Shown: in pieces, positions 1 through 64,000 of the stretch
How positions within the stretch are numbered: position 1 is the first letter of the stretch
Layout of the letters: every line of letters starts with the position of its first letter
Assembly: GCF_003334785.1 (NCBI RefSeq)
Contig: NZ_QOWV01000014.1
DNA: 64,000 nt
Source: Escherichia coli
GTDB lineage: Bacteria > Pseudomonadota > Gammaproteobacteria > Enterobacterales > Enterobacteriaceae
Reading direction: 5' to 3' (one strand)
The notes under the pieces: model-generated
What the model saw: the letters and a program-made list of their open reading frames with translations, nothing else
What the model was told of the DNA's origin: nothing
The model's database searches: none
Made by a program: the position numbers and the translations under genes

Positions 1-13057: not shown

Positions 13058-14023
13058 ATGAGTAAACCCATTGTGATGGAACGCGGTGTTAAATACCGCG
13101 ATGCCGATAAGATGGCCCTTATCCCGGTTAAAAACGTGGCAACAGAGCGCGAAGCCCTGCTGCGCAAGCCGGAATGGATGAAAATCAAGCTTCCAGCGGA
13201 CTCTACACGTATCCAGGGCATCAAAGCCGCAATGCGCAAAAATGGCCTGCATTCTGTCTGCGAGGAAGCCTCCTGCCCTAACCTGGCGGAATGCTTCAAC
13301 CACGGCACAGCAACGTTTATGATCCTCGGCGCTATTTGTACCCGCCGTTGTCCGTTCTGTGATGTTGCCCACGGTCGCCCGGTAGCTCCTGATGCCAATG
13401 AACCAGTGAAACTGGCTCAGACCATTGCCGATATGGCGCTGCGTTATGTGGTTATCACCTCCGTTGACCGTGATGACCTGCGCGATGGCGGTGCCCAGCA
13501 CTTTGCGGATTGCATTACTGCCATTCGGGAAAAAAGCCCGCAAATCAAAATTGAAACTCTGGTGCCGGATTTCCGCGGTCGTATGGATCGTGCTCTGGAT
13601 ATTCTGACTGCAACGCCACCAGATGTGTTCAACCATAACCTGGAAAACGTACCGCGTATTTACCGTCAGGTACGGCCTGGTGCAGATTACAACTGGTCGC
13701 TGAAGCTGCTGGAACGCTTTAAAGAAGCGCATCCGGAAATCCCGACCAAGTCTGGTCTGATGGTGGGACTGGGTGAAACCAATGAAGAAATTATTGAGGT
13801 AATGCGCGACCTGCGCCGTCATGGTGTGACGATGTTAACGCTGGGGCAATATTTGCAGCCAAGCCGCCATCACCTGCCGGTTCAACGTTACGTTAGCCCG
13901 GATGAGTTCGACGAAATGAAAGCCGAAGCGCTGGCGATGGGCTTTACCCATGCTGCATGCGGTCCGTTTGTCCGCTCTTCTTACCACGCCGATTTGCAGG
14001 CGAAAGGGATGGAAGTTAAGTAA
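13058..14023 (+). CDS. lipA: lipoyl synthase (radical SAM)
   Basis: 321-aa ORF with CxxxCxxC radical-SAM cluster motif (CTRRCPFC). Confidence 0.95.
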
Positions 14024-14052
14024 TCCTGTAATAATTACTTACATCTGTCTGA

Positions 14053-14086
14053 TAAAAAACCCGCTTTTTGAAGCGGGTTTTTTGTA
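14053..14086. terminator. bidirectional rho-independent terminator between convergent lipA and tatE
   Basis: aaaaaacccgctttttgaagcgggttttttg: GC stem flanked by A-tract and T-tract. Confidence 0.8.
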
Positions 14087-14123
14087 TCGAACAAGATATT
14101 GAGGGAGCGTCCTGCTCGCCACG

Positions 14124-14327
14124 TCACTCTTTATGAGAGAGCTTTTCAGCCTGAAGATCAACGTCTGCGCCTTTTTTCGCCGCAGCATCGTCATCATTCA
14201 TCGCCTTCTTGAACCCTTTAATGGCCGCTCCAAGGTCTCCGCCCAGCGTACGTAACTTCTTAGTCCCAAACAGCAGAACGACCAGCGCCGCAACTACCAG
14301 CAGTTTGGTAATACTAATCTCACCCAT
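14124..14327 (-). CDS. tatE: twin-arginine translocase subunit TatE
   Basis: 67-aa [36 protein letters not shown]... Confidence 0.93.
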
Positions 14328-14455
14328 AGATACCTTCTTGACATATAACCGGCAACAGAACGCGCCTTAAAAACCAGAGAATATTAACGGTCATTCGACG
14401 CGCGCACACAATAGCAATCTGTAACAAGGTGAATCAAGCGCCGAGTAAAAAAACA

Positions 14456-15249
14456 TCATAATAATTGCGGCGGCGCAAAGCGACGGTTGTTTAAGACGGG
14501 CAGTTGCGCGCGCACCTGACGCACACGTTCGGGCGTCACTTCCGCCATAATGAGTGCAGGCATTTCTGACGCTGCCGCAATGGTGACGCCAAAGGGATCT
14601 ATAATCCGGCTTTGACCGATATTTTTGTTCCCGCACTCCCCCGCCGCCACCATATAACAGGTGGTATCCAGCGCACGAGCGGCAAGCAACGTTGACCAGT
14701 GATGCTCTTTGAGCGGCCCGCGAACCCAGGCGGCAGGAAGTACCAGGATTTCAGCTCCCTGTAATGCCTGTGCCAGCGCCAGCTCTGGAAAGCGTAAGTC
14801 ATAACAGGTCATCAGACCGACCTTCATCCCTTCCACCTCCAGTAACGGAGCGATTTCATTACCAGCATCAACACGGCGTGATTCCTGAATGGCAAATGCA
14901 TCATAGAGATGCAGTTTGGCATAACGGGCGACGATGTTTCCTGCCTGAAGTGCCACCAGCATATTCCATGCGCGCCCCGGCGTTGAAGGAACATGAATCG
15001 TCAGAATTGTCGTCATCATGTTACGTTTACTTTCTCGCCGTAAAGTCCGAGGAATTCGCCTTCCAGCAGCTGTGCTGATTTAACCGATAGATCTGCATCA
15101 TGATCATCGCGCGCCAGCAATGCTTCCGGCAGGACAAACAGCGATACGTCGTTTTCCGCCGCCTGCGCCATCAACGAGGCACAAATCTCAGCGTTCTTTT
15201 CCCACACAGATGTAACAGCAAACTGTCCTGCGGCAACCAGCATTGCCAC
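14456..15249 (-). pseudogene. ybeM: C-N hydrolase (nitrilase-family) gene interrupted by a frameshift
   Basis: Two adjacent minus-strand ORFs in different frames (15016..15249, 77 aa; 14456..15019, 187 aa) jointly encode one nitrilase-family protein; junction near 15016-15022. Confidence 0.8.
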
Positions 15250-15335
15250 CTCCTGTCAGAGTCGTAAAATTCGCCAACGACGATTATTCGGCGTTACACT
15301 TATCACTCATACAAATCAAATAGCAGGATTTTGCA

Positions 15336-15719
15336 GTGTTACAACTTCTTTTAGCAGTTTTTATTGGCGGTGGTACGGGAAGCGTGGCGAGATGGCTGTT
15401 AAGTATGCGATTTAACCCACTGCATCAGGCGATTCCGTTGGGGACGCTGACAGCAAACCTGATTGGGGCATTCATCATAGGAATAGGATTCGCATGGTTC
15501 AGCAGGATGACGAACATTGATCCAGTGTGGAAAGTATTAATCACCACCGGATTTTGTGGCGGTCTAACAACCTTCTCAACATTTTCGGCAGAAGTGGTGT
15601 TTTTGTTACAAGAGGGCCGCTTTGGCTGGGCATTACTGAACGTTTTCGTCAACCTTCTGGGGTCTTTTGCCATGACCGCACTGGCATTCTGGCTGTTTTC
15701 GGCCTCAACCGCACACTAA
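15336..15719 (+). CDS. crcB: fluoride channel CrcB/FluC
   Basis: 127-aa hydrophobic ORF, GTG start. Confidence 0.92.
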
Positions 15720-15721
15720 AG

Positions 15722-15756
15722 ACCAAAAAAAACCCGCTGATTAAGCGGGTTTTGAA
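15722..15756. terminator. bidirectional rho-independent terminator between convergent crcB and cspE
   Basis: aaaaaaaacccgctgattaagcgggttttgaa. Confidence 0.8.
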
Positions 15757-15772
15757 TTCTTGCTGACGTATC

Positions 15773-15982
15773 TTACAGAGCGATTACGTTTGCAGCAGAA
15801 GGGCCTTTGGCACCGTTAGTGATTTCGAACTCTACGCGCTGACCTTCAGCAAGAGTTTTAAAACCATTAGTCTGGATTGCAGAGAAGTGTACGAACACGT
15901 CTTTGCTGCCGTCTTCCGGAGTAATGAAACCGAATCCTTTGGACTCATTAAACCACTTAACGTTACCTTTAATCTTAGACAT
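15773..15982 (-). CDS. cspE: cold-shock-domain protein CspE
   Basis: ORF 15773..16012; start at internal Met ([20 protein letters not shown]...) giving 69 aa. Confidence 0.95.
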
Positions 15983-16156
15983 CAAAATTACCTTTACATG
16001 AAAAATAGACACAAATGCTGTGTCGGTTACCAGTACACCAATTGTGGTACGCTTTGTCCAGTGTAACTTTACTAAAAAGTGATAAAAGTCGCGTTATTTT
16101 TGATGTTACTTATTTTAGCTATTGATTTTAAAGAAGTTACTAAAACTTCATTTGTC

Positions 16157-16717
16157 TCAAAACTGAAAGCGCATCCAGGCAAAGTACACATTGCCATTGT
16201 TGTAGGTACCCGGAATGTAGGTCATCTGAAAAGTCACTGGGCCATAACCCACGGAGGCCAATGGCAGTAGAACCGGGAGAGGGATGTAATTCCAGTTATC
16301 GCGTGCCGTTACGCCAGCGGTGAATCCCAGACCTAAATGAAAATTTTCATCCGCCAGCGGTCGCCAGGTACTTTCCCATCCGTATCCGGCAATCGGTTCC
16401 CATTTGTTCCACGAGTCCTTAAATGCCATGGCATACAGGCCATGCCAGTTTCCTTTTTCATCCCAACGCGACAGGCCAAAACCGCCACCCCACGGTCGCT
16501 CGTTATAGCGATCGGTTTTTTCTTTGTCGTAAGCGAAACGTGCATGCCAGGTGATGGCAGGAATATATAAATCATAATGTTCAGGCTGTTGCCAGGTTTG
16601 TGCAATATTTTCTCTAAACGTTGTCATCCACTCATCTGCGTTAGCAAAAACTTTACCAACGCTGATTAACTGAATAAAAACAAAGGAAAAGATAGCGACA
16701 TATTTACTCACGTTCAT
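16157..16717 (-). CDS. pagP: lipid A palmitoyltransferase PagP (CrcA)
   Basis: ORF 16157..16741; start at [12 protein letters not shown]... giving 186 aa outer-membrane enzyme. Confidence 0.92.
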
Positions 16718-17202
16718 TTGTGACCATAAAACATTTATCAAAAATCTACTACTAGCATAGCAAAGCTACAATTAACATAACCTTAATAGACCCAACATAA
16801 AGAATAATCTGAATAGCTGCTCTATTTATTTCCGCTTGTTCAAGTTAAATATTTCCGCGCATCGATTAAAGATGATGCGTCGTTTTCTGCGATGGGAATA
16901 GTCAAAAAAGAAAAACCAAGTCTTTTTTGATGACAAAATGCAATCAAGGAAAAATTATTTTATTTTTTAACGAGATACAACAATCATCTTAACGAAGTAT
17001 ATAATATATATCGTCAACCTATGCTCATATTAGATTATTTTTTGAGCGCACAGCCGCAGCTAACACCATTGCAATTAACAAATTTGCATCAATCCACCAT
17101 CAATTTGCACACATTATTATGTGATAATTGCCAACCGCTAAATATGCGTTTTGTTATCTATGTATAAAAACAGCAACTTCAATGTCTTAATGGCAGTTTT
17201 TA

Positions 17203-17216
17203 TTGATTTTAATCAG
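17203..17216. promoter_or_regulatory. FNR-like site upstream of dcuC
   Basis: ttgattttaatcag matches TTGAT-N4-ATCAA at 9 of 10 positions, about 90 nt upstream of the dcuC start codon. Confidence 0.45.
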
Positions 17217-17305
17217 CATTCATCGCCAATTTATTGGGCATATTTTTTCCTTAAGCTTTAGGAATTTTTTATTATTTACTTTGGGGCCTGGAGACAGGAA
17301 AAATT

Positions 17306-18691
17306 ATGCTGACATTCATTGAGCTCCTTATTGGGGTTGTGGTTATTGTGGGTGTAGCTCGCTACATCATTAAAGGGTATTCCGCCACTGGTGTGTTATT
17401 TGTCGGTGGCCTGTTATTGCTGATTATCAGTGCCATTATGGGGCACAAAGTGTTACCGTCCAGCCAGGCTTCAACAGGCTACAGCGCCACGGATATCGTT
17501 GAATACGTTAAAATATTACTAATGAGCCGCGGCGGCGACCTCGGCATGATGATTATGATGCTGTGTGGATTTGCCGCTTACATGACCCATATCGGCGCGA
17601 ATGATATGGTGGTCAAGCTGGCGTCAAAACCATTGCAGTATATTAACTCCCCTTACCTGCTGATGATTGCCGCCTATTTTGTCGCCTGTCTGATGTCTCT
17701 GGCCGTCTCTTCCGCAACCGGTCTGGGTGTTTTGCTGATGGCAACCCTATTTCCGGTGATGGTAAACGTTGGTATCAGTCGTGGCGCAGCTGCTGCCATT
17801 TGTGCCTCCCCGGCGGCGATTATTCTCGCACCGACTTCAGGGGATGTGGTGCTGGCGGCGCAAGCTTCCGAAATGTCGCTGATTGACTTCGCCTTCAAAA
17901 CGACGCTGCCTATCTCAATTGCTGCAATTATCGGCATGGCGATCGCCCACTTCTTCTGGCAACGTTATCTGGATAAAAAAGAGCACATCTCTCATGAAAT
18001 GTTAGATGTCAGTGAAATCACCACCACTGCTCCTGCGTTTTATGCCATTTTGCCGTTCACGCCGATCATCGGTGTACTGATTTTTGACGGTAAATGGGGT
18101 CCGCAATTACACATCATCACTATTCTGGTGATTTGTATGCTGATTGCCTCCATTCTGGAGTTCCTCCGCAGCTTTAATACCCAGAAAGTTTTCTCTGGTC
18201 TGGAAGTGGCTTATCGCGGGATGGCAGATGCGTTTGCTAACGTGGTGATGCTGCTGGTTGCCGCTGGGGTATTCGCTCAGGGGCTTAGCACCATCGGCTT
18301 TATTCAAAGTCTGATTTCTATCGCTACCTCGTTTGGTTCGGCGAGTATCATCCTGATGCTGGTATTGGTGATTCTGACAATGCTGGCGGCAGTCACGACC
18401 GGTTCAGGCAATGCGCCGTTTTATGCGTTTGTTGAGATGATCCCGAAACTGGCGCACTCTTCCGGCATTAACCCGGCGTATTTGACTATCCCGATGCTGC
18501 AGGCGTCAAACCTTGGCCGTACCCTTTCGCCCGTTTCTGGCGTAGTCGTTGCGGTTGCCGGGATGGCGAAGATCTCGCCGTTTGAAGTCGTAAAACGCAC
18601 CTCGGTACCGGTGCTTGTTGGTTTGGTGATTGTTATCGTTGCTACAGAGCTGATGGTGCCAGGAACGGCAGCAGCGGTCACAGGCAAGTAA
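17306..18691 (+). CDS. dcuC: anaerobic C4-dicarboxylate transporter DcuC
   Basis: 461-aa polytopic membrane ORF. Confidence 0.92.
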   Translation: MLTFIELLIGVVVIVGVARYIIKGYSATGVLFVGGLLLLIISAIMGHKVLPSSQASTGYSATDIVEYVKILLMSRGGDLGMMIMMLCGFAAYMTHIGANDMVVKLASKPLQYINSPYLLMIAAYFVACLMSLAVSSATGLGVLLMATLFPVMVNVGISRGAAAAICASPAAIILAPTSGDVVLAAQASEMSLIDFAFKTTLPISIAAIIGMAIAHFFWQRYLDKKEHISHEMLDVSEITTTAPAFYAILPFTPIIGVLIFDGKWGPQLHIITILVICMLIASILEFLRSFNTQKVFSGLEVAYRGMADAFANVVMLLVAAGVFAQGLSTIGFIQSLISIATSFGSASIILMLVLVILTMLAAVTTGSGNAPFYAFVEMIPKLAHSSGINPAYLTIPMLQASNLGRTLSPVSGVVVAVAGMAKISPFEVVKRTSVPVLVGLVIVIVATELMVPGTAAAVTGK

Positions 18692-18697
18692 ATAGTA

Positions 18698-18728
18698 ATG
18701 CCGGAGGCAAGTTTCCTCCGGCTTTATC
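18698..18728. terminator. hairpin between convergent dcuC and dpiA
   Basis: gccggaggcaagtttcctccggc stem-loop followed by ttta; weak T-tract. Confidence 0.4.
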
Positions 18729-18731
18729 ATG

Positions 18732-19412
18732 TCACCCACTGTGGTATATGCGTTGTGGTCTGCCAACTTTGCCGTGAACAATTTCAGCAATAATCAGATG
18801 GCGGCTGGCGCAATATTCAAGATAACGCCTGGCAGTGGTGCGGCTGATGGTCAGTGCCTGCGCCACCGTTTCTGCCGTATGTTGCACACCAGGCTCTTTA
18901 AACAGTTTTCGCACCGCGTTTAGCGTCAAGGGGTCAATGCCGGTCGGTAGCTCGTCCTTAGGTTCACCGCGAGCATAAGCATTAAACATCTCATCAATTT
19001 GCTTCTGGCTGGCGCTATCAATACTTTCCAGCATATGTTTACGCTGGCGGAAACGGGTTAGCGTTTGCCCCAGCCGTTCATAGGCAATGGGCTTAATGAG
19101 ATAATCAAATACACCACAACGTACGGCTTCAGACACCGTTTCCATATCGCTGGCTGCAGTGGTAAACACCACGTCGCCGGGATAATGCGCCTGCACCAGT
19201 TCATGCAGTAAATTAATCCCTCTACCGTCAGGAAGATAGTTATCGAGCAAGATTAGCCCCGGCTTAAAACGCTCGATCATCATTCGGGCCTGCGCCAGAT
19301 TTCCCGCCAGTAATATCTGACTGAATCCGGGAATGTGACGAATATATTCCGCATGCATCTCTGCCAGCGGCGTTTCGTCCTCAACGATCAATAGGGTTAA
19401 TGGAGCTGTCAT
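18732..19412 (-). CDS. dpiA: response regulator DpiA (CitB)
   Basis: 226-aa ORF with receiver domain (LIVEDE...LLDNYLPDG) and C-terminal HTH; overlaps dpiB 3' end. Confidence 0.93.
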   Translation of the reverse strand: MTAPLTLLIVEDETPLAEMHAEYIRHIPGFSQILLAGNLAQARMMIERFKPGLILLDNYLPDGRGINLLHELVQAHYPGDVVFTTAASDMETVSEAVRCGVFDYLIKPIAYERLGQTLTRFRQRKHMLESIDSASQKQIDEMFNAYARGEPKDELPTGIDPLTLNAVRKLFKEPGVQHTAETVAQALTISRTTARRYLEYCASRHLIIAEIVHGKVGRPQRIYHSG

Positions 19413-21039
19413 TAGGTTTCACTTTCGGAATATAGATTGAAAATAAGGTACCGCAGGGATCATTATCTTCGAGAGTGATAACACCACCGCAGCGCGTTAC
19501 GTAGCTGGCAATCAAGTACAACCCAATGCCATGTTCACCGGGCTCGTCAGCACGCGTACTGACCCCCTGCTCAAATATTTTGTCTCGTAGAGACTCTGGA
19601 ACGCCGCAGCCCTGATCGGCGACTTCAATCACCACATCATCGCCTTCATCGCTGAGGAATAATTCAACGATCTTGTTTCCTTCATCGCTACGCAGGCTGG
19701 CTTCGAAGGCGTTATCAAGTAAATTGCCCACAATGGCTGCAAACTCGGTGCTATCCAGTCCTGGCGGCAGTTGCGAAAGCTGGCTACCGGGGACAATGAT
19801 CATTTTTAGCCCCAGTTCCCGGGCGCGCTGCACTTTACCAAAAAGCAGCCCCGCCACCTGGCGATCGGCAAACGCCTCGCGCAGGCTGTCAATAAGCTGT
19901 TGCTGGGCCTGAGACTCCCCCTGCACCATCGCCAGCACGCGATCATACTCTTTCATCTGCAACAGACCATTGAGCGTCGACATCCAATTGAGATGCTCGT
20001 GTCGCAATGTACGAAGGCTCTCAACGTATTGTTTTATTTGCGTCAGTTGCGCATTGAGGGTGGAAATTTCGTCTTTACTACGAAAGCTGATAATGGCCCC
20101 CAGCAAATCATCACCTGAACGAATAGCTTCCCGGTTGGCAATAACGCTCAGACCGTTAAAGTTCGCCACCACATCCTGACGTTTTTCATCAATCTGTTCG
20201 GTAAAGAAATCGGCGGGCCTGACCACTTCAACAATGGGTTTACCCAACCATTGCCGTCCGGGGGAACTCAGCCCCAGCATCTTTCTTGCGTTACGATTGA
20301 TGGCGGTAATGTAACCATGCGGATCCACCGCAATCAGCCCTTCATAAACCGAACTAAACAGCGCCTCTTGCTGACGGACCACGCGTGCGATTTGCTTTGG
20401 CTCCATGCCCATCATCTGCCGACGGATATGCGCGGCCAGGAACCACGACAGCAACATCAGAATCCCTAACAGCACGACAAACACACCTGCCATCGGTAAT
20501 AAAAACTCAGCCCGCCAGCTATCGATTTTACTCACCAGGTAGCCAATCGACACCACGCCGATGACTTTTCCATCGTCATCAAAGATTGGCGTTTTGGCGC
20601 GCATCGCCATCCCCATTGACCCTTTCCCGGTAATGAAGTAGCTCTCCCCTTTCTCCAGCGCGCCCTGTTTGGTGAACTGCATAGGATAACCAATTTTCTC
20701 CGGATTAGGATGGTAAAGGCGGATCGAGTGCCGGTCCCCAATCACCACATAATCAAAATCGGTATCTCTTTGTAATTTGTTAGCGATGGTCGCCAGCCGT
20801 TTGTAGTCACGCGTTTTCACCGCAGAGATGACACTGTCATTGGAGGCAATAATTTTCGCCTGATTCATTGCCATGTCGCGTACATGAAGCGTTAAATAGT
20901 CCTCAAAACTGGCCGCAAAATATTGCGCCAGGGCTGCAATGACAAATATTGAGAACACCAGAATCAGCAAAAAGATACGCAGCGGAAATGCCAGTCTTTG
21001 GAAAAATGCAAACTGTTTATTCTCGTTAAGCTGCAACAT
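19381..21039 (-). CDS. dpiB: sensor histidine kinase DpiB (CitA)
   Basis: ORF 19381..21099; start at MLQLNENKQF... giving 552 aa; two TM segments, periplasmic sensor, kinase core. Confidence 0.92.
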   Translation of the reverse strand: MLQLNENKQFAFFQRLAFPLRIFLLILVFSIFVIAALAQYFAASFEDYLTLHVRDMAMNQAKIIASNDSVISAVKTRDYKRLATIANKLQRDTDFDYVVIGDRHSIRLYHPNPEKIGYPMQFTKQGALEKGESYFITGKGSMGMAMRAKTPIFDDDGKVIGVVSIGYLVSKIDSWRAEFLLPMAGVFVVLLGILMLLSWFLAAHIRRQMMGMEPKQIARVVRQQEALFSSVYEGLIAVDPHGYITAINRNARKMLGLSSPGRQWLGKPIVEVVRPADFFTEQIDEKRQDVVANFNGLSVIANREAIRSGDDLLGAIISFRSKDEISTLNAQLTQIKQYVESLRTLRHEHLNWMSTLNGLLQMKEYDRVLAMVQGESQAQQQLIDSLREAFADRQVAGLLFGKVQRARELGLKMIIVPGSQLSQLPPGLDSTEFAAIVGNLLDNAFEASLRSDEGNKIVELFLSDEGDDVVIEVADQGCGVPESLRDKIFEQGVSTRADEPGEHGIGLYLIASYVTRCGGVITLEDNDPCGTLFSIYIPKVKPNDSSINPIDR

Positions 21040-21417
21040 TGTTTTCCTTGCGGGTTGTCCCGAGCCTCTTTGACGGATGTAATTAAAATGTTGAATCAAA
21101 ATACATAGATATTAATTATGATCGTGGCAAATTTTATTCATTAAATCAATTAAATCACTTAAACCTGCGAGTCATTTCGTAATTACATTAATTAAAAAAC
21201 TTAAAATCATTAAATAAATAAAAAACCACTAACTCTATGTGAAATAAATCAAAATTTCACGCCGAAATACTCCTTAGGATGTATAGCGAAAGGAGAAAAA
21301 GATATACCTCGATCACCCCCTTTCTCCCAAGTGAAAATAAAAGGTTATCAGTTTGCAACATTGAACAACATTCGTTGCAAATCGATAACAACATGCACCT
21401 TCAGGATACTATTTATT

Positions 21418-22476
21418 ATGTTCGGCAATGATATTTTCACCCGCGTAAAACGTTCAGAAAATAAAAAAATGGCGGAAATCGCCCAATTCCTGCATGAAAA
21501 TGATTTGAGCGTTGACACCACAGTCGAAGTATTTATTACCGTAACCCGCGATGAAAAGCTTATCGCGTGCGGTGGAATTGCCGGAAATATTATTAAATGC
21601 GTTGCTATCAGTGAATCCGTCCGCGGTGAAGGACTGGCGCTGACATTAGCCACTGAATTGATAAACCTCGCCTATGAGCGGCACAGCACGCATCTGTTTA
21701 TTTATACCAAAACCGAATACGAGGCGCTGTTCCGCCAGTGCGGTTTTTCCACGCTGACCAGCGTACCCGGCGTGATGGTGCTGATGGAAAACAGCGCCAC
21801 GCGACTGAAACGCTATGCCGAATCGCTGAAAAAATTTCGTCATCCAGGGAACAAGATTGGCTGCATTGTGATGAACGCCAATCCCTTTACGAATGGTCAC
21901 CGTTATCTGATTCAACAGGCTGCGGCACAGTGCGACTGGTTGCATCTGTTTTTAGTCAAAGAAGATTCTTCACGCTTCCCCTATGAAGACCGGCTGGATT
22001 TGGTGTTAAAAGGCACCGCCGATATTCCACGCCTGACTGTGCATCGTGGCTCCGAATACATCATCTCCCGCGCTACGTTCCCTTGCTACTTCATTAAAGA
22101 ACAGAGCGTCATTAACCATTGTTACACCGAAATTGATCTGAAGATTTTCCGTCAGTACCTCGCTCCCGCGCTGGGTGTAACTCACCGCTTTGTCGGTACT
22201 GAACCCTTTTGTCGCGTTACCGCCCAGTACAACCAGGATATGCGCTACTGGCTGGAAACGCCGACTATCTCCGCACCGCCCATCGAACTGGTTGAAATTG
22301 AGCGGCTGCGTTACCAGGAGATGCCGATATCCGCTTCCCGGGTACGTCAACTGCTGGCGAAAAACGATCTCACGGCTATCGCGCCGCTGGTCCCTGCAGT
22401 CACGCTGCATTATTTGCAGAACCTGCTTGAGCACTCCCGCCAGGACGCGGCAGCTCGTCAAAAGACCCCCGCATGA
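21418..22476 (+). CDS. citC: [citrate (pro-3S)-lyase] ligase
   Basis: ORF 21331..22476; start at MFGNDIFTRV... giving 352 aa. Confidence 0.92.
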   Translation: MFGNDIFTRVKRSENKKMAEIAQFLHENDLSVDTTVEVFITVTRDEKLIACGGIAGNIIKCVAISESVRGEGLALTLATELINLAYERHSTHLFIYTKTEYEALFRQCGFSTLTSVPGVMVLMENSATRLKRYAESLKKFRHPGNKIGCIVMNANPFTNGHRYLIQQAAAQCDWLHLFLVKEDSSRFPYEDRLDLVLKGTADIPRLTVHRGSEYIISRATFPCYFIKEQSVINHCYTEIDLKIFRQYLAPALGVTHRFVGTEPFCRVTAQYNQDMRYWLETPTISAPPIELVEIERLRYQEMPISASRVRQLLAKNDLTAIAPLVPAVTLHYLQNLLEHSRQDAAARQKTPA

Positions 22477-22490
22477 GAAACAGGTGAAAA

Positions 22491-22787
22491 ATGAAAATAA
22501 ACCAGCCCGCCGTTGCAGGCACCCTTGAGTCTGGGGATGTGATGATACGCATCGCCCCACTCGATACGCAGGATATCGACCTGCAAATCAATAGCAGCGT
22601 TGAGAAACAGTTTGGCGATGCAATTCGCACCACCATTCTGGACGTTCTCGCCCGCTACAACGTGCGCGGCGTACAGCTGAATGTCGATGACAAAGGCGCA
22701 CTGGACTGCATTTTACGTGCACGACTGGAAGCCCTGCTGGCACGCGCCAGCGGTATCCCGGCTCTGCCATGGGAGGATTGCCAATGA
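22491..22787 (+). CDS. citD: citrate lyase acyl carrier protein (gamma subunit)
   Basis: 98-aa ORF directly upstream of citE. Confidence 0.93.
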
Positions 22788-23692
22788 TTTCCGCTTCGCT
22801 GCAACAACGTAAAACTCGCACCCGCCGCAGCATGTTGTTTGTGCCTGGTGCCAATGCCGCGATGGTCAGCAACTCCTTCATCTACCCGGCTGATGCCCTG
22901 ATGTTTGACCTCGAAGACTCCGTAGCATTGCGTGAAAAAGACACCGCCCGCCGCATGGTTTACCACGCGCTGCAACATCCGCTGTATCGCGATATTGAAA
23001 CCATTGTGCGTGTCAACGCGCTGGATTCCGAATGGGGTGTTAACGACCTGGAAGCCGTCGTTCGCGGTGGTGCGGACGTTGTGCGTCTGCCGAAAACCGA
23101 TACCGCTCAGGATGTTCTGGATATTGAAAAAGAGATCCTGCGTATCGAAAAAGCCTGTGGTCGTGAACCCGGCAGCACCGGCCTGCTGGCGGCGATTGAA
23201 TCTCCGCTGGGGATTACCCGCGCAGTGGAAATCGCTCACGCTTCCGAGCGTTTGATCGGTATCGCCCTCGGTGCAGAAGACTATGTGCGCAACCTGCGTA
23301 CAGAACGCTCCCCGGAAGGAACTGAACTGCTGTTCGCACGCTGTTCCATTTTGCAGGCCGCGCGCTCTGCGGGTATTCAGGCGTTCGATACCGTCTATTC
23401 CGACGCTAACAACGAAGCCGGATTTCTGCAAGAAGCCGCCCACATCAAACAGCTGGGCTTTGACGGCAAATCGCTGATCAACCCGCGTCAGATTGATCTG
23501 CTGCACAACCTCTACGCACCGACCCAGAAAGAAGTGGATCACGCCCGCCGCGTCGTAGAAGCCGCTGAAGCCGCCGCTCGCGAAGGCCTCGGCGTGGTTT
23601 CCCTGAACGGCAAGATGGTGGACGGTCCGGTTATCGATCGCGCCCGTCTGGTGCTCTCCCGTGCAGAACTTTCCGGCATCCGCGAAGAATAA
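22784..23692 (+). CDS. citE: citrate lyase beta subunit (citryl-ACP lyase)
   Basis: ORF 22769..23692; start at [10 protein letters not shown]... (302 aa), overlapping citD stop by 4 nt. Confidence 0.93.
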
Positions 23693-23702
23693 GGCAATCA
23701 AA

Positions 23703-25235
23703 ATGACGCAGAAAATTGAACAATCTCAACGACAAGAACGGGTAGCGGCCTGGAATCGTCGCGCTGAATGCGATCTTGCCGCTTTCCAGAACTCGCCAAA
23801 GCAAACCTACCAGGCTGAAAAAGCGCGCGATCGCAAACTGTGCGCCAACCTGGAAGAAGCGATTCGTCGCTCTGGTTTACAGGACGGCATGACGGTTTCC
23901 TTCCATCACGCTTTCCGTGGCGGTGACCTGACCGTCAATATGGTGATGGACGTCATCGCGAAGATGGGCTTTAAAAACCTGACCCTGGCGTCCAGCTCCC
24001 TGAGTGATTGCCATGCGCCGCTGGTAGAACACATTCGCCAGGGCGTGGTTACCCGCATTTATACCTCCGGCCTGCGTGGTCCACTGGCGGAAGAGATCTC
24101 CCGTGGTCTGCTGGCAGAACCGGTGCAGATCCACTCTCACGGCGGTCGTGTGCATCTGGTACAGAGCGGCGAACTGAATATCGACGTGGCTTTCCTCGGC
24201 GTCCCGTCCTGTGATGAATTCGGTAATGCCAACGGCTACACCGGTAAAGCCTGCTGCGGCTCCCTCGGCTATGCAATGGTTGATGCCGACAACGCAAAAC
24301 AGGTCGTGATGCTTACCGAAGAACTGCTGCCTTATCCGCATAATCCGGCAAGCATTGAGCAAGATCAGGTTGATTTGATCGTCAAAGTTGACCGCGTTGG
24401 CGATGCTGCAAAAATCGGCGCTGGCGCGACCCGTATGACCACTAACCCGCGCGAACTGCTTATTGCCCGTAGCGCTGCGGATGTGATTGTCAACTCTGGC
24501 TACTTCAAAGAAGGTTTCTCCATGCAAACCGGCACCGGCGGCGCATCGCTGGCGGTAACCCGTTTCCTGGAAGACAAAATGCGTAGCCGCGATATTCGCG
24601 CCGACTTCGCCCTTGGCGGTATTACCGCGACGATGGTTGACCTGCACGAAAAAGGTCTGATCCGCAAACTGCTGGATGTGCAGAGCTTTGACAGCCATGC
24701 TGCGCAATCGCTGGCCCGTAACCCCAATCACATCGAAATCAGCGCCAACCAGTACGCTAACTGGGGTTCGAAAGGCGCATCGGTTGATCGTCTCGACGTG
24801 GTGGTACTGAGCGCGCTGGAAATTGACACCCAGTTCAACGTTAACGTGCTGACCGGCTCTGACGGCGTACTGCGTGGTGCTTCCGGTGGTCACTGCGATA
24901 CCGCGATTGCCTCTGCGCTTTCCATCATCGTCGCGCCGCTGGTACGCGGTCGTATTCCGACTCTGGTGGATAACGTACTGACCTGCATCACCCCAGGCTC
25001 CAGTGTCGATATTCTGGTCACAGACCACGGTATCGCAGTTAACCCGGCACGTCCGGAACTGGCAGAACGTCTGCAGGAAGCGGGCATTAAAGTGGTTTCC
25101 ATTGAGTGGCTGCGCGAACGTGCGCGTCTGCTGACCGGTGAACCACAGCCGATTGAATTCACAGACCGCGTCGTTGCCGTTGTGCGTTACCGCGATGGCT
25201 CGGTGATCGATGTTGTGCATCAGGTGAAGGAATAA
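23703..25235 (+). CDS. citF: citrate lyase alpha subunit (citrate CoA-transferase)
   Basis: ORF 23661..25235; start at MTQKIEQSQR... (510 aa). Confidence 0.93.
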   Translation: MTQKIEQSQRQERVAAWNRRAECDLAAFQNSPKQTYQAEKARDRKLCANLEEAIRRSGLQDGMTVSFHHAFRGGDLTVNMVMDVIAKMGFKNLTLASSSLSDCHAPLVEHIRQGVVTRIYTSGLRGPLAEEISRGLLAEPVQIHSHGGRVHLVQSGELNIDVAFLGVPSCDEFGNANGYTGKACCGSLGYAMVDADNAKQVVMLTEELLPYPHNPASIEQDQVDLIVKVDRVGDAAKIGAGATRMTTNPRELLIARSAADVIVNSGYFKEGFSMQTGTGGASLAVTRFLEDKMRSRDIRADFALGGITATMVDLHEKGLIRKLLDVQSFDSHAAQSLARNPNHIEISANQYANWGSKGASVDRLDVVVLSALEIDTQFNVNVLTGSDGVLRGASGGHCDTAIASALSIIVAPLVRGRIPTLVDNVLTCITPGSSVDILVTDHGIAVNPARPELAERLQEAGIKVVSIEWLRERARLLTGEPQPIEFTDRVVAVVRYRDGSVIDVVHQVKE

Positions 25236-25238
25236 GCC

Positions 25239-26643
<1,405 letters not shown>

Positions 26644-26693
26644 TTATTTAAGCACTTGATAAATTTGGAAATATTAATTTTCGGAGAACCCGT

Positions 26694-28157
26694 ATGTCTT
26701 TAGCAAAAGATAATATATGGAAACTATTGACCCCACTGGTGGTGATGGGTGTCATGTTTCTTATCCCTGTCCCCGACGGTATGCCGCCGCAGGCATGGCA
26801 TTACTTCGCTGTGTTTGTGGCAATGATTGTCGGCATGATCCTCGAGCCAATTCCGGCAACAGCGATCAGTTTTATTGCGGTTACTATTTGCGTTATTGGC
26901 AGTAATTACCTGCTCTTTGATGCCAAAGAATTAGCTGACCCAGCGTTTAATGCGCAAAAACAGGCGCTGAAATGGGGCCTGGCTGGTTTTTCCAGCACCA
27001 CGGTATGGCTGGTATTTGGCGCATTTATTTTTGCATTAGGGTATGAAGTTTCCGGGTTAGGTCGTCGCATTGCCCTTTTCCTGGTGAAATTCATGGGCAA
27101 ACGCACGCTGACGTTGGGTTATGCGATTGTCATTATCGACATTCTGCTGGCACCGTTTACACCTTCCAACACCGCGCGTACCGGGGGTACGGTTTTTCCG
27201 GTCATTAAAAACCTGCCGCCGTTGTTTAAATCATTCCCGAACGATCCGTCCGCGCGTCGTATTGGCGGCTATTTGATGTGGATGATGGTCATTAGTACCA
27301 GTCTGAGTTCGTCCATGTTTGTCACCGGTGCGGCACCAAACGTGCTGGGTCTGGAGTTCGTCAGCAAAATTGCCGGTATCCAGATTAGCTGGTTGCAGTG
27401 GTTCCTCTGCTTCCTGCCGGTTGGGGTTATCTTGCTTATCATTGCGCCGTGGCTTTCCTACGTGCTGTACAAACCGGAAATCACACACAGTGAAGAAGTG
27501 GCAACCTGGGCGGGTGATGAACTGAAAACCATGGGTGCGCTGACACGCAGAGAGTGGACACTGATTGGCCTTGTATTGCTCAGCTTAGGTTTGTGGGTAT
27601 TTGGCAGTGAAGTCATTAATGCTACTGCGGTTGGTCTGCTGGCAGTTTCGCTAATGCTGGCCCTGCACGTTGTGCCTTGGAAAGACATTACCCGCTATAA
27701 CAGCGCATGGAACACACTGGTCAACCTGGCAACTCTGGTTGTGATGGCTAACGGCCTGACTCGTTCTGGTTTTATTGACTGGTTCGCCGGTACCATGAGT
27801 ACGCACCTGGAAGGATTCTCACCAAACGCAACGGTGATTGTACTGGTTCTGGTGTTCTACTTTGCACACTACCTGTTTGCCAGCCTGTCTGCGCACACCG
27901 CAACCATGCTGCCGGTTATTCTGGCCGTCGGTAAAGGTATTCCGGGCGTACCAATGGAACAACTGTGTATCCTGCTGGTGCTGTCTATCGGTATCATGGG
28001 CTGTCTGACGCCGTATGCAACCGGTCCTGGGGTGATTATTTACGGCTGTGGCTATGTGAAATCAAAAGATTACTGGCGTCTTGGCGCAATCTTCGGGGTG
28101 ATTTACATCTCTATGTTGCTGTTGGTTGGCTGGCCGATTCTCGCCATGTGGAACTAA
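26694..28157 (+). CDS. citT: citrate:succinate antiporter
   Basis: 487-aa polytopic membrane ORF ending the cit operon. Confidence 0.93.
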   Translation: MSLAKDNIWKLLTPLVVMGVMFLIPVPDGMPPQAWHYFAVFVAMIVGMILEPIPATAISFIAVTICVIGSNYLLFDAKELADPAFNAQKQALKWGLAGFSSTTVWLVFGAFIFALGYEVSGLGRRIALFLVKFMGKRTLTLGYAIVIIDILLAPFTPSNTARTGGTVFPVIKNLPPLFKSFPNDPSARRIGGYLMWMMVISTSLSSSMFVTGAAPNVLGLEFVSKIAGIQISWLQWFLCFLPVGVILLIIAPWLSYVLYKPEITHSEEVATWAGDELKTMGALTRREWTLIGLVLLSLGLWVFGSEVINATAVGLLAVSLMLALHVVPWKDITRYNSAWNTLVNLATLVVMANGLTRSGFIDWFAGTMSTHLEGFSPNATVIVLVLVFYFAHYLFASLSAHTATMLPVILAVGKGIPGVPMEQLCILLVLSIGIMGCLTPYATGPGVIIYGCGYVKSKDYWRLGAIFGVIYISMLLLVGWPILAMWN

Positions 28158-28185
28158 TACGTTCGCCAAACGCTGAATAAATCAT

Positions 28186-28224
28186 CACGCCCGCCAGGTA
28201 AGCCCACCTGGCGGGCTTTTTTAT
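28186..28224 (+). terminator. rho-independent terminator after citT
   Basis: cgcccgccaggtaagcccacctggcgggctttttt. Confidence 0.8.
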
Positions 28225-28270
28225 GATTTAATAGATAGTATTCAGTGTATGTATGAGTTCCACACCCATT

Positions 28271-29077
28271 ATGAAAGCATTCTGGCGTAACGCCGCGTTG
28301 CTCGCGGTTTCTCTGCTTCCCTTCTCTTCTGCCAACGCCTTAGCGTTGCAGGCAAAACAGTATGGCGATTTTGATCGCTATGTCCTGGCCCTCTCCTGGC
28401 AAACCGGATTTTGCCAGAGTCAACACGATCGAAATCGTAACGAACGAGATGAATGTCGCCTGCAAACCGAAACGACCAACAAAGCTGATTTTCTGACCGT
28501 ACATGGTCTGTGGCCAGGATTGCCTAAATCGGTTGCTGCCCGTGGTGTTGATGAACGCCGCTGGATGCGCTTCGGTTGCGCTACTCGCCCAATCCCGAAT
28601 CTACCAGAAGCGCGCGCCAGCCGAATGTGTTCATCGCCGGAAACCGGATTATCACTGGAAACGGCCGCTAAACTAAGTGAAGTCATGCCAGGAGCTGGCG
28701 GACGTTCCTGCCTGGAACGCTACGAATATGCCAAACACGGTGCCTGCTTTGGTTTTGATCCGGACGCATACTTCGGTACGATGGTACGCCTGAATCAAGA
28801 AATTAAAGAGAGCGAAGCCGGAAAATTCCTTGCGGATAATTACGGTAAAACAGTGAGCCGCCGTGACTTTGACGCCGCCTTTGCCAAAAGCTGGGGAAAA
28901 GAGAACGTGAAAGCAGTTAAGCTAACGTGCCAGGGTAACCCTGCGTATTTGACTGAAATTCAGATCTCGATCAAAGCTGACGCCATCAACGCTCCGCTTT
29001 CTGCAAACTCATTCTTGCCACAACCTCACCCAGGTAACTGTGGCAAAACCTTTGTGATTGATAAAGCGGGTTATTAA
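28271..29077 (+). CDS. rna: periplasmic ribonuclease I (RNase T2 family)
   Basis: ORF 28253..29077; start at MKAFWRNAALLAVSLL... (268 aa); signal peptide; HGLWP active-site motif. Confidence 0.93.
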   Translation: MKAFWRNAALLAVSLLPFSSANALALQAKQYGDFDRYVLALSWQTGFCQSQHDRNRNERDECRLQTETTNKADFLTVHGLWPGLPKSVAARGVDERRWMRFGCATRPIPNLPEARASRMCSSPETGLSLETAAKLSEVMPGAGGRSCLERYEYAKHGACFGFDPDAYFGTMVRLNQEIKESEAGKFLADNYGKTVSRRDFDAAFAKSWGKENVKAVKLTCQGNPAYLTEIQISIKADAINAPLSANSFLPQPHPGNCGKTFVIDKAGY

Positions 29078-29223
29078 TCATCTGATTTACAAAACACGCT
29101 AATTCGTCTTCCATAAACCAAGGCGATTAAGATTTATACATAATGCGCTGCATTGAGGAATTCCCTGAATGTGACGCAAATCACTTCAAAGAGTGAGCAA
29201 CAGTCAGTATCATCATGTGAGTT

Positions 29224-29258
29224 AAACCCTCGCCGCCTGACGGTGAGGGTTTTCTTTT
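29224..29258 (+). terminator. hairpin with T-rich tail between rna and rnk
   Basis: aaaccctcgccgcctgacggtgagggttttctttt. Confidence 0.45.
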
Positions 29259-29306
29259 GGGTATGTTTATCTGCGACACTCGCAGCACCGACGACATGGA
29301 GTAAAA

Positions 29307-29717
29307 ATGTCCAGACCAACTATCATCATTAACGACCTGGATGCCGAACGCATCGATATTCTGCTGGAGCAACCCGCCTATGCTGGTTTGCCAATCGCCG
29401 ACGCGTTAAACGCAGAGTTGGATCGCGCCCAAATGTGTTCGCCAGAAGAGATGCCACACGACGTGGTGACAATGAACAGCCGGGTTAAATTCCGCAATCT
29501 TAGCGATGGCGAAGTGCGTGTGCGCACGCTGGTGTATCCGGCAAAAATGACCGATAGCAATACTCAGCTTTCCGTTATGGCTCCGGTAGGTGCCGCACTG
29601 CTGGGGCTGCGCGTTGGCGATTCCATTCACTGGGAACTTCCGGGTGGCGTTGCAACCCACCTTGAAGTGCTGGAACTCGAATACCAGCCAGAAGCTGCTG
29701 GCGACTACCTGCTTTAA
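29307..29717 (+). CDS. rnk: regulator of nucleoside diphosphate kinase (GreA/B-like)
   Basis: 136-aa [25 protein letters not shown]... Confidence 0.92.
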
Positions 29718-29854
29718 TCCCATCTGCACAAGCGATAACTCGCTTTGCCCAGAGGATGCACTCGCATCCTCTTTACGCAAAATCAGCAATTTTTCCTGGT
29801 TCTCACTGTTCACTTTTGCTGCAAAATTATTCCGTTTCGTTTGTGGGAATAACC

Positions 29855-29944
29855 ATGGCAGAAGCATTTTACATCCTGATAGGATTTCTGATTATGGCGG
29901 TGATTATCGTCATGGCTGTCCTTTACCTCGAAAACCACTCCTGA
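29855..29944 (+). CDS. candidate small single-pass membrane protein (29 aa)
   Basis: ATG at 29855 preceded by GGGAAT about 5 nt upstream; MAEAFYILIGFLIMAVIIVMAVLYLENHS is one hydrophobic helix; stops 3 nt before convergent ybdR; not a protein I recognise. Confidence 0.3.
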   Translation: MAEAFYILIGFLIMAVIIVMAVLYLENHS

Positions 29945-29947
29945 CGA

Positions 29948-31186
29948 TCATATTGTTCCCCCCGGCATCGCATTCACCAGACCTGAAACCGCCTTCTGCG
30001 CCGCCTCTGCGCTTTGTGCACCGGGTACCAGAATCACCTTACGGCACTCCTCTTCACGTTTTTCGAAAATCTCATATCCCCGGGCGGCCTCTTCAAACGG
30101 CATATAGTGGGTAACAATTTCTTCTGGTTTCAGTAATCCTTTCTCAATTAACGGTAATAATTCTCCCAGCCATGCGTGAACGTGGGTCTGTCCCATTTTA
30201 AACGACAACCCTTTATCAAAGGCGTCGCCAAACAGGAAACCGTGAATAAATCCAGCGTAGACGCCCGGTACGCTAACAATGCCGCCACGCCTGACCGCCG
30301 CAATACACTGACGCAACGCTTTACCGCTGCTGCCCTCCAGTTTCAGGTTAGTCAGCACCGTTTCCGTGGTGCTGCCTTTCGCTTCAAAACCGACGGCGTC
30401 TATTACTGCATCCACGCCCCGGTGACCTGCCGTTTGTTCAATAATTGACTGTGCCGGATCGCTGTCTTCATCAAAATTAATCGGGATCGCGCCGTAGCGG
30501 TCGGCGGCGAAATGCAAGCGGTAGGGATGATGATCAACAACAAAAATCTGTTCCGCACCGAGCAACCGTGCACAGGCGATTGTCAACAATCCCACAGGAC
30601 CAGCACCATAGACTGCAACGCTTGAACCTTGTTGGATCTGCGCATTTTTTGCTGCCTGCCATGCCGTTGGCAGAATATCAGAAAGGAAAAGCGCTTTATC
30701 ATCTGAAAGCAAAGGCGGTACTTTAAACGGCCCCACATTCCCTTTAGGGACGCGGACATATTCCGCCTGCCCACCAGGAACGCCGCCATACAGGTGACTA
30801 TAACCAAACAATGCCGCTGGAGCTGGTATCTGTTTTTTATTGAGCGCAGCGCCTTTACCCGCATTGGTATTTTCGCAGGCGGCATATTGTTGCAATCGAC
30901 AGAAAAAACAGTCGCCACAAGCAATGACGAACGGAATTACCACTCGGTCGCCTTTTTGCAAATTTTTTACGTCCTTTCCGGTTTCAACTACTTCCCCCAT
31001 AAATTCATGACCAAAAATATCGCCATGTTTAACCTGAGGTATTTTGCCTCGATAAAGATGGAGGTCAGAGCCACAGATCGCCGTTGCCGTAATACGCAGA
31101 ATAATATCATCTGCCTGTTCAACGCCCGGATCGGGAACATTTTCTACCTGAACGTGATGTGGGCCGTGATAAGTCAATGCTTTCAT
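29948..31186 (-). CDS. ybdR: Zn-dependent alcohol-dehydrogenase-family oxidoreductase YbdR
   Basis: 412-aa ORF with MDR zinc-ligand motif (GHEFMGEV) and Rossmann GxGxxG (GAGPVG). Confidence 0.9.
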
Positions 31187-31406
31187 GCAACCTCCAGAGA
31201 CAGTTCAAAAAAGAGTCAGTCTTTAAGGGTAGCTATCACAGCGGGAAAACGGGCGGTACCACAGGTTTTGGGAGAATTCCTGGTGTTCAGTGAGAATATA
31301 TTCATCACAGAAACAGTTCGTAAGGAAAAAGAACCAGACAAATATCAGGGATAAATATTATAATCATGGCGAATGATTTGTTCATGATTAACAGGGAGAA
31401 AGGGTT

Positions 31407-31835
31407 ATGTATAAGACAATCATTATGCCAGTTGATGTATTTGAAATGGAATTGAGCGACAAAGCTGTTCGCCACGCTGAATTCCTCGCCCAGGATGACG
31501 GAGTTATTCATCTACTTCACGTACTACCCGGGTCAGCCAGCCTGAGCCTGCACCGTTTTGCCGCTGATGTGCGTCGTTTTGAAGAGCATCTGCAACATGA
31601 AGCACAAGAACGTCTGCAAACGATGGTCAGCCACTTCACCATCGATCCTTCCCGCATTAAACAACATGTCCGTTTTGGTAGCGTGCGGGATGAAGTCAAT
31701 GAGTTGGCAGAAGAACTGGGGGCTGATGTTGTAGTTATTGGTTCTCGCAACCCATCGATTTCGACCCATCTGTTAGGTTCTAACGCCTCGAGCGTGATCC
31801 GCCACGCCAATCTGCCGGTGCTGGTTGTGCGTTAA
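31407..31835 (+). CDS. uspG: universal stress protein G (YbdQ)
   Basis: 142-aa [32 protein letters not shown]... Confidence 0.92.
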
Positions 31836-31851
31836 TTGCCAGAATAAGTAT

Positions 31852-31888
31852 CCCGCCCTGCCCGGAGCCATCCCGGCGGGGCTTTTTA
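31852..31888 (+). terminator. rho-independent terminator after uspG
   Basis: cccgccctgcccggagccatcccggcggggcttttt. Confidence 0.7.
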
Positions 31889-31894
31889 ATGCCA

Positions 31895-31930
31895 TAAAAA
31901 AGCCGCCAGGTTTGACCCCGGCGGCTAAGC
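31895..31930 (-). terminator. rho-independent terminator after ahpF
   Basis: Minus strand reads agccgccggggtcaaacctggcggctttttt. Confidence 0.7.
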
Positions 31931-31955
31931 AATTGCAGGTGAATCTTACTTCTTC

Positions 31956-33521
31956 TTATGCAGTTTTGGTGCGAATCAGGTAGTCAAAAGCACTCAGAGA
32001 GGCTTTGGCACCTTCGCCAGTGGCGATGATGATCTGCTTGTACGGAACCGTCGTACAGTCACCCGCTGCGAACACGCCTTTCACGTTGGTTTCGCATTTC
32101 GCATCAATGATAATCTCGCCCATGCGGTTACGTTCGACTGCGCCTTCGAGCCAGTTGGTGTTCGGCAGCAGACCAATCTGGACGAAAATACCGGCCAGTT
32201 CGATGTTGTGAATATCGCCGCTGACACGATCTCGATATTCCAGACCAACGACTTTGCTGCCGTCGCCTTTCACTTCCGTGGTTTGCGCATTCAGAATAAT
32301 GTCGACGTTTTTCAGGCTGCGCAGTTTGTCCTGCAGAACCTGGTCGGCTTTCATTTCTGGCGCAAATTCCAGCAGCGTTACGTGCTCAACGATACCCGCC
32401 AGGTCAATTGCCGCTTCCACGCCGGAGTTACCGCCGCCGATAACCGCTACGCGTTTACCTTTAAACAGCGGGCCGTCGCAGTGCGGGCAGTAGGTCACGC
32501 CTTTGGTGCGATACTGATCTTCGCCCGGAACGTTCATGTTGCGCCATTTTGCACCGGTCGCCACGATAATGCTGCGTGCTTTCAGTACCGCGCCAGAAGC
32601 TGTTTCAATCTGATGCAGACCACCTTCAACTGCTGCTGGGATCAGTTTGCTGGCGCTCTGGCTGTCGATCACATCAACGTCGTATTCATCAACGTGAACT
32701 TTCAGTGCGCCTGCCAGCTTCTGCCCTTCAGTCTTCGGTACAGAAATGTAGTTTTCGATATCAACGGTATCGAGGATCTGACCACCAAAACGTTCGCCCA
32801 TCAGACCGGTACGGATGCCTTTACGTGCGGAGTAAATTGCTGCCGCTGCACCCGCCGGGCCGGAACCGACGATTAATACGTCATAAGCATCACGCTTGTT
32901 CAGCTCTTCTGCCGCACGTTTTTCCGCGCCAGTATCAATTTTGGCAACGATTTCAGTCAACGTCATGCGGCCCTGACCAAACTCTTTCCCGTTTACGAAC
33001 ACTGCCGGAACGCCCATCACGTTGCGATCGGTGATTTCGTTCTGGAAGGTGCCGCCGTCAATTGCAGTGTGCTTGATGCGCGGGTTCAGTACGCTCATCA
33101 GGTTCAGCGCCTGCACCACGTCCGGGCAGTTGTGGCAAGAGAGCGAGTAATAGGTTTCGAATTCAAAATCACCGTCAATATGGCGAATCTGCTCCAGCAG
33201 AGACTGCGCTTCTTTCGACGGATGACCACCGGTCCACAGCAACGCCAGTACCAGCGAGGTGAACTCGTGGCCCAGCGGGGAGCCTGCAAAACGTGGCCCC
33301 TGGTTGGAACCTGGGTTGGTGATCAGGAAAGACGGCTTACGCACCGGCAAGCTGTTATCTTCTTTAAAGGTGACTTTGTCTGACAGTTCTGCGATTTCAG
33401 CCAACAGTTCCTTGATTTCTGCCGATTTAGCGCTGTCATCCAGCGTGGCAATTAACTCAACAGGCTTGGTCAATTTCTCAAGGTAAGCCTTGAGTTGAGT
33501 TTTCATATTTGTGTCGAGCAT
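31956..33521 (-). CDS. ahpF: alkyl hydroperoxide reductase subunit F
   Basis: ORF 31956..33551; start at [10 protein letters not shown]... (521 aa); CxxC redox centres and FAD/NAD folds. Confidence 0.95.
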
Positions 33522-33574
33522 GTTTATCTCCTGGGCTTTAAACATCATCATGCAAGCGGCCTCTGCGGCTACCT

Positions 33575-33730
33575 GGATGCAGCTTGCATCATGGTGCGGG
33601 GAAGAAAATCGGGTGCCGCAGCACCCGAAGAATTAGGTGAATTTCCGAAGTATTTCGCGTCAGAGCAAGGCGGCTAGCCTGTGAATCCCCGGGAGCTTAC
33701 ACAAGTAAGTGACCGGGGTGAGCGGGCGAC
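33575..33730. repeat. ERIC/IRU intergenic repeat between ahpC and ahpF
   Basis: Contains gtgaatccccgggagcttacacaagtaagtgaccggggtgagcg, matching both halves of the ERIC core (ERIC1R and ERIC2 primer sites) within a larger imperfect palindrome. Confidence 0.8.
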
Positions 33731-33765
33731 GCCAACGCCGCTATGGCGTGAAAGACGAAGGAAAT

Positions 33766-34329
33766 TTAGATTTTACCAACCAGGTCCAGAGACGGAGCCA
33801 GAGTTGCTTCACCTTCTTTCCATTTAGCCGGGCAAACTTCACCTGGGTGAGAAGCTACGTACTGTGCTGCTTTGATTTTACGCAGCAGGTCAGACGCGTC
33901 ACGGCCAATGCCTTCAGCGGTAACTTCGATTGCCTGGATGATACCCTGCGGGTCAACAACGAAGGTCGCACGGTCAGCCAGACCTTCATCTTCACGCATG
34001 TTGTCGAAGTTACGGGTCAGGGCGCCAGTCGGGTCGCCGATCATCGCATATTTGATTTTAGCGATGGTTTCAGAGCTGCTGTGCCATGCTTTGTGGGTGA
34101 AGTGAGTATCGGTAGATACTGCGTATACGTCTACGCCCAGTTTCTGCAGTTCTTCGTAGTGGTCAGCAACGTCACCCAGTTCGGTCGGGCATACGAAAGT
34201 AAAGTCAGCCGGGTAGAAGAAGAAGACGCTCCAGCGGCCTTCGGTATCTTTTTCGGTGATTTCGATGAATTCGCCGTTTTTGAATGCCTGGTTTTTAAAA
34301 GGTTTAATTTTGGTGTTAATCAAGGACAT
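33766..34329 (-). CDS. ahpC: alkyl hydroperoxide reductase subunit C (2-Cys peroxiredoxin)
   Basis: 187-aa ORF with peroxidatic-Cys motif (FTFVCPTE). Confidence 0.96.
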
Positions 34330-34379
34330 CTATACTTCCTCCGTGTTTTCGATGAGATGTAAGGTAACCAATTTTTGCC

Positions 34380-34460
34380 GATTCGGCTAATGCGTTTCCA
34401 TTATCAAATCGATAAGTTTTACCTTACAACCTTCGTAAGACAACTTTGTGAACTTTGCAC
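34380..34460. promoter_or_regulatory. ahpC promoter and presumed OxyR operator region (divergent with dsbG)
   Basis: Position directly upstream of ahpC; exact operator not resolved by eye. Confidence 0.35.
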
Positions 34461-34700
34461 CGCCAGCGGCGATAAAAAGTAAAATGGCCCCCTTTCCAGG
34501 TGACCGTGTAATCTGAACTACCCTTTGGTATCTTCAGTGCCTGCCTGCAGGCTGAGGTGTTGCCCTTACAAATGCAACAACGACATGGATTACAACACCC
34601 TCATAAACAAAGGGCAATCACCTGATCTAAGCTCTTACCTATGACAGTGATAGGTTATGCCTTTTACTCGACTTTTGCACTGACTGAAAAGGACAAATTA

Positions 34701-35447
34701 ATGTTAAAAAAGATACTTTTACTGGCTCTGCTTCCTGCAATCGCCTTCGCAGAGGAACTTCCTGCTCCAGTAAAAGCGATTGAAAAACAGGGCATTACAA
34801 TCATCAAAACATTCGATGCCCCCGGAGGAATGAAAGGTTATCTCGGAAAGTATCAGGATATGGGCGTCACCATCTACCTGACTCCAGATGGTAAGCACGC
34901 TATCTCTGGTTACATGTACAACGAGAAAGGTGAAAACCTGAGTAACACACTTATCGAAAAAGAAATTTACGCACCAGCCGGACGCGAAATGTGGCAACGG
35001 ATGGAACAATCCCACTGGCTCCTCGACGGTAAAAAAGATGCGCCGGTCATTGTCTACGTCTTCGCCGATCCGTTCTGCCCATATTGTAAACAGTTCTGGC
35101 AGCAGGCGCGCCCGTGGGTAGATTCTGGCAAAGTGCAATTAAGAACATTGTTGGTTGGGGTTATCAAGCCAGAAAGCCCGGCGACAGCAGCGGCAATTCT
35201 TGCCTCCAAAGATCCCGCAAAAACCTGGCAACAATATGAAGCCTCTGGTGGCAAGCTTAAGCTAAACGTGCCTGCAAACGTAAGTACAGAGCAAATGAAA
35301 GTGTTAAGTGACAATGAGAAACTGATGGACGATCTGGGGGCAAATGTCACGCCGGCTATCTATTACATGAGTAAGGAAAATACGCTACAACAGGCCGTGG
35401 GGTTGCCCGATCAGAAAACGCTTAATATCATTATGGGGAATAAATAA
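34701..35447 (+). CDS. dsbG: periplasmic disulfide isomerase DsbG
   Basis: ORF 34641..35447; start at [13 protein letters not shown]... (248 aa); CPYC thioredoxin motif. Confidence 0.92.
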
Positions 35448-35655
35448 AAGGTAATTCATGGATGGTTGAACTATATCCCTGCTTTTCAACCATCCTAAAA
35501 AAGCATGAATTGCTCGCTCTGCCCTAAGTGGCTGTGCTATTTTAGAAAAACTTAATCCTGAGTTAAGCAAAAAAACATAATCAATAAAAATATATACGCA
35601 AAAAACATTGATTAAGTGAATATATCATGGAAGAAAAATATAACCGGAGTAGTGT

Positions 35656-36558
35656 ATGGCCAATCTCTACGACTTGAAAAAGTTCGACTTAAATCTTCTT
35701 GTCATATTTGAGTGTATTTACCAGCATTTAAGCATTAGCAAAGCTGCTGAATCACTATATATCACCCCATCAGCCGTGAGCCAGTCGTTACAACGCTTAC
35801 GTGCGCAATTTAATGACCCTTTATTCATTCGCTCAGGAAAAGGTATCGCGCCGACGACAACAGGGTTAAATCTGCATCACCATCTTGAGAAAAATCTCAG
35901 AGGCCTTGAACAAACAATTAATATAGTCAATAAGTCCGAACTAAAGAAAAACTTTATTATCTACGGCCCTCAGCTCATTTCTTGCTCTAATAATAGTATG
36001 CTGATCCGCTGCCTACGGCAAGATTCCTCTGTCGAGATTGAGTGCCATGATATCCTCATGTCAGCAGAGAATGCTGAAGAACTGTTGGTTCACCGCAAAG
36101 CCGATCTGGTGATCACCCAAATGCCAGTGATCAGCCGTTCCGTCATTTGCATGCCATTGCATACGATTCGCAATACTCTAATTTGTAGTAATAGGCATCC
36201 ACGAATTACTGACAATAGCACTTATGAACAAATTATGGCAGAAGAGTTCACCCAATTAATATCTAAATCAGCAGGGGTTGATGATATTCAAATGGAAATA
36301 GACGAGAGATTTATGAATCGCAAAATCTCATTTCGTGGTTCCTCTTTGCTGACAATCATTAATAGCATTGCAGTTACAGATTTACTGGGAATAGTCCCCT
36401 ATGAACTTTATAATTTCTACCGTGACTTTCTTAACTTAAAAGAGATAAAACTAGAACATCCGTTACCTTCAATAAAGCTTTACATTTCCTATAATAAATC
36501 TTCTTTAAATAATTTGGTGTTCTCCCGATTTATTGACCGTCTAAATGAGAGTTTTTGA
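35656..36558 (+). CDS. ybdO: LysR-family transcriptional regulator YbdO
   Basis: 300-aa ORF with N-terminal HTH (TPSAVSQSLQRLR); alignable by eye with ybeF along its length; markedly AT-rich. Confidence 0.88.
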   Translation: MANLYDLKKFDLNLLVIFECIYQHLSISKAAESLYITPSAVSQSLQRLRAQFNDPLFIRSGKGIAPTTTGLNLHHHLEKNLRGLEQTINIVNKSELKKNFIIYGPQLISCSNNSMLIRCLRQDSSVEIECHDILMSAENAEELLVHRKADLVITQMPVISRSVICMPLHTIRNTLICSNRHPRITDNSTYEQIMAEEFTQLISKSAGVDDIQMEIDERFMNRKISFRGSSLLTIINSIAVTDLLGIVPYELYNFYRDFLNLKEIKLEHPLPSIKLYISYNKSSLNNLVFSRFIDRLNESF

Positions 36559-36704
36559 TATATAACTACAGACAGCTACTATAACTTTCATCTATTTATT
36601 CACAGCGCGAATGAAAAATAAAACACTCTGCTTTACAGTGTTTACTTTATAATTAACAGACTTATCTCACTGATCACCCTGTAACGTTCAGAGAGCGTCT
36701 TCAG

Positions 36705-37925
36705 ATGTCTATTTATAAAATTCCTCTTCCGCTCAATATTCTGGAAGCTGCACGAGAGCGTATTACCTGGACACTCAACACCCTACCCCGCGTTTGTGTC
36801 TCATTTTCTGGCGGCAAAGACTCTGGTTTAATGCTGCATCTGACAGCCGAACTTGCCCGACAAATGGGCAAAAAAATCTGCGTTTTGTTTATCGACTGGG
36901 AGGCGCAATTCTCTTGCACCATTAACTATGTTCAGTCCCTGCGCGAGTTGTACACCGATGTCATCGAAGAGTTTTACTGGGTTGCGCTCCCGCTTACGAC
37001 GCAAAATTCCCTTTCACAATACCAACCCGAATGGCAGTGCTGGGAACCTGATGTCGAATGGGTACGTCAACCTCCCCAAGATGCGATAACCGACCCTGAC
37101 TTTTTCTCCTTTTACCAGCCAGGCATGACCTTCGAACAATTTGTACGTGAGTTTGCCGAATGGTTTTCACAAAAACGTCCGGCGGCGATGATGATCGGCA
37201 TCCGTGCGGATGAGTCCTACAACCGTTTTGTCGCCATCGCCAGTTTAAATAAACAACGTTTTGCCGACGATAAACCCTGGACTACGGCCGCACCAGGCGG
37301 TCATAGCTGGTACATTTACCCCATTTACGACTGGAAAGTGGCTGATATCTGGACCTGGTATGCAAATCATCAAAGTCTCTGCAACCCACTGTATAACCTA
37401 ATGTATCAGGCAGGCGTTCCTCTGCGTCATATGCGAATTTGCGAACCTTTTGGCCCGGAGCAACGACAAGGATTATGGCTCTATCACGTTATCGAACCGG
37501 ATCGCTGGGCTGCTATGTGCGCACGAGTCAGCGGGGTAAAAAGTGGCGGCATTTACGCCGGACATGACAATCATTTCTATGGGCATCGGAAAATCCTCAA
37601 GCCAGAACATTTAGACTGGCAAGAATATGCATTATTGCTGCTCAATAGCATGCCGGAAAAAACAGCTGAGCATTACCGCAATAAAATCGCCATTTATTTG
37701 CACTGGTATCAGAAAAAAGGCATCGAGGTTCCACAAACCCAGCAAGGGGACATTGGCGCGAAAGATATCCCCTCCTGGCGGCGGATATGCAAAGTTTTAC
37801 TCAATAACGATTACTGGTGTCGGGCATTATCATTTAGCCCCACAAAATCGAAGAACTATCAGCGTTATAACGAACGGATAAAAGGAAAACGTCAGGAATG
37901 GGGGATACTATGCAACAACGATTAA
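36705..37925 (+). CDS. ybdN: PP-loop ATP pyrophosphatase (PAPS-reductase-like) YbdN
   Basis: 406-aa ORF with PP-loop motif SGGKDSG near N-terminus. Confidence 0.88.
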   Translation: MSIYKIPLPLNILEAARERITWTLNTLPRVCVSFSGGKDSGLMLHLTAELARQMGKKICVLFIDWEAQFSCTINYVQSLRELYTDVIEEFYWVALPLTTQNSLSQYQPEWQCWEPDVEWVRQPPQDAITDPDFFSFYQPGMTFEQFVREFAEWFSQKRPAAMMIGIRADESYNRFVAIASLNKQRFADDKPWTTAAPGGHSWYIYPIYDWKVADIWTWYANHQSLCNPLYNLMYQAGVPLRHMRICEPFGPEQRQGLWLYHVIEPDRWAAMCARVSGVKSGGIYAGHDNHFYGHRKILKPEHLDWQEYALLLLNSMPEKTAEHYRNKIAIYLHWYQKKGIEVPQTQQGDIGAKDIPSWRRICKVLLNNDYWCRALSFSPTKSKNYQRYNERIKGKRQEWGILCNND

Positions 37926-38527
37926 CGCAGGATTTAACGCAATTTCTCGCCAGCTTGCCGGAAGATGATCGCATCAAAGCGATTAATGAAATCCGCATGG
38001 CGATCCATCAGGTTAGCCCCTTTCGTGAAGAGCCAGTGGATTGCGTTCTGTGGGTTAAAAACAGCCAACTTATGCCTAATGATTACAACCCAAACAACGT
38101 GGCACCACCCGAAAAAAAACTGCTGCAAAAATCCATTGAAATAGATGGTTTTACCCAACCCATTGTGGTCACACATACGGATAAAAATGCCATGGAAATC
38201 GTGGATGGTTTTCACCGCCATGAAATTGGTAAAGGCTCATCATCATTAAAATTACGCTTAAAAGGTTATTTGCCGGTGACCTGTCTGGAAGGTACGCGTA
38301 ATCAACGCATCGCCGCGACTATTCGTCATAATCGCGCTCGTGGACGCCATCAAATCACCGCCATGTCGGAAATCGTCCGTGAACTTAGCCAGTTGGGATG
38401 GGACGATAATAAAATTGGCAAAGAGCTGGGAATGGACAGCGACGAAGTGCTGCGCCTGAAGCAAATTAACGGCCTGCAAGAGTTGTTTGCCGACCGTCAA
38501 TATTCCCGCGCCTGGACGGTTAAATAG
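37898..38527 (+). CDS. ybdM: ParB/sulfiredoxin-like domain protein YbdM
   Basis: 209-aa ORF overlapping ybdN 3' end by 28 nt. Confidence 0.85.
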   Translation: MGDTMQQRLTQDLTQFLASLPEDDRIKAINEIRMAIHQVSPFREEPVDCVLWVKNSQLMPNDYNPNNVAPPEKKLLQKSIEIDGFTQPIVVTHTDKNAMEIVDGFHRHEIGKGSSSLKLRLKGYLPVTCLEGTRNQRIAATIRHNRARGRHQITAMSEIVRELSQLGWDDNKIGKELGMDSDEVLRLKQINGLQELFADRQYSRAWTVK

Positions 38528-39688
38528 CTAAAGCTGGCGCAGGCGTTCAGCTGCTGCCAGCAACGTCGATTCCTTCTTGGCAAAACAGAGACGAATCAGT
38601 TTATGTGGGAAGGGATCGGCGCAAAACACCGACAGCGGAATCGCCGCTACGCCGTGCTCCTGCGTCAGCCACTGGCAAAACTCAACATCATCCAGGGTAG
38701 AAACCGCGCTGTAATCCACCAGCAAAAAGTATGTACCTTCACACGGTAAAATCTCCAGCCGGCTTTCATTTAAAGCATTCACCAGAATATCGCGCTTCTG
38801 GCGATAAAAGTCCGGTAACGCAAGATAATGCTCAGGTTCTGCACGTAGCATATCAGCAAGCGCCAGCTGTGCCGGGGTATTCACCGAAAAGGTCAGATAC
38901 TGATGTACCTTGCGAATTTCGGCGCTGATGGGCGCTGGCGCAACACAATAACCCACTTTCCAGCCGGTCATATGATAGGTCTTGCCAAATGAAGAAACCG
39001 CCACTGCCCGCTCACGCAGCTGCGGATGCGCCAGCACACTGGCATGGCCCTGTTGTGAAAAGTTGATGTGCTCGTAGACTTCATCGCTAATGACAAAAAT
39101 CTCGTGCCCGGCGATCGCCTGCCACAAAGCGGCGAAATCAGCCTGCTGCCAGACAGTTGCACTGGGGTTATGCGGAGTGTTGAGGATCACCAGTCTGGTG
39201 CGCTCGCTTAATAATGCGGCAAATTCCTGCCAGTCAACGCGAAAATGCGGTGGTTGCAGTGCCATACGCTTCACTATTCCCCCAGAAAGCGCGATGGCGG
39301 GGGCGTAACTGTCATAGCTGGGATCAAAACAAATCACTTCATCGCCATTGCGCACCAGTGCGGTAATCGCCGCGTATAACGCTTCCGTCGCCCCTGCCGT
39401 TACGGTGATATCGCTATCGGCATCTGGTTGATAGCCATACAAACGTTCCGTTTTCTGAGCAATCGCCTCGCGCAAGGCCTGCACGCCGGTCATGGGCGCG
39501 TATTGGTTTGCCCCCTGTGCAACGTGGTGCGCCAGCCGCTCCTGTAAATAGCGCGGACCATCAAAATCAGGAAAGCCTTGCGACAGGTTAATCGCCTGGT
39601 GTTGCTGCGCCAGCGCGCTCATCTGGGTGAAAATAGTGGTGCCAAGTTGTGGAAGTTTGCTTTGTGGAATCAGAGGGTTATTTGTCAT
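38528..39688 (-). CDS. ybdL: PLP-dependent methionine aminotransferase YbdL
   Basis: 386-aa class-I aminotransferase ORF (SFGKTYHMTGWKVGY lysine region). Confidence 0.9.
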   Translation of the reverse strand: MTNNPLIPQSKLPQLGTTIFTQMSALAQQHQAINLSQGFPDFDGPRYLQERLAHHVAQGANQYAPMTGVQALREAIAQKTERLYGYQPDADSDITVTAGATEALYAAITALVRNGDEVICFDPSYDSYAPAIALSGGIVKRMALQPPHFRVDWQEFAALLSERTRLVILNTPHNPSATVWQQADFAALWQAIAGHEIFVISDEVYEHINFSQQGHASVLAHPQLRERAVAVSSFGKTYHMTGWKVGYCVAPAPISAEIRKVHQYLTFSVNTPAQLALADMLRAEPEHYLALPDFYRQKRDILVNALNESRLEILPCEGTYFLLVDYSAVSTLDDVEFCQWLTQEHGVAAIPLSVFCADPFPHKLIRLCFAKKESTLLAAAERLRQL

Positions 39689-39796
39689 TTTTATTGTACC
39701 TGACGAAGTTGCGTGTTGAAGGCACTATAACACGATGCTAGTATTTGGCAATCAAGACGTTTAGATGTCTAAATAAAACAATAAGGACAACACAAC

Positions 39797-40885
39797 ATGC
39801 CTCACAATCCTATCCGCGTGGTCGTCGGCCCGGCTAACTACTTTTCACATCCAGGAAGTTTCAATCACCTGCACGATTTTTTCACTGATGAACAACTTTC
39901 TCGCGCGGTGTGGATCTACGGCAAACGCGCCATTGCTGCGGCGCAAACCAAACTTCCGCCAGCGTTTGGACTGCCAGGGGCAAAGCATATTTTGTTTCGC
40001 GGTCATTGCAGCGAAAGCGATGTACAACAACTGGCGGCTGAGTCCGGTGACGACCGCAGCGTGGTGATTGGCGTCGGTGGCGGTGCACTGCTCGACACCG
40101 CGAAAGCCCTCGCCCGCCGTCTCGGTCTGCCGTTTGTTGCCGTTCCGACGATCGCCGCCACCTGCGCCGCCTGGACACCGCTCTCCGTCTGGTATAATGA
40201 TGCCGGACAGGCGCTGCATTATGAGATTTTCGACGACGCCAATTTTATGGTGCTGGTGGAACCGGAGATTATCCTCAATGCACCGCAACAATATCTGCTG
40301 GCGGGGATCGGTGACACGCTGGCGAAATGGTATGAAGCGGTGGTGCTGGCTCCGCAACCAGAAACGTTGCCGCTAACCGTGCGACTGGGGATCAATAATG
40401 CGCAAGCCATTCGCGACGTCTTGTTAAACAGTAGCGAACAGGCGCTGAGCGATCAGCAAAATCAACAGTTAACGCAATCATTTTGCGATGTGGTGGATGC
40501 TATTATTGCTGGTGGTGGGATGGTTGGTGGTCTGGGCGATCGTTTTACGCGTGTGGCGGCAGCTCATGCCGTGCATAACGGTCTGACCGTGCTGCCGCAA
40601 ACCGAGAAGTTTCTCCACGGCACCAAAGTCGCCTACGGAATTCTGGTGCAAAGCGCCTTGCTGGGTCAGGATGATGTGCTGGCGCAATTAACTGGAGCGT
40701 ATCAGCGTTTTCATCTGCCGACTACACTGGCGGAGCTGGAAGTGGATATCAATAATCAGGCGGAGATCGACAAAGTGATTGCCCACACCCTGCGTCCGGT
40801 GGAGTCCATTCATTACCTGCCAGTCACGCTGACACCAGATACGTTGCGTGCAGCGTTCAAAAAAGTGGAATCGTTTAAAGCCTGA
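39797..40885 (+). CDS. ybdH: iron-type hydroxycarboxylate dehydrogenase (HcxA/YbdH)
   Basis: 362-aa ORF resembling glycerol/1,2-propanediol dehydrogenase family. Confidence 0.88.
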   Translation: MPHNPIRVVVGPANYFSHPGSFNHLHDFFTDEQLSRAVWIYGKRAIAAAQTKLPPAFGLPGAKHILFRGHCSESDVQQLAAESGDDRSVVIGVGGGALLDTAKALARRLGLPFVAVPTIAATCAAWTPLSVWYNDAGQALHYEIFDDANFMVLVEPEIILNAPQQYLLAGIGDTLAKWYEAVVLAPQPETLPLTVRLGINNAQAIRDVLLNSSEQALSDQQNQQLTQSFCDVVDAIIAGGGMVGGLGDRFTRVAAAHAVHNGLTVLPQTEKFLHGTKVAYGILVQSALLGQDDVLAQLTGAYQRFHLPTTLAELEVDINNQAEIDKVIAHTLRPVESIHYLPVTLTPDTLRAAFKKVESFKA

Positions 40886-40894
40886 CGTACAAAT

Positions 40895-41092
40895 TTAGCA
40901 GCAGCGCGCGCCGCCTTTTCCACCGTAGCGCGCGTCCTGCCGCTCACGGAAAAACTCTTCGTAGGTCATCGGCGTTTGATCGGGATGGTTAACCCGCATA
41001 TGTTCGACATAGTTGTCGTAATCAGGCATACCAATCATCAGCTTCGCCGCCTGACCTAAATATTTTCCGGCTTTTGCCAGTGAATCAAACAT
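40895..41092 (-). CDS. ybdD: small DUF466-family protein YbdD
   Basis: 65-aa ORF downstream of cstA on the same strand. Confidence 0.85.
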
Positions 41093-41124
41093 CTTGGCCT
41101 CCGCTAACCATGTTGCTGAAAGAG

Positions 41125-41162
41125 TGCCGGATGCGGCGTGAACGCCTTATCCGGCCTACAAA
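41125..41162. repeat. REP (repetitive extragenic palindrome) unit
   Basis: tgccggatgcggcgtgaacgccttatccggcctacaaa; identical 38-mer recurs at 63059..63096. Confidence 0.85.
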
Positions 41163-41167
41163 TGCTA

Positions 41168-41272
41168 TCAACGCGCTCGGTCAGTCCCCTCGCCCCACCG
41201 GGGAGAGGGTTAGGGTGAGAGGGAACCCTGGGCACTAAGCCAACATTCGCCAACATCCCCCCCTCACTCTGA
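41168..41272. repeat. GC-rich inverted-repeat element between ybdD and cstA
   Basis: gtcccctcgccccaccggggagagggttagggtgag matches the reverse complement of 48661..48698 at about 36 of 40 positions; internally self-complementary. Confidence 0.6.
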
Positions 41273-41274
41273 CT

Positions 41275-43380
41275 TTAGTGTGCGCCTTTTGCCTGCGCCA
41301 CGATCTCCTCGACATTTTCCGGCATTGGTTCATACGGCGTTTCTTTCGCCGTTGGCTTCGGATCTTTCAATGCCGCAAGTGCCGTCTTAATCGAGAACAG
41401 TGCCAGAACCACCACGACCACCATAAAGAAGATGGTTAACCCGGCATCCAGACGGTTGTTGAACACCAGTTGCGCCAGCTGTGACTCAGTATACTGCGAC
41501 GGAATATTGCCGCTGTCGATCATTGCCTGGAACTTATTAGCAATGGCCAGGAAGCCGACTTTCGCATCCGGGCTAAACGCTTTCTGCCAGCCTGCGGTCA
41601 GGGTACAAATCAGCAGCCAGGCCGTTGGTACCAGCGCCACCCAGGCGTAACGTTGACGTTTCATCTTGAACAACACCACGGCACAGAGCATCAGCGCCAT
41701 CCCTGCCAGCATCTGGTTGGCAATACCAAACAGCGGCCACAGAGTGTTAATGCCGCCCAGCGGATCGACCACGCCCTGATGGAGGAAGTAGCCCCACGCC
41801 AGTACGCACAGCGCTGTTGCCAGCAGGTTAGCAGGCAGTGAATCGGTCCGCTTCAGGCCAGGAGACACCACGCCCAGCAGATCCTGCAACATAAAGCGCG
41901 CAGCACGCGTACCTGCATCCACCGCCGTCAGAATAAACAGTGCTTCAAACAAAATGGCGAAGTGATACCAGAACGCCACATCCATCATGCCGCCCAGCGC
42001 GCCGTGCAGAATGTAGGCCATCCCCACCGCCAGCGTCGGCGCACCGCCCGCACGGGAAATGATCGACTGTTCACCCACTTCGCTGGCAATCTGGTTTAGC
42101 GTATCTGGTGTAATGCTAAAGCCCCAGCTACTCACCACCTGCGCGGCAGAAGCGACCACATCCGCCGTCCCTGCCGGAGCCAGCACCGCCATCGGGCTGT
42201 TCATGGCAAAATACACGCCCGGATCGATGATACAGGCGGAAACCAGCGCCATAATCGCCACGAAGGATTCCATTAACATCCCACCGTAGCCGATAAAGCA
42301 CGCCTGCCCTTCGTTCGCCAGCATCTTCGGCGTGGTCCCAGAAGAGATCAGCGCATGGAAGCCAGACACCGCGCCACAGGCGATGGTGATAAACAGGAAC
42401 GGGAACAGGTTACCGGTCCATACCGGGCCAGTGCCATCGACAAATTTGGTCAGCGCAGGCATGGTCAGCGTCGGGCGCATAATCAAAATGCCTACCGCCA
42501 GACCGACGATAGTCCCGATTTTCAGGAAGGTAGAGAGGTAGTCACGCGGGGCCAGCAGTAACCACACCGGCAGCACCGCCGCCACAAAACCGTAACCCAC
42601 CAGCATCCAGGTCAACTGCACGCCGGTAAAGTCAAAGTACGGTGCCCAGGTCGGACTTTCTGCCACCCAGCCGCCAGAGATAATGGCGAAAATCAGGAAT
42701 ACCAGACCGATGACCGACACTTCGCCAATACGCCCCGGACGCAGATAGCGCAGGTAGATCCCCATAAACAGCGCCAGCGGAATGGTGAACGCAACGGTAT
42801 ATGTTCCCCACGGGCTATGAGTCAGGGCTTTCACCACGATCATCGCCAGCACTGCAAGGATAATGACCATGATCATAAAGCAGGCCACCAGCGCAATCAC
42901 CCCGGCGGTTGGCCCCATCTCTTCTTTGACCAGCTCACCCAGCGAGCGACCGTCACGGCGCGTAGAAACAAACAGCACCATGAAATCCTGCACCGCACCG
43001 GCGAGAACCACCCCAGCGAGCAGCCAGATCATCCCCGGCAGGTAGCCCATTTGCGCCGCCAGTACCGGCCCCACCAGCGGACCTGCTCCGGCAATGGCCG
43101 CAAAATGGTGACCGAACAGCACTTTCTTGTCCGTCGGCACATAGTCCAGCCCGTCGTTATGGCGCACCGCTGGCGTCATACGCGTCGGGTCAACCGCCAG
43201 CACATTTTTGGCGATATACAGCCCATAAAAACGGTAAGCGATCAGATAGATACAGACCGACGCCACCACAATCCACAGCGCGTTGATCTGTTCCCCACGA
43301 TTTAAAGCAATGTATCCCAGAGCAAATGCTCCCATTACAGAGAGCACTGTCCAGACGAGGTATTTCCCTGATTTGTTCAT
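41275..43380 (-). CDS. cstA: carbon starvation protein A (peptide/pyruvate transporter)
   Basis: 701-aa polytopic membrane ORF. Confidence 0.93.
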   Translation of the reverse strand: MNKSGKYLVWTVLSVMGAFALGYIALNRGEQINALWIVVASVCIYLIAYRFYGLYIAKNVLAVDPTRMTPAVRHNDGLDYVPTDKKVLFGHHFAAIAGAGPLVGPVLAAQMGYLPGMIWLLAGVVLAGAVQDFMVLFVSTRRDGRSLGELVKEEMGPTAGVIALVACFMIMVIILAVLAMIVVKALTHSPWGTYTVAFTIPLALFMGIYLRYLRPGRIGEVSVIGLVFLIFAIISGGWVAESPTWAPYFDFTGVQLTWMLVGYGFVAAVLPVWLLLAPRDYLSTFLKIGTIVGLAVGILIMRPTLTMPALTKFVDGTGPVWTGNLFPFLFITIACGAVSGFHALISSGTTPKMLANEGQACFIGYGGMLMESFVAIMALVSACIIDPGVYFAMNSPMAVLAPAGTADVVASAAQVVSSWGFSITPDTLNQIASEVGEQSIISRAGGAPTLAVGMAYILHGALGGMMDVAFWYHFAILFEALFILTAVDAGTRAARFMLQDLLGVVSPGLKRTDSLPANLLATALCVLAWGYFLHQGVVDPLGGINTLWPLFGIANQMLAGMALMLCAVVLFKMKRQRYAWVALVPTAWLLICTLTAGWQKAFSPDAKVGFLAIANKFQAMIDSGNIPSQYTESQLAQLVFNNRLDAGLTIFFMVVVVVLALFSIKTALAALKDPKPTAKETPYEPMPENVEEIVAQAKGAH

Positions 43381-43500
43381 AGTTGTTATCCGTGTGCGTG
43401 TCCATAGAGATGTTACATTTTGTTTCTATAACATCTTTGTACAATTTAACAACACAGCAACCATGTAAATCGGAGTTGAAACCAATATTTAACTTAACAA

Positions 43501-43516
43501 TGTTAACTCGATCACT
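43501..43516. promoter_or_regulatory. CRP-like half-site pair upstream of cstA
   Basis: tgttaactcgatcact resembles TGTGA-N6-TCACA, about 120 nt upstream of cstA start; overlaps a hairpin, so ambiguous. Confidence 0.3.
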
Positions 43517-43560
43517 CCGTTAACCGAGTTTTCCTGCAATCTCATCTAATTCTGTCGGGT

Positions 43561-44722
<1,162 letters not shown>

Positions 44723-44723
<1 letters not shown>

Positions 44724-45580
44724 TATTTCACCTCGCGGGAGAGTAGCTTCCACCAGGCGTCGATGGTCGGGTTTTTCGCCAGCATGACAAAGTCGATATC
44801 ACCATGCACTTTGCGCCAGCGCGCCGCCAGCGCCATCATGCGCACCGAATCCAGACCGTAGTCGATCAGGTTGTCGTCATCGAACGGTTCATCGGACTCG
44901 TCCAGCAACGGCAGGATCACCTCACGCAGCGCCGCTTTGCTGGCGGGGATAGGTGCTGGCAGTAATTCTTCAGTCATCACCACCCGGCCAGAACGTCCGG
45001 CCACATATTTCAGCGACATCAAATGCTCGTCACGGCTGAAATCGGCCAGCGCATCCGCCACCATAAACGGTTTAATATCGCGCATAAATGCGTCGGTTGC
45101 GGTGGTCATACAGCCAATGTGGGCATATACCCCGGTAATAATCAGCTGGTTACGTCCACTCTCTTTCAGCATTTGCTCCAGCGGAGAACGATGAAACGCG
45201 CTGTAGCGCCACTTCACCAGCACCGTGTCGTCGGCATCTGGCGTCAGGCGATCCACCACCTTTTGCTGTTCCGGCGAGCGGGTCAGGCCCGGCCCCCACA
45301 TATCATTCAACAGCGCCCGATCTTCATCGCTCTGCTCTTTCGGCTGGGCGGTGTAATAAACCGGGATATTGTGCTGTTTGCAGTAGTCGCGCAGCGCAGC
45401 AATATTCGCGATCACCTGCTCCATCATCGGGCAGTTCTCGCCCCAGAAGCTGACAAAATAGTCCTGCATATCATGGATTAACAACGCGGCACGTTGCGGT
45501 TCAAAGGCCCAGTCAACTTTATTCTGCGGAATATCGTGAGACTCCGGCAGTGCGTAAGCCTGTAATTTTGGAATAGCCAT
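44723..45580 (-). CDS. entB: isochorismatase / aryl carrier protein
   Basis: 285-aa ORF; isochorismatase domain plus C-terminal carrier domain (GLDSVRMMAL). Confidence 0.94.
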
Positions 45581-45593
45581 CGTGTTCTCTCCT

Positions 45594-47204
45594 TCAGGCT
45601 GATGCGCGTGACGCCAGCCACTGACGTAATTGTTTTTTATCGACTTTCCCGACCGCCGTCAGCGGAAGTGAATCCACACACTCCACGCGATCCGGTAATT
45701 TAAATTCGGCAATACCCTGTTCACGCAGGAAACGACGCACCTGCACCGCGCGCAGCGGCTCTTTTACCACCAGATAAGCGCAGCTTTTTTCGCCCATCAG
45801 CTCATCTTCCATGCTCACCAGTGCGGCGTAGATCACCGCCGGGTGGCGCAGCAGCAGGTTTTCGATCTCTTCGGCAGCGATCTTCTCGCCGCCACGGTTA
45901 ATCTGATCTTTCTCGCGCCCCTGCACGGTGATGTAACCCTCTGGATCAATAGAGATCAGATCGCCGGAACAGTAAAAACCGTTGGCATCAAAGGCGCTGG
46001 CATTGTGCTGTGGACTTTTGTAATAGCCGCGGAAGGTGTACGGCCCGCGCGTCATCAGGCGTCCGACTTCCCCTTGCGGCAGTGGATTTCCTTCGGCATC
46101 GGCAACCCATACTTCGTCATCCGGACACATTGGGTAACCCTGGGTATGGATAATTTTCTCCGCGCTATCATCAAGTCGGGTGTAGTTCACCAGCCCTTCC
46201 GCCATGCCAAACACCTGCTGCAACTGACAGCCAATCTCAGCGGGAATACGCGCCGCAAGGGTGGCAGAAAGACGTGCGCCGCCGACCTGTAACAGTTTCA
46301 GCGAGGCAAGCTGCGCCCGGCTTTCGCCTTCGATCAGCGCCTGCAACCACAGGCTGACTGCGGGTGGCACCAGCGCGGTAACGTTAACCTGATGTTTTTC
46401 AATCAATGGGAAACAGAGCGTGGCGCTGGGATCGGCCGCCAGAACAACCGTTCCTCCGGCAAGAAAGACGCCCAGCGATCCTGGCGAACTCATGGCGTAG
46501 TTATGAGCCGCCGGGATCGCGCACAGGTAGCGTGTCTGTTGTGTGAACTGACAAATCTCGACGCTACGACGCACGCTGTAGTAGTAGTCGTTATGAGTGC
46601 GCGGGATCAGTTTCGGTGTGCCGGTGGTGCCACCGGAAAGCTGGAAATAGGCCACTTCATCAGCAGGTGATGGCGTGGCAGTAAAATCCTCAGCCGGATG
46701 GTTAATCGCATCCTGCAAGTTATGCTCACCGCTGTCGTTGAGCAGTTGCACCACGCGAATGGAGGAATGTTCTGTGACGAAAGTATTGAGGAAATCATCC
46801 CCGCTAAACAGCGCATGTTGGCGATCGGCAATCAGCAATGCGGGTTCAATCTGGCTGGCATAGGCGTTCAGTTCACTACGCTGATGGCTGAACAACGCCA
46901 GCACCGGCGCAACGCCCAGTTTCAGCAGCGCGAAAAAGGTAATATACAATTCAGCGACGTTACCCAGTTGTACCAGCGCGGTTTCACCAGGTTTAATGCC
47001 CTGACGGCGTAAACTACACGCGAGGTTATCCGCCGCCTGATTCAGCTCCCGATAACTCAACTGTCGCTCGCCGTCGATAACCGCGATGCTGTCACTCGCA
47101 GCATGTCGCGTCAGAATGTCGGTCAGCGGCAAATCCTGCCAGTAGCCTTTTTCCCGATAGCGACGGGCAAACTCTTCCGGCCAGCGGGTGAATGGAATGC
47201 TCAT
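45594..47204 (-). CDS. entE: 2,3-dihydroxybenzoate-AMP ligase
   Basis: 536-aa adenylate-forming-enzyme ORF (SGGTTGTPK motif). Confidence 0.94.
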
Positions 47205-47213
47205 CCTCGCTCC

Positions 47214-48389
47214 TTAATGCAATCCAAAAACGTTCAACATGGTAGAAAGTTTGACGCCTGTTTCGCGCCACTCACCCAACGGTGACGACGCAGGCACAAT
47301 CCCCGCTCCGGCAAACAGACGCACCTGATTTTCCCGCAGCTTCGCGCAGCGGATGGTCACCACCCATTCGCCGTTACCTTCGCTGTCACACCAACCCACA
47401 ATGCCGCCAAACAGTTCGCGGTCGAACGGTTCCAGTTCAGCAATAACCTGGGTCGCGGCCTGATGCGGGAAACCGCTCAGCGCGGGGGTCGGATGCAGCA
47501 GACAGGCCAGAGTCAGTGCGTTTTCTTGCGAATTCGCTTTACCTTCAAAGGGAGTTGCGAGATGCCACAGCGTCGGCGTGGTGATCAGCTGTGGAGAAGA
47601 AGGAACGTGTAACTCACTACTGCGTTCGCGCAGTACCTCTTTCATCGCCTGAGTCACCAGTTCATGTTCATGGCGATCTTTTTCTGACGCCAGCAGACGA
47701 TTACCTGCTTCGCGATCGAGCACTTCATCCGGCTGACGACGCGCGGAACCGGCTAACGGAATGGAGCTAAAACGCTCGCCGTCTTTACGTAGCAGCAGTT
47801 CCGGGCTGGCCCCCAGCAGGACGCCACCATCAGCCAGCGGAACATGGAAGTTGTAACTAACCGGGTTTTGCGCAATCAACCGTTCCAGCAATACGCCACT
47901 ATCAATGGCGGCGTCAGTGGTGATATCAATCAACCGTGACAACACCACTTTGTCGACCTGCGGCGTGGCGGTAAGTGCGGCGGCGCGGGCAACCATCTGT
48001 TCAAACGTGGTTTGCTCCGGAATTGCCTGGCGTTCCACCACATTCAGCGACTGGCTGCGGGTGAAACGGCGTGCGGAAGCTTGTTTTTCCTGACGGGAGA
48101 ACGACTGCCAGGATTCAGGAATATACAGCGACGAAGGCTGACGTGGATCGAAGGGAATCGCCCCGACCATCACCGGATTTTTGATGCCCTGCGCTTTGGC
48201 ATCGGCAAACAGCGCGGCGAGTTTTTGCTGGAAGGGACTGTCGGGCGAATCCCCGTTCACAGCCGGTTCATCGAAGCGGGCGAAACATCCTGACGTCGTA
48301 AAACTGCGGTACGGCGACATAAAGAAAAAGCGATTGGGCGCAAGTGTTGCCATGGTCTGCTGTACTTCCTCAGCCAGTGACGTATCCAT
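47214..48389 (-). CDS. entC: isochorismate synthase
   Basis: ORF 47214..48401; start at [11 protein letters not shown]... (391 aa). Confidence 0.93.
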
Positions 48390-48399
48390 ATCATCCTCC

Positions 48400-48445
48400 A
48401 CAAAATGATAAAGGCTTTAATAATGATTATCATTTATATTTTCGG
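48400..48445. promoter_or_regulatory. Fur box in the divergent entC / fepB control region
   Basis: ataatgattatcattt, near-palindromic match to GATAATGATAATCATTATC, just upstream of entC start. Confidence 0.7.
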
Positions 48446-48593
48446 TCGCTAACCTAAAAGCAAACGCGCACTATGTCAACTCTTGAGGTAACGCAATCTG
48501 CAACTCGGGGTTGCATCTGGTTGTGGTTACAATGAAAATGAGAAGCATTATTGATGGATTCGCATAAGCGCAATGTGATGTCCTGCGCCGTTC

Positions 48594-48700
48594 TGCCCCC
48601 TCTCCCTTCCAGGGTGAGGGCTGGGGTGAGGGTTAATGTTCGCACCAGTGCTGGCTGTTCCCCTCACCCTAACCCTCTCCCCAAAGGGGCGAGGGGACGG
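48594..48700. repeat. GC-rich inverted-repeat element within the fepB upstream leader
   Basis: ccctctcccttccagggtgagggctggggtgaggg ... ccctcaccctaaccctctccccaaaggggcgaggggac; arms are mutually complementary; second copy of the family at 41168..41272. Confidence 0.6.
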
Positions 48701-48763
48701 ATTGTGCGCTTTGTCGAATTTGTCATTACGCCCTTAACCTTATTAATAACAGGAAGCTGATTT

Positions 48764-49720
48764 GTGAGACTCGCCCCGCTCTACCGCAACGCCCTTCTAT
48801 TAACAGGACTTTTGCTTTCAGGAATAGCCGCAGTTCAGGCCGCTGACTGGCCGCGTCAGATTACTGACAGCCGTGGCACACATACACTGGAAAGCCAGCC
48901 GCAGCGTATTGTTTCCACCAGCGTCACCCTGACCGGCTCACTGCTGGCGATTGATGCTCCGGTGATCGCCAGCGGCGCGACCACGCCGAATAACCGCGTC
49001 GCGGATGACCAGGGCTTTTTACGCCAGTGGAGCAAGGTGGCGAAAGAACGCAAACTGCAACGGCTCTATATCGGCGAACCGAGCGCCGAAGCCGTTGCCG
49101 CGCAAATGCCGGATCTGATTTTAATTAGCGCAACCGGCGGGGATTCGGCGCTGGCACTGTATGATCAGCTTTCCACCATCGCCCCGACATTAATCATCAA
49201 TTACGACGACAAAAGCTGGCAGTCGCTGTTAACGCAACTTGGCGAAATTACCGGGCATGAGAAACAAGCGGCAGAGCGGATTGCGCAGTTTGATAAGCAA
49301 CTGGCGGCGGCGAAAGAGCAAATCAAATTACCGCCGCAGCCGGTCACTGCCATTGTCTATACTGCCGCTGCACACAGTGCCAATCTCTGGACGCCAGAAT
49401 CAGCACAAGGGCAGATGCTGGAACAACTCGGCTTTACGCTGGCGAAGTTACCCGCAGGGTTAAATGCCAGCCAAAGTCAGGGTAAACGCCATGACATCAT
49501 TCAGCTTGGTGGGGAAAATCTGGCTGCAGGGTTAAATGGCGAGTCACTATTCCTGTTCGCCGGTGATCAGAAAGATGCCGATGCTATTTATGCTAATCCG
49601 CTGCTCGCGCACCTGCCTGCAGTACAAAACAAGCAGGTTTATGCGCTGGGAACCGAGACGTTCCGTCTGGATTACTACAGCGCCATGCAAGTGCTGGATA
49701 GGCTTAAGGCGCTGTTTTAA
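48764..49720 (+). CDS. fepB: periplasmic ferric-enterobactin-binding protein
   Basis: 318-aa ORF, GTG start, signal peptide; divergent from entC. Confidence 0.93.
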
Positions 49721-49723
49721 GCA

Positions 49724-50974
49724 TTAACTGTCGGACGCTGTCACCTGCGGCGGCGTCTGGCGAAAATGTCGCAACTCCACCAGCACCAGCAATAACAACA
49801 CGCCGATAATCAACAAACCAAAACCGCTCGCGCTTGCGGAAGCAACCGGTGTCATCATCGCGCCCAAACCACCCAGCAGCGCCGCGCCTATGGCATCGCC
49901 CGTCACGTTCTGCGCCGTCCACAAACCGTTAATCCGCCCTAACATCGCTTCCGGGGTTTGCGTTTGCAGCATTGTGTATTGCAGCAACGAGCTGACCGCA
50001 CTCAACCAGCCGAACAGCGCCAGACAAACCACGCCTAAAATCCACATCGGCATCAGGCCAAACAGACCAATGGCGAGGAACGATCCCAGCGTGGAGAGCA
50101 GCATCAATAACCCTGGTCGCGCACTATGTGCCAGCTTCCCGCTGGTTAACGCACCAATAGCCGCGCCGAGCGGGATCGCCGCGTAGAGAAAACCAATCTG
50201 TGCCGCTGACATCTGCCAGTTGTCAGCCAGCGCCGGATACAGTACCCGCACCGCGCTCGCCATCGTCAATAAACCACCCAGCAGCGCAATCCCGCCCACC
50301 AGCGGGCTGGCAAGCAGAAAACGAAATCCTGCCAGTAATGATTTCAACGGATGCTCACGCGGCTGCGGTGGCGGTGGCAACGCCGGAAGGCTTAACAACG
50401 GTAGCAAGGTAATAAACGTGCCCGCCGCCGCCAGCCCGTAGTTCCAGGCTACGCCACCGGTCGCCAGCAATAAACCGCCAATCATGGGCGAAATCACCGA
50501 CCCCAGACGCACGGTCAACATGGTGATCGCCCCGGCCTGCATTAAGTTTTCACGCCCTACCAGTGCTGGTGTCGCCGCCAATAGCGCCGTAACGCCAAGC
50601 GATGCGAAAAAACCATCCCATAAACCAAGTAAATAGATTGCCAGCAATGACGGCTCCGGCAGCAGTGCATTAAGGCACAGTCCAATGAAGCCAATGCCAC
50701 AGGTGCCGCGCGCCAGCAAAATCACTTTTTTGCGCTCATAGCGATCCGCCAGCACACCGCCGACCATCAGGCCAACAAACATCGCGCCGCCGGTCAGCGT
50801 CACCGAAAGCCCCACCTGCCAGGTGGAATGTGTCATCATCTGGATCTGCACCGGCACCGCGACGCCGAGCAAACCCAGAGACACAATTGAGATGAAACGA
50901 GCGAGGAATACTGCGCGAAACGCCGGGTGCGTTTTCAACAGGCTGAGGTTAAGCAGCCAGGATTGTTTATTCAT
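49724..50974 (-). CDS. entS: MFS enterobactin exporter EntS (YbdA)
   Basis: 416-aa 12-TM ORF divergent from fepD. Confidence 0.92.
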
Positions 50975-51039
50975 TACAATGCCTTGCCATCAAATATTTT
51001 AAATACCTATTCTTAGGCTGCACATGCTAACATATCCAA

Positions 51040-51075
51040 ATAAGATCGATAACGATAATTAATTTCATTATCATG
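51040..51075. promoter_or_regulatory. Fur box in the divergent entS / fepD control region
   Basis: gataacgataattaatttcattatc between entS start (50974) and fepD start (51085). Confidence 0.7.
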
Positions 51076-51084
51076 GAAGTTCGT

Positions 51085-52089
51085 ATGTCTGGTTCTGTTG
51101 CCGTGACACGCGCCATTGCCGTGCCCGGATTGCTGTTATTACTGATTATCGCGACGGCATTAAGCCTGCTCATTGGGGCAAAATCACTCCCCGCTTCCGT
51201 AGTGCTGGAGGCCTTCTCCGGCACCTGCCAGAGCGCCGACTGCACCATCGTGCTCGACGCGCGGCTGCCGCGTACCCTTGCCGGTTTACTGGCAGGCGGC
51301 GCGCTTGGCCTTGCCGGGGCGTTAATGCAAACCCTCACCCGAAACCCACTTGCCGACCCCGGCTTGCTTGGCGTGAACGCCGGAGCCAGCTTTGCCATTG
51401 TGCTGGGTGCGGCGCTGTTTGGTTACTCTTCCGCGCAGGAACAACTGGCGATGGCCTTCGCCGGGGCGCTGGTGGCCTCATTGATTGTTGCCTTTACCGG
51501 CAGTCAGGGCGGCGGGCAGTTAAGTCCGGTGCGTTTAACCCTGGCGGGCGTGGCGCTGGCGGCGGTGCTGGAAGGACTGACCAGCGGCATCGCCCTGCTT
51601 AATCCTGACGTCTACGATCAGTTGCGTTTCTGGCAAGCCGGTTCGCTGGATATTCGCAATCTACATACCTTAAAAGTGGTGCTGATCCCGGTGCTGATCG
51701 CCGGAGCAACTGCGCTATTACTGAGTCGCGCGCTGAACAGTTTGAGCCTCGGCAGCGACACCGCGACGGCGCTGGGCAGTCGCGTGGCGCGCACACAGTT
51801 GATTGGTCTGCTGGCGATTACCGTGCTTTGTGGTAGTGCGACGGCAATAGTTGGCCCGATTGCCTTTATTGGCCTGATGATGCCGCATATGGCGCGTTGG
51901 CTGGTGGGTGCCGATCATCGCTGGTCGCTGCCCGTCACGCTACTTGCTACCCCTGCCCTGCTGCTGTTTGCCGATATCATCGGGCGGGTGATTGTGCCCG
52001 GCGAACTGCGCGTTTCTGTGGTCAGTGCGTTTATTGGTGCACCGGTGCTGATCTTCCTCGTGCGACGTAAAACGCGAGGTGGTGCATGA
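51085..52089 (+). CDS. fepD: ferric-enterobactin ABC transporter permease
   Basis: ORF 51073..52089; start at MSGSVAVTRA... (334 aa). Confidence 0.92.
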   Translation: MSGSVAVTRAIAVPGLLLLLIIATALSLLIGAKSLPASVVLEAFSGTCQSADCTIVLDARLPRTLAGLLAGGALGLAGALMQTLTRNPLADPGLLGVNAGASFAIVLGAALFGYSSAQEQLAMAFAGALVASLIVAFTGSQGGGQLSPVRLTLAGVALAAVLEGLTSGIALLNPDVYDQLRFWQAGSLDIRNLHTLKVVLIPVLIAGATALLLSRALNSLSLGSDTATALGSRVARTQLIGLLAITVLCGSATAIVGPIAFIGLMMPHMARWLVGADHRWSLPVTLLATPALLLFADIIGRVIVPGELRVSVVSAFIGAPVLIFLVRRKTRGGA

Positions 52090-53078
52090 TTTACGTCTCT
52101 CGCCGATTACTCATCACCTGTTTGCTGCTGGTTTCCGCCTGTGTGGTTGCAGGTATCTGGGGATTACGCAGCGGTGCCGTCACGCTGGAAACCTCGCAGG
52201 TATTCGCCGCGCTGATGGGCGATGCGCCGCGCAGTATGACGATGGTGGTCACCGAATGGCGTTTACCACGCGTGCTGATGGCGCTGTTGATTGGCGCAGC
52301 ACTGGGCGTCAGTGGCGCGATTTTTCAGTCGCTGATGCGTAACCCGCTCGGCAGCCCTGACGTAATGGGCTTTAACACCGGGGCGTGGAGCGGCGTGCTG
52401 GTGGCGATGGTGCTGTTTGGTCAGGACCTGACGGCTATCGCGCTGTCAGCAATGGTGGGCGGCATTGTCACTTCGCTGCTGGTCTGGCTGCTCGCCTGGC
52501 GCAACGGCATCGACACCTTTCGGTTGATTATTATCGGTATCGGCGTTCGCGCCATGCTGGTGGCCTTTAATACCTGGCTGTTGCTGAAAGCGTCTTTAGA
52601 AACGGCGCTAACAGCAGGTTTGTGGAATGCCGGATCGCTCAACGGCCTGACGTGGGCAAAAACCTCGCCTTCCGCACCCATCATTATATTGATGCTCATT
52701 GCCGCCGCCTTACTGGTACGCCGGATGCGCTTGCTGGAAATGGGCGATGATACCGCGTGTGCGCTGGGCGTCAGCGTCGAACGTTCGCGTCTGTTAATGA
52801 TGCTGGTTGCAGTGGTGCTTACCGCTGCGGCAACAGCGCTTGCCGGGCCGATTTCCTTTATTGCTTTAGTCGCACCGCACATTGCCCGACGCATTAGCGG
52901 CACCGCTCGCTGGGGGCTAACCCAGGCGGCGCTATGCGGGGCGCTGTTACTGCTGGCGGCCGATCTCTGCGCCCAACAACTGTTTATGCCGTATCAACTT
53001 CCGGTTGGCGTCGTTACCGTCAGCCTCGGCGGTATTTACCTTATCGTCTTGTTAATTCAGGAGTCTCGCAAAAAATGA
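52086..53078 (+). CDS. fepG: ferric-enterobactin ABC transporter permease
   Basis: 330-aa membrane ORF overlapping fepD stop by 4 nt. Confidence 0.93.
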   Translation: MIYVSRRLLITCLLLVSACVVAGIWGLRSGAVTLETSQVFAALMGDAPRSMTMVVTEWRLPRVLMALLIGAALGVSGAIFQSLMRNPLGSPDVMGFNTGAWSGVLVAMVLFGQDLTAIALSAMVGGIVTSLLVWLLAWRNGIDTFRLIIIGIGVRAMLVAFNTWLLLKASLETALTAGLWNAGSLNGLTWAKTSPSAPIIILMLIAAALLVRRMRLLEMGDDTACALGVSVERSRLLMMLVAVVLTAAATALAGPISFIALVAPHIARRISGTARWGLTQAALCGALLLLAADLCAQQLFMPYQLPVGVVTVSLGGIYLIVLLIQESRKK

Positions 53079-53890
53079 CCGAATCAGTAGCCCGTTTGCG
53101 CGGCGAACAGTTAACCCTGGGATATGGCAAATATACCGTTGCGGAAAATCTGACTGTAGAAATACCTGATGGTCACTTCACGGCAATTATCGGGCCAAAT
53201 GGCTGCGGTAAATCCACGTTACTGCGTACCTTAAGCCGCCTGATGACGCCTGCTCATGGGCATGTCTGGCTGGATGGCGAGCACATTCAACATTACGCCA
53301 GTAAAGAGGTTGCACGCCGGATTGGTCTGTTGGCGCAAAATGCTACCACGCCGGGCGATATCACCGTGCAGGAGCTGGTGGCGCGTGGACGTTATCCGCA
53401 TCAACCGCTGTTTACCCGCTGGCGCAAAGAGGATGAAGAAGCGGTAACGAAAGCAATGCAGGCCACGGGAATAACTCATCTGGCAGATCAAAGCGTGGAT
53501 ACCCTTTCTGGCGGACAACGCCAGCGAGCGTGGATCGCGATGGTGCTGGCCCAGGAAACGGCAATTATGCTGCTCGACGAACCCACGACCTGGCTGGATA
53601 TCAGTCATCAGATTGATTTGCTGGAGTTGTTAAGCGAACTGAACCGCGAAAAAGGCTATACCCTGGCGGCGGTGCTGCACGATCTTAATCAGGCCTGTCG
53701 TTACGCCAGCCATTTGATTGCATTGCGGGAAGGGAAAATTGTTGCTCAGGGAGCGCCGAAGGAGATTGTCACTGCTGAACTGATTGAGCGCATTTATGGT
53801 CTGCGCTGCATGATCATTGACGATCCAGTTGCCGGAACGCCGCTTGTGGTGCCGCTCGGACGAACGGCACCTTCAACCGCAAATAGTTAA
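53075..53890 (+). CDS. fepC: ferric-enterobactin ABC transporter ATPase
   Basis: ORF 52934..53890; start at MTESVARLRG... (271 aa); Walker A GPNGCGKST, signature LSGGQRQR. Confidence 0.93.
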   Translation: MTESVARLRGEQLTLGYGKYTVAENLTVEIPDGHFTAIIGPNGCGKSTLLRTLSRLMTPAHGHVWLDGEHIQHYASKEVARRIGLLAQNATTPGDITVQELVARGRYPHQPLFTRWRKEDEEAVTKAMQATGITHLADQSVDTLSGGQRQRAWIAMVLAQETAIMLLDEPTTWLDISHQIDLLELLSELNREKGYTLAAVLHDLNQACRYASHLIALREGKIVAQGAPKEIVTAELIERIYGLRCMIIDDPVAGTPLVVPLGRTAPSTANS

Positions 53891-55020
53891 ACTAAGTGGT
53901 CTGCCATCATGGCATCCTGTTTTCTGGATGCCATCGCATAGCGCAACAGCACGCCACCACAAGCCACCATCCCGCCGATCAACGCGGAAAGGATCACAAT
54001 AATCGCCTTACCCGGACCGTCTTTTTTCACTGGCAATGACGGGCTTAACTGATATTTAAACGGCGTAAAATTCACATCGTTGACATGTGCTTTTGTTAAT
54101 TGCTCGACAAGATACTGCCGATTACGTAATTCACCGTTCAGTTCCGCAACGTCAGTGACCGCTTTTTCTATTTCCAGTTTGCGTTCAATACCGTCTGCAC
54201 CGAGAGAAATAGAAAAATCGGGGTCATCTTTAACGGCCTGACCATTACTGTAAACGGGCTTTTTAATTCCTGCCGCGTTGGCAATGTCGAGTGAATAATT
54301 GAGGCGCTGAATGTTTGCATCAAGTTGATTTTTCGTTTTAATGCGATCCTGAGCCAGTTTTTCTTTTTCAAACTGGGTTTTGATCTCCAGTTTATTACGG
54401 ACGTTTTCTAGCGACTCTTTCACCACCAACGTAGAGATATAATCGATATACCCGCTCAAAACGGTCTGCGCCTCTTCACTGGTTGGCGCGGTAAAACTTA
54501 GCGTCCAGGAGGTATACAGTGACGGTTCATCTTTTTTCTTACTGGCATTGTCATCAACCGCTTTCATTTTTTCGCTCAATGCGACAATTGCGCGATGCAA
54601 ATCCAGTTCGTCGATTTTCGCCTCTTTTAATTGGTCCATCACATAAGGTGATGAACGCAGGTACTCTTCCAGCAAGCTAACCGACTGAAACTTCTTGATA
54701 AACAGGTTAAATGCTTCTGTACGATCAATTTTGATATCCAGATCCAGCACACGAAGCTTAGTGAATGATTTCTCCAACTCTTGCCACTGAACAGGTTCTG
54801 GAGGCGTGACAACCGCCGCGCTGGTCCATTTTTGCGGCAGGATGAAAGAGATCAGCAAGCCTGCGCAGGCAAACGCAAAAACGACCGCCATGACCGTTTT
54901 TTTGGCCCGCCATAAAACTGAGATTAGATTAAGTAAATCAATTTCATTATTACTGGGCGACGCCAGAGGATAATCGGGAAAATGAGCGTCACTTCCCTGT
55001 TTAATATTCAGTGATGACAT
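53887..55020 (-). CDS. fepE: polysaccharide co-polymerase (Wzz-like) FepE
   Basis: 377-aa ORF with N- and C-terminal TM segments and coiled-coil periplasmic region. Confidence 0.9.
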   Translation of the reverse strand: MSSLNIKQGSDAHFPDYPLASPSNNEIDLLNLISVLWRAKKTVMAVVFAFACAGLLISFILPQKWTSAAVVTPPEPVQWQELEKSFTKLRVLDLDIKIDRTEAFNLFIKKFQSVSLLEEYLRSSPYVMDQLKEAKIDELDLHRAIVALSEKMKAVDDNASKKKDEPSLYTSWTLSFTAPTSEEAQTVLSGYIDYISTLVVKESLENVRNKLEIKTQFEKEKLAQDRIKTKNQLDANIQRLNYSLDIANAAGIKKPVYSNGQAVKDDPDFSISLGADGIERKLEIEKAVTDVAELNGELRNRQYLVEQLTKAHVNDVNFTPFKYQLSPSLPVKKDGPGKAIIVILSALIGGMVACGGVLLRYAMASRKQDAMMADHLV

Positions 55021-55182
55021 GGGGTATAACCTGAAAATGAGTCCAATAGGGGGAAATCTCCACGGCGCTCACTTTACCAGTTGGTGATAATTATCCGAAG
55101 CTGAAGTTTGTAAATTCCTTCCACTGAATGCAACATTCACTCTATTTAAGAGAAATATTCATCAAACCTATAAATCAAACAA

Positions 55183-55222
55183 ATAAAAAACCCATAATTA
55201 TTTTCTGTAATTATGGGTTTAT
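55183..55222 (-). terminator. rho-independent terminator after entF
   Basis: Minus strand reads aaacccataattacagaaaataattatgggttttttatttg. Confidence 0.7.
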
Positions 55223-55235
55223 AAATAATATTAAT

Positions 55236-58200
55236 TTACCTGTTTAGCGTTGCGCGAATAATCGGCCCAATTTTTTCAAACGTCCCTGGAGAGATAATAT
55301 CCACATGCGCACAATCCTGACGATAGATATCCAGCTCCGCTATCCACGGCGACCAGGCGCGTTCGGGACTCATACCTTCCTGAAGTGTGCGTTCAGCAAC
55401 AAACAGCGTCGCTTTACCGTCAAACGGTACGCTATGAGCAGTCGTCAGCAGGCGCACAGCATCAGCGTAGTTGCCTTCAATGGTGGTAAACAACTCCGTT
55501 GAAGTACTTCCCTGCTGTGCTGCCAGGAAGGCCTCGCGTTCGCGGTTAATCTCCGCCAGCACTTCCGGGTCCAGACCATTAGCTTCTTTTTCCTGCCAGT
55601 TTTGCGTTTCTGGCGGCCAGGTATCCAGCAAGCCAAGAAATGCCACCTGTTCGCCACGGGCACGCAGTCGCGCCGCAATACCCTGCGCCAGCGTACCGCC
55701 AAGGGAATACCCCAGCAGGTAATAAGGGCCATGCGGTTGTTGTTCAAGTAACGTTGCCAGATGCGCTTCGCAGACTTCATCCAGGTTTGCCGCCGTCTGC
55801 ATGGGGCCATTGGGGCGCGGTGACTGAATGCCGATAATCGACCATTGTGGATCGAGATAACGCGAGAGCACGCTGAACTGCCAGGCAAAACCGGACGCAG
55901 GATGGAAACAAAACAGCGTCGGGCCATTACCTTCACGCAACGGCAGAATGGTTTCGAATCCCATACGCCGGGTGCTGTCTTCTTCAGCATCAATAATCGT
56001 TGCCAGTTTGGCGACAGTTGACGCGACCATCACTTGCCCCGGCGTCACCTGGCGGGCAACCTGCCGACTTAACTGCGCTGCCAGTTTCATTGCCAGTAGC
56101 GAATGACCGCCAAGCGCGAAGAAATCAGCATCGGCATCCTGCACGTCACACCCCAGCAACGACGAGAATGCCGCGGCGATAATCGTTTCACTGCCCGCTT
56201 TCGGCGCACGCCCTGGCGCTTGTGCCTTCAGTTCAGGCAACGGTAAGGCTTTGCGATCCAGCTTGCCGTTGGCGCTAAGTGGTAACTGTGGAAGTTGCAG
56301 CAGAACCACCGGTACCATATGTGGTGGCAATGTTTCACGAAGCTGCGCCTGCAATGCGCTGGTATCCAACGGCAGGCCCGATTGCGACACCAGATAGCCC
56401 ACCAATTGACGCGCATCACCACCGGTGGCAGCCGCCTGGTTAATCACACAGGCGTGGGTAACGGCTTGTTCGACATCCGGCAGCGCCTGCATCACGCGAT
56501 CGATTTCGCCCAGTTCGATACGCTGCCCGCGAATTTTTAGCTGATCATCACTGCGCCCGAGGTACTCCACCGCGCCGTTATCCAGCCAGCGGGCAACGTC
56601 TCCGGTACGGTACATCCGTTCACCTGGGGCAAAAGGATCGGCAATAAAGCGGCTGGCGGTCAGATCGGGGCGTCCGAGATAGCCCTGCGCCAGTTGAATG
56701 CCAGTGAGATAGAGATCACCCGCCACACCCGGCGGCACCGGATGCATCATCGCATCAAGAATACGCAGACCCGTATTCCATACCGGATAACCAATCGGCA
56801 CACTGCTGCCGCGCACCTGTGCCAGTTCCTCGCCAAAAGCCGGATACCAGCTGACATCTACCGCCGCTTCCGTCGGGCCATATAGATTATGCAACGGCGC
56901 GCCAGTTAACTGTTGCCATTCGCGGCATAAATCAGCCGGTAAGGCCTCACCACTACAGAAAACCTGTTTCAACGTCGCGCAACTCTGGCGAGCGGTTTGC
57001 GGCGTCAGCGAGGCAACAAATGCCGCCAGCATCGACGGCACAAAGTGCGTGGTCGTTACGCCATATTCGGCAAAGAATTGCTGCATAGCGAGCGGGTCGC
57101 GGTGCGCTTCCGGTTCAGCCATCACCAGTTTTGCCCCTGCGATAAACGGCCAGAAAAACTCCCACACCGAGACATCAAAACTGCACGGCGTTTTTTGGGC
57201 AACGACATCTTCGCCTGTAAGCGGATAATGATTTTGCATCCAAAGCAGGCGGTTGACGATAGCCGTCTGCCCGACCATTACCCCTTTCGGCCTGCCGGTG
57301 GAGCCAGAGGTAAAGATGATATAAGCCGTGTGATGCGGTTGTGAAAGTTGCAGCGGCGCACTGCCCTGCGGTGTAAGCGGGGCGTTATAGCAAAGGCTTG
57401 TTAAATTGGGAACATCGCTAAAGCGCGGCAGTTGATCGTCGGTGGTAATTAACAGCGACGGACGCGCATCTTCCAGCATCATTTTCAGGCGATCGTCCGG
57501 ATAGCCGGTATCCAGCGGTAGCCAGGCCGCTCCAGCTTCAACTATCGCATGGAGTGCCAGGGTCAAAAAGACCGAGCGCGGTAGTGCCACCGCCACGCTG
57601 TCCCCTGGTTTAACGCCGCGCTCACGCAGCAGATTCGCCAGCGCCACCACCTGCTCGCGCATTTCCCGATAGCTGAACAGGTAACGCGCATCTGCCAGCG
57701 CCGGAGCATCCGGTGTTTTTGCCGCTTGTTCTGCCACCAGCGCGCTAAGCGTGGTTTCTGGAATCTCAACCTGAGTGGCGTTGAGCTGCGCCAGCTGCGC
57801 ATACTCACCTGGCAGCATAATATCGACATCGCCGCACAACAGCGCCGGATCCGCGGCGAACTGGGCAATCAGCATTTTCAGGCGTTCAGCATGCTGGATT
57901 AACGTTGGCTCATCGTAACGCTGTTTATTGGCGAGGATCTCAATACTCAAATCACCGTGTACATCCGGGAACAGGGCCAGTTCAAGGTCATTAACCGGAC
58001 CGGTTGCCAGGGTATGGGTTTGCGCCTGAACATCAGGAATATCCAGTTGGTAATCAAATACCTTGATATTGAGTACCGGACCAAACAGCGGTTCATCACC
58101 TGCCGCTCGCCCGCTGTCACGGACAATTTGTTCGGCATCGTAACGTTGATGACGACGCATTTTTTTCAGTTGTGCTGCCAGTCGGGTTGCCAGTTCCGGC

Positions 58201-59117
58201 AGCGTTTCTTGCGCCGCAATGTGAATACCCAACGGCAAAACGTTGAGCACGGGTCCGGTAGCCGTCAGCGCCGCCGAGCCCAGTCGACGCATAAAGATAA
58301 ATCCGGCGGCGTAGTCCATACGATTGCACAATCGCCCCAGCCACAAGGCTGCCAGCGCAAGGGCTAAATCGGTACGCTGCACACCTGAAAGTTGCGTAGC
58401 CAGCTGGCGGAATTCCCCGTCGGTAAATTCCAGTTTCAGGCGCAGAATATCTGCCGAGGCGCTGCGCCCCGGTAAAGGTGCCGGAGAAAGTGACGCGGGC
58501 GGCGGCAGTTGACGACGCTGTTCTGCCCAGAATGCCGCATCACGCTGCCAGGCTTCGCTTTCGCGGTATTGCTGGTACTCTTCCACTACATCAGCGAAAG
58601 GCGTAAATGGCGAAGCAGGCGTTGGTTCGCCACGCAGCCATGTGCAGTAAATATTGGCGATCTGGCGGGTAATGGCCGGGAAACTAAAGCCATCGACCAG
58701 CAAATGGTGATAACGCTGATACCAGTACCAGCGGTTATCCGCCACCTGTATCAGCTGATGAAAGACCAGTGGTTTACCGCTATCGACGCGCAGATCTTGT
58801 TGCAAATCCGCCTGCATTAATGCCTGCGCAGTACCGTGCGGATCAATGTTGGTTCGTAGGTCGATAATTTCTGGCAGTTCGAACGTCAGCGCATCATCGA
58901 CCCACTGCCAGACTTCGCCGTTATCTTCCGTAAAACGCATCCGCAGCGTATCTGCTTGCGCTAGTCCGGCAACCACCGCGCGGGCCAGTAATGGCGAATC
59001 AACCTCTCCGGTTAACTCAACGTAATGCGCCACGCTCCAGGCGGAGGGTAATTCTGACAGTTTTTCTGCCATCCAGATGCCGGGCTGTGCGGCGACCAAA
59101 GGTAAATGCTGGCTCAT
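55236..59117 (-). CDS. entF: enterobactin synthase NRPS component F (C-A-PCP-TE)
   Basis: ORF 55236..59255; start at MSQHLPLVAAQPGIWMAEK... (1293 aa); thiolation motif GGHSLLAM, thioesterase GYSLGG. Confidence 0.94.
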   Translation of the reverse strand: MSQHLPLVAAQPGIWMAEKLSELPSAWSVAHYVELTGEVDSPLLARAVVAGLAQADTLRMRFTEDNGEVWQWVDDALTFELPEIIDLRTNIDPHGTAQALMQADLQQDLRVDSGKPLVFHQLIQVADNRWYWYQRYHHLLVDGFSFPAITRQIANIYCTWLRGEPTPASPFTPFADVVEEYQQYRESEAWQRDAAFWAEQRRQLPPPASLSPAPLPGRSASADILRLKLEFTDGEFRQLATQLSGVQRTDLALALAALWLGRLCNRMDYAAGFIFMRRLGSAALTATGPVLNVLPLGIHIAAQETLPELATRLAAQLKKMRRHQRYDAEQIVRDSGRAAGDEPLFGPVLNIKVFDYQLDIPDVQAQTHTLATGPVNDLELALFPDVHGDLSIEILANKQRYDEPTLIQHAERLKMLIAQFAADPALLCGDVDIMLPGEYAQLAQLNATQVEIPETTLSALVAEQAAKTPDAPALADARYLFSYREMREQVVALANLLRERGVKPGDSVAVALPRSVFLTLALHAIVEAGAAWLPLDTGYPDDRLKMMLEDARPSLLITTDDQLPRFSDVPNLTSLCYNAPLTPQGSAPLQLSQPHHTAYIIFTSGSTGRPKGVMVGQTAIVNRLLWMQNHYPLTGEDVVAQKTPCSFDVSVWEFFWPFIAGAKLVMAEPEAHRDPLAMQQFFAEYGVTTTHFVPSMLAAFVASLTPQTARQSCATLKQVFCSGEALPADLCREWQQLTGAPLHNLYGPTEAAVDVSWYPAFGEELAQVRGSSVPIGYPVWNTGLRILDAMMHPVPPGVAGDLYLTGIQLAQGYLGRPDLTASRFIADPFAPGERMYRTGDVARWLDNGAVEYLGRSDDQLKIRGQRIELGEIDRVMQALPDVEQAVTHACVINQAAATGGDARQLVGYLVSQSGLPLDTSALQAQLRETLPPHMVPVVLLQLPQLPLSANGKLDRKALPLPELKAQAPGRAPKAGSETIIAAAFSSLLGCDVQDADADFFALGGHSLLAMKLAAQLSRQVARQVTPGQVMVASTVAKLATIIDAEEDSTRRMGFETILPLREGNGPTLFCFHPASGFAWQFSVLSRYLDPQWSIIGIQSPRPNGPMQTAANLDEVCEAHLATLLEQQPHGPYYLLGYSLGGTLAQGIAARLRARGEQVAFLGLLDTWPPETQNWQEKEANGLDPEVLAEINREREAFLAAQQGSTSTELFTTIEGNYADAVRLLTTAHSVPFDGKATLFVAERTLQEGMSPERAWSPWIAELDIYRQDCAHVDIISPGTFEKIGPIIRATLNR

Positions 59118-59332
59118 TGTGCCTCCTGCAACTGGGTAAAATTCGTCGGTGTCAGAGTACGCCAGTGGGCTTCCAGCCACTGCTGGCAGGACGCCTGTGA
59201 CTGCGGCTGACACACAATGTCCCAGCCTGCCGGTAAGACGCATTGTTGCGGCCACAGACTGAATTGCCCCTGCGCATTGCGCAATATGTAAAACGCTCCC
59301 TGCGGATCATCGAAGGGATTACTGAATGCCAT
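59114..59332 (-). CDS. ybdZ: MbtH-like protein YbdZ
   Basis: ORF 59114..59338; start at MAFSNPFDDPQ... (72 aa); overlaps entF start by 4 nt. Confidence 0.9.
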   Translation of the reverse strand: MAFSNPFDDPQGAFYILRNAQGQFSLWPQQCVLPAGWDIVCQPQSQASCQQWLEAHWRTLTPTNFTQLQEAQ

Positions 59333-59334
59333 AT

Positions 59335-64000: not shown

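Follow-up and report, generated by a model that had tools for sequence, protein, structure and literature searches.

The frameshifted ybeM of an Escherichia coli contig carries the same one-base deletion as the K-12 pseudogene

Introduction

The closest described counterpart of the locus studied here is the ybeM pseudogene of Escherichia coli K-12, the pieces of which were once named ybeH and ybeM. It is the same gene, with the same neighbours (crcB-ybeM-tatE-lipA) and the same deletion (GGAC[G]TTTAC). In MG1655, ybeM has been called a pseudogene and serves as a neutral insertion site (PMC7242477), and a second paper has the gene as 'now annotated as pseudo' (PMC10652928).

In most strains, ybeM would encode a 262-aa deaminated glutathione amidase of the Nit1 type, within the nitrilase superfamily (YBEM_ECO57; WP_000959109.1; NF033621). 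Hydrolysis of dGSH is the predicted function of intact YbeM, a prediction drawn from database names. Peracchi et al. 2017 reportedly assigned dGSH hydrolysis to Nit1-type enzymes, the same reaction as is predicted for YbeM. Nit1, the Nit domain of NitFhit (1ems) and yeast Nit2 (4h5u) are distant homologues from the C-N hydrolase fold family of YbeM, whose catalytic triad aligns with theirs; they are functional enzymes, whereas ybeM of the DNA analysed here is a probable pseudogene.

Two ORFs that overlap, the second of them in the −1 frame, are likewise found in genes that use programmed −1 frameshifting, such as dnaX and the transposases of IS elements. The ybeM locus differs from these in lacking a slippery heptamer and a stimulatory structure, and its two-frame layout is not conserved.

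Here, we analysed the ybeM locus in a 64-kb stretch of E. coli DNA (hereafter, the window). We conclude, with a probability of about 0.95, that the locus is the known ybeM frameshift pseudogene, the same allele as in K-12 and restricted to a lineage. The frameshift is already known and matches the long-annotated K-12 pseudogene.

One nitrilase-family gene in two reading frames

The ORF list and a profile search showed one C-N hydrolase spread over two reading frames on the minus strand of 14456–15249. This agrees with an earlier note on this DNA, which had assigned a nitrilase-family ybeM to a 77-aa and a 187-aa ORF; both the coordinates and the consecutive profile matches given below bear that assignment out. 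The locus comprises the following features.

15016–15249, minus strand: N-terminal ORF, 77 aa if started at GTG and 75 aa from ATG (15016–15243)
15016–15243, minus strand: N fragment, the former 'ybeH', with 66 native residues, 9 out-of-frame residues (LYGEKVNVT) and TGA
14456–15019, minus strand: C fragment, the 'YbeM' of K-12, 187 aa, the first residue being native Met76
14456–15243, minus strand: ybeM pseudogene, frameshifted deaminated glutathione amidase, from start ATG to stop TAA (RefSeq and profile matches)
15249–15254, minus strand: Shine-Dalgarno AGGAGG, read from the sequence, overlapping the GTG at 15249 and followed after 5 nt by the ATG at 15243
15016–15019, minus strand: ATGA overlap, with the N-fragment stop TGA on the first ATG of the C fragment
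15044–15045, minus strand: site of a 1-bp deletion, coding-strand G missing (alignment with intact alleles)

The frame of the C fragment is −1 relative to that of the N fragment and extends upstream without a stop until the TAA at 15082–15080, giving a two-frame overlap of 64 nt (15079–15016). Both ORFs are without further stops, in the window as well as in K-12. Because the Shine-Dalgarno sequence overlaps the GTG at 15249 and is spaced 5 nt from the ATG at 15243, the ATG is the real start and the N-terminal ORF is 75 aa long. The RefSeq gene also starts at the equivalent of the ATG at 15243, and the GTG reads GTA in BLR(DE3).

The gene order in the window is lipB-ybeF-lipA / tatE-ybeM / crcB / cspE-pagP / dcuC, and this order and its coordinates match, base for base, a fully annotated E. 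coli chromosome (NCTC9100). Gene tables show that the chromosomal context is shared with K-12 (pagP-cspE-crcB / ybeM / tatE-lipA). RefSeq places a 'frameshifted' CDS at identical coordinates in a genome that is identical to the window at the ybeM locus, and annotates 'deaminated glutathione amidase, frameshifted' at equivalent coordinates of ybeM in 300709, K-12 GM4792 and NCTC9100; in EC-107 and BLR(DE3) it annotates an intact 262-aa ybeM CDS.

We used the NCBIfam profile NF033621 ('deaminated glutathione amidase', YbeM type; curated cutoff 355 bits) to assess the relation of the two ORFs. The N fragment scored 85.3 bits across profile positions 2–65 and the C fragment 344.6 bits across positions 76–260, each below the cutoff. 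As the two pieces cover the profile consecutively, they represent one gene in two frames and not a chance pair of ORFs. When the G described below is restored, the resulting 262-aa protein is a member of the family, with a score of 452 bits, above the cutoff. The window differs from intact YbeM by the frameshift, and this one G restores identity to YbeM of E. coli O157:H7 (YBEM_ECO57, a deaminated glutathione amidase according to UniProt). The restored protein also matched Pfam PF00795 (CN_hydrolase) with E = 9.4e-41, residues 3–245 aligning with model positions 2–255 of 256, and this full-domain match identifies the restored gene as a predicted member of the nitrilase / C-N hydrolase superfamily.

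The restored protein aligned unbroken across the junction with C. elegans NitFhit (1ems, E = 3e-29), yeast Nit2 (4h5u) and mouse Nit2 (2w1v). From the alignment with 1ems, the putative catalytic residues are located as follows.

15124–15126, minus strand: catalytic Glu40 (GAA), in the N fragment, aligned with Glu54 of 1ems
14915–14917, minus strand: catalytic Lys110 (AAA), in the C fragment, aligned with Lys127 of 1ems
14804–14806, minus strand: catalytic Cys147 (TGT), in the C fragment, part of the conserved motif CYD[IV]RFPE, which aligns with 1ems

The Glu-Lys-Cys triad is present and aligned in the restored protein, but it is divided between two ORFs in the window, the frameshift parting the predicted catalytic Glu40 from Lys110 and Cys147.

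A single missing G in codon 67

Alignment against intact ybeM alleles, which the earlier note had proposed, revealed one missing G between 15045 and 15044; the lesion is a 1-bp deletion. Compared with the intact allele of EC-107 (932 bp), the missing G was the sole difference over 931 bp, and the same gap was found in K-12 GM4792 and in the stool isolate 300709. With the G present, positions 15040–15049 would read GGACGTTTAC. The deleted base is the second of the codon for Arg67 (CGT) and lies ~25 nt upstream of the ORF junction at 15016–15019. The junction had been put at 15016–15022 in the earlier note, which is where the ORFs abut, but the indel itself is at 15044/15045.

Past Gly66, the window reads LYGEKVNVT and then TGA at 15018–15016, with the native continuation sitting in the −1 frame, and residues 67–75 are absent from both fragments. 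The ATGATG and the out-of-frame TGA at the ORF junction are native sequence, present in intact alleles too. The bases next to the missing G are C and T, and the surrounding 80 nt hold no run of four or more identical bases.

Relation to the K-12 allele

The 187-aa ORF of the window is residue-identical to the database entry 'PUTATIVE PSEUDOGENE: Putative protein YbeM [Escherichia coli K-12]', and the N fragment falls in the cluster of 'Putative protein YbeH' (YBEH_ECOLI). With the same lesion at the same position, the window carries a K-12-type allele. K-12 GM4792 showed zero differences from the window across the 187-aa part. In its N fragment, K-12 has two extra T>C changes, V33A (15146) and V37A (15134), that set it apart from the window and from intact alleles. 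The window thus stems from a strain other than K-12 and holds the less diverged form of the K-12 ybeM pseudogene allele. In K-12 GM4792, this T>C pair is 12 bp apart, upstream of the frameshift, and both changes are nonsynonymous (codons 37 and 33). The numbers are tiny; they would fit relaxed constraint or drift once the gene was inactivated, or else recombination over a small patch.

Frequency and ancestry of the deletion

We searched for the ybeM locus by megablast in 5426 complete E. coli genomes and found it in 5425, with a matching stretch of 931 bp (the length in the window) or 932 bp, and of 935 bp in some alleles. The deletion was then counted by exact match to a deletion-centred 80-nt query and the intact state by exact match to its 81-nt counterpart. 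The deletion 80-mer was present in 859 of the 5425 genomes (~16%, about one sixth) and the intact 81-mer in 3534. The remaining ~1030 genomes differ by single-nucleotide polymorphisms, and all of those among the matches listed had the intact length of 81 nt (e.g. NC101 and ATCC 25922). At least 65% of genomes, and probably about 84%, have a single-frame ybeM.

Intact alleles occur in O157:H7, O111, UPEC 536 and BL21-type strains, among others. Carriers of the deletion extend beyond laboratory K-12; natural isolates of human, cattle, wildlife and water origin are among them. A rough estimate from evenly spaced rows of the match listing suggests that roughly half of the 859 carriers are of the window type and half of the K-12 type.

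We read the single frame as the ancestral state and the deletion as derived, because the alignment to the NCBIfam profile and to the eukaryotic homologues is unbroken and because the majority of E. coli genomes have the single frame. The deletion probably had a single origin, given that the lesion is identical throughout and that the site is not prone to mutation.

Predicted consequences of the deletion

Loss of the G from codon 67 would cause translation from the ATG at 15243 to exit the native frame after Gly66 and to halt at 15018–15016. The remaining 187 codons stay open in the −1 frame, but without a ribosome-binding context and without the catalytic Glu40. Because the C-terminal part lacks both, ybeM here would be a recent loss-of-function pseudogene. 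The split triad points to a loss of enzyme activity, and the deletion is probably neutral. Some translation of the C-terminal fragment may persist, as the 187-aa ORF is unbroken and starts at an ATG that overlaps the stop of the N fragment.

For annotation, this means that both ORFs should be merged as one frameshifted YbeM pseudogene, and not be recorded as two hypothetical proteins or as a recoding site. Strains with the deletion, including K-12, probably lack the dGSH repair amidase found in most E. coli, and this loss is likely to matter in studies of glutathione-related metabolite repair that take K-12 as their model. The predicted loss of the amidase would also explain why ybeM serves as a neutral integration site.

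Alternative explanations

The two fragments could instead form a split gene, both being translated, with re-initiation at the ATGA, to give an active two-chain amidase or products with a separate function. The ATGA stop/start overlap is a classic layout for translational coupling, neither ORF has acquired an extra stop in the window or in K-12, and a passage of PMC5320621 cites work in which the ybeM promoter region is bound by NsrR in K-12. However, the ATGATG and the TGA are native to intact alleles as well, so the overlap is accidental, and inspection of the sequence found no Shine-Dalgarno sequence suitably spaced from the ATG at 15019. Residues 67–75 are gone from both pieces, and the Glu-Lys-Cys triad would lie on two chains. 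Furthermore, the extra changes in K-12 are both nonsynonymous (V33A and V37A) and show no sign of purifying selection, and ybeM has been inactivated by other routes in other strains and is exploited as a site for neutral insertions. We therefore regard a working split gene as very improbable.

We give just as little credence to an allele that is partly alive, in which the 187-aa fragment, perhaps together with the 75-aa fragment, would be made from the NsrR-bound promoter by ATGA re-initiation and would have a partial or new role. If true, such an allele (e.g. one for a substrate-binding protein or for a split amidase that reassembles) could help explain its persistence in ~16% of genomes.

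The earlier note had also raised programmed frameshifting. Here, programmed −1 ribosomal frameshifting or transcriptional slippage would yield the full-length amidase; the downstream frame is indeed −1, and a −1 shift anywhere in the 64-nt overlap (15079–15016) would give a near-native protein. The search for a slippery heptamer near the junction, as the earlier note had advised, found no X XXY YYZ heptamer in 15079–15016 in any frame. There are two half-sites only, A GTA AAC and A AAC GTA, at which at most one of two tRNAs could re-pair, and for transcriptional slippage there is no homopolymer of four or more bases in the 64-nt overlap. A stimulatory structure was likewise not found: the 121 nt downstream from the site had a minimum free energy of −24.5 kcal/mol, whereas the shuffles averaged −29.5 (z = +1.57), and 191 of 200 shuffles folded at least as well. 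The deleted G is all that distinguishes the region from intact alleles, so no signal for frameshifting has arisen. The two-frame state is also not conserved, being a minority state in E. coli, and the distant homologues are single-frame. With the single frame both in the majority and, as read above, ancestral, recoding is so improbable that we set it aside.

The last alternative, also voiced in the earlier note, is a sequencing or assembly error in a genome that truly has the G and an intact ybeM, and it can scarcely be credited: single-base indels are the commonest assembly error, and the record of UTME-9, in which all genes of the ybeM locus are frameshifted, shows that such artefacts exist, but the G lost here lies between C and T and not in a homopolymer, the exact deletion 80-mer recurs in complete genomes that come from many different laboratories, hosts and countries, a 24-kb part of the window that contains the site has the same length and 100% identity in about 20 independent assemblies among the matches listed, and K-12, the genome of which has been re-sequenced many times, shares the lesion.

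We thus return to the frameshift pseudogene. Of the explanations offered in the earlier note, it is the lineage-specific pseudogene that fits, in the form of the 1-bp deletion of K-12, carried by ~16% of complete genomes and labelled 'frameshifted' in RefSeq.

Other ybeM variants

In ERL06-2442, we observed a separate ybeM frameshift, in which one A of an AA pair is lost at the window equivalent of 15194–15195 and the G at 15044/15045 is kept. RefSeq labels this ybeM 'frameshifted'; the lesion may reflect either a genuine second inactivation or an error of the assembly. A third independent route of disruption is seen in O166:H15 JNE21-003, where an IS21-like element (ISEc62 family, istA/istB) lies near the 3′ end of ybeM (3816–5910 of the locus record) and ybeM is cut to a 241-aa CDS and a 99-bp remnant. 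Independent ybeM lesions in other strains suggest that the gene is dispensable under many conditions.

The 935-bp alleles were considered as a possible second indel within the gene and rejected, as their extra 3 bp are one more AGG unit within the Shine-Dalgarno region, which leaves the CDS intact. In KK19-02, for example, an extra AGG lies between the window equivalents of 15255 and 15254, changing the Shine-Dalgarno AGGAGG to AGGAGGAGG. UTME-9 (NZ_CP157110.1), the most divergent match (92.8%), was considered as an outgroup. It was discarded because every gene of the locus (pagP, cspE, crcB, ybeM, tatE and lipA) is frameshifted, which indicates an error-rich assembly rather than biology.

Neighbouring features in the window

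Within ybeM, a 56-aa out-of-frame ORF (14824–14994, minus strand) begins with MFLQRRGAH; it is in the frame of the N fragment, but stops lie between the two. A 29-bp fragment of UTI89 ybeM encoding exactly MFLQRRGAH caused filamentation when over-expressed from pBAD24 (PMC6206680).

A sigma-70-like match faces crcB at 15243–15270 on the plus strand (TTGCCA, a 16 nt spacer and TAAAAT; 10/12). It overlaps the ybeM start and the Shine-Dalgarno sequence, and such sites are no more numerous in the region than in shuffles. A passage of PMC5320621 reports NsrR ChIP peaks at crcB/ybeM in CFT073 and K-12.

Four Rfam matches were listed for the window, all above the gathering score.

15725–16167, minus strand: cspA thermoregulator, over cspE and its leader, 124 bits
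29153–29261, plus strand: rnk leader, 125 bits
34474–34567, minus strand: sRNA STnc70, 42.7 bits
63095–63136, plus strand: ES036/CssrF, 40.5 bits

No tRNA genes were found across the 64-kb window. The entE gene is intact in the window (45594–47204, minus strand, 536 aa) and is labelled 'frameshifted' in NCTC9100 (13653–15264 of the locus record). The first 32 kb of the NCTC9100 record otherwise match the window coordinates, so either the window stems from a different assembly or the entE frameshift of NCTC9100 is an indel error.

Follow-up and report, generated by a model that had tools for sequence, protein, structure and literature searches.

The 588-bp gap between pagP and dcuC is, with a probability of roughly 85%, an ordinary divergent regulatory region whose regulation is already known. 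Published data document FNR occupancy, FNR-dependent expression, H-NS occupancy, repression of pagP by H-NS, and the presence of two sigma-70 peaks; control of the gap by FNR and nucleoid proteins has already been published. Across alleles and genera, the FNR box and the -10 element of dcuC are conserved, while neither an open reading frame nor an RNA structure in the gap is. The high variability of the central 190 bp constitutes a new observation, albeit a minor and unexplained one.

The window (the whole stretch of 64,000 nucleotides that was analysed) belongs to the chromosome of Escherichia coli. It differs in 15 of its 64,000 bases from strain 300709 (NZ_CP025903.1, reverse complement) and is collinear over its 64 kb with MG1655, from leuS to entD; the identities of pagP and dcuC were taken from the RefSeq annotation of MG1655 and of the strain with 15 differing bases. 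The gap is bounded by the start codon of pagP, whose last position (minus strand) is 16717, and by the ATG of dcuC at 17306; this bears out the divergent control region described in the earlier note, together with its length and boundaries (Table 1). The description of the region as the longest non-coding stretch holds as well, in the sense that no other annotated intergenic gap of the window is as long (the runners-up have 378, 374, and 371 bp), as does its AT-richness: the GC content is 31.3% vs 51.8% for the whole window, and the AT run quoted as an example, attttattttttaacgagatacaacaatc, is located at 16957-16985. Inside the gap a single base, at 17202, distinguishes the window from K-12. 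Neither the MG1655 RefSeq record nor the PGAP-annotated genomes listed contain an annotated feature there, and of 5426 complete E. coli genomes, 5376 carry exactly one copy of the region. Within E. coli it consists of three zones: a conserved pagP-proximal part of 140 bp, a polymorphic centre (16860-17050), and a conserved dcuC-proximal part of 255 bp. In Citrobacter and Salmonella the whole gap is shorter, at approximately 400-520 bp, and in most Klebsiella and Raoultella it is down to approximately 290-310 bp.

Table 1. Coordinates of the features in and around the pagP–dcuC gap (positions of the window)
Feature	Position	Strand	Remarks
pagP, lipid A palmitoyltransferase	16157..16717	-	flanking gene
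pagP–dcuC intergenic region	16718..17305	.	588 bp, 31.3% GC, H-NS-covered
predicted pagP -10 hexamer TATGCT	16754..16759	-	aligns with Salmonella -10 TATTAT
PhoP-box region, pagP promoter	16783..16803	-	pattern match and Salmonella/Citrobacter promoter alignment
terminator-like hairpin with T tract	16857..16880	+	not conserved
hypervariable AT-rich spacer, central 190 bp	16860..17050	.	between two promoter-proximal zones
promoter-like ATGACA-17-AATTAT	16930..16958	+	inside variable spacer
upstream block ATTAACA-N6-CATCAAT	17074..17093	.	cross-genus conservation
FNR box TTGATTTTAATCAG	17203..17216	+	9/10 consensus bases; ChIP-seq-bound; conserved
predicted dcuC -10 hexamer CATATT (CACATT in other genera)	17239..17244	+	within TTTATTnGGCACATT block
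predicted dcuC 5' UTR, ~55 nt	17251..17305	+	start of UTR inferred
dcuC, anaerobic C4-dicarboxylate transporter	17306..18691	+	flanking gene

The FNR-like site that the earlier note had pointed out upstream of dcuC is genuine. A motif scan recovers TTGATTTTAATCAG, which matches 9 of the 10 specified bases of the consensus TTGAT-N4-ATCAA; a match with at most one mismatch also occurs in 13% of dinucleotide shuffles of the 588-bp gap, and the sequence match alone is weak evidence that does not reach significance. The site is considered real because it is conserved across genera and bound in published ChIP-seq experiments. After conversion of the U00096.2 coordinates (window position = 672497 minus coordinate, checked on two published motifs), the sequence CTGATTAAAATCAA, listed as bound at 655281 with a score of 12.38 bits (Myers 2013, Table S6), proves to be the reverse complement of 17203-17216. 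The site is entered as bound in Table S5 too; FNR ChIP peaks are located at 655298 and 655340, and the entry for the dcuC site carries the remark 'TSS not in peak region' (Myers 2013). In the same work dcuC is classified as FNR-activated (Table S8), and its aerobic/anaerobic expression ratio of 0.05 (Table S12) corresponds to approximately 20-fold anaerobic induction.

For the comparison across genera, pagP loci were fetched from 80 species, and 24 of them were chosen among those with dcuC located divergently upstream of pagP (genera compared: Escherichia, Citrobacter, Salmonella, Enterobacter, Lelliottia, Klebsiella, Raoultella, Kosakonia, Silvania, and Huaxiibacter). The TTGAT and TCA parts of the FNR box are essentially invariant in the 25 sequences from more than 10 genera, and the pattern TTGATTT..(A/G)TCAG hardly varies in neighbouring sequence that is otherwise unalignable. 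A second conserved block, TTTATTnGGCACATT, follows approximately 13 bp downstream of the box in every genus aligned. It contains a -10-like hexamer that begins 22 bp after the FNR box and is kept in every genus examined. If this hexamer is the -10 element of dcuC, transcription would start near 17251, which would place the centre of the FNR box at approximately -41.5. Conservation also extends to the GACAGG(A/G)(A/G)AA sequence preceding the dcuC ATG, where the Shine-Dalgarno AGGA is located (17296-17299), and, in Escherichia, Citrobacter, Enterobacter, Lelliottia, and Huaxiibacter, to the ATTAACA-N6-CATCAAT block further upstream.

The conserved FNR box and -10-like element appear to fit a class II FNR promoter, a type with its box centred near -41.5 that also serves other E. 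coli genes of anaerobic respiration and transport. The likeness includes the 9/10 box, the distance of 22 bp to the -10-like hexamer, the predicted spacing of approximately -41.5, and the published FNR occupancy and FNR-dependent anaerobic induction at dcuC; the difference lies in the second half-site, which is ATCAG instead of ATCAA, with the G conserved across genera. FNR bound at 17203-17216, in the class II position if the start is indeed near 17251, would turn dcuC on in the absence of oxygen. The dcuC promoter was reportedly the subject of a study by Zientz in 1999. For ArcA, a binding site has been predicted upstream of dcuC/crcA, which ChIP by the same authors did not detect (Park 2013).

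At the other end of the gap, the pagP promoter would consist of a predicted PhoP box upstream of a weak -10 hexamer, TATGCT, from which we infer a transcription start near 16747 and a 5' UTR of approximately 30 nt. In the pagP-proximal cross-genus alignment, the TAnnnT pattern of the -10 is present in nearly all other genera, and the GTTAAG motif of the PhoP box is conserved. A scan with the PhoP consensus, a direct repeat of the form (T/G)GTTTA-N5-(T/G)GTTTA, yields the match TCTTTATGTTGGGTCTA at 16803..16787 (10 of 12 bases, two mismatches) in a position homologous to the footprinted box of Salmonella, so that PhoP, one of the regulators for which the earlier note had suggested a motif scan, has a predicted site here. 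The Salmonella box lies 23 nt upstream of its -10 (Zwir 2012). Its exact positional homologue is 16799..16783 and the best consensus match is shifted 4 nt upstream; the register of the E. coli box is thus probably correct to within 4 nt.

The arrangement resembles the Salmonella pagP promoter, assigned to PhoP 'architecture IV' (Zwir 2012), in the GTTAAG-containing box and the -10 that are homologous in position, in the 23-nt spacing when the homology register is used, and in the short leader, which is predicted for E. coli too. It differs in the best consensus match, which lies 4 nt further upstream in E. coli, and in the second, upstream PhoP box of Salmonella, which was not identified in E. 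coli; the E. coli gap is also approximately 185 bp longer than that of the S. enterica subsp. arizonae genome compared. For EvgA, whose binding motif the earlier note had also proposed to look for, no convincing box is present in the gap. A cascade from EvgA to PhoP, together with an S1 mapping of the crcA promoter, is said to have been described by Eguchi in 2004. The missing EvgA box fits the indirect route by which pagP is reached, the EvgA > YdeO > GadE cascade (Yamanaka 2014). Induction of pagP in biofilm is PhoP-independent (Chalabaev 2014), and pagP mRNA is approximately 3.4-fold higher anaerobically (Myers 2013).

The suggestion that the region is bound by nucleoid proteins is supported by H-NS ChIP data. 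The H-NS ChIP-chip regions 654590-655558 and 655584-656283 (Myers 2013, Table S3) correspond to window positions 17907-16939 and 16913-16214, covering the whole gap and reaching into both genes; the dcuC/pagP spacer is also flagged HNS in the RpoD genomic SELEX map (Shimada 2014). A screen for derepression of pagP gave transposon hits in hns, and deletion of hns raised pagP-lacZ expression 18-fold, an effect complemented by plasmid-borne hns (Chalabaev 2014). SlyA counteracts H-NS and is needed for the induction of pagP in biofilm (Chalabaev 2014), and RcsB and GadE are also involved (Szczesny 2018). H-NS silences the pagP promoter, with SlyA, RcsB, and GadE implicated in the relief of this silencing by genetic studies. 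No excess over shuffled sequences was found in the gap for the 10-bp high-affinity H-NS motif, nor for the consensus sequences of SlyA, CRP, IHF, ArcA, and EvgA.

These properties are shared with H-NS-silenced and counter-silenced promoters (e.g., Salmonella pagC and ugtL, or the E. coli K5 capsule), which are likewise AT-rich and covered by H-NS in vivo. The derepression of pagP in hns mutants and the need for SlyA in biofilm recall the counter-silencing systems of the SlyA/PhoP type, as do insertion sequences that alter the expression context; recurrent IS5 insertions into the gap were observed during adaptation to kanamycin (Hoeksema 2018). Two differences are apparent: pagP belongs to the ancestral core genome of the family and is not horizontally acquired, and H-NS leaves FNR binding at the dcuC end unhindered, the FNR peaks being as high in the wild type as in the hns stpA mutant (Myers 2013, Table S7).

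Occupancy by sigma-70 points to one promoter at each end of the gap. Among the peaks listed, two anaerobic sigma-70 ChIP-seq peaks fall within the gap (Myers 2013, Table S1), at U00096.2 655235 (window position ~17262, dcuC side) and 655742 (~16755, pagP side), and neither is more than approximately 10 bp away from one of the predicted -10 elements or start sites. The pagP-side peak rises from 37 to 366 anaerobically (Myers 2013). The data represent listed peaks from anaerobic growth in one medium, have a resolution of tens of bases, and are blind to a promoter kept silent by H-NS in the wild type. The gap would therefore be served by two independent sigma-70 promoters, each near its own gene, with predicted starts approximately 500 bp apart. 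Between them, the promoter-like ATGACA-17-AATTAT comprises the same hexamers that were proposed for dcuC from genomic SELEX with RpoD in vitro (Shimada 2014). Most other E. coli alleles carry changes in both hexamers, and no sigma-70 peak at this site is among the anaerobic peaks listed (Myers 2013, Table S1). It is probably a spurious or silenced promoter; given the binding of the RpoD holoenzyme to the spacer in vitro, cryptic initiation there is possible. A sigma-54 promoter in the gap was considered and rejected, as a motif known from sigma-54 ChIP-seq and located within pagP (window positions 16643-16659) accounts for the RpoN genomic SELEX peak at 655760.

A long AT-rich gap could hide an additional gene, and the earlier note had raised both a small RNA and a small ORF; neither proposal is supported. 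An independent small RNA gene might take the form of Ssr31, a 295-nt sRNA predicted on the pagP strand of the pagP–dcuC gap of Shigella flexneri 301 (Wang 2016), or of a plus-strand RNA that starts at the promoter-like site at 16930-16958 or ends at the terminator-like hairpin (16857-16880). In its favour, Ssr31 was predicted from a promoter and a terminator and was positive in RT-PCR (Wang 2016), the spacer is bound in vitro by the RpoD holoenzyme, and three terminator-like matches are found in 16500-17500 against 0.6 expected, one of them inside the gap. However, support for Ssr31 consists of RT-PCR, with no Northern blot or RACE reported (Wang 2016), and an intergenic amplicon beside a promoter is weak evidence and no proof of a discrete sRNA. 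The terminator search gave no site on the pagP strand. The plus-strand candidates, both the promoter and the hairpin, are situated within the hypervariable segment or next to it, and other E. coli alleles carry disrupted versions of them: the stem of the hairpin is broken or refolded in O157, B2, and other alleles, and the hairpin is missing from E. whittamii and the E1V33 clade. A permissive Rfam scan returned for the gap matches at chance level (all with E of at least 2). The lowest folding z-score was -2.2 over 42 sliding 100-nt windows on both strands, which is not significant, and RNAalifold applied to eight alleles (16790-17100) yielded no compensatory substitution among 64 pairs, with a penalising covariation term of +1.3. 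Even against other Escherichia species the central segment is unalignable, and no third sigma-70 peak is among those listed. The Term-seq tables of Adams 2021 contain no entry for pagP or dcuC, a weak negative obtained under aerobic conditions. The resemblance to intergenic Hfq-type sRNA genes of enterobacteria is therefore one of setting only (a long gap, promoter- and terminator-like matches, the Ssr31 prediction), whereas conserved sequence, conserved structure, terminator, dedicated sigma-70 peak, and Rfam family are all missing from the gap, and an sRNA gene is considered very unlikely.

Even less probable, to the point of being hardly credible, is an unannotated small protein or type I toxin encoded in the gap. 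Following all frames of 15 or more codons across seven alleles of E. coli shows that several open frames of 15-48 codons do exist (e.g., 17021-17167, 17151-17261, and 16826-16936), but none of them is conserved as a plausible coding sequence. The only ATG-initiated frame of at least 20 codons, 17021-17167, is devoid of a Shine-Dalgarno sequence; in O157 its start codon is gone, and B2 strains carry a frameshift in it. Those frames that do persist have TTG starts, possess no ribosome-binding site, and lie within DNA that is conserved for the sake of the dcuC promoter. None of the seven peptides tested had a match in NCBIfam, and PGAP made no call here among the genomes listed.

Between the two promoter-proximal zones lies the hypervariable centre of the region. 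It differs by 6-19% between E. coli alleles, whereas the flanking genes are nearly identical; across 12 alleles, 64 of its 192 columns are polymorphic vs 51 of 602 outside. Measured against the 5,376 genomes, the identity of the centre to the allele of the window is at least 99% in 2,285, 95-99% in 994, 90-95% in 418, and 80-90% in 1,680, which means that approximately 31% of the genomes carry alleles diverged by 10-20%. An alignment of the centre with E. whittamii, Escherichia sp. E1V33, E. albertii, or the other genera is impossible. Two natural isolates carry IS1 insertions inside it. A mobile-element remnant is ruled out as the origin of the centre, which is single copy in essentially all genomes.

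The preferred account of the centre is an AT-rich, H-NS-coated spacer, in which the promoter- and terminator-like matches would be unconserved by-products and which may serve solely as an H-NS platform. Only its composition and approximate length seem to be constrained, and hence it drifts quickly. Still, its divergence from the window (17.3% in O157, 15.2% in a B2 strain) exceeds the average of 4-fold degenerate sites in 56 genes (5.1% and 9.5%, respectively), and plain neutral drift is not a full explanation. Lineage-specific selection on the regulation of pagP or dcuC, or a mutation or recombination hotspot linked to H-NS, might account for the excess. Such a cause would agree with the low divergence of 4-fold sites in the flanking genes of O157:H7 (1.3% in pagP, 1.1% in dcuC), with the high rank of the centre among all 150-nt windows of the 64 kb (second and fourth by divergence in the two comparisons), and with the behaviour of other non-coding DNA: most other long intergenic regions of the window are diverged by 0-3%, and the equally AT-rich dpiB–citC gap by 0.5-1.9%. 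It would also agree with the steady gap length of 586-588 bp across the fetched alleles, and with 10 columns that show at least three states and all four gametes in 143 of 1,081 site pairs. On the other hand, closely related allele pairs differ at 7 of 764 positions in the centre vs 9 of 2408 outside, and this excess of only approximately 2.5-fold argues against ongoing hypermutation. The GC content of the centre, 28-32.5% in all alleles, is what drift near mutational equilibrium predicts, and old allele classes combined with recombination that homogenises the flanks would fit equally well. The result for the closely related pairs points instead to allele classes of long standing in DNA under weak constraint, the flanks being kept alike by recombination or constraint, and selection or a hotspot acting on the centre is judged unlikely. 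A related idea, rather unlikely as well and speculative, is that these old, length-keeping allele classes (10-19% apart, about one third of the genomes) are maintained or diversified because they tune the action of H-NS on pagP, and perhaps on dcuC, differently from lineage to lineage; the centre would then be a polymorphic silencer and not junk spacer.

The reading of the gap as an ordinary divergent regulatory region re-identifies regulation of textbook level, namely FNR on dcuC and H-NS together with PhoP on pagP, and consequently changes little. Its value is that of a clean negative result: even where a genome has been studied so well, a long AT-rich gap does not have to conceal a gene, and matches to a consensus in AT-rich sequence deserve belief only if conservation or ChIP data support them. 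Two further candidates, a 12-nt direct repeat (AGGAAAAATTAT, at 16947 and 17296) and a 14-nt stretch (17238-17251) complementary to the dcuC ribosome-binding site, were dismissed as chance, since they are confined to E. coli or to individual alleles. If the alleles of the centre do alter the silencing of pagP, they would be one source of the differences between lineages in lipid A palmitoylation, a modification that influences inflammatory signalling as well as resistance to antimicrobial peptides. Taken together, the natural and the kanamycin-selected IS insertions suggest that the integrity of the gap affects fitness.

The centre of the pagP–dcuC gap (16860-17050) constitutes a hypervariable island within core intergenic DNA: divergence between E. 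coli alleles is 6-19% here, with GC content and length kept, and the flanking genes are near-identical (99.6% identity in pagP and 99.7% in dcuC for O157 vs the window). Alleles with 10-20% divergence from that of the window are carried by approximately 31% of 5,376 genomes. Natural IS1 insertions are found within the variable centre in two strains (see the table); one of them, MINF_8D, is also missing dcuC, dpiA, and dpiB, as far as citC. In laboratory evolution with kanamycin, IS5 was recurrently inserted in the same gap (Hoeksema et al. 2018).

Two other sharp divergence peaks are present in the window. One is a 150-nt patch in lptE (1301-1450), with 20.7% divergence vs O157; the other covers citR/ybdO and the dsbG–citR gap (35500-36650). 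The divergence of the citR region from a B2 strain (27-33%, and 50% at 4-fold sites) suggests replaced alleles.

On the pagP side, a near-consensus RcsB-box-like sequence, TAAGAATATTCC, is kept 5' of the PhoP box in Enterobacter and Lelliottia, and related versions occur in Citrobacter and Silvania. The loci with an RcsB-box-like sequence upstream of pagP are L035, L042, L031, and L060 (all fetched for comparison) together with Citrobacter, and the alignment places it at approximately 16810-16822 of the window. In E. coli the sequence is degenerate, despite the reported RcsB dependence of pagP. Under anaerobic conditions, sigma-70 occupancy at the pagP promoter (16755 in the window) increases about 10-fold, and pagP mRNA about 3.4-fold (Myers 2013). 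Yet pagP is absent from the list of FNR-dependent genes in that study; ArcA is a possible cause of its anaerobic induction.

On the dcuC side, the 14-nt segment 17238-17251 shows 93% complementarity to 17296-17309, which comprises the Shine-Dalgarno and AUG region of dcuC. The segment overlaps the predicted dcuC -10 element and start site; the pairing would be relevant only for transcripts that start further upstream, and there is no conservation of it in other genera. At 17202, directly 5' of the FNR box, the window strain carries an A, whereas K-12 and 11/11 other fetched E. coli loci carry a C.

The sigma-54 motif TTGGTAAAGTTTTTGCT lies within the coding sequence of pagP, at 60-75 bp from its start. 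This motif is the probable source of an RpoN peak in genomic SELEX data that had been attributed to the dcuC/pagP spacer.

Features within and around the pagP–dcuC gap (IS1 positions are window equivalents)
Feature	Position	Strand or orientation	Remarks
Sigma-54 motif in pagP	16643-16659	sense	ChIP-seq site IS06 (Bonocora 2015)
cspE and leader	15725-16167	minus	Rfam cspA thermoregulator RF01766, 124 bits (gathering threshold 78)
ybeM (deaminated glutathione amidase)	14456-15249	minus	frameshift-split gene in the window strain
IS1 insertion, strain MINF_8D (locus L011)	~16867		
IS1 insertion, strain 873.10 (locus L102)	~16957		

Among the neighbouring genes, ybeM is likewise frameshifted in K-12 and carries a pseudogene annotation there; the gene is intact in O157:H7 and ATCC 25922.

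Follow-up and report, generated by a model that had tools for sequence, protein, structure and literature searches.

A candidate CRP-type site beneath a palindrome in the dpiB-citC intergenic region of Escherichia coli

A perfect palindrome lies between dpiB and citC in Escherichia coli, upstream of the citrate-fermentation operon citCDEFXGT, and it raises the question of what a regulator would read there: the palindrome itself, or another element that happens to share its letters. The window, i.e. the whole stretch of DNA that was analysed (64,000 nucleotides), is E. coli chromosome, and a 381-bp region of it was matched in 5420 of 5426 complete genomes. The genes on either side are annotated dpiB and citC, and the 378 bp between them have a GC content of 31%, which bears out the AT-rich divergent region described in the initial annotation. 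That annotation had singled out a perfect 7-bp inverted repeat at 21238-21260, with arms likened to CRP half-sites at a non-canonical 9-bp spacing, as a candidate operator for DpiA or a global regulator. The 23-nt string tgtgaaataaatcaaaatttcac is indeed located at these positions and its arms are 100% complementary, with a spacer that turns out to be 8 nt (aaatcaaa) rather than 9, or 14 nt if the gap is counted from TGTGA to TCAC instead. In this article, I will argue that, judged by its sequence, the functional unit is TGTGA-N6-TCAAA (21238-21253), a CRP/FNR-family site with canonical spacing, that cAMP-CRP probably co-activates citC from this site together with DpiA bound further upstream, and that the palindrome is incidental. 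The coordinates of the features are collected in Table 1.

Table 1. Features of the dpiB-citC region, in coordinates of the window
Feature	Position	Strand	Remarks
dpiB (citA) CDS	19381..21039	minus	divergent from citC; ATG at 21039
AT-rich direct repeats, putative DpiA (CitB) operators	21133..21229		direct-repeat family D1; near-invariant across genera
Candidate CRP-type site TGTGAaataaaTCAAA	21238..21253	plus	9/10 core positions, 6-bp spacer, centre 21245.5
Palindrome left arm GTGAAAT	21239..21245		overlaps TGTGA half-site; mean 1.57 bits/column (32 diverged orthologues)
Palindrome right arm ATTTCAC	21254..21260		within -35 region of predicted citC promoter
NarL/NarP-like 7-2-7 element TACTCCT-ta-GGATGTA	21268..21283	plus	14/16 positions; overlaps -10 hexamer; match count at chance level
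-10-like hexamer TAGGAT (TAnnnT) of predicted citC promoter	21275..21280	plus	starts 37 nt after T of TGTGA
Predicted citC transcription start (~21287)	21285..21289	plus	from promoter geometry
citC CDS	21418..22476	plus	first gene of citCDEFXGT; under predicted promoter at 21238-21280

Three things can be observed directly at this locus, namely the sequence, its conservation and the geometry of the promoter. Against the consensus TGTGA-N6-TCACA, TGTGAaataaaTCAAA matches at 5/5 positions of the left half and 4/5 of the right with a 6-bp spacer between them, as a pair of CRP half-sites should, and the arm pair flagged at the outset, with its 8-bp spacer, does not qualify as such a pair. A 9/10 core match is about as frequent as chance would have it in 64 kb (three observed in the window, 1.85 expected), and the sequence match alone is thus not significant; another of this quality, TGTGACGCAAATCACT, is found at 29170-29185. 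A scan for CitC with one genome per species gave 80 loci, about 45 of them with the divergent dpiB-citC layout. From the Enterobacterales, 67 citC upstream regions (from Escherichia, Citrobacter, Salmonella, Hafnia, Buttiauxella, Edwardsiella, Serratia, Pantoea, Erwinia, Providencia and others) were anchored on the element and reduced to 32 representatives less than 80% identical, in a profile whose columns 2-4 and 11-13 are fixed by the search pattern and whose 100% conservation at these columns is partly built in. The orthologous NNTGA-N6-TCANN ranks first among the CRP-like sites within 450 nt in 66 of the 67 regions, and exactly one such pattern occurs per 450-nt upstream region in all 32 representatives. 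Its left half TGTGA is nearly invariant (T at position 0 in 30/32, G at position 1 in 28/32), TCA is followed by A in 28/32, and the right half TCAAA is weak, the C of the consensus at its fourth position being present in only 2/32. Between the half-sites, the spacer drifts from genus to genus (aataaa, aatagg, agcagt, atcagg, agcaga, atttga and others) and varies at four of its six positions, with A5 and A8 unexpectedly conserved, and the orthologues therefore display what is expected of a CRP site, i.e. conserved half-sites around a drifting centre. In the 26 close orthologues, the conserved block reads T-TGTGAAATAAATCAAAA. Of the likeness to CRP half-sites, the left arm stands, for it holds a perfect TGTGA, the promoter-distal half of the site, which no other element of the citC promoter surpasses in conservation across Enterobacterales; the right arm does not, the conserved partner is TCAAA at 21249-21253 and not ATTTCAC, and with that the supposedly non-canonical spacing becomes the canonical 6 bp. 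Two records from the wider collection, a 484-bp contig labelled Terrisporobacter mayombei that is 99% identical to E. coli citC and a contig labelled Chryseobacterium sp. 18061 with an enterobacterial citC (77% identity), look like contamination or mislabelling in public assemblies. A TATGA-N6-TCAT element at a constant distance of about 88-92 nt before the ATG in five Vibrio citC loci may be the equivalent CRP-family site of promoters that are arranged differently.

The position of the site is as constrained as its letters. Counted from the T of TGTGA, a TAnnnT hexamer starts at 36 to 38 nt (mostly 37) in 32/32 representatives, and shuffled sequences place one in this interval on average 0.39 times per 32 and at most four times, while the 21 nt between site and hexamer are unconserved and the citC ATG lies anywhere between 86 and 300 nt from the site among orthologues. 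In E. coli, the -10 hexamer begins 29.5 bp downstream of the site centre (21245.5), which is the distance of a class II activator and puts the centre at about -41.5 if transcription starts, as predicted, near 21287; at the -35 position stands AAATTT, a poor -35. By this predicted start, the citC promoter has the layout of a class II activator-dependent promoter, and a simple sigma-70 scan of the region, which found no promoter, came up blank as would be expected of a promoter that depends on an activator. A known example of such an arrangement is galP1, a class II CRP-dependent promoter. Promoters of the galP1 type share with citC a site centred near -41.5 that overlaps a poor -35 and a -10 hexamer at 29.5 bp, but E. 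coli citC differs in that it appears to require a second, upstream-bound regulator, DpiA, and in that its promoter-proximal half-site is unusually weak.

Several other elements of the intergenic region merit description. The 7-2-7 element in Table 1 was scored with the NarL/NarP heptamer consensus and is conserved in Escherichia, Citrobacter and Salmonella; it could explain the inhibition of PcitC by nitrate reported in PMC12405535. Downstream of the predicted start, the citC 5' leader contains an inverted repeat of 16 nt (21344-21359/21374-21389, 88% complementary, 14-nt loop) that supplies the main hairpin when the E. coli leader is folded (z-score -2.5); across 17 genera-spanning sequences, no consensus RNA structure was found in the leader and conservation is limited to the motifs GTTATCA, CAACA and GCAACAA. 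Toward dpiB, TGTAATTAAAATGTTG at 21078-21093, 40-55 bp upstream of the dpiB start, is kept as TGTAATAAAAATGTT in Citrobacter, Salmonella and Hafnia and resembles the ArcA direct-repeat box consensus, a match that by itself is at chance level. A further conserved block in the dpiB-proximal half, at 21119-21132, contains GATC and reads GATCGTGGCAAATT in E. coli; most other genera have GATCGTTACAGATT. Antisense to the citC start, a 101-aa ORF with a GTG start (21348-21653, minus strand) corresponds to nog1, an overlapping gene described in EHEC (PMC4683798).

The conserved AT-rich repeats upstream of the site, which include TTAAATCAATTAAA (21141-21154) and ATTAATTAAAAAACTTAAAATCAT (21187-21210), are probably the DpiA sites, and experiments with a related promoter bear on how they relate to the CRP-type element. 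The DpiAB-PcitC sensor of Citrobacter rodentium was studied in E. coli in 2025, where it was induced by citrate under anaerobiosis with glucose, inhibited by nitrate and cross-regulated by host DpiAB, NarL and cAMP:CRP (PMC12405535). When C. rodentium PcitC was truncated to remove the DpiA operators, which had been mapped from EcoCyc's E. coli annotation, the response to citrate was lost (PMC12405535). The truncation primer anneals at CATCTAACTCTTTGTGAAATAAATCAAA, 11 nt upstream of TGTGA, so that the construct keeps the element and yet has lost its response; it follows that the annotated DpiA operators do not include the element and that it is insufficient alone. The reading of the element as a DpiA operator accordingly finds no support, and what is left of the original choice between DpiA and a global regulator is the latter, which the conserved CRP-type TGTGA makes plausible. 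One position within a probable DpiA operator deserves separate mention: 21207 is T in the window and in K-12 W3110 (motif TTAAAA(T)CAT, 21201-21210), and it is C (TTAAAACCAT) in all 26 aligned orthologues, other Escherichia species included. Among the 5426 complete E. coli genomes, 1155 have T and 4198 the ancestral C, and in the K-12 lineage the T could make DpiA bind less well.

Put together, the mechanism that I consider likely would have cAMP-CRP bind the 21238-21253 site and touch RNA polymerase directly, while phospho-DpiA would bind the AT-rich repeats, which lie between about -60 and -150, and the two would jointly switch on citCDEFXGT, so that citrate fermentation would gain a carbon-status input besides the citrate/anaerobic signal from DpiB/DpiA. 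From the sequence, I infer both that CRP is the bound protein and that activation is the sign of its effect, as well as where transcription starts. The glucose need reported in PMC12405535 sits awkwardly with simple activation by CRP, although citrate fermentation by E. coli is known to depend on a co-substrate, of which glucose is one.

Could the palindrome GTGAAAT-N8-ATTTCAC nevertheless be the operator, for a dimeric regulator touching both arms, be it DpiA or an Escherichia-specific factor? Its symmetry is perfect, the five Escherichia sequences that were compared do not differ anywhere in 21208-21261, and the 30-mer 21233-21262 is matched exactly at 28 or more of its 30 bases in 5346 of the 5426 complete E. 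coli genomes, with polymorphisms starting right after it (21262, 21263, 21265). However, divergence within Escherichia is too low for the invariance of the seven right-arm bases in the genus to count as evidence of constraint, and when the 378-bp region was shuffled 5000 times with its dinucleotides preserved, 40% of the shuffled sequences held one or more perfect 7-bp inverted repeats spaced by no more than 10 nt (mean 0.69 per shuffle), a fraction that rises to 61% when the spacer limit is widened to 20 nt. Three further perfect 7-nt inverted pairs occur within the same 451 nt as the palindrome. Outside Escherichia the right arm is not kept, contrary to what an operator conserved in orthologous promoters would require: its CAC, the partner of GTG, is confined to Escherichia among the 67 upstream regions, the alignment of 26 close orthologues has ATTTACC, AATTACC or ATTTATC in Citrobacter and Salmonella, and in the 32 representatives the arm averages 0.46 bits/column, its CAC only 0.14 bits, and at least six of the seven arm positions are still complementary in just two. 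For DpiA in particular, a promoter with the element but without the upstream DpiA operators is inactive. Response regulators of DpiA's family use direct repeats, and the conserved AT-rich blocks upstream have just this arrangement, which makes a 7-8-7 palindrome an unlikely DpiA target. Neither conservation of both arms nor symmetry beyond chance was thus found, and the palindromic operator was rejected, its probability being in my estimate very small; chance is the best account of the perfect symmetry, and the palindrome is a by-product. A hairpin or RNA element was rejected as well, given that the DNA hairpin is weak (-4.5 kcal/mol), no Rfam family was found and the position is upstream of the predicted citC start. 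It is similarly hard to credit that the element has no protein partner and that its conservation and spacing reflect needs of RNA polymerase, UP-element-like or otherwise, or an AT-rich promoter architecture. In favour of this, citC, dpiB, citA and dcuC are absent from the available text and supplements of the CRP genomic-SELEX paper (PMC3105977), and a literature search on the E. coli citC site found no report of CRP binding. Yet an invariant, G+C-containing TGTGA in a drifting AT-rich stretch, a variable N6 and, across many genera, a fixed 29.5 bp to the -10 hexamer are the signature of the CRP/FNR family, and CRP binding has been reported for the Klebsiella paralogue (PMC2735749). A Cra/CRP ChIP-exo paper says only that the operon is barely expressed, and a literature search with the site sequence itself gave no match.

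The main rival to CRP is its relative FNR, either alone or in dual use with CRP, so that the conserved element would be an FNR site or an FNR/CRP hybrid that gives an anaerobic input at -41.5, and although I regard this as unlikely, it is the alternative to be taken most seriously. The two kinds of site are told apart by the base 5' of TGA, which is G in CRP sites and T in FNR sites. In the citC element, this base is G in the left half in 28/32 representatives and T only in Moellerella, the FNR-specific T after TGA is replaced by A in 31/32, and the A before TCA is unconstrained (A in 14, G in 13), all of which favours CRP. The T that FNR calls for 5' of each TGA is therefore missing from the left half, GTGAA, and the right half provides it in E. 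coli, as ATCAA, with an A that is not conserved. On the other hand, GTGAAataaATCAA matches TTGAT-N4-ATCAA at 12/14 positions and is the only match with two or fewer mismatches in the intergenic region, ATCAA is a perfect FNR half-site whose TCAA is kept in 28/32, and class II geometry suits FNR too; but matches with two or fewer mismatches are common (56 in 64 kb). The expression of citC is exclusively anaerobic (PMC4683798), and a published regulatory network names FNR as a citC regulator (PMC5311112), but DpiB/DpiA itself can explain anaerobic control. The asymmetry of the site, with a CRP-type GTGA on the left in 28/32 lineages and an FNR-type TCAA on the right in 28/32, invites the bolder suggestion that the asymmetry itself is selected and that a hybrid site is read by CRP and FNR, joining carbon and oxygen status at one -41.5 position beside a response regulator, and to this I would give a still lower probability. 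A precedent is the hlyE promoter, where a site at -61.5 is read by both CRP and FNR. Dual CRP/FNR sites of the hlyE type have in common with citC a GTGA half, a TCAA half and an anaerobic operon, but the citC site is predicted at -41.5 and not at -61.5, and dual binding at citC is a conjecture. Elsewhere in the window, dcuC, an anaerobic transporter gene that starts at 17306, is preceded at a distance of about 100 bp by TTGATTTTAATCAG (17203-17216), which agrees with the FNR consensus at 13/14 positions and probably serves dcuC as its FNR site.

With CRP as the favoured protein, the closest comparison is Klebsiella pneumoniae, whose citS-citC region was taken from a plasmid-collection record. 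The citC-facing promoter has TGTGActtaaaTACAA with a TGn-extended -10-like CGAAAT at +37, the citS-facing promoter on the opposite strand has TGTGAttatctTCACT with TACTAT at +38, and a AATTAATTAA...AAAACCAT box lies between the two sites. Meyer, Dimroth and Bott (2001, J Bacteriol 183:5248) are said to have placed both Klebsiella CRP sites at -41.5. In the motif comparison with Klebsiella that the initial annotation had proposed, the modular layout is the same in a paralogous operon of the same pathway, with TGTGA-N6 located 37 nt before a -10-like hexamer and an AT-rich CitB box upstream, but the promoters are not collinear in a MAFFT alignment and the comparison covers the modular layout only. 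The two systems also differ in the divergent partner (citS-oadGAB-citAB in Klebsiella, dpiBA in E. coli), in the number of CRP sites (two in Klebsiella, one per promoter, whereas only one was found in E. coli), in the right half-site (TACAA versus TCAAA) and in that CRP binding was demonstrated in Klebsiella and is inferred in E. coli. Both CitB and CRP are reported as activators that bind the Klebsiella region (Meyer 2001, via the available text of PMC2735749). In our own searches, Klebsiella CitC was absent among the best 120 protein-search matches, and the genome scan found no promoter region upstream of citC in Klebsiella spallanzanii because a transporter gene runs into citC there.

The citC CRP-type site is probably ordinary and already known, since control of citrate-fermentation promoters by CRP is established in Klebsiella and referred to for E. 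coli, and the importance of the present analysis beyond annotation of the citC promoter is small. Its value lies in a corrected reading of the motif, in which the partner half-site is canonically spaced and the element is of CRP type and not a DpiA operator. It also lies in the resulting model of the citC promoter, with a CRP-type site at the predicted -41.5, a NarL-like element that overlaps the -10 hexamer and, further upstream, putative DpiA repeats; the model could aid the use of PcitC in biosensors for citrate or the gut.

Follow-up and report, generated by a model that had tools for sequence, protein, structure and literature searches.

yldA, a small membrane protein gene between rnk and ybdR in Escherichia coli: conservation, two divergent alleles and a possible relationship to YoaI

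We analysed a 29-codon open reading frame (ORF) that lies between rnk and ybdR in an Escherichia coli genome, and it is virtually certain that this ORF is yldA and a real protein-coding gene. With only slightly less confidence, we regard it as a known, translated E. coli gene that encodes a protein of 29 residues with one transmembrane helix. yldA has already been named, annotated and experimentally detected, and the ORF is no discovery. The relationship of its product to the membrane protein YoaI is a new lead and, together with an allele dimorphism within E. coli, provides modest, testable side observations.

The yldA locus

Throughout this work, the window is the whole stretch of DNA that was analysed, 64,000 nucleotides of the E. 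coli contig NZ_QOWV01000014.1 (RefSeq assembly GCF_003334785.1). The locus contains the following features, given with their positions in the window, the strand and the basis of the assignment:

29307-29717, plus strand: rnk, from the ORF and the annotation; lies upstream of yldA in the same orientation and served as synteny anchor
29726-29748, plus strand: smaller hairpin directly after the rnk stop, from the same fold as the next hairpin; partly conserved in the alignment
29751-29772, plus strand: hairpin AGAGGATGC-ACTC-GCATCCTCT followed by TTT, from the fold; upstream of yldA, with a weak U-tract
29844-29850, plus strand: Shine-Dalgarno-like GTGGGAA, read from the sequence; about 5-6 nt 5' of the yldA ATG
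29855-29944, plus strand: yldA coding sequence of 29 codons and a TGA, from the ORF and its translation, the RefSeq annotation, the NF041476 score and the coding substitution pattern
29948-31186, minus strand: ybdR, from the ORF and the annotation; convergent with yldA

The yldA ORF starts with an ATG at 29855-29857, ends with a TGA at 29942-29944 and encodes the product MAEAFYILIGFLIMAVIIVMAVLYLENHS. It is contained in a gap of 230 bp between the stop of rnk (29717) and the stop of ybdR on the opposite strand (29948), and the stop codons of yldA and ybdR are just 3 nt apart. An earlier reading of this DNA, made from its letters and here called the sequence-only reading, had proposed a 29-aa ORF with an ATG start at this place, in a 230-bp gap convergent with ybdR; its position, its translation and the arrangement of the neighbouring genes were all borne out. 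The plausible Shine-Dalgarno sequence that had been proposed along with it is found as the G-rich GTGGGAA, and the position of this motif is kept in the orthologues. Those from other genera carry a GGGGA- or GGAA-type motif at the same spot 5' of the ATG, with the consensus 'g.gGg.a.....cg.tcATG', and we infer that GTGGGAA at 29844-29850 acts as the Shine-Dalgarno sequence of yldA.

A longer, in-frame ORF of 62 aa, which begins at an ATG at 29756, was considered as well. Since this start falls within the rnk hairpin and the additional codons lack conservation, the start of the 29-aa ORF is the right one. Elsewhere in the window, a 32-codon ORF at 40488-40586 on the plus strand has a very hydrophobic product (MWWMLLLLVVGWLVVWAIVLRVWRQLMPCITV). 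It lies out of frame within an ORF of 362 aa (39797-40885) and was dropped as a candidate small gene, being most likely incidental.

The protein has one hydrophobic stretch that is long enough to span a bilayer, the Kyte-Doolittle values of residues 4-25 averaging 2.82. From this hydrophobicity we infer that YldA is a membrane protein with one helix, in agreement with the single hydrophobic helix and short tail that the sequence-only reading had described. The tail of the window allele reads ENHS instead of ERHW, so that charge gives little guidance on the topology of this allele.

Identity of the gene and published evidence

In the annotation of E. coli K-12 MG1655, yldA (b4734, YP_009518757.1) is located at 643330-643419 on the minus strand and follows rnk in the same arrangement as in the window. 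The RefSeq product name 'small membrane protein YldA' was found in all 20 of the 20 full-length E. coli genome matches that were sampled. The window peptide scored 51.7 bits (E 6.1e-14) on the NCBIfam equivalog model NF041476, which has a curated cut-off of 45 bits, and its residues 1-29 aligned with positions 1-29 of the 29 in the model. With the gene annotated in RefSeq as yldA and a dedicated NCBIfam model in existence, the description of the ORF as unannotated in the sequence-only reading was wrong. The window protein is identical to K-12 YldA (MAEAFYILIGFLIMAAIIVMAVLYLENHS, flanked by ybdR and rnk; PMC6001520) in 28 of 29 residues, the sole change being A16V, and DNA identical to the yldA region of the window is present in other E. 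coli strains, e.g. at 100% in strain S1.

The YldA protein of K-12 was detected by VanOrsdel 2018 using a chromosomal SPA tag and immunoblotting (PMC6001520, Table 1). Chromosomal epitope tagging, which had been named as a way to check the ORF, was thus already published. In that study, cells grown in rich medium made K-12 YldA from the gene at its native locus (PMC6001520). In addition, a Ribo-seq study places yldA among the 'previously known sORFs' (PMC10746267, supplementary file 7). In a data set on NaF, yldA is among 100 transiently upregulated genes and belongs to cluster 6, which also holds phoPQ and rstAB as well as genes for envelope and osmotic stress (PMC10100675, Table 2). A function, a partner, a phenotype or a membrane fractionation of YldA was not found in the searchable literature.

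Conservation and loss of yldA

Using rnk as a synteny anchor, which avoids a bias toward intact ORFs, the region around this gene was fetched from 80 species-representative genomes and all six frames were scanned with an HMM. An intact yldA ORF was present at 34 of the 80 loci, about 140 nt 3' of rnk, and in every case it started with ATG and comprised exactly 29 codons. The orthologues amount to 36 distinct DNA sequences, for which the entropy was 0.66, 0.49 and 1.18 at the first, second and third codon position, and pN/pS was 0.37 in the yldA frame compared with 1.24 and 1.31 for the two alternative frames. Among closer yldA pairs, dN/dS was about 0.27. At the protein level, the residues M1, E3, A21, V22, L25 and E26 are invariant. 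Where it is present, yldA is under purifying selection. Conservation of the ORF and the pattern of synonymous and nonsynonymous substitutions had both been put forward as checks in the sequence-only reading, and both turned out in favour of a gene: the frame is intact across genera with an unchanging length and start codon, and synonymous changes dominate. With a frame that is kept across genera and substitutions of the kind expected for coding DNA, the ORF goes beyond what chance would give.

We also considered that the conserved element is an RNA or DNA element, i.e. the 3' UTR of rnk, a terminator region or a sequence antisense to the 3' end of ybdR, and that the ORF is incidental. The close apposition of the yldA and ybdR stops, 3 nt from each other, would fit such an element, and the pair ybdR-yldA is on a list of convergent excludons that were observed in 50% or more of RNA-seq samples (PMC12288877). 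The same can be said of the rnk hairpin just 5' of yldA and of the lack of a separate yldA promoter in our searches. However, the changes concentrate at third codon positions and the low pN/pS is confined to the yldA frame, the length and the ATG do not vary in the 36 distinct DNA sequences, and loci that lack ybdR conserve the ORF just as well. As tagged YldA has moreover been detected (PMC6001520), this explanation is already largely refuted, and we regard it as extremely improbable. Among the rnk-anchored species loci, every one of the four combinations of presence and absence of ybdR and yldA is found, showing that the conservation of yldA is no by-product of the 3' end of ybdR.

At 46 of the 80 species loci surveyed yldA is missing, and nothing was detectable there except one weak remnant. 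In the Enterobacter species that lack yldA, the gene has been cleanly deleted at one common site, with differing end points (loci L033, L034, L039 and L045 versus L036, at about 3470-3650). That more than half of the species lack yldA, and that several clean deletions have removed it within Enterobacter, marks it as a dispensable gene with a history of repeated loss. Two individual loci are worth recording. In Enterobacter hormaechei subsp. hoffmannii, yldA is deleted and the leader is retained as far as the Shine-Dalgarno sequence, and in Enterobacter cloacae DSM 26481 a weak match (HMM E = 4) may be what is left of the C-terminal motif of YldA.

The rnk hairpins and transcription of yldA

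The region directly downstream of rnk (29715-29790) folds with -24.6 kcal/mol (z = -5.55 versus shuffles). The exact stem of the hairpin at 29751-29772 was found at 53 of the 80 species loci. These include loci without yldA, for which reason the hairpin can be assigned to rnk, and it most likely represents the rnk terminator. It was not called by a consensus terminator scan because its T-run is short, and this short U-tract makes read-through into yldA plausible.

The two arms of the stem, GAGGATGC and GCATCCTC, are identical across many genera and enclose a variable loop (53 of the loci L003-L082, near 3445). This conservation exceeds the needs of a terminator, and no compensatory changes were seen; the hairpin might also be a protein-binding palindrome. 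Locus L017 has two copies of the stem, at 3445 and 3608.

A consensus scan did not reveal a sigma-70-like promoter between the rnk hairpin and the yldA ATG, and a search by eye of the conserved leader blocks for -35/-10 hexamers and for PhoP or PhoB boxes gave nothing convincing. One promoter-like and one terminator-like site within the yldA ORF were disregarded, as such sites occur there at about chance frequency. yldA is probably transcribed by read-through of the weak rnk hairpin, or else from a promoter within the 85 nt that precede the ATG, and its transcript would overlap with the convergent ybdR transcript.

Two alleles of yldA in E. coli

A megablast search with positions 29700-29960 of the window against 5,426 complete E. 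coli genomes gave matches in 5,423 of them. The window-type allele of yldA together with ybdR is present in 3,603 genomes, and a second allele (MSEALGITAFYIFIAAIIVAAVLYLEQRW), followed directly by uspG and not by ybdR, in 1,818. The two proteins share only 48% identity, and the nearest relative of the window-type allele is a sequence from Citrobacter amalonaticus with 69% identity. Immediately beyond the rnk hairpin, the two locus types no longer resemble each other in DNA sequence (window 29773-29947; L002 3075-3375), a break that points to an ancient replacement or recombination at the yldA locus of E. coli. In E. coli HS-02 (NZ_CP172818.1, 630473-630700), the ybdR-less locus was matched over 68% of its length, in two pieces with 93% identity; no yldA is annotated under the match, and this copy may be disrupted or deleted.

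The distribution of the alleles bears on another explanation, according to which YldA is a type I toxin-like peptide that is repressed by the antisense ybdR transcript and damages the membrane if overproduced. YldA is short and very hydrophobic, and yldA overlaps with convergent transcription, features that are also those of Ibs, Ldr, TisB and similar peptides. On the other hand, yldA is a single-copy, syntenic gene, with a median of one place per E. coli genome and no second copy within the window, whereas type I toxin genes often come in several copies. Furthermore, it is kept without ybdR in the 1,818 genomes with the second allele, i.e. a third of those in E. coli, as well as in many species, so that the supposed antisense partner is optional. 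Cells in rich medium contain detectable YldA expressed from the native locus (PMC6001520), and in the NCBIfam searches no toxin family appeared; the only recurring second-best family was that of the regulator YoaI. We therefore consider a toxin very unlikely.

Likeness of YldA to YoaI

YoaI (b1788 in K-12) is a membrane protein of 34 aa that activates EnvZ-OmpR. Its residues S26, V27 and E31 are invariant, and the substitutions E31A or E31Q abolish the binding to EnvZ (PMC11429745). The YoaI model NF041475 was the second-best family for all ten YldA sequences that were searched, namely the window protein (22.8 bits) and nine diverse orthologues (19-32.8 bits), with E-values from 5e-8 to 1e-3 and the alignments in one register. 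None of 20 control sequences matched this model, comprising 5 full shuffles, 10 shuffles of the helix core in which the polar ends were kept and 5 reversed sequences. In a search with a YldA HMM made here, YoaI of K-12 reached 19.3 bits, a score that was attained by none of 5,000 full shuffles (maximum 12.3) and none of 5,000 core-only shuffles (maximum 16.3). Comparison of YldA and YoaI with hhalign gave a probability of 92% and an E-value of 6e-7, again in the same register.

Like YldA, YoaI consists of one helix with a short C-terminal tail, and the two proteins can be aligned without gaps (YldA 2-28 with YoaI 7-33). They have in common a Glu near the N-terminus, an I-T pair, an aromatic residue at position 11 of YldA, V19, V22, L23 and an E-R tail. 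The invariant S26, V27 and E31 of YoaI align with the invariant A21, V22 and E26 of YldA, with Ala in place of Ser. Both genes are also arranged tail-to-tail with a larger convergent gene, the distance being 0 nt for yoaI-yeaK and 3 nt for yldA-ybdR. As yoaI abuts yeaK (K-12, L084 10079-10183) and yldA abuts ybdR, both must overlap with the transcript of the convergent neighbour. In contrast to YoaI, YldA does not have the five N-terminal residues, has Ala for the invariant Ser and is encoded at a different locus. All ten YldA sequences, with 19-33 bits, missed the curated cut-off of 45 bits of NF041475, and YldA is thus no YoaI equivalog. Pfam holds no family for YoaI, and hence there is no Pfam family shared with YldA.

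Taken together, these comparisons lead us to favour homology of YldA and YoaI, to which we attach a fair degree of confidence, bearing in mind that for peptides of about 30 residues, most of which form one helix, convergence and common descent cannot be told apart. A statement of such a relationship was not found in the literature searched. It is conceivable, at a clearly lower probability, that YldA is a real protein whose likeness to YoaI is convergent and whose partner is unrelated, for example a transporter or a respiratory complex, as for AcrZ, KdpF and CydX. Binding to a transporter or a complex is known for many small membrane proteins (review PMC12648545). The scores of YldA below the cut-off of the YoaI family point in the same direction, and so does the weak reciprocal match, since YoaI reached 14.1 bits (E 0.035) on NF041476, where core-shuffled YldA controls were as good with 9-16 bits. 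However, the in-register match to YoaI survives controls in which only the helix core is shuffled, and it covers residues that are invariant in both families.

Proposed mode of action

We expect YldA to span the inner membrane with a single helix (residues 4-25, approximately); the short tail at its C-terminus, LYLE(R/N/Q)(H/R)(W/S), would by analogy with YoaI probably be on the cytoplasmic side. As for other bacterial small membrane proteins, its most likely mode of action would be to bind a larger inner-membrane protein and to tune the activity of the latter. The regulators MgrB, MgtS, AcrZ, PmrR and SamT resemble YldA in having fewer than 50 residues, one transmembrane helix and no enzymatic capacity, as well as in their occurrence in only a subset of enterobacterial genera and their stress-linked expression, whereas no sequence similarity of YldA to them was found in NCBIfam searches.

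Given that the resemblance to YoaI is in register and takes in the invariant A/S-V...E positions, our best specific guess is that YldA modulates a sensor kinase, EnvZ or another, via the invariant Glu26. Such a YoaI-like action on a kinase is a tentative proposal and less probable than the homology itself. We would be similarly cautious about the more detailed version, in which YldA may be a truncated YoaI paralogue, restricted to some genera of the Enterobacteriaceae, whose juxtamembrane E26 (corresponding to E31 of YoaI) would bind the cytoplasmic side of the kinase.

Overall, the case of yldA shows that a reader of the sequence alone is able to single out a true small gene. The alignment with YoaI provides a testable idea for YldA, and the two deeply divergent yldA alleles of E. 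coli offer a natural comparison: if YldA is a kinase modulator like YoaI, alleles with 48% identity could differ in their partner or in their strength. If the idea is true, YldA would join YoaI, as the second member, in a small family of peptides that modulate two-component systems.

Follow-up and report, generated by a model that had tools for sequence, protein, structure and literature searches.

A genuine ERIC element upstream of a terminator and an RNase III hairpin in the ahpC-ahpF spacer of Escherichia coli

In Escherichia coli, ahpC and ahpF are co-transcribed, and ahpC is the abundant transcript of the pair. The spacer between both genes carries a long palindromic repeat, which raises the question whether this repeat, or another part of the spacer, sets the two genes apart. 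We addressed this question in a window of 64,000 nucleotides from E. coli (RefSeq assembly GCF_003334785.1, contig NZ_QOWV01000014.1), for which the original prediction had proposed that an ERIC/IRU element fills the spacer and may cause the unequal amounts of AhpC and AhpF. According to our analysis, with a probability of about 0.8, the repeat is a genuine member of the ERIC family but not the uncoupling device, and ahpC is uncoupled from ahpF by a terminator and an RNase III hairpin located downstream of it.

Anatomy of the spacer and identity of the repeat

The locus is of the E. coli K-12 type and 100% identical to K-12 W3110 and MG1655 at ahpC-ahpF. Both genes are encoded on the minus strand, and the following features are used throughout:

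33766..34329, minus strand: ahpC coding sequence, 187 aa, stop codon TAA at 33768-33766 (from the ORF list; identical to K-12 RefSeq protein WP_000052796.1)
33640..33766, minus strand: full-length ERIC/IRU element of 127 nt (from its inverted-repeat arms, the alignment to five non-orthologous and four orthologous copies, and the consensus hairpin)
33681..33724, plus strand: central ERIC core, the 44-nt inverted repeat quoted in the original prediction (41/44 match to the core)
33599..33628, minus strand: intrinsic terminator (attenuator), from the terminator scan, Term-seq ends at 33606/33604 and conservation in 12 Enterobacteriaceae
33542..33597, minus strand: long hairpin upstream of the ahpF ribosome-binding site, an inverted repeat that holds the published RNase III site and has ATGATGATG in its 3' arm (33551-33543)
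33527..33532, minus strand: ahpF ribosome-binding site AGGAGA, a purine-rich block before the ATGCTCGAC start in the sequence, both conserved
31956..33521, minus strand: ahpF coding sequence, 521 aa beginning MLDTNMK, ATG at 33521 (from the RefSeq annotation of the identical K-12 sequence and the cross-genus alignment)

With the RefSeq/K-12 start of ahpF at 33521, the spacer comprises 244 bp (33522-33765) and not the 214 bp given before. The shorter figure arose because the first in-frame ATG (33551) of a mechanically listed ORF, which extends ahpF by ten codons upstream to 531 aa, was taken as the start of the gene. Among the candidate starts, only the ATG at 33521 and its AGGAGA are conserved in the cross-genus alignment. 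The ATG at 33551 is part of three tandem in-frame ATGs (ATGATGATG, 33543-33551, minus strand) within the 3' arm of the RNase III hairpin; these are kept across genera as a hairpin arm, but their frame relative to the real ahpF start is not.

The repeat also does not occupy the whole spacer, as had been stated, but its promoter-proximal half, the 127 nt on the ahpC side. The terminator hairpin and a further long hairpin share the remaining 117 nt. On the mRNA strand, the order from 5' to 3' is ERIC (33766-33640), terminator (33628-33599), a hairpin of about 55 nt (33597-33542) and the ahpF ribosome-binding site. In NC_000913.3, no repeat is annotated at the ahpC-ahpF site. E. coli copies of ERIC have already been catalogued, and the S. 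typhimurium ahpC copy was presumably part of the original ERIC/IRU lists; a full-text literature search for ERIC together with ahpC returned nothing relevant.

Membership of the ERIC family was tested empirically, with a consensus rebuilt from other ERIC copies. The element starts on the final A of the ahpC stop codon, its outer arms span 33640-33666 and 33740-33766, and it is closed by a 7-bp terminal inverted repeat (AAUUUCC/GGAAAUU). The core differs at three positions from the core consensus, which we take to be the region of the ERIC1R and ERIC2 primers; none of 100 shuffled sequences matched, and near-invariant columns in a ten-copy alignment back the 44-nt core independently. Similarity extends well beyond the core, with 76-78% identity over 92-98% of the query to the copies at ybiT and rpsB-tsf and partial matches at ybhI-ybhJ, ardC-mobH and btsT-hpaC. 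These non-orthologous copies lie at the 3' end of ybiT, in the rpsB-tsf, ybhI-ybhJ and ardC-mobH spacers and upstream of btsT. The ten-sequence alignment is colinear between the terminal repeats (columns 14 to 136), and its consensus folds into one long hairpin of 34 pairs, 16 of them with compensatory double-sided changes. BLAST of the 127 nt (E<=1e-3) found at least 41,233 places in 5,426 complete E. coli genomes, with a median of 8 and a maximum of 15 detectable places per genome, numbers that are lower bounds as diverged copies escape BLAST. The claim that a full ERIC/IRU element is present was therefore correct, also by the alignment outside the 44-bp core that the original prediction had named as its check.

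The ERIC/IRU (RU-1) family has been known since 1990-91 (Sharples & Lloyd 1990; Hulton, Higgins & Sharp 1991; Wilson & Sharp 2006). The ahpC copy resembles it in length, core, 7-bp terminal repeat, long imperfect hairpin and an intergenic but transcribed position, and likewise in its dispersed copies and in strain differences at one locus, where the element is full, internally deleted or missing. It differs in that its left end overlaps a stop codon and that the flanking dinucleotides are AA and TT instead of the TA/TA of the family, which is found at the ybhI copy; the O157 allele, which lacks ERIC, does not represent a clean empty site. Predicted folding energies are -45.4 kcal/mol for the sense strand (z -3.4) and -68 for the antisense strand, and no shuffled sequence folds as well; the ahpCF mRNA carries the element in its weaker-folding orientation. 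Taken together, the ahpC-ahpF repeat is a genuine ERIC family member and differs in nothing essential.

Rfam contains no ERIC family, and the element only produced matches below the gathering thresholds, namely to V_AS5 (RF02818; 33641-33762, plus strand; 22.8 bits versus 96) and CssrA (RF02798; 33712-33775, plus strand; 19.1 bits versus 93). Because both models align end to end with ERIC, this suggests that the Vibrio V_AS5 and Shigella CssrA models were built on ERIC-like sequence and that the ahpC ERIC is not one of those sRNAs.

Transcript ends and RNase III cleavage downstream of the element

The original prediction invoked partial termination or processing within the spacer. Both do occur there, but in elements other than ERIC. 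The terminator stem (33628-33609) consists of UCGGGUGC-UGCG-GCACCCGA, with 8 bp including six GC pairs and a 4-nt loop, followed by UUUUCUU, and folds with -16.6 kcal/mol (z -4.55). Term-seq data from K-12 grown in LB to OD 0.4, in LB to OD 2.0 and in M63 list 3' ends at 639668/639670(+) (Adams et al. 2021, PMC7815308, supplementary file 1). The end at 639668(+) is found in the sheets for LB OD 0.4 and the third condition and the one at 639670(+) in the second sheet, with read counts of about 7,700-18,000 and the printed context ...CGGGTGCTGCGGCACCCGATTT (PMC7815308). Using the MG1655 locus as a ruler, 639668 corresponds to window position 33606, the third U, and 639670 to 33604, the C after the fourth U. 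The ends are thus located in the U-tract of the terminator, about 35 nt downstream of ERIC, and the structure combines a GC-rich stem-loop, a U-tract directly after it and in vivo 3' ends within the tract, as is typical of intrinsic termination.

In the three conditions, the curated lists, which hold dominant 3' ends and could miss weak ends inside ERIC, contain no other 3' end between 639500 and 639799 and none inside the ahpC ERIC (PMC7815308). Published 3'-end mapping therefore places the ends of ahpC outside the element in which they had been expected, the very outcome that the original prediction had named as its refutation. As an alternative, Rho-dependent termination was rejected, since no Rho region is listed for the spacer in supplementary file 2 of Adams et al. 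(PMC7815308). A literature search on RIL-seq/Hfq or read-through yielded nothing specific for the ahpC 3' UTR.

The second downstream element is a processing site. RNase III cleaves the ahpC-ahpF spacer at 639695 on NC_000913.3, as confirmed in vitro (Gordon et al. 2017, PMC5371410). This position corresponds to about 33579 in the window and falls into the upper stem of the predicted hairpin at 33597-33542 (-23 kcal/mol), whose arms are nearly invariant in 12 Enterobacteriaceae. The cut is 61 nt downstream of the 3' end of ERIC. Cleavage by RNase III stabilises the ahpC mRNA, with a half-life of about 14 min in the wild type versus about 6 min in an rnc deletion mutant, while the stability of ahpF is unchanged, and the hairpins remaining 3' of ahpC were proposed as its stabilisers (Gordon et al. 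2017, PMC5371410). Term-seq and RNase III data all originate from K-12. A scan of the spacer for an ahpF promoter found no sigma-70-like site; an internal promoter was rejected on this basis and because the 5' end known for ahpF results from the RNase III cut.

ERIC is therefore intergenic yet transcribed, as it lies between the ahpC stop codon and the 3' end at 33606, inside the ahpC 3' UTR. We propose that it is transcribed as the first 127 nt of a 3' UTR of about 160 nt, that most ahpC transcripts would end at the terminator/attenuator (33628-33599), and that an RNase III cut at the hairpin (33597-33542) would split the read-through transcripts and leave a stable ahpC mRNA. ERIC itself would be an old facultative passenger, a long imperfect hairpin in the weaker orientation that at most modulates the behaviour of the ahpC mRNA. 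Its influence on the AhpC:AhpF ratio would presumably be small or nil. The non-ERIC rest of the spacer resembles the intra-operon attenuators and RNase III sites that set stoichiometry at ahpC-ahpF and pflB-pflA (Gordon et al. 2017). Unlike ERIC, terminator and RNase III hairpin are each single-copy, specific to this locus and conserved between genera.

The competing idea that the ERIC hairpin is itself a partial terminator or a processing site that raises AhpC over AhpF is not without appeal: a long transcript hairpin (-45.4 kcal/mol, z -3.4) sits between two co-transcribed genes, and the ERIC at aceF-lpd does hold a Term-seq 3' end (127845). At ahpC, however, 3' ends are absent from ERIC in all three growth conditions and occur at a separate terminator instead, no U-tract follows the ERIC stem, the terminator scan does not call the element, and RNase III cuts well beyond it. 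Because the 3' ends and the RNase III site reside in neighbouring elements, the attribution of unequal AhpC and AhpF to ERIC is not supported, and we regard an ERIC terminator or processing site at this locus as very improbable.

The aceF-lpd copy deserves mention in its own right. Its curated 3' end at 127845(+) of MG1655 is within the element, about 10 nt past the core, and relative to its own mRNA the copy is in the opposite, more stably folding orientation. Because this copy has an end inside, ERICs in the more stable orientation may create RNA 3' ends, unlike the ahpC copy.

Allelic variation and conservation across Enterobacteriaceae

Complete E. coli genomes fall into three spacer alleles, with identities and allele counts taken from alignment summaries and hand counts. 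The full allele, a 244-bp spacer with the whole ERIC, is carried by about 1764 of 5423 genomes, such as those of K-12 and B. The short allele (about 2544 genomes, among them UPEC strains) has lost 74 bp from the middle of ERIC, which leaves a 170-bp spacer and a remnant in the form of a 53-nt mini-hairpin. The third allele, found in 1115 genomes including O157:H7, has a 128-bp spacer without recognisable ERIC. Terminator, RNase III hairpin and ribosome-binding site are identical across all three alleles, so that about 68% of complete E. coli genomes have no full ERIC next to unchanged neighbouring elements. Because most E. coli genomes lack a full ERIC but keep the terminator and the RNase III hairpin, ERIC is dispensable in most E. 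coli, a further point against ERIC as the terminator.

The short ERIC allele also occurs in E. albertii, where the deletion has almost identical boundaries, and the full copy of K-12 is closest to those of Salmonella and Superficieibacter. Moreover, the repeat arms of the full and short E. coli alleles differ at several positions. Since the short form is common to E. albertii and the arms differ, the pattern suggests that an old polymorphism or recombination, rather than recent deletions, is behind the alleles.

Outside E. coli, we compared the matches listed in a contig scan and added Salmonella by exact-protein look-up. A full ERIC at the same site and in the same orientation was found in Salmonella (241-bp spacer), Citrobacter werkmanii, Enterobacter sp. 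Bisph1, Superficieibacter electus and one MAG. The element is truncated in E. albertii and another MAG, and in Citrobacter sp. FP75 the fused repeat termini alone remain (AATTCGCT|GCGAATT); the O157 allele may be a similar remnant of the ERIC termini. Enterobacteriaceae bacterium RIT691, Leclercia adecarboxylata and Enterobacter asburiae carry REP/PU-like GC-rich palindromes at the position of ERIC (for example, GCCGGATGGCG...CTTATCCGGCCTAC). The start of the spacer, right behind the ahpC stop codon, looks like a hot spot for repeat insertion. REP/BIME palindromes (Higgins et al. 1982) share with ERIC that they are repeated between co-transcribed genes, here even with REP-like units at the same site in other genomes, but REP units have about 35-40 nt, are GC-rich and are unrelated to ERIC in sequence.

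In contrast to this range of full, truncated, vestigial, absent or REP-like replaced states, the terminator and the RNase III hairpin are present in 12/12 aligned Enterobacteriaceae and additionally in Salmonella, where the terminator stem shows compensatory changes (AUGGGCGC/GCGCCCAU). In the more distant Erwinia, Klebsiella sp. BIGb0407 and Mangrovibacter and in Enterobacter sp. Ag1, terminator and hairpin did not align. Because terminator and hairpin occur in all 12 aligned genomes while ERIC varies, these alignments indicate that the conserved architecture is terminator plus RNase III hairpin, with ERIC as an optional upstream insert.

Where it is kept, the element is unexpectedly well conserved. 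Against its Salmonella orthologue, the E. coli copy differs at 9 of 127 nt (about 93% identity), and against that of Superficieibacter at about six positions (about 95%), whereas E. coli and Salmonella can hardly be aligned over the roughly 45 nt of spacer that follow ERIC. Assuming that a mismatch column scores one half, mean column identities of 96% for ahpC against Salmonella, 94% for ahpC against Superficieibacter and 94% for the 5' region of ahpF against Salmonella read as about 92%, 88% and 88% identity, respectively. Compared with Salmonella, ERIC is therefore about as conserved as the ahpC coding sequence and more conserved than the 5' region of ahpF. Conversion from other copies was rejected as the cause because paralogous copies in the same genome are just 76-78% identical. 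This degree of conservation argues for constraint on ERIC where it is kept and leaves room for a modulatory role.

Possible roles of the element in the ahpC 3' UTR

One such role would be that of a selected 3' UTR module, in which ERIC aids the terminator or shields ahpC from 3' exonucleases after RNase III cleavage and is held by purifying selection. The identity of about 93% (Salmonella) and 95% (Superficieibacter) beside a scrambled spacer, the same site and orientation in five genera and the proposal of Gordon et al. that hairpins 3' of ahpC stabilise it are in line with this idea. Yet about 68% of E. coli genomes, E. albertii and Citrobacter sp. FP75 have only a truncated element or none at all next to unchanged neighbours, and the 3'-terminal structure of the main transcript is the terminator hairpin and not ERIC. 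In addition, strong conservation need not be specific to this locus: Hulton and colleagues are said to have described it in 1991 as a general property of ERIC copies. We consider it improbable that the ahpC ERIC is a selected cis-acting 3' UTR module maintained as an old three-allele polymorphism and not junk. If this were true, ahpC mRNA stability, terminator read-through or the AhpC:AhpF ratio would differ heritably between the alleles, and with them peroxide tolerance between lineages such as K-12, UPEC and O157:H7.

A different role is suggested by work on Yersinia, in which ERICs at the 3' end of genes are proposed to lower the upstream transcript by way of an RNase E site located in the 3' terminal repeat, and in which the orientation of the element matters (De Gregorio et al. 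2005, via the reviews PMC2229807, PMC3184786 and PMC10969869). Applied to ahpC, terminating ribosomes would open the lower part of the hairpin and thereby uncover an A/U-rich RNase E site, for which GAAAUACUUCGGAAAUU in the right-hand terminal repeat is the putative candidate, and decay of ahpC would lower AhpC in strains with the full element. Because an exposed RNase E site lowers the upstream message, this model runs opposite to the original prediction. The ahpC ERIC is indeed comparable to the Yersinia stop-codon copies in that it abuts the upstream stop codon and is co-transcribed with both genes. Its hairpin starts with the final stop-codon base, it is in the weaker-folding orientation, the other stop-codon-abutting copies examined (ybiT, ybhI) share this orientation, and the element is strongly conserved across genera. 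In contrast to what the model demands, the ahpC mRNA of K-12, with a full ERIC, is unusually stable (half-life about 14 min), and the dominant 3' end lies beyond the element and beyond the proposed RNase E site, so that most transcripts keep an intact ERIC. Furthermore, the direction of the effect is wrong for AhpC > AhpF, and the assignment of the ahpC copy to the A or B orientation is one that we infer. We therefore judge a destabilising function at ahpC to be improbable. With respect to the upstream gene, the ahpC, ybiT and ybhI copies are oriented alike and the rpsB-tsf and btsT-upstream copies the opposite way; the shared orientation of the stop-codon copies fits the rule that De Gregorio and colleagues reportedly gave for Yersinia.

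Our preferred reading remains that of a facultative ERIC passenger in front of the elements that uncouple both genes. Within it, ERIC may still quantitatively affect the stability of the ahpC mRNA, the efficiency of adjacent termination or translation termination. The element, the locus, the terminator and the RNase III site are already known or follow from published data, and the useful result is the corrected anatomy of the spacer, from ERIC to terminator, RNase III hairpin and ribosome-binding site. On this reading, the repeat deserves no credit for the discoordinate expression of ahpCF, and the natural full, short and absent alleles offer a ready-made system for studying the function of an ERIC in a highly expressed 3' UTR.

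Follow-up and report, generated by a model that had tools for sequence, protein, structure and literature searches.

What is the role of the three genes ybdO, ybdN and ybdM in Escherichia coli? They lie together at positions 35,656 to 38,527 of the window, i.e., of the 64,000 nucleotides of contig NZ_QOWV01000014.1 (assembly GCF_003334785.1) that were analyzed here, and all three were annotated E. coli genes before this analysis. A preliminary description of the locus saw in it an AT-rich module, in which a PP-loop protein is paired with a ParB-like protein under a LysR regulator, and it considered a role in nucleic acid modification or defence conceivable by comparison with DndC/DndB. We asked which kind of system the pair represents, and what it may act on.

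Organization of the Locus

Three open reading frames had been placed at 35656-36558, 36705-37925 and 37898-38527, with a 28-nt overlap between ybdN and ybdM. All of these coordinates were confirmed on the + strand, and the encoded proteins contain 300, 406 and 209 residues (YbdO, YbdN and YbdM, respectively). Compared with a B2-type allele, dN/dS ranged between 0.03 and 0.06 in the three genes (0.03 in ybdO, with dS of about 2.0). Thus, they are genuine genes under purifying selection and chance open reading frames are excluded. The features discussed below are the following:

35448-35655, +, dsbG-ybdO intergenic region: ybdO (citR) promoter, H-NS-bound, with a CitR ChIP-exo peak (autoregulation); GC 0.36-0.37 (PMC4720273, PMC9068703)
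35656-36558, +, ybdO = citR, LysR-type transcriptional repressor, 300 aa (open reading frame, Pfam, NCBIfam CitR equivalog)
36559-36704, +, ybdO-ybdN spacer, 146 nt, AT-rich, presumed ybdNM promoter region
36705-37925, +, ybdN, 406 aa, IbrA-type PP-loop ATP pyrophosphatase with helical DUF3440
36807-36827, +, PP-loop motif S35-G-G-K-D-S-G41 of YbdN (translation; conservation in 86 representatives)
37413-37856, +, all-helical DUF3440 of YbdN (residues 237-384), with a basic C-terminal tail after it (Pfam; model)
37898-37925, +, ybdN/ybdM overlap of 28 nt, translational coupling (open reading frame coordinates and sequence)
37898-38527, +, ybdM, 209 aa, IbrB-type ParB/Srx-fold protein with C-terminal HTH
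38204-38218, +, D103-G-F-H-R107 of YbdM, predicted nucleotide-binding loop of the ParB/Srx fold (conservation in 42 homologues; Noc alignment)
38324-38350, +, R143-H-N-R-A-R-G-R-H151 of YbdM, family signature (conservation in 42 homologues)
38354-38485, +, HTH region of YbdM, residues ~153-196, LGMDxDEvLRLKQ (model helices; HTH matches)

The AT-richness attributed to the whole module holds for ybdO (GC 38.5%, GC3 40%) but not for ybdN (47.6%) and ybdM (46.8%); the flanking genes range between 46.9 and 55%, and dsbG, at 46.9%, is as low as the pair itself. An AAGGA sequence lies 11 nt 5' of the ybdM ATG at 37898, and the overlap in homologous pairs amounts to 4-16 nt. Repeat and Rfam scans of the locus gave no relevant match.

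Regulation by YbdO (CitR)

YbdO corresponds to CitR, the repressor of ybdNM described in the literature. It matched the NCBIfam CitR equivalog NF047710 with 467.1 bits over residues 1-294 (cut-off 400), and Pfam recognized the HTH_1 (E = 1.7e-18) and LysR_substrate (E = 3.5e-9) domains, while PADLOC-DB 2.0 returned no match for YbdO. The proposed tie between the LysR gene and the pair agrees with published ChIP-exo and RNA-seq data: a CitR peak lies upstream of citR-ybdNM, and deletion of citR increased the expression of ybdN by 5.5 log2-fold and of ybdM by 2.5 log2-fold (PMC9068703). In the same study, 86 genes, with flagella, the cys regulon and lrhA among them, were differentially expressed in the citR deletion against only 2 CitR ChIP-exo sites (PMC9068703); a strain artefact or a direct effect of CitR could explain so broad a transcriptome (flagella, lrhA). 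The ybdO gene is itself repressed by H-NS, and its promoter was mapped (PMC4720273).

The ybdO-ybdN spacer contains a TATAAT hexamer. A promoter-like sequence TTGATA-16-TACTAT is also found at 36555-36582, such sites being no commoner than in shuffled sequence, and promoter and terminator scans of the locus performed no better than on shuffles. Phylogenetic footprinting of the spacer defined no site, the sequence being too divergent beyond Escherichia.

YbdN, a PP-Loop Enzyme

Profile searches in Pfam found PAPS_reduct at residues 30-234 of YbdN (E = 1e-13) and DUF3440 at residues 237-384 (E = 5e-23). The SGGKDSG motif (S35-G41) lies at the end of strand 1 in a Rossmann-like alpha/beta fold, as SGGxDS does in PP-loop ATP pyrophosphatases, and the assignment to the PP-loop/PAPS-reductase superfamily was supported. 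Among 86 family representatives, S35, G37, K38, D39 and S40 are conserved at 98-100%, and the catalytic PP-loop and adenylate-binding motifs are fully conserved.

YbdN as a genuine PAPS/APS reductase (CysH) is ruled out by the lack of an ECGLH-type cysteine and by scores far under the cut-offs of the CysH-type models (TIGR02057, 34.8 bits against 254; PRK02090, 34 bits against 154). The 86 representatives share no conserved cysteine column; the best one reaches 81%, and E. coli YbdN presents an alanine there. Because no cysteine is conserved, YbdN is not expected to insert sulfur or to reduce PAPS. Its closest solved relatives, by sequence profile as well as by fold, are two adenylyl-transferases, CysD and the PAPS-like domain of eukaryotic FAD synthase, which have a functional PP-loop in common with YbdN and need no catalytic cysteine. 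Scores with CysD models were 18-25 bits (cut-offs 195-413). CysD is driven by a separate NTPase subunit, the GTPase CysN, whereas the partner of YbdN is a ParB-like protein with an HTH and no CysN-like GTPase accompanies it; YbdN also differs from both relatives by the additional DUF3440 domain. These comparisons narrow the probable chemistry of YbdN to adenylyl transfer, against sulfur transfer.

The DUF3440 domain was modelled as helices only. The sequence-profile search yielded no solved relative for it, and the matches of the fold search with YbdN were confined to the N-terminal domain. Domain fusions in the YbdN family were discarded as clues, the long proteins being mostly gene-call read-throughs (IbrA with a GNAT-like protein, or a UvrA fragment with IbrA).

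YbdM, a ParB/Srx-Fold Partner

Profile and fold comparisons (KorB, Noc, Srx) supported the ParB/Srx-like fold previously assigned to YbdM: it presents the ParB N-terminal fold with a conserved nucleotide-binding loop, and it resembles KorB, ParB, sulfiredoxin (Srx) and the serine kinases SbnI and SerK. D103, G104 and R107 do not vary among 42 homologues, at least 90% of which keep H106; this DGFHR sequence aligns with the GERR box of ParB/Noc. R143, N145, R146, A147, G149 and H151 are also invariant. The model places helices at residues 153-165, 170-177 and 181-196, and the C-terminal region matches HTH proteins, KorB and ParB among them, in their DNA-binding domains. The protein stops after the HTH at residue 209, without a C-terminal dimerisation domain. 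With DGFHR at the position of GERR, YbdM is not a canonical CTP-dependent clamp of the ParB/KorB/Noc type. The search in NCBIfam (E ≤ 0.01) gave a weak Noc match alone, leaving the DndB/DGQHR models unmatched, and the search in PADLOC (E ≤ 0.1) gave a weak match to a methyltransferase (ParB-domain) alone, with DndB again unmatched.

Several known proteins combine these elements. KorB and VirB, which are CTP-gated transcription regulators, share with YbdM the ParB N-terminal nucleotide-binding fold and the HTH. DpdB and the activators of phage thymine dioxygenases are ParB-like proteins that serve as obligatory partners of DNA-modifying enzymes: the ParB-like ATPase DpdB acts together with DpdA, and a phage DNA thymine dioxygenase needs a ParB-like activator on dsDNA (PMC13229309). 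YbdM differs from all of these by its loop sequence, by its missing dimerisation domain, by its size of only 170-210 aa, and by the YbdM-specific invariant motifs YNPN-VAPPE and RHNRARGxH, which are absent from the other families.

Pairing and Gene Neighbourhoods

We surveyed 80 genome loci from many phyla, 78 of which were testable, the other two being cut by a contig end. A YbdM-type gene was found beside the YbdN-type gene and on the same strand in 78 of 78 loci, the YbdN-type gene coming first in 76 and second in 2. The pairing of YbdN and YbdM is thus obligate, which is shown here for the first time. The only recurrent neighbours were an SNF2 ATPase (20/80) and a GNAT-like protein (30/80), all others being variable, and the frequency of these companions is also a new observation. 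The SNF2 proteins match ZorD, DpdE and DrmD at the level of the helicase domain only. The GNAT-like proteins of Bacteroidota have weak Pfam scores and no clear acetyl-CoA motif. In phages, the pair is found near methyltransferases, further ParB-like genes, a terminase and a DpdA-like TGT; the setting among the first three is likewise new. Phages with the pair include cluster B mycobacteriophages (genes 4-5), Arthrobacter phage Laroye (gp6-7) and a Streptococcus phage. On plasmids and islands, it adjoins siderophore loci.

Relationship to IbrA/IbrB and Distribution

The gene order is that of the IbrA/IbrB module: immediately after the gene of a PAPS_reduct and DUF3440 protein comes, in the same orientation, one that encodes an IbrB-type ParB-like protein. 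The YbdN/YbdM pair matched PHROG 2302 (E = 5e-77) and PHROG 2159 (E = 4e-69) over the full length; YbdM is named "IbrB-like" in RefSeq, and an orthologue of YbdN, 74% identical, is named "IbrA family prophage gene co-activator." The preliminary description equated the pair with IbrA/IbrB of other E. coli strains. This is right at the level of the family, the two being paralogues. Of 5426 E. coli genomes, 2025 (37%) carry, on islands or plasmids, a further IbrAB-type pair whose proteins are about 58% identical; hypervirulence or ColV plasmids are among the carriers. In contrast, ybdNM is core, being present in 5321 of these 5426 genomes (98%); pairs of its type are core in many Enterobacteriaceae as well. 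Both share the two-gene architecture with an overlapping ParB-like gene. The island and plasmid pairs have no LysR gene, and beside them lie IS elements, PerC-like regulators or genes of iron uptake, whereas ybdNM is chromosomal and has its own LysR repressor. Judged by sequence, ybdN-ybdM is a core-genome paralogue of the IbrA/IbrB module.

A citing paper relates that IbrAB enhance the expression of prophage eib genes (Sandt et al., 2002). The biochemical activity of IbrA/IbrB had been called undefined, and our literature searches indeed yielded no characterization of it; for ybdNM, they found neither a biochemical characterization nor a genetic test.

Among sequenced phages, about 225 carry the pair, and they are phages of Actinobacteria, Firmicutes, Bacteroidota and Proteobacteria. 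The phage matches of the two proteins are nearly identical (224 and 230 records, same genera). Virulent phages have the pair too, as do chromosomal regions outside prophages and an Asgard archaeal element. "Escherichia phage ECO95 1-6-1" (OR845499.1) was rejected as a source of a true IbrB, this record being an enterobacterial ybdN-ybdM-ybdL chromosomal fragment with about 75% DNA identity to E. coli; the same probably applies to "Salmonella phage S.Kent 1-2-1" (OR851112.1).

Proposed Role and Rival Explanations

Our best explanation, which we hold tentatively and rate as a whole at somewhat under an even chance, is that ybdN-ybdM is the normally silent chromosomal E. coli copy of the widespread IbrA/IbrB module, to which a lineage-specific LysR repressor, ybdO (citR), has been joined, and that the pair forms a two-component modifier or regulator, directed at DNA and dependent on ATP, which CitR and H-NS keep off. 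YbdM, which combines the nucleotide-binding ParB/Srx fold with a KorB-like HTH, would bind DNA and position or activate YbdN. The latter, a canonical PP-loop ATP pyrophosphatase by its sequence and fold, would use ATP to adenylate a target located on DNA or close to it; the acceptor could be a base, a phosphate of the backbone or a factor bound to the DNA. Through this covalent mark, or the remodelling that follows, the expression of silenced, horizontally acquired genes may be altered, as in the phenotype reported for IbrAB. In phages, the mark would label or protect the phage DNA. Elsewhere, the pair is joined by an SNF2 ATPase, a GNAT-like protein or both. In E. coli, according to published data, the operon is held off by CitR, and by H-NS acting on the AT-rich citR region. 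This reading draws on the regulation by CitR and H-NS, the lack of a conserved cysteine column, the KorB/ParB/HTH-type partner, the obligate pairing, the DNA-related neighbours, the ParB-activator precedents, the eib phenotype, and the contrast between 86 differentially expressed genes and 2 CitR sites. It counts against it that DUF3440 has no recognizable match to a DNA-binding fold, that the GNAT-like proteins of Bacteroidota have no clear acetyl-CoA motif, and that the broad transcriptome of the citR deletion has the other possible causes given above. The proximity of siderophore loci on plasmids and islands is not explained by DNA modification.

In E. coli K-12, DNA modifications other than methylation by Dam, Dcm and EcoKI are not known, which is weak counter-evidence because the operon is silent in the laboratory. 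The substrate could instead be RNA, protein or a small molecule. We also envisage a more specific scheme, which is speculative and rather unlikely: a sulfur-independent, ATP/adenylation-driven DNA modification or DNA-templated marking, in which the ParB/Srx HTH protein would deliver a CysD/FAD-synthase-like enzyme, optionally with an SNF2 translocase and a GNAT-like protein, and which, silent but universal in E. coli, would in phages, plasmids and islands switch on silenced foreign genes or shield DNA.

The comparison with DndC/DndB made in the preliminary description is valid for the superfamilies. Each system joins a PP-loop ATP pyrophosphatase to a member of the ParB/Srx superfamily with a DGxHR-type loop, and each has DNA as its known or proposed target; SspD and BrxP (PP-loop) and SspE (ParB-like) belong to the same superfamilies, and YbdN gave weak, partial PADLOC matches to DndC (2e-5) and BrxP (1e-4). 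Beyond this level the likeness fails. The DndC model TIGR03183 reached 22.2 bits with YbdN (cut-off 290.4), over residues 145-223 only. DndC contains a 3-Cys 4Fe-4S cluster and a Cys dyad (PMC10853773), whereas the YbdN family has no conserved cysteine with which to hold an Fe-S cluster or form a persulfide, and DUF3440 replaces the C-terminal region of DndC. The DndB/DGQHR models did not recognize YbdM, and neither DndA, DndD-DndE, SspB/SspC, PglZ/BrxL/BrxC, a cysteine desulfurase nor a nuclease recurred in the 80 loci. Also, the pair is abundant in phages themselves and core, not patchy, in E. coli. A phosphorothioation or anti-phage defence system similar to Dnd, Ssp or BREX-4 is thus extremely improbable, and membership of Dnd/Ssp/BREX proper is ruled out by the HMM scores and by the lack of conserved cysteines and partner genes. 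Nothing indicated the suggested defence role: PADLOC-DB 2.0 gave no specific match to a defence component, the matches of YbdN and YbdM being weak and at superfamily level. The suggestion of a nucleic acid-directed role stays plausible and is strengthened by the SNF2 ATPase, the methyltransferases and the HTH. The pair looks DNA-directed; it is not a phosphorothioation or defence system. A toxin-antitoxin reading (TASmania "guilt by association," lmo1309/lmo1310) was rejected for want of any supporting feature, both proteins resembling enzymes or DNA-binding proteins.

An anti-silencer or co-activator acting without covalent DNA modification is unlikely, and more probable than the other rivals. 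YbdM/IbrB would then spread on DNA as a nucleotide-gated clamp, in the manner of VirB or KorB, displacing H-NS or contacting RNA polymerase, with YbdN as an accessory ATPase or nucleotide-handling subunit. However, the fully conserved catalytic motifs of YbdN argue for real enzymology, YbdM has neither the CTP-binding GERR box nor the dimerisation domain of such clamps, and the pair is also found in virulent phages and outside prophages. A tRNA or rRNA modification pair, suggested by the PP-loop enzymes TilS, TtcA and TtuA, possibly with a TmcA-like acyl transfer by the GNAT, is improbable: the partner is a ParB/KorB-like HTH protein, the SNF2 ATPase, methyltransferase and terminase neighbours are DNA-related, and no THUMP, PUA or TilS C-terminal domain was detected in YbdN by Pfam search. 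Very improbable is an enzyme of sulfur assimilation or of small molecules (PAPS/APS handling, adenylyl transfer), maybe linked to the iron or citrate metabolism encoded nearby, with YbdM as a SerK/SbnI-like kinase. YbdN lacks the ECGLH-type C-terminal cysteine and scores about 35 bits with CysH models (cut-offs 154-254), and the conserved HTH of YbdM together with the SNF2, methyltransferase and terminase contexts also speaks against it, as do the abundance of the pair in small phage genomes and a neighbourhood that, among the 80 loci, is neither metabolic nor conserved once Enterobacteriaceae are left aside.

Significance

The genes ybdN and ybdM are E. coli K-12 genes still without a function, and the pair is among the more widespread uncharacterized two-gene modules. 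Should a new ATP-dependent chemistry allow it to modify DNA or to counter-silence foreign genes, it would constitute a new entry in DNA modification or epigenetic regulation. This would also explain the old IbrAB phenotype, and would correct a pervasive misannotation in phages, where such genes are named "PAPS reductase / auxiliary sulfur metabolism gene."

Results

Judged from its sequence, the trio is the E. coli ybdO-ybdN-ybdM locus, and the ORF calls agreed exactly with the position that the preliminary description had given for three same-strand ORFs:

35656-36558, + strand, ybdO, 300 aa; GC 38.5%, GC3 40%
36705-37925, + strand, ybdN, 406 aa; GC 47.6%, GC3 50%
37898-38527, + strand, ybdM, 209 aa; GC 46.8%, GC3 48%
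Flanking genes; GC 46.9-55%, GC3 50-58%

The coordinates also confirmed the reported 28-nt overlap of ybdN and ybdM, and 11 nt 5' of the ybdM ATG there is a Shine-Dalgarno-like AAGGA. The trio is flanked upstream by ahpCF-dsbG and downstream by the convergent ybdL-ybdH-ybdD-cstA, in which ybdL is the methionine-oxo-acid transaminase gene. Sequenced E. coli strains were found with 100% identity to the 3.3-kb query of the locus. Its designation as an AT-rich module held for ybdO but not for ybdN and ybdM: GC was 0.33-0.43 across ybdO and the two spacers, 0.46-0.50 across ybdN/ybdM and 0.52-0.57 farther out, and by the per-gene values only ybdO is clearly AT-rich. All three are functional genes under purifying selection, with dN/dS of 0.033 (ybdO), 0.039 (ybdN) and 0.060 (ybdM) against the B2-type allele of strain FY26. 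The ybdM (+) and ybdL (-) stop codons abut at 38525-38530, where neither an intergenic base nor a terminator separates them, and published RNA-seq data (PMC12288877) list the two genes as a convergent "excludon"; derepression of ybdNM should therefore give antisense transcription into ybdL. Rfam matches in the window were a marginal one to the enterobacterial sRNA STnc70 between ahpC and dsbG (34474-34567, -; 42.7 bits, gathering score 40), the rnk leader (29153-29261, +; 125 bits), a cspA-type thermoregulator 5' UTR (15725-16167, -; 124 bits) and the ES036/CssrF sRNA (63095-63136, +; 40.5 bits).

YbdO is made of HTH_1 and LysR_substrate domains and reached 467 bits for the curated NCBIfam CitR equivalog (cut-off 400), which bears out its reading as a LysR regulator. 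Rodionova et al. (2022, PMC9068703) renamed it CitR and found a ChIP-exo peak 5' of citR-ybdNM; deletion of ybdO raised ybdN by 5.5 and ybdM by 2.5 log2-fold. This mutant had 86 differentially expressed genes, flagellar and cys-regulon genes among them, against only two ChIP-exo sites, so that much of the response may be indirect, possibly through derepressed YbdNM. In Table 1 of the same study, the whole cysteine regulon (cysDNC, cysJI, cysAUW) is up about 4-7-fold, the flagellar regulon is up and lrhA is down. YbdN, derepressed in this mutant, has a CysD/PAPS-reductase-like fold and might perturb sulfur nucleotide pools. H-NS binds and represses ybdO, whose promoter and coding region are diversified among E. 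coli lineages (Higashi et al., 2016, PMC4720273). Our data match this H-NS-linked diversification: two deeply diverged ybdO allele classes exist in E. coli (window 35656-36558 vs. 2747-3649 of the FY26 locus), with 80% nucleotide identity, dS of about 2 and dN/dS of 0.03, and the dS of the neighbours is ordinary (ybdN 0.27, ybdM 0.10, flanks including dsbG and ybdL 0.14-0.18). The divergent class was present in about 1760 of 5423 genomes (about a third).

A pattern scan of 100,044 species genomes gave 80 loci from Proteobacteria, Bacteroidota, Firmicutes, Verrucomicrobiota, Lentisphaerae, Armatimonadota and one Heimdallarchaeon, whose pair content was scored by family HMMs on six-frame ORFs. 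YbdN was present in all 80 and a same-strand YbdM homologue in 78 (downstream of YbdN in 76, upstream in 2), the other two loci stopping at a contig edge. Matches in the phage collection numbered 224 and 230 records for the two proteins, with almost the same counts per genus, and gene overlaps of 4-16 nt recurred in homologous pairs. On this evidence the two genes form an obligate pair, in phages as well as in different domains of life. A LysR gene stands before the pair in the enterobacterial core locus alone (7 of 80 loci by clustering; position -1 in 8 of 9 core-locus maps), and island, plasmid and phage copies are without it.

Only two neighbours recur across the 80 loci, the rest varying by locus. 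One is an SNF2-family ATPase of 400-560 aa (20 loci; Pfam SNF2-rel_dom and Helicase_C), which had no specific defence match, ZorD, DpdE and DrmD being similar at helicase level only. The other is a small GNAT-like protein (30 loci), clearly a GNAT in the proteobacterial members; those of Bacteroidota are degenerate, show no acetyl-CoA motif that can be recognised and may lack catalytic activity. The order SNF2-GNAT-IbrA-IbrB was found in three loci; such four-gene cassettes are exemplified by genome loci L035, L080 and L088, and L034 and L038 carry the GNAT-like gene between IbrA and IbrB. Among phages, the pair has as neighbours a methyltransferase, more ParB-like genes and terminase (Arthrobacter Laroye, Bacillus 055SW001, mycobacteriophage Morty007) or an SNF2-like helicase (Lactobacillus AQ113, Streptococcus PY7), or lies near a ParB-like gene and a DpdA-like TGT pair (Fusobacterium phiFN37). 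Laroye gp4 (1712-3190 of the phage locus; 493 aa, phrog_16093, no NCBIfam match), within the ParB-like/IbrA/IbrB/methyltransferase cluster ahead of terminase, could be a further component in actinophages. Two short records should not count as phage evidence: OR845499.1, labelled "UNVERIFIED", is an enterobacterial ybdN-ybdM-ybdL chromosomal fragment (about 75% DNA identity to E. coli), and OR851112.1 is probably another, with 82% protein identity to YbdN, as Salmonella's own orthologue has.

The ybdO-ybdN-ybdM locus is core in E. coli, with matches in 5423 of the 5426 complete genomes and 80% or more of the query held in 5321, and its rare losses are IS-mediated deletions. In strain LAU-OXA (NZ_CP045277.1, 3388651-3392727) the trio match is in two pieces and an IS1 is annotated within it, and ISKpn26 replaces everything from ybdO to near entF in strain ET120; the locus is thus dispensable in some strains. 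Orthologues are 70-85% identical throughout Enterobacteriaceae. A paralogous IbrAB-type pair, with about 58% protein identity to YbdN/YbdM, occurs in 2025 of the 5426 E. coli genomes, mostly on the chromosome and in up to four copies (for example on an O157:H7 island beside a PerC-family regulator, or at a site beside a TonB-dependent receptor), and on roughly 700 plasmids (Klebsiella pLVPK-like, ColV), where it adjoins iuc, iro and fec siderophore loci and IS elements. The proposed correspondence to IbrA/IbrB therefore stands at family level; ybdNM is the core paralogue and the IbrAB-type pairs are accessory. The family comprises 1693 clusters (50% identity, E<=1e-3) in 1.8 billion representatives. 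Accessory pairs (L006 8992-10856, L007 8989-10850, L092 8936-10791, L093 8999-10851) repeatedly lie beside iron-uptake loci (iutA-iucABCD, iroBCDN, fecIA, TonB-dependent receptor), in strain ET120 about 10-15 kb separate core ybdNM from the enterobactin cluster, and YbdM is similar to SbnI of staphyloferrin B biosynthesis, which also has a ParB/Srx fold. These associations may be a virulence-island coincidence or a real link.

The profile-HMM search recovered in YbdN the domains expected from the preliminary description, Pfam PAPS_reduct at 30-234 (E 1e-13) and DUF3440 at 237-384 (E 5e-23), and the PP-loop is canonical (S35-GGKDS-G41). Over 86 full-length representatives, conservation was 97-100% for PP-loop residues S35, G37, K38, D39 and S40, for D64 and E66, for the GIRxDESxxR motif (G165, R167, E170, S171, R174), for D209, D214, W216, N227 and Y230, and for several tryptophans including W113 and W119. 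Among cysteines, no column was conserved; the best reached 81%, with Ala there in E. coli YbdN. The family thus differs from PAPS/APS reductases, which have a catalytic Cys, and from DndC, SspD, TtuA and NcsA, which have Fe-S and persulfide cysteines. Since no cysteine is conserved, the closest functional analogues transfer AMP from ATP to an acceptor, a transfer controlled in CysD by a separate NTPase subunit. This argues for adenylyl transfer, not sulfur transfer, as the chemistry of YbdN. In the structure model DUF3440, the C-terminal domain, consists of helices only and has a basic tail, and no relatives of it were detectable by profile or fold comparison.

YbdM matched KorB (11.0), sulfiredoxin (10.3), PadC (10.0), pNOB8 ParB (9.8), SbnI (9.1), the KorB DNA-binding domain (9.1), the serine kinase SerK (8.8) and Spo0J (8.4). 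It thus consists of a nucleotide-binding domain of the ParB/Srx type and, after it, an HTH, in line with the fold first suggested, and a C-terminal dimerisation domain is absent from its 209 aa. Its invariant residues (N61, N64-P-N66, E72, D103-G104, R107, R143, N145-R-A147, G149, H151) define a family signature of its own on this scaffold. The CTP-binding GERR box of ParB/Noc is replaced by DGFHR, which we take to be nearer to the ATP-using Srx, SerK, SbnI and DndB type.

Discussion

Domain classes, obligate pairing, lack of cysteines, genomic contexts and regulation are all shown, the last by published work; we infer DNA as target, formation of a YbdN-YbdM complex and the nature of the product. 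We tentatively favor a model in which YbdM would bind DNA through its HTH, its nucleotide pocket would gate or activate YbdN, and YbdN would adenylate some target carried by DNA or by a component bound to it, helped by the SNF2 and GNAT-like subunits where present. The outcome would be altered expression of silenced foreign genes, IbrAB having been reported to raise expression of prophage eib genes (Sandt 2002, as cited in later work), and, in phages, marking or protection of DNA. An obligatory ParB-like partner has precedents: ParB-like DpdB partners the DNA-modifying enzyme DpdA, and phage thymine dioxygenases on dsDNA require ParB activators (PMC13229309).

The main rival is a VirB/KorB-like anti-silencer acting with no covalent modification; set beside the near-invariant PP-loop of YbdN, it seems unlikely. 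A role in RNA modification is improbable for an enzyme whose partner would bind DNA, and a small-molecule or sulfur-related role, which the missing cysteines oppose, slightly more so. Dnd-like phosphorothioation or defence, raised earlier from the PP-loop and ParB-like combination, is very improbable: the YbdN family is without the conserved Fe-S/persulfide cysteines of DndC, and the survey of 80 loci found no conserved nuclease, methylase or other effector near the pair. In membership tests, the module fell outside Dnd, Ssp, BREX-4, CysH, canonical ParB and every PADLOC family.

The genes, the IbrA/IbrB family name, the regulator and its silencing by H-NS were already known from the literature and RefSeq. 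Our analysis adds evidence for the obligate character of the pair, its SNF2 and GNAT-like partners, the case for adenylyl over sulfur transfer, and the conclusion that the label often given in phage genomes, "PAPS reductase, auxiliary sulfur metabolism gene", is likely misleading. For this window the finding does not amount to a new discovery, but the module is very widespread and poses a genuine, testable question.

Follow-up and report, generated by a model that had tools for sequence, protein, structure and literature searches.

The convergent genes ybdM and ybdL of Escherichia coli are neighbours on opposite strands, arranged tail to tail with no base between their stop codons. This raises the questions of where two transcripts could end at such a junction, and whether their meeting has regulatory consequences. 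The genes concerned lie as follows in the window, that is, the whole 64-kb stretch of DNA that was analysed:

36705..37925, + strand: ybdN, encoding a PAPS-reductase-like protein; it opens the CitR-repressed ybdNM operon and shares 28 nt with ybdM
37898..38527, + strand: ybdM coding sequence, 209 aa, residues 54-109 weakly matching ParB_N, C-terminus AWTVK
38525..38530, no strand assigned: junction TAG/CTA, the ybdM stop followed by the ybdL stop, with no base between them
38528..39688, - strand: ybdL coding sequence for a methionine aminotransferase of 386 aa, the same length as PDB 1U08
39724..39770, - strand: the most promoter-like sequence for ybdL, at 39751..39724, and at 39755-39770 a tandem MetJ-box-like sequence, AGACGTTTAGATGTCT

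Geometry and conservation of the junction

The sequence and the list of open reading frames place the ybdM stop TAG at 38525-38527 (+) and the ybdL stop TAG (CTA on the + strand) at 38528-38530 (-); the + strand reads ...ACG GTT AAA TAG / CTA AAG CTG..., and the spacer is 0 nt. The coordinates are equally abutting in the RefSeq annotation of MG1655 and of one divergent strain, which bears out the adjacency described in the earlier note. The two coding sequences have zero nucleotides in common, and the pair therefore falls outside the definition of a tail-to-tail CDS overlap. Both stops are true gene ends, neither gene ending earlier: residues 2-386 of YbdL match NCBIfam NF006569, a profile of 386 positions, and the protein equals PDB 1U08 (386 aa), while the YbdM orthologues of 47 species all terminate with AWT(V/I)K followed by the stop. 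As there is no spacer, any transcript bearing either complete stop codon abuts or enters the other gene, and the earlier note was right that transcription runs into the opposing gene. The "ybdONM module" that it named is, however, not a single unit, since ybdO (citR) is transcribed on its own and encodes a repressor of ybdNM (PMC9068703).

Of 5426 complete E. coli genomes, 5407 carry the 801-nt junction segment in one contiguous piece. In nearly all Enterobacteriaceae carrying ybdMN next to ybdL the two stops abut: the gap is exactly 0 in 51 of the 53 enterobacterial species with ybdM beside ybdL (at least 11 genera), the remaining two being Citrobacter with a 13-nt insertion between the stops. 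All three stop codons (TAG, TAA and TGA) are used across the zero-gap species, and the last 75 codons of ybdL and of ybdM align without gaps. Species devoid of ybdMN have a spacer 3' of ybdL, often with a canonical hairpin and T-run. Neither stop is able to shift inward, because both C-termini are conserved to the final residue; with the C-termini so constrained and only one site available for insertion, persistence of the zero gap is expected even in the absence of selection. Selection for the zero gap itself was set aside for these reasons, and because one lineage tolerates 13 nt; the compacted junction is most likely an old, frozen accident. Nor is it exceptional in its surroundings. The window contains nine convergent pairs with gaps of -4, 0, 3, 3, 9, 40, 53, 100 and 120 nt; five of them are separated by 9 nt or less, so that tight junctions are not unusual here, and the coding sequences of fepE and fepC overlap by 4 nt.

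A ybdL-sense hairpin within the ybdM coding sequence

The earlier note had concluded that no room was left for terminators. This holds for the spacer, which is zero, but not for the flanking sequence, as a candidate ybdL-sense hairpin is located in the 3'-terminal part of the ybdM coding sequence:

38465..38501, - strand: hairpin H2, ybdL-sense RNA AUUGACGGUC-GGCA ... UGCA-GGCCGUUAAU, a candidate for the terminator of ybdL or for a stem that protects its 3' end
38455..38464, - strand: U-rich tail after H2, UUGCUUCAGG, imperfect as the U-tract of an intrinsic terminator

H2 occupies positions 27-63 nt beyond the ybdL stop and is antisense to codons -9 to -20 of ybdM. In K-12 its - strand fold has an energy of -16.6 kcal/mol (z -3.3), and none of 200 shuffled sequences was as stable; the same region on the + strand, in ybdM sense, folds more weakly (-9.1 kcal/mol, z -0.7).

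The chief alternative is that the junction has no function, H2 being a by-product of the YbdM peptide (DR...NGL) and of codon bias, with generic Rho termination on both sides. We consider this rather unlikely. Synonymous recoding, with the peptide and codon usage held, yields far weaker folds: in 47 species the observed mean energy is -13.9 kcal/mol against an expected -6.7 (mean z -2.15), with p<=0.05 in 30 species and an energy under the species' own expectation in 44, although these resampling statistics, like the shuffle statistics for H2, overstate independence because the species are related. This phylogenetic non-independence counts in favour of the by-product explanation. The energy is -10 kcal/mol or lower in 35 of the 47 species. 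In a scan of 115 segments on both strands (230 in total) H2 was the sole outlier, with a mean z of -2.34, the next independent segment reaching -1.1. Wobble sites in the arms prefer codons compatible with pairing (GAC in 36 of 38 cases against 46% usage, CTG in 45 of 47 against 60%), while the loop codons vary freely. The favoured codons CTG, AAC, GGC and CGT coincide with the pair-compatible ones, as a by-product would have it; the choice of GAC and the asymmetry between the strands, which arises from G-U pairs, argue against it.

In the H2 register of the aligned species 80.6% of cells are paired, against at most 56% in slid registers. Changes on both sides were found at six of the 12 pairs, a level matched by one of 500 shuffles, although the register slid by -3 has a covariation score similar to that of the true one. 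Three species without ybdMN retain some 70 nt from the 3' end of ybdM, free of indels, and the hairpin there is stronger (-15.7, -25.3 and -45 kcal/mol). Its retention, with compensatory changes, where ybdM is no longer coding argues against an origin in the YbdM peptide. In these species it is located between ybdL and a convergent ybdO-like gene, and could therefore serve that gene as well.

Several results favour the absence of function. First, RNAalifold applied to the 47 aligned junctions did not return H2 or any consensus structure beyond a trivial 5-bp helix of -1.55 kcal/mol. Second, when the last 20 codons of either gene were tested as a block, their synonymous-site entropy was not significantly reduced (ybdM p=0.12, ybdL p=0.29); H2 is singled out by the structure-aware test only. 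Third, H2 is weak or absent in Kluyvera and Pseudocitrobacter, where the zero gap is kept nonetheless. The recoding results, the position of H2 as the lone outlier and its fate in the species without ybdMN nevertheless lead us to regard H2 as most likely a determinant of the ybdL 3' end, acting as a weak intrinsic terminator, as an exonuclease stop after Rho termination, or as both. What sequence analysis adds to the known abutment is that a putative ybdL 3'-end element, a hairpin likely ending the ybdL message, is accommodated within the last 20 codons of ybdM.

Transcript overlap and its possible regulatory role

The abutment of the two genes is already known, being annotated in RefSeq and listed as a transcript-overlap pair. 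In the ExcludonFinder RNA-seq survey of 2025 (PMC12288877), ybdL-ybdM is one of 165 convergent excludons, its overlap being seen in 50% or more of the 58 samples; three further pairs from the window, entS-fepB, ybdD-hcxA and ybdR-yldA, are in the same catalogue. As judged by these published data, the sense-antisense overlap of ybdL and ybdM is real. The pair resembles the others catalogued in being convergent neighbours with overlapping RNA-seq-defined transcripts; the catalogued pairs generally have short intergenic distances, and terminators were predicted in the neighbour's transcription unit for 146 of the 165 (PMC12288877). It differs from them in that the spacer is exactly zero, which makes the overlap criterion nearly automatic, and mutual exclusion of the two genes is a candidate property only.

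The abutment could have been selected so that ybdL (methionine salvage, MetJ-controlled) and the CitR-controlled ybdNM exclude each other, by polymerase collision and by RNase III cleavage of the sense-antisense duplex. In our opinion such a regulatory excludon is unlikely, and the antisense interference that the earlier note envisaged is unsupported. It would agree with the presence of the pair in the survey's list (PMC12288877), with the zero gap being kept over many genera, and with a preprint in which polymerases colliding head-on are proposed to terminate transcription at convergent genes. However, conservation of the zero spacer is expected without selection, the two Citrobacter tolerate 13 nt between the stops, and five of the nine pairs in the window are as tight. 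Deletion of citR increased ybdN by 5.5 log2 and ybdM by 2.5 log2 (PMC9068703). The rise of ybdM, 8-fold below that of the co-operonic ybdN, could reflect antisense damping from ybdL; on the other hand, ybdL is absent from the main-text table of differentially expressed genes of the same paper although ybdNM was derepressed, and ybdNM is expressed very weakly (base means 20-36; PMC9068703). In Salmonella the two genes, ybdM and ybdL, vary in the same direction and not in opposite ones, in libraries whose strandedness is not stated (PMC11481890). A regulatory effect, if there is one, is probably small and runs in one direction only, from ybdL to ybdM, which is weakly expressed and repressed by CitR/H-NS. 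A bolder version is doubtful to the same extent: the last ~20 codons of ybdM would form a selected dual-coding segment, specifying both the ParB-like C-terminus and the ybdL hairpin, MetJ-controlled ybdL would gate CitR-controlled ybdNM post-transcriptionally, and the pair would be a conserved functional excludon across Enterobacteriaceae.

Candidate 3' ends of the two transcripts

Three further features bear on termination:

38533..38561, no strand assigned: hairpin H1, within the last 10 ybdL codons, followed on the - strand by UUUAGCUAUUU across both stops
38372..38488, - strand: stretch rich in C and poor in G in the read-through RNA of ybdL, C/G 1.71-2.17, candidate Rho loading region
38645..38800, + strand: stretch rich in C and poor in G in the read-through RNA of ybdM, antisense to ybdL, C/G 1.64-1.75, candidate Rho loading region

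H2 is a G+C-rich hairpin soon after the stop, as in intrinsic terminators, and the tail behind it can be read as UUGCUUC or UUUGCUU (T-score 2.6). By a hairpin and U-tract score of the d'Aubenton-Carafa type, serving for ranking within the window only, its absolute values not being meaningful, H2 ranks 133rd of 1513 sites, and about 15 obvious terminators score far higher. It is not a canonical intrinsic terminator; neither is it a bidirectional one, the + strand fold being poor and having no U-tract. A consensus promoter and terminator scan of 35400-40000 returned five terminator-like sites against 5.7 expected; none was positioned to end either gene, and H2 was not among them. At E<=1 Rfam has no family for the junction, and there are no ybdL or ybdM entries in the supplements of two publications with 3'-end maps, Adams 2021 and the TRS paper.

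It is highly improbable that ybdL ends at its own stop, with H1 and the following U-rich run forming an intrinsic terminator and transcription barely entering ybdM, and H1 was rejected as a self-contained ybdL terminator: its - strand fold of -17 kcal/mol and the best score near the junction (rank 48 of 1513, by the same within-window ranking) speak for it, but the z against shuffles is only -1.4, the fold is poorly conserved (-10 kcal/mol or lower in 20 of 47 species) and no better than synonymous expectation (mean z -0.56), a ribosome at the stop codon would cover and melt it, and transcript overlap is reported in the ExcludonFinder survey (PMC12288877).

The C/G ratios behind the stops of both genes are in the 95th-99th percentile of the window, and rut-like stretches of ~80 nt are present; being C-rich and G-poor is a generic property of antisense RNA, and hence weak evidence for Rho. 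Such stretches behind both stops would equally suit a junction without function. No conserved hairpin was found 3' of the ybdM stop, and the ybdM transcript probably ends via Rho.

We assign a probability of about 0.6 to the whole account, in which the junction is compacted and frozen, the ybdL message ends at H2 by intrinsic or Rho-dependent termination with trimming, and ybdNM ends by Rho. The ribosome would leave at the UAG (38530-38528), and the polymerase would continue antisense to ybdM, the nascent RNA folding into H2 (38501-38465). A fraction of the polymerases may be released at the imperfect U-tract behind the hairpin, and the remainder could be halted by Rho loaded at 38488-38372. 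Rho-ended ybdL transcripts would then be trimmed back to H2 by 3' exonucleases, giving a mature mRNA with its end ~65-70 nt beyond the stop and full complementarity to the last ~21 codons of ybdM. The ybdNM transcripts, in turn, would be ended by Rho no more than a few hundred nt into antisense ybdL, near the stretch with C in excess of G at 38645-38800.

The proposed ybdL 3' end has parallels in known systems. Dar and Sorek are said to have found that the mature 3' ends of Rho-dependent transcripts are set by a stem-loop after exonucleolytic trimming. Transcripts of this kind have in common with ybdL a stable hairpin that lacks a strong U-tract and precedes untranslated RNA rich in C and poor in G; their hairpins lie in a spacer, whereas the candidate hairpin of ybdL is embedded in the convergent gene's coding sequence. 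The study in question concerned Rho-dependent transcripts (Dar and Sorek, NAR 2018, PMC6061677). The canonical or bidirectional intrinsic terminators between convergent genes of the window (for example 28181/28217, 31883/31901 and 14059/14078) have the same role as the one proposed for H2, and elements of just this type follow ybdL in species that lack ybdMN. H2 differs from them in its long loop, its poor U-tract, a good fold on only one strand and a far lower score.

The abutment as such carries little weight, since it is found in every E. coli K-12 annotation, the overlap is catalogued, and tight pairs are common in the window. The added value is modest: the locus exemplifies how a genome may cope with a zero-length spacer, by a 3'-end hairpin in the synonymous sites of the neighbour, and the hairpin is kept even after the neighbouring gene has been deleted. 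If confirmed, it could become a test case for selection on synonymous sites by antisense RNA structure, as well as for the regulatory consequences of zero-spacer "excludons" in the catalogue. For recoding projects it advises caution, as synonymous edits at the ybdM 3' end could alter the ybdL mRNA.

As to the products of the operon facing ybdL, PADLOC gave only weak matches to DndC, BrxP and a methyltransferase for YbdN and YbdM and called no defence system. RefSeq names YbdM "IbrB-like domain-containing protein". With IbrA/IbrB-type pairs (PAPS-reductase-like plus ParB-like), ybdN and ybdM share the domain types and the arrangement as an overlapping two-gene operon, a likeness that concerns the gene products and not the junction.

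Anatomy and history of the ybdL/ybdM junction

The convergent genes ybdM (ParB-like/IbrB-like) and ybdL (methionine aminotransferase) meet stop to stop, the + strand reading ...ACG GTT AAA TAG CTA AAG CTG GCG... across the junction:

37898..38527, + strand: ybdM ORF, 209 codons, closed by TAG at 38525-38527
38528..39688, - strand: ybdL ORF, 386 codons, TAG stop (CTA at 38528-38530 on the + strand)

The junction of this E. coli K-12 DNA is 100% identical to that of MG1655, relative to which the window is reversed, and the same abutting coordinates are found in the RefSeq annotation of MG1655 and of a strain 95% identical. The lack of a spacer, pointed out in the earlier note, is confirmed by sequence, ORFs and annotation, and neither gene ends earlier: YbdL matches NCBIfam NF006569 over positions 2-386 of 386 and the crystal-structure chain 1U08, of 386 residues, along its whole length, and in all 47 species the YbdM orthologue has AWT(V/I)K just before its stop codon. 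At its other end, ybdM overlaps the ybdN coding region by 28 nt (37898-37925), the overlap being equally long in other genera; tblastn matches of three species begin at YbdM residue 5, so the second ATG may be the true ybdM start.

The abutment is already known from annotation and from ExcludonFinder (NAR 2025, PMC12288877), which lists ybdL-ybdM among 165 convergent "excludons" (gene pairs with overlapping opposite-strand transcripts) of MG1655. Nor is so tight a junction unusual in this neighbourhood.

Convergent gene pairs of the 64 kb, MG1655 annotation (nine pairs)
fepE/fepC, 53887-53890: gap -4 nt (4-nt overlap)
ybdL/ybdM: gap 0 nt
entS/fepB, 49721-49723: gap 3 nt, in the ExcludonFinder list
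ybdR/yldA, 29945-29947: gap 3 nt, in the ExcludonFinder list
ybdD/hcxA, 40886-40894: gap 9 nt, in the ExcludonFinder list
Four other pairs: gaps 40, 53, 100 and 120 nt

Of 5426 complete E. coli genomes, 5407 carry the junction segment as one contiguous stretch. A YbdL scan of one genome per species yielded 80 loci, in 53 of which ybdM lies convergent and downstream of ybdL; in 51 of these the stop-to-stop gap is exactly 0, and the two others, both Citrobacter species, have 13 nt. Zero gaps occur in Escherichia, Salmonella, Citrobacter, Enterobacter, Klebsiella, Raoultella, Kluyvera, Lelliottia, Pseudocitrobacter, Superficieibacter and Huaxiibacter, with YbdM identity down to 59% and TAG, TAA and TGA all freely in use, and the last 75 codons of ybdL and of ybdM align without gaps. 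In species lacking ybdMN (Kosakonia, Cedecea, Buttiauxella, Pantoea, Mangrovibacter and others) ybdL is followed by a spacer, often with a textbook hairpin and T-run. The 13-nt insertion between the Citrobacter stops, TGACGYGATTTCG (4662-4674 in both L015 and L050), opens with a second in-frame ybdL stop and indicates that a spacer is tolerated here. Since conservation of both C-termini extends to the final residue, neither stop can shift inward; given this, the single insertion site of a zero-length spacer and the insertion tolerated in one lineage, the persistence of the zero gap needs no selection, and we read the arrangement as a frozen, compacted junction.

The ybdO (citR) gene and its flanks (35400-36750) are AT-rich (GC 0.31-0.35 vs about 0.5-0.6 in neighbouring genes), and the ybdO-ybdNM block is absent beside ybdL in Kosakonia, Cedecea, Pantoea and others. 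The low GC content agrees with the H-NS silencing that has been reported, and with the block having a foreign origin.

Hairpins on the ybdL-sense RNA

The earlier claim that the abutment leaves no room for terminators needs correcting: a candidate (H2) lies inside the 3' coding end of ybdM. Two hairpins were considered:

38561..38533, - strand: H1, within the last 10 ybdL codons, then UUUAGCUAUUU
38501..38465, - strand: H2, 27-63 nt past the ybdL stop, antisense to ybdM codons -9 to -20

H1 reaches -17 kcal/mol in K-12, but its z is only -1.4; it is not conserved across species, and its stability does not exceed the synonymous-recoding expectation. H2 folds at -16.6 kcal/mol in K-12, with none of 200 shuffles as stable, and its ybdM-sense complement at -9.1 kcal/mol (z -0.7), being weaker because several pairs are G-U. 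Across the 47 species, H2 has a median predicted energy of -15.2 kcal/mol, and 35 of them reach -10 kcal/mol or below. Per-species synonymous resampling, using the pooled codon usage of ybdL/ybdM gene ends, gave an expectation of -6.7 kcal/mol against -13.9 observed; 44/47 species lie below their own expectation and 30/47 have p<=0.05, statistics that, like the shuffle count for pairing below, overstate independence because the species are related. Sliding 115 windows along both strands of the 606-nt junction alignment singled out H2 as the sole outlier, with a mean z of -2.34 vs -1.1 for the next independent window, and no conserved hairpin was found after the ybdM stop. A terminator-like hairpin GTAGCGGCGATTCCGCTGT then CGGTGTTTTG (38632-38650, - strand), located within ybdL some 100 nt ahead of the stop, has the second most negative resampling z of the junction scan, -1.1; it may mark a pause or attenuation site within the gene, or may be due to chance.

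Wobble sites of the H2 arms prefer pair-compatible codons (GAC in 36/38 vs a 46% background, CTG in 45/47 vs 60%), the loop codons vary freely, and one arm pair alternates between U-A and C-G, with 19 sequences each. In three species that have lost ybdMN and kept a ybdO-like gene, the ybdL stop is still followed by about 70 nt from what was the 3' end of ybdM, with no indel relative to E. coli:

L024, 4659-4735: ybdM 3' remnant
L058, 4659-4740: ybdM 3' remnant
L074, 4659-4735: ybdM 3' remnant

H2 is kept and stronger in these loci (-15.7, -25.3 and -45 kcal/mol), with compensatory changes at three further pairs. L024 and L074 share a common downstream sequence and thus probably represent one deletion event; the loss in L058 looks independent. 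With these rows added, 80.6% of H2 pair cells hold standard pairs vs at most 56% in slid registers, and 6 of 12 pairs are altered on both sides, a level matched by 1/500 shuffles. As H2 outlives the coding function of ybdM, it is difficult to account for as a side effect of the YbdM peptide. The predicted folds and the alignment establish both its excess stability and its retention after ybdM loss; an embedded hairpin conserved via synonymous sites adds one small detail that is new, though of a familiar kind. In the species without ybdMN, H2 might act for the convergent ybdO-like gene as well.

H2 does not qualify as a canonical intrinsic terminator: UUGCUUC, the tail that follows it, makes a poor U-tract, and H2 takes rank 133 of 1513 in a window-wide ranking of hairpins with U-tracts, well below some 15 obvious terminators. 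It is largely absent from Kluyvera and Pseudocitrobacter, was not recovered as a consensus by RNAalifold, and a block test of synonymous entropy gave no significance. The junction contrasts with bidirectional-terminator-like pairs of the window, where high-scoring hairpins with U-tracts coincide in position on opposite strands (28181/28217, 31883/31901, 14059/14078, 15732/15750, 10579/10606 and 29226/29250). A simple consensus terminator scan gave nothing useful (5 sites vs 5.7 expected). Rfam had no match at the junction; its matches above gathering score in the window were:

29153-29261, + strand: rnk leader
15725-16167, - strand: cspA-type thermoregulator at cspE
34474-34567, - strand: sRNA STnc70
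63095-63136, + strand: sRNA ES036

Transcript ends and expression

That transcripts run into the opposing gene, as had been expected, is borne out by the zero spacer and the ExcludonFinder listing, which is based on overlap of RNA-seq-defined transcripts in at least 50% of 58 samples (PMC12288877). According to the same paper, short spacers are typical of the listed pairs, and a predicted terminator lies inside the neighbour's transcription unit for 146/165 of them. With a zero spacer such overlap arises almost automatically, so the listing supports transcription of both genes more than regulation.

We give a probability of roughly 60% to a mechanism in which ybdL mRNA ends at H2 and ybdNM transcripts are ended by Rho within antisense ybdL. 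The H2 end would arise either from weak intrinsic termination or from Rho acting further along, followed by exonucleolytic trimming back to the stem, and the resulting ybdL 3' UTR would be about 65-70 nt long, wholly antisense to the last ~21 ybdM codons. No mapped 3' end for ybdL or ybdM was found in the published supplementary data searched. Both read-through RNAs contain C-rich, G-poor stretches:

38488-38372, ybdL read-through RNA: C/G up to 2.17, 99th percentile of the window
38645-38800, ybdM read-through RNA: C/G 1.64-1.75

Such composition, generic in antisense RNA, would fit termination of both untranslated extensions by Rho and hints at it weakly.

As for possible antisense interference between ybdONM and ybdL, also proposed earlier, indirect data lean against a strong effect. 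The ybdNM operon is under CitR repression and very lowly expressed (PMC9068703). Upon citR deletion, ybdN (36705-37925) rises by 5.5 log2 and ybdM (37898-38527) by 2.5 log2 (Table 1 of that paper), an 8-fold weaker induction of ybdM than of its co-operonic neighbour; ybdL does not appear in this main-text table. The difference is compatible with antisense damping from ybdL, and equally with (Rho) polarity or differential decay. Both ybdL and hcxA track the met regulon, and in Salmonella ybdM shifts in the same direction as ybdL (PMC11481890; library strandedness is not given in the text searched), which could simply reflect ybdL read-through scored as ybdM.

A tandem MetJ-box-like site, AGACGTTTAGATGTCT (39755-39770), with 2 mismatches to AGACGTCT x2, is the sole site of the 64 kb with at most four mismatches. 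It is flanked by the divergent genes ybdL and hcxA, just upstream of the best promoter-like site for ybdL (39751..39724), and fits the finding, reported earlier, that ybdL and ybdH co-vary with met genes.

Follow-up and report, generated by a model that had tools for sequence, protein, structure and literature searches.

A truncated BoxC element and a REP unit between cstA and ybdD in Escherichia coli, and their possible part in defining a cstA-only mRNA end

The window analyzed here is a stretch of 64,000 nucleotides from E. coli, in which the genes cstA and ybdD lie on the minus strand and, according to the list of open reading frames, are separated by a spacer of 182 bp (41093..41274). About 78% of this spacer is repeat DNA. 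A sequence-only reading of the same DNA had described it as almost entirely filled by a REP unit and a G-rich element, and this is borne out: both repeat families could be identified, and the coordinates proposed there (REP at 41125..41162, G-rich element at 41168..41272) were right to within a few bases. The window matches E. coli K-12 MG1655: a 291-nt query across the spacer, REP included, is 100% identical to it. The features of the region are as follows.

39797..40885, plus strand: hcxA (ybdH), from the open reading frame list and annotation; convergent with ybdD.
40895..41092, minus strand: ybdD, from the open reading frame list and RefSeq annotation; MG1655 632182..632379; downstream gene of the pair.
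41098..41102, minus strand: ybdD Shine-Dalgarno sequence GGAGG, 5 nt upstream of the ATG, read from the sequence.
41125..41160, minus strand: single Y-type REP, an inverted repeat; mRNA strand TGTAGGCCGGATAAGGCGTTCACGCCGCATCCGGCA.
41168..41274, minus strand: G/C-rich BoxC element, the 3' two-thirds of a composite BoxC (PIT, TMECO, HPG1).
41168..41185, minus strand: BoxC 3' flank ACTGACCGAGCGCGTTGA, conserved among BoxC copies in the alignment.
41176, minus strand: RNA 3' end mapped by Term-seq, MG1655 632098(+), LB at OD 2.0 (Adams et al. 2021, PMC7815308).
41186..41209, minus strand: BoxC core hairpin CCCUCUCCCC-GGU-GGGGCGAGGGG, dG -17.2 kcal/mol; the first two TMECO/PIT blocks.
41210..41274, minus strand: outer BoxC hairpin, dG -23.2 kcal/mol; third block CCCUCUCACCC (41223..41213), central loop and GAGUGAGGGGGGG (41269..41257).
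41239..41258, no strand: 10-bp tandem duplication GCCAACATTC / GCCAACATCC in the BoxC central loop, from a repeat search.
41275..43380, minus strand: cstA, from the open reading frame list; MG1655 629894..631999, 100% identical; upstream gene of the pair.
41280, plus strand: Rho-termination region, antisense, from the direction of hcxA; MG1655 631994(-), Rho score 4.49, p 7.9e-6 (Adams 2021, PMC7815308).

The product of cstA is a pyruvate/proton symporter, and its stop codon is the TAA at 41277..41275. YbdD is a 65-amino-acid DUF466/PF04328 protein and a partner of CstA; constitutive pyruvate uptake requires both genes (Hwang 2018), in a study that is silent on cstA-ybdD co-transcription and on the spacer. 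On the mRNA strand, the cstA stop codon is followed in order by AGUCA, the outer hairpin (GAGUGAGGGGGGG ... CCCUCUCACCC), the core hairpin (CCCUCUCCCC-GGU-GGGGCGAGGGG), the segment ACUGACCGAGCGCGUUGAUAGCAUU, the REP hairpin, and 32 nt that include GGAGG. The outer stem begins 7 nt past the stop codon. Between 40800 and 41500, a consensus scan found no sigma-70 promoter-like site for ybdD and a terminator scan of both strands found no intrinsic terminator-like site. A U-tract is absent after both K-12 hairpins, BoxC and REP; the same terminator scan does accept the hairpin of a repeat-free E. coli allele and that of the paralogous btsT-yjiX spacer, both described below. Folding of the whole spacer gives no stability beyond that of shuffled sequences (z = -1.5). 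The spacer stands above chance because its parts belong to two repeat families, and not through its overall folding energy.

The smaller repeat is an ordinary single Y-type REP unit. It forms an imperfect palindrome of about 35 nt, with arms at 41126-41139 and 41142-41155 that are 86% complementary, and fits the GCCGGATG...CATCCGGC consensus. Its head carries GTAGG (TGTAGGCCGG on the mRNA strand, 41160..41151) and so contains the GTAG that marks a REP head, and the predicted hairpin has a dG of -20.9 kcal/mol. The unit is extragenic, lying between two coding sequences, and multicopy: a 34-mer from it recurs exactly at 63060-63093 of the window, where 0 matches are expected by chance, and the 291-nt query that contains it matches a median of at least 39 places per E. 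coli genome. An Rfam e-value search returned only a partial match to the REP-derived naRNA4 model (38 bits, E 7e-5), which falls below the gathering score, and no other known RNA family in the spacer. The unit resembles described REP and BIME elements (Stern 1984; Newbury 1987), hairpins that stabilize mRNA within operons, as at malE-malF, in its Y-type consensus, its GTAG head, its imperfect palindrome, and its extragenic position between co-directional genes, and the identical unit at the second site sits inside a BIME (63060-63160). It differs in being a single unit rather than a BIME, in having the mapped 3' end upstream of it rather than after it, and in being missing at this site in about 32% of E. 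coli genomes.

The larger repeat is present as the sequence-only reading described it, a G-rich inverted-repeat element, but its membership in the known BoxC family had gone unrecognized. The family was named BoxC in the 1990s; Maher's group later introduced the name PIT, Holder et al. 2015 (PMC4666352) the name TMECO, and Kaplan et al. 2016 (PMC5100583) the name HPG1. What the spacer element has in common with it (Bergler 1992; Hoyne & Maher 2000, 2002; Holder 2015; Kaplan 2016) is the motif CCCTCNCCC-loop-GGGAGAGGG-TTA-GGGTGAGGG, the 3' flank GACTGACCGAGC, and an intergenic location; the core GGGAGAGGGTTAGGGTGAG is the family signature. The plus strand reads CCCCTCGCCCC-ACC-GGGGAGAGGG-TTA-GGGTGAGAGGG from 41186 to 41223, with a distal arm, CCCCCCCTCACTC, at 41257..41269. 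All three blocks of the BoxC arrangement, CCCTCNCCC(C)-loop-GGGGAGAGGG-2-3 nt-GGGTGAGGG, are therefore found here, the K-12 third block being one substitution off the consensus (CCCTCTCACCC, versus CCCCCTCACCC in other strains). This block is canonical in BLR, Eco23, and W13-16, and the last of these also has the 10-bp loop duplication as a single copy. The 19-nt core recurs at 48612-48681 (0 expected by chance), and the median number of matching places in an E. coli genome is 13 (range, 1 to 23).

We examined eight further BoxC loci of MG1655 and aligned those that are composite. The spacer element is homologous over its whole length to four of these, fepB-entC, ygfF-gcvP, alx-sstT, and hrpB-mrcB, and the alignment of six sequences from five distinct loci has 47 invariant columns, which include GGGGAC.G and the loop. 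These paired elements are about 110 to 140 bp long, and the homology covers their right unit, their central loop, and, of the left unit, the last block; the left-unit hairpin is missing, and GAGUGAGGGGGGG (41269..41257) aligns as the remnant of the truncated left unit. On the other side, the conserved right flank GGGGACTGACCGAGC reaches to about 41168. The central loop is homologous to those of the fepB-entC, ygfF-gcvP, and alx-sstT pairs, whereas the copy studied here differs from the family in its left unit, which is cut down to the last block beside the cstA stop codon, in its duplicated loop, and in its altered third block. In the predicted fold, CUGAC (41184..41180) pairs with GUCAG (41273..41269), so that the BoxC structure is closed as one unit. 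The G-rich element is accordingly a truncated composite BoxC, and nothing about its identity is new: the table of Kaplan 2016 already holds this copy as an HPG1 member (cstA >>> 632058 - >>> ybdD; PMC5100583). It is not among the 23 TMECO copies that Holder 2015 reported for MG1655 (PMC4666352), an absence that the third-block substitution probably explains.

In reporter assays, PIT/BoxC elements were without promoter or terminator activity (Hoyne & Maher 2002, as summarized in PMC4666352). TMECO loci are unusually variable, and other copies of the family form a triplex in vitro (Holder 2015, PMC4666352) or, as HPG motifs, switch in vitro between a G-quadruplex and a hairpin (Kaplan 2016, PMC5100583). 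This variability and these in vitro structures, together with the high polymorphism of the cstA-ybdD locus, would fit a role at the DNA level, in which a BoxC triplex or G-quadruplex on the G-rich plus strand and a REP that binds gyrase or nucleoid proteins affect replication, supercoiling, or local stability. We consider such a role quite improbable here. The authors of the TMECO study saw no evidence of a stable triplex in vivo (Holder 2015, PMC4666352), ViennaRNA folding with the G-quadruplex option still favors the hairpin form on both strands, and the K-12 copy has the altered third block (GGGTGAGAGGG) and stands outside the 23 TMECOs.

At the RNA level, a sense-strand 3' end has been mapped inside the spacer by Term-seq. 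The end at MG1655 632098(+), which the MG1655 coordinates of cstA and ybdD place at 41176 of the window, is reproducible, has 1,686 reads on average, was classed as "orphan," and lies 84 nt upstream of the ybdD ATG (PMC7815308). The peak is modest, and just one of the three conditions gave a call there (PMC7815308). Its position is 4 nt past the CUGAC closing stem, 10 nt past the core hairpin, and 16 nt before the REP, a few nucleotides behind a stable, U-poor stem-loop. Between 632098 and 638796, no further sense-strand ends were curated at LB OD 2.0 (PMC7815308). No Rho region was called on the sense strand by DirectRNA-seq at LB OD 0.4, where cstA is poorly expressed (PMC7815308); the supplements of the SMRT-Cappable-seq study mention neither cstA nor ybdD.

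Steady-state ends directly after stable, U-poor stem-loops that guard against PNPase and RNase II are known from Rho-dependent transcripts (Dar & Sorek 2018). The spacer resembles these protective 3' stem-loops of processed or Rho-terminated transcripts in having a stable GC-rich stem-loop without a U-tract and an end a few nucleotides downstream, but it differs in that the only Rho region called at the locus is on the opposite strand. A sequence search of the Adams 2021 tables turned up other BoxC units, at lldD 3781065(+) and at 4231270(-), whose Term-seq ends follow GGGGAC by 4 to 6 nt; the second of these ends has 42,363 reads. In the same tables, CCCTAACCCT is present in five 3'-end entries (three sites seen), all in the C-first orientation, and its complement in none, a suggestive bias in numbers too few for significance.

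The position of the mapped end bears on the suggestion, made in the sequence-only reading, that partial termination or transcript stabilization by the repeats sets ybdD expression relative to cstA. A 3' end within the spacer and a conserved hairpin speak for this suggestion; against its details, the end lies at BoxC and not at the REP, and no terminator is found. A version centered on the REP, as a partial terminator or as the main stabilizer, could draw on the stabilization of upstream mRNA by REPs (Newbury 1987) and the attenuation of transcription by BIMEs (Espeli 2001), both as cited elsewhere, on the stability of this REP hairpin (-20.9 kcal/mol), and on the paralogous operon, which ends with a 3' end directly after a REP at 4587866. 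We nevertheless regard it as unlikely, given that the sole sense-strand end mapped between the two genes precedes the REP by 16 nt, that the REP has no U-tract, and that about 400 genomes have BoxC but no REP.

The paralogous pair btsT(yjiY)-yjiX offers a direct comparison. Its spacer of 49 nt contains a canonical intrinsic terminator with an 8-bp stem and a UUUGUUCUU tail, and a strong Term-seq end (4589097(-), 59,788 reads; Adams 2021 tables) falls exactly at the U-tract. The two pairs share the gene order and a GC-rich hairpin between the transporter gene and the gene for its small partner, with a Term-seq end just after it. They differ in the means: an intrinsic terminator and a very strong end in btsT-yjiX, versus repeat-derived hairpins without U residues and a weak end in cstA-ybdD. 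A hairpin-defined, transporter-only transcript is therefore supported as a design common to both pairs.

To see how the spacer varies within the species, we counted its forms in 5,426 complete E. coli genomes and retrieved and aligned representative alleles. BoxC and REP are both present in about 67% of the genomes, BoxC only in about 7%, and neither in about 25%. Alleles of the first kind (type A) are 174 to 182 nt long and those with BoxC only (type B, as in Eco23) are 142 to 153 nt long. About 4,070 genomes have BoxC, and about 400 of these match a REP-less query at 95% identity or higher. The third form (type C), found in about 1,350 genomes, E2348/69 included, and represented also by DA33137, is only 112 nt long; it keeps a short GAGTGAGGGG...CCCCTTACTC hairpin and lacks both repeats. 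At the position of the K-12 REP it has a terminator-like hairpin, GCCCTCTTAATTCAGGAGGGC followed by ATTTGTATTA, which the terminator scan accepts. Records of the Nissle type gave no match to the BoxC-bearing query. The spacer in strains without the repeats, a comparison that the sequence-only reading had proposed, is thus not identical to that of K-12: 112 nt stand against 182 bp, with a terminator-like hairpin at the REP site. The YbdD protein is the same (WP_000460431.1) in every E. coli allele retrieved. Since the repeats are absent from about a quarter of the genomes and YbdD is unchanged, the repeats themselves are dispensable, and any effect that they have is therefore not specific to them and may be neutral.

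Beyond E. coli, we scanned one genome per species (80 loci) and found cstA and ybdD adjacent and co-directional in 77. The median spacer in these species is 63 nt; three have spacers of 14 to 20 nt without a hairpin, and each of the 74 spacers that are 25 nt or longer has a fold of -15 kcal/mol or better. Their median z against shuffled sequences is -3.6, with values below -2 in 66 of the 74, and in 23 of the 74 the 8 nt behind the main hairpin include four or more U residues. In Salmonella (63 nt) and Citrobacter, the spacer contains GCCCTCTCC-loop-GGAGAGGGC and then GTTTGTA, matching the hairpin of the E. coli type C allele, which therefore retains the ancestral 3' hairpin. E. albertii, E. 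whittamii, and two more Escherichia assemblies (labeled Escherichia sp. and E. coli) have a short 5' hairpin and a REP and no BoxC core. Full three-block BoxC units are found in the spacer of 13 of the 77 species, in other genera, as pairs in seven of them, and REP-type palindromes of the host's own genus are found in about 17 of the 77. A hairpin at this position is thus near-universal in Enterobacteriaceae while its sequence turns over, and the site has been colonized repeatedly by small repeats.

Alternatively, BoxC and REP may be neutral passengers, selfish or drifting repeats in a permissive, hairpin-rich spacer, with no measurable effect on expression and a 3' end that is a decay intermediate of no regulatory meaning. 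At least four alleles exist in Escherichia with YbdD identical in all that were retrieved, BoxC (13/77 species) and REP-type repeats (17/77) colonized the spacer independently in many genera, published work describes TMECO loci as unusually variable and PIT elements as lacking promoter and terminator activity (PMC4666352), and the Term-seq peak is weak and was called under a single condition. This account is possible, if on the doubtful side: against it stand the strong hairpin that every one of the 74 spacers of 25 nt or more maintains despite complete sequence turnover, and the like design of btsT-yjiX, where the 3' end is strong. Taken together, these two observations suggest that the structure at this position is selected and its sequence perhaps not.

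The repeats may instead act mainly on the opposite strand. The stop codons of hcxA and ybdD are 9 nt apart, and the terminator scan finds nothing between them, so that hcxA transcripts would continue antisense across ybdD, the REP, and BoxC. The Rho region at 41280(+) is about 6 nt past the BoxC element; across the corresponding MG1655 position, 631994(-), reads fall from 78 to 10 without bicyclomycin and from 120 to 69 with it (PMC7815308). RNA-seq coverage also marks ybdD-hcxA as a convergent excludon (ExcludonFinder). The hairpins could then form a protected 3' end of hcxA mRNA or shape the ybdD/hcxA excludon, an idea in keeping with the Rho region just beyond BoxC, with the excludon, with the lack of a terminator-like site from hcxA to the spacer, and with the hairpins folding about equally well on the plus strand. 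As a main role we find this rather doubtful. Among the Adams 2021 entries that were matched, no curated Term-seq end falls on the plus strand of the spacer, and btsT-yjiX, whose downstream neighbor yjiA is co-directional, has the conserved hairpin as well. An opposite-strand role is in any case compatible with one on the sense strand.

The outer BoxC stem could also matter for translation of cstA itself. Liang, Rudd, and Deutscher reportedly found in 2015 that a REP no more than 15 nt from a stop codon makes terminating ribosomes stall and reduces output, and the outer stem is stable (-23.2 kcal/mol) and 7 nt from the stop codon; most Escherichia alleles have AGTCAGAGTGAGGGG directly behind the stop codon, while E. 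albertii and one E. coli assembly show point variants of it. That this stem stalls terminating ribosomes and lowers CstA output is very improbable as an account of the spacer, since the hairpin is 10 to 25 nt or more from the stop codon in Salmonella, Citrobacter, and most other genera.

The 3' end in the spacer, the hairpin with its end in the paralog, and the near-universal hairpin in relatives together make a hairpin-defined, cstA-only end credible. We therefore favor, with a probability of roughly 55%, a reading in which the repeats are ordinary intergenic elements, the BoxC structure serves as an exonuclease barrier that defines the end of a cstA-only mRNA, and the REP is secondary or a passenger. 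In relatives, a single GC-rich hairpin, often terminator-like, stands at the place that BoxC and REP occupy here. In the transcript of cstA and ybdD, BoxC is predicted to form two adjacent hairpins closed by the short GUCAG/CUGAC stem, and this structure most likely blocks 3'-to-5' exonucleases, which would set the stable cstA-only end 4 nt downstream, at 41176. Exonucleases should also be halted by the REP farther downstream, and an end that lies before the REP therefore calls for a cut or a stop somewhere between BoxC and REP. The 41176 end would accordingly be preceded by cleavage or by termination further downstream, and we infer processing and protection rather than termination at the site; the single-stranded AU-rich linker GUUGAUAGCAUUUGUAG between BoxC and REP is a candidate cut site. 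YbdD would then be made only from molecules left uncut through the spacer, with a possible effect on the ybdD:cstA ratio. The REP may be a second hairpin of like role or a passenger, the mapped end not being marked by it, and the convergent hcxA transcript carries the same structures in its 3' tail.

A bolder form of this proposal, which we put forward as speculative and fairly unlikely, holds that a conserved attenuator hairpin sets the message for the small subunit in pairs of a CstA/BtsT-type transporter and a DUF466 protein. Mobile repeats would have overwritten its terminator form in most E. coli, with the REP taking the place of the old hairpin and BoxC landing upstream of it, and would thereby have shifted the mechanism to cleavage and exonuclease protection; the spacer alleles would give differing YbdD:CstA ratios, and BoxC would be a 3'-end module that works in one orientation. 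If true, this 3'-end role of BoxC would be the first for a family without a known function for 30 years.

In its more cautious form, the favored reading has little discovery value as such, both families and this very copy being already catalogued. Hairpin-protected mRNA ends between the genes of an operon are textbook knowledge. What it adds is a link between a published but uninterpreted "orphan" Term-seq end and the BoxC hairpin, and the two further BoxC units with similar ends hint at a role at the RNA level. The layout of transporter, hairpin, and small partner is conserved across Enterobacteriaceae and in btsT-yjiX, and the natural alleles (BoxC and REP, BoxC only, and repeat-free with a terminator-like hairpin) provide a ready allelic series for the study of operon stoichiometry.

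Two minor points concern translation signals near the start of ybdD. An open reading frame of 50 codons at 41104..41256(-) consists of repeat sequence, and we regard it as spurious: the type C allele lacks the start codon and most of the frame, and the ATG stands immediately next to the G-run, without proper spacing. Masking of the ybdD ribosome-binding site by the repeats was considered and set aside as uninformative, the predicted probability that the Shine-Dalgarno sequence is unpaired ranging from 0.41 to 0.61 across all E. coli and Escherichia alleles with no trend. The Shine-Dalgarno sequence itself reads CGGAGG or TGGAGG in eight aligned E. coli alleles and CCGGAG in four Escherichia relatives.

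In the Term-seq tables of Adams 2021 (PMC7815308), RNA 3' ends map to BoxC units at two further MG1655 loci, in the lldD-trmL spacer (L089; 3781065, plus strand) and in the rluF-yjbD spacer (L093; 4231270, minus strand), each lying 4-6 nt past GGGGAC. A sequence search of the 3'-end tables found the C-rich-first orientation in every BoxC-containing entry (5 versus 0 in the opposite orientation, both small counts).

A complete composite pair is present upstream of fepB:

48596..48698, plus strand, complete composite BoxC pair in the leader of fepB, flanked by a Fur-box-like sequence and the GTG start codon of the gene

The Term-seq 3' end at MG1655 624680, minus strand, is listed as "orphan" and is very strong (103,563 reads in LB at OD 0.4; Adams 2021, PMC7815308). 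Coordinate conversion places this end at window position 48594, 2 nt upstream of the BoxC element. This position points to a short leader transcript of fepB ending at the BoxC edge.

The spacer of the paralogous operon carries a terminator:

MG1655 4589080..4589128 (L097 1081..1129), minus strand, btsT-yjiX spacer of 49 nt, paralog of the cstA-ybdD spacer

Its intrinsic terminator is of the canonical kind (AGCCCCGCTTCGGCGGGGCT, then TTGTTCTTAT), and a strong Term-seq 3' end is reported there at 4589097 (Adams 2021, PMC7815308). The final 3' end of the btsT-yjiX operon, at 4587866, falls directly after a REP. Downstream of cstA, ybdD and hcxA are convergent, with stop codons 9 nt apart (40886..40894) and no terminator between them; a Rho-termination region for the hcxA-direction transcript is reported at window 41280, plus strand (Adams 2021, PMC7815308), and a published excludon listing includes ybdD-hcxA.

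The REP of the cstA-ybdD spacer recurs elsewhere in the window as the first REP, identical in sequence, of a BIME:

63060..63185, BIME consisting of a first REP, a linker and an inverted second REP

The linker (63095-63136) matches Rfam ES036/CssrF at 40.5 bits, and the BIME is followed by TTTGTCATCAGTCT. This motif also follows A-type BoxC units at ygfF-gcvP, alx-sstT, rluF-yjbD and a gntP-side locus at 4.5499 Mb (L090, L091, L093 and L096), and may be a third short repeat common to REP and BoxC contexts. Three Rfam matches elsewhere in the window score above the gathering score and are unrelated to the cstA-ybdD repeat finding:

29153..29261, plus strand, rnk leader
15725..16167, minus strand, cspA-type thermoregulator
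34474..34567, minus strand, STnc70

Among other assemblies, E. coli BLR(DE3), a B-strain derivative (NZ_CP020368.1 590381..592476, L008), has cstA annotated as a frameshifted pseudogene, yet its ybdD and BoxC+REP spacer are intact. The YbdD encoded on a 465-bp contig labelled Streptomyces sp. DH24 shares 98% identity with that of E. coli, and a MAG labelled "Bacillota bacterium" has a cstA-ybdD locus of Enterobacter type; both loci (L013 and L039) look like contamination or mis-binning in public assemblies.
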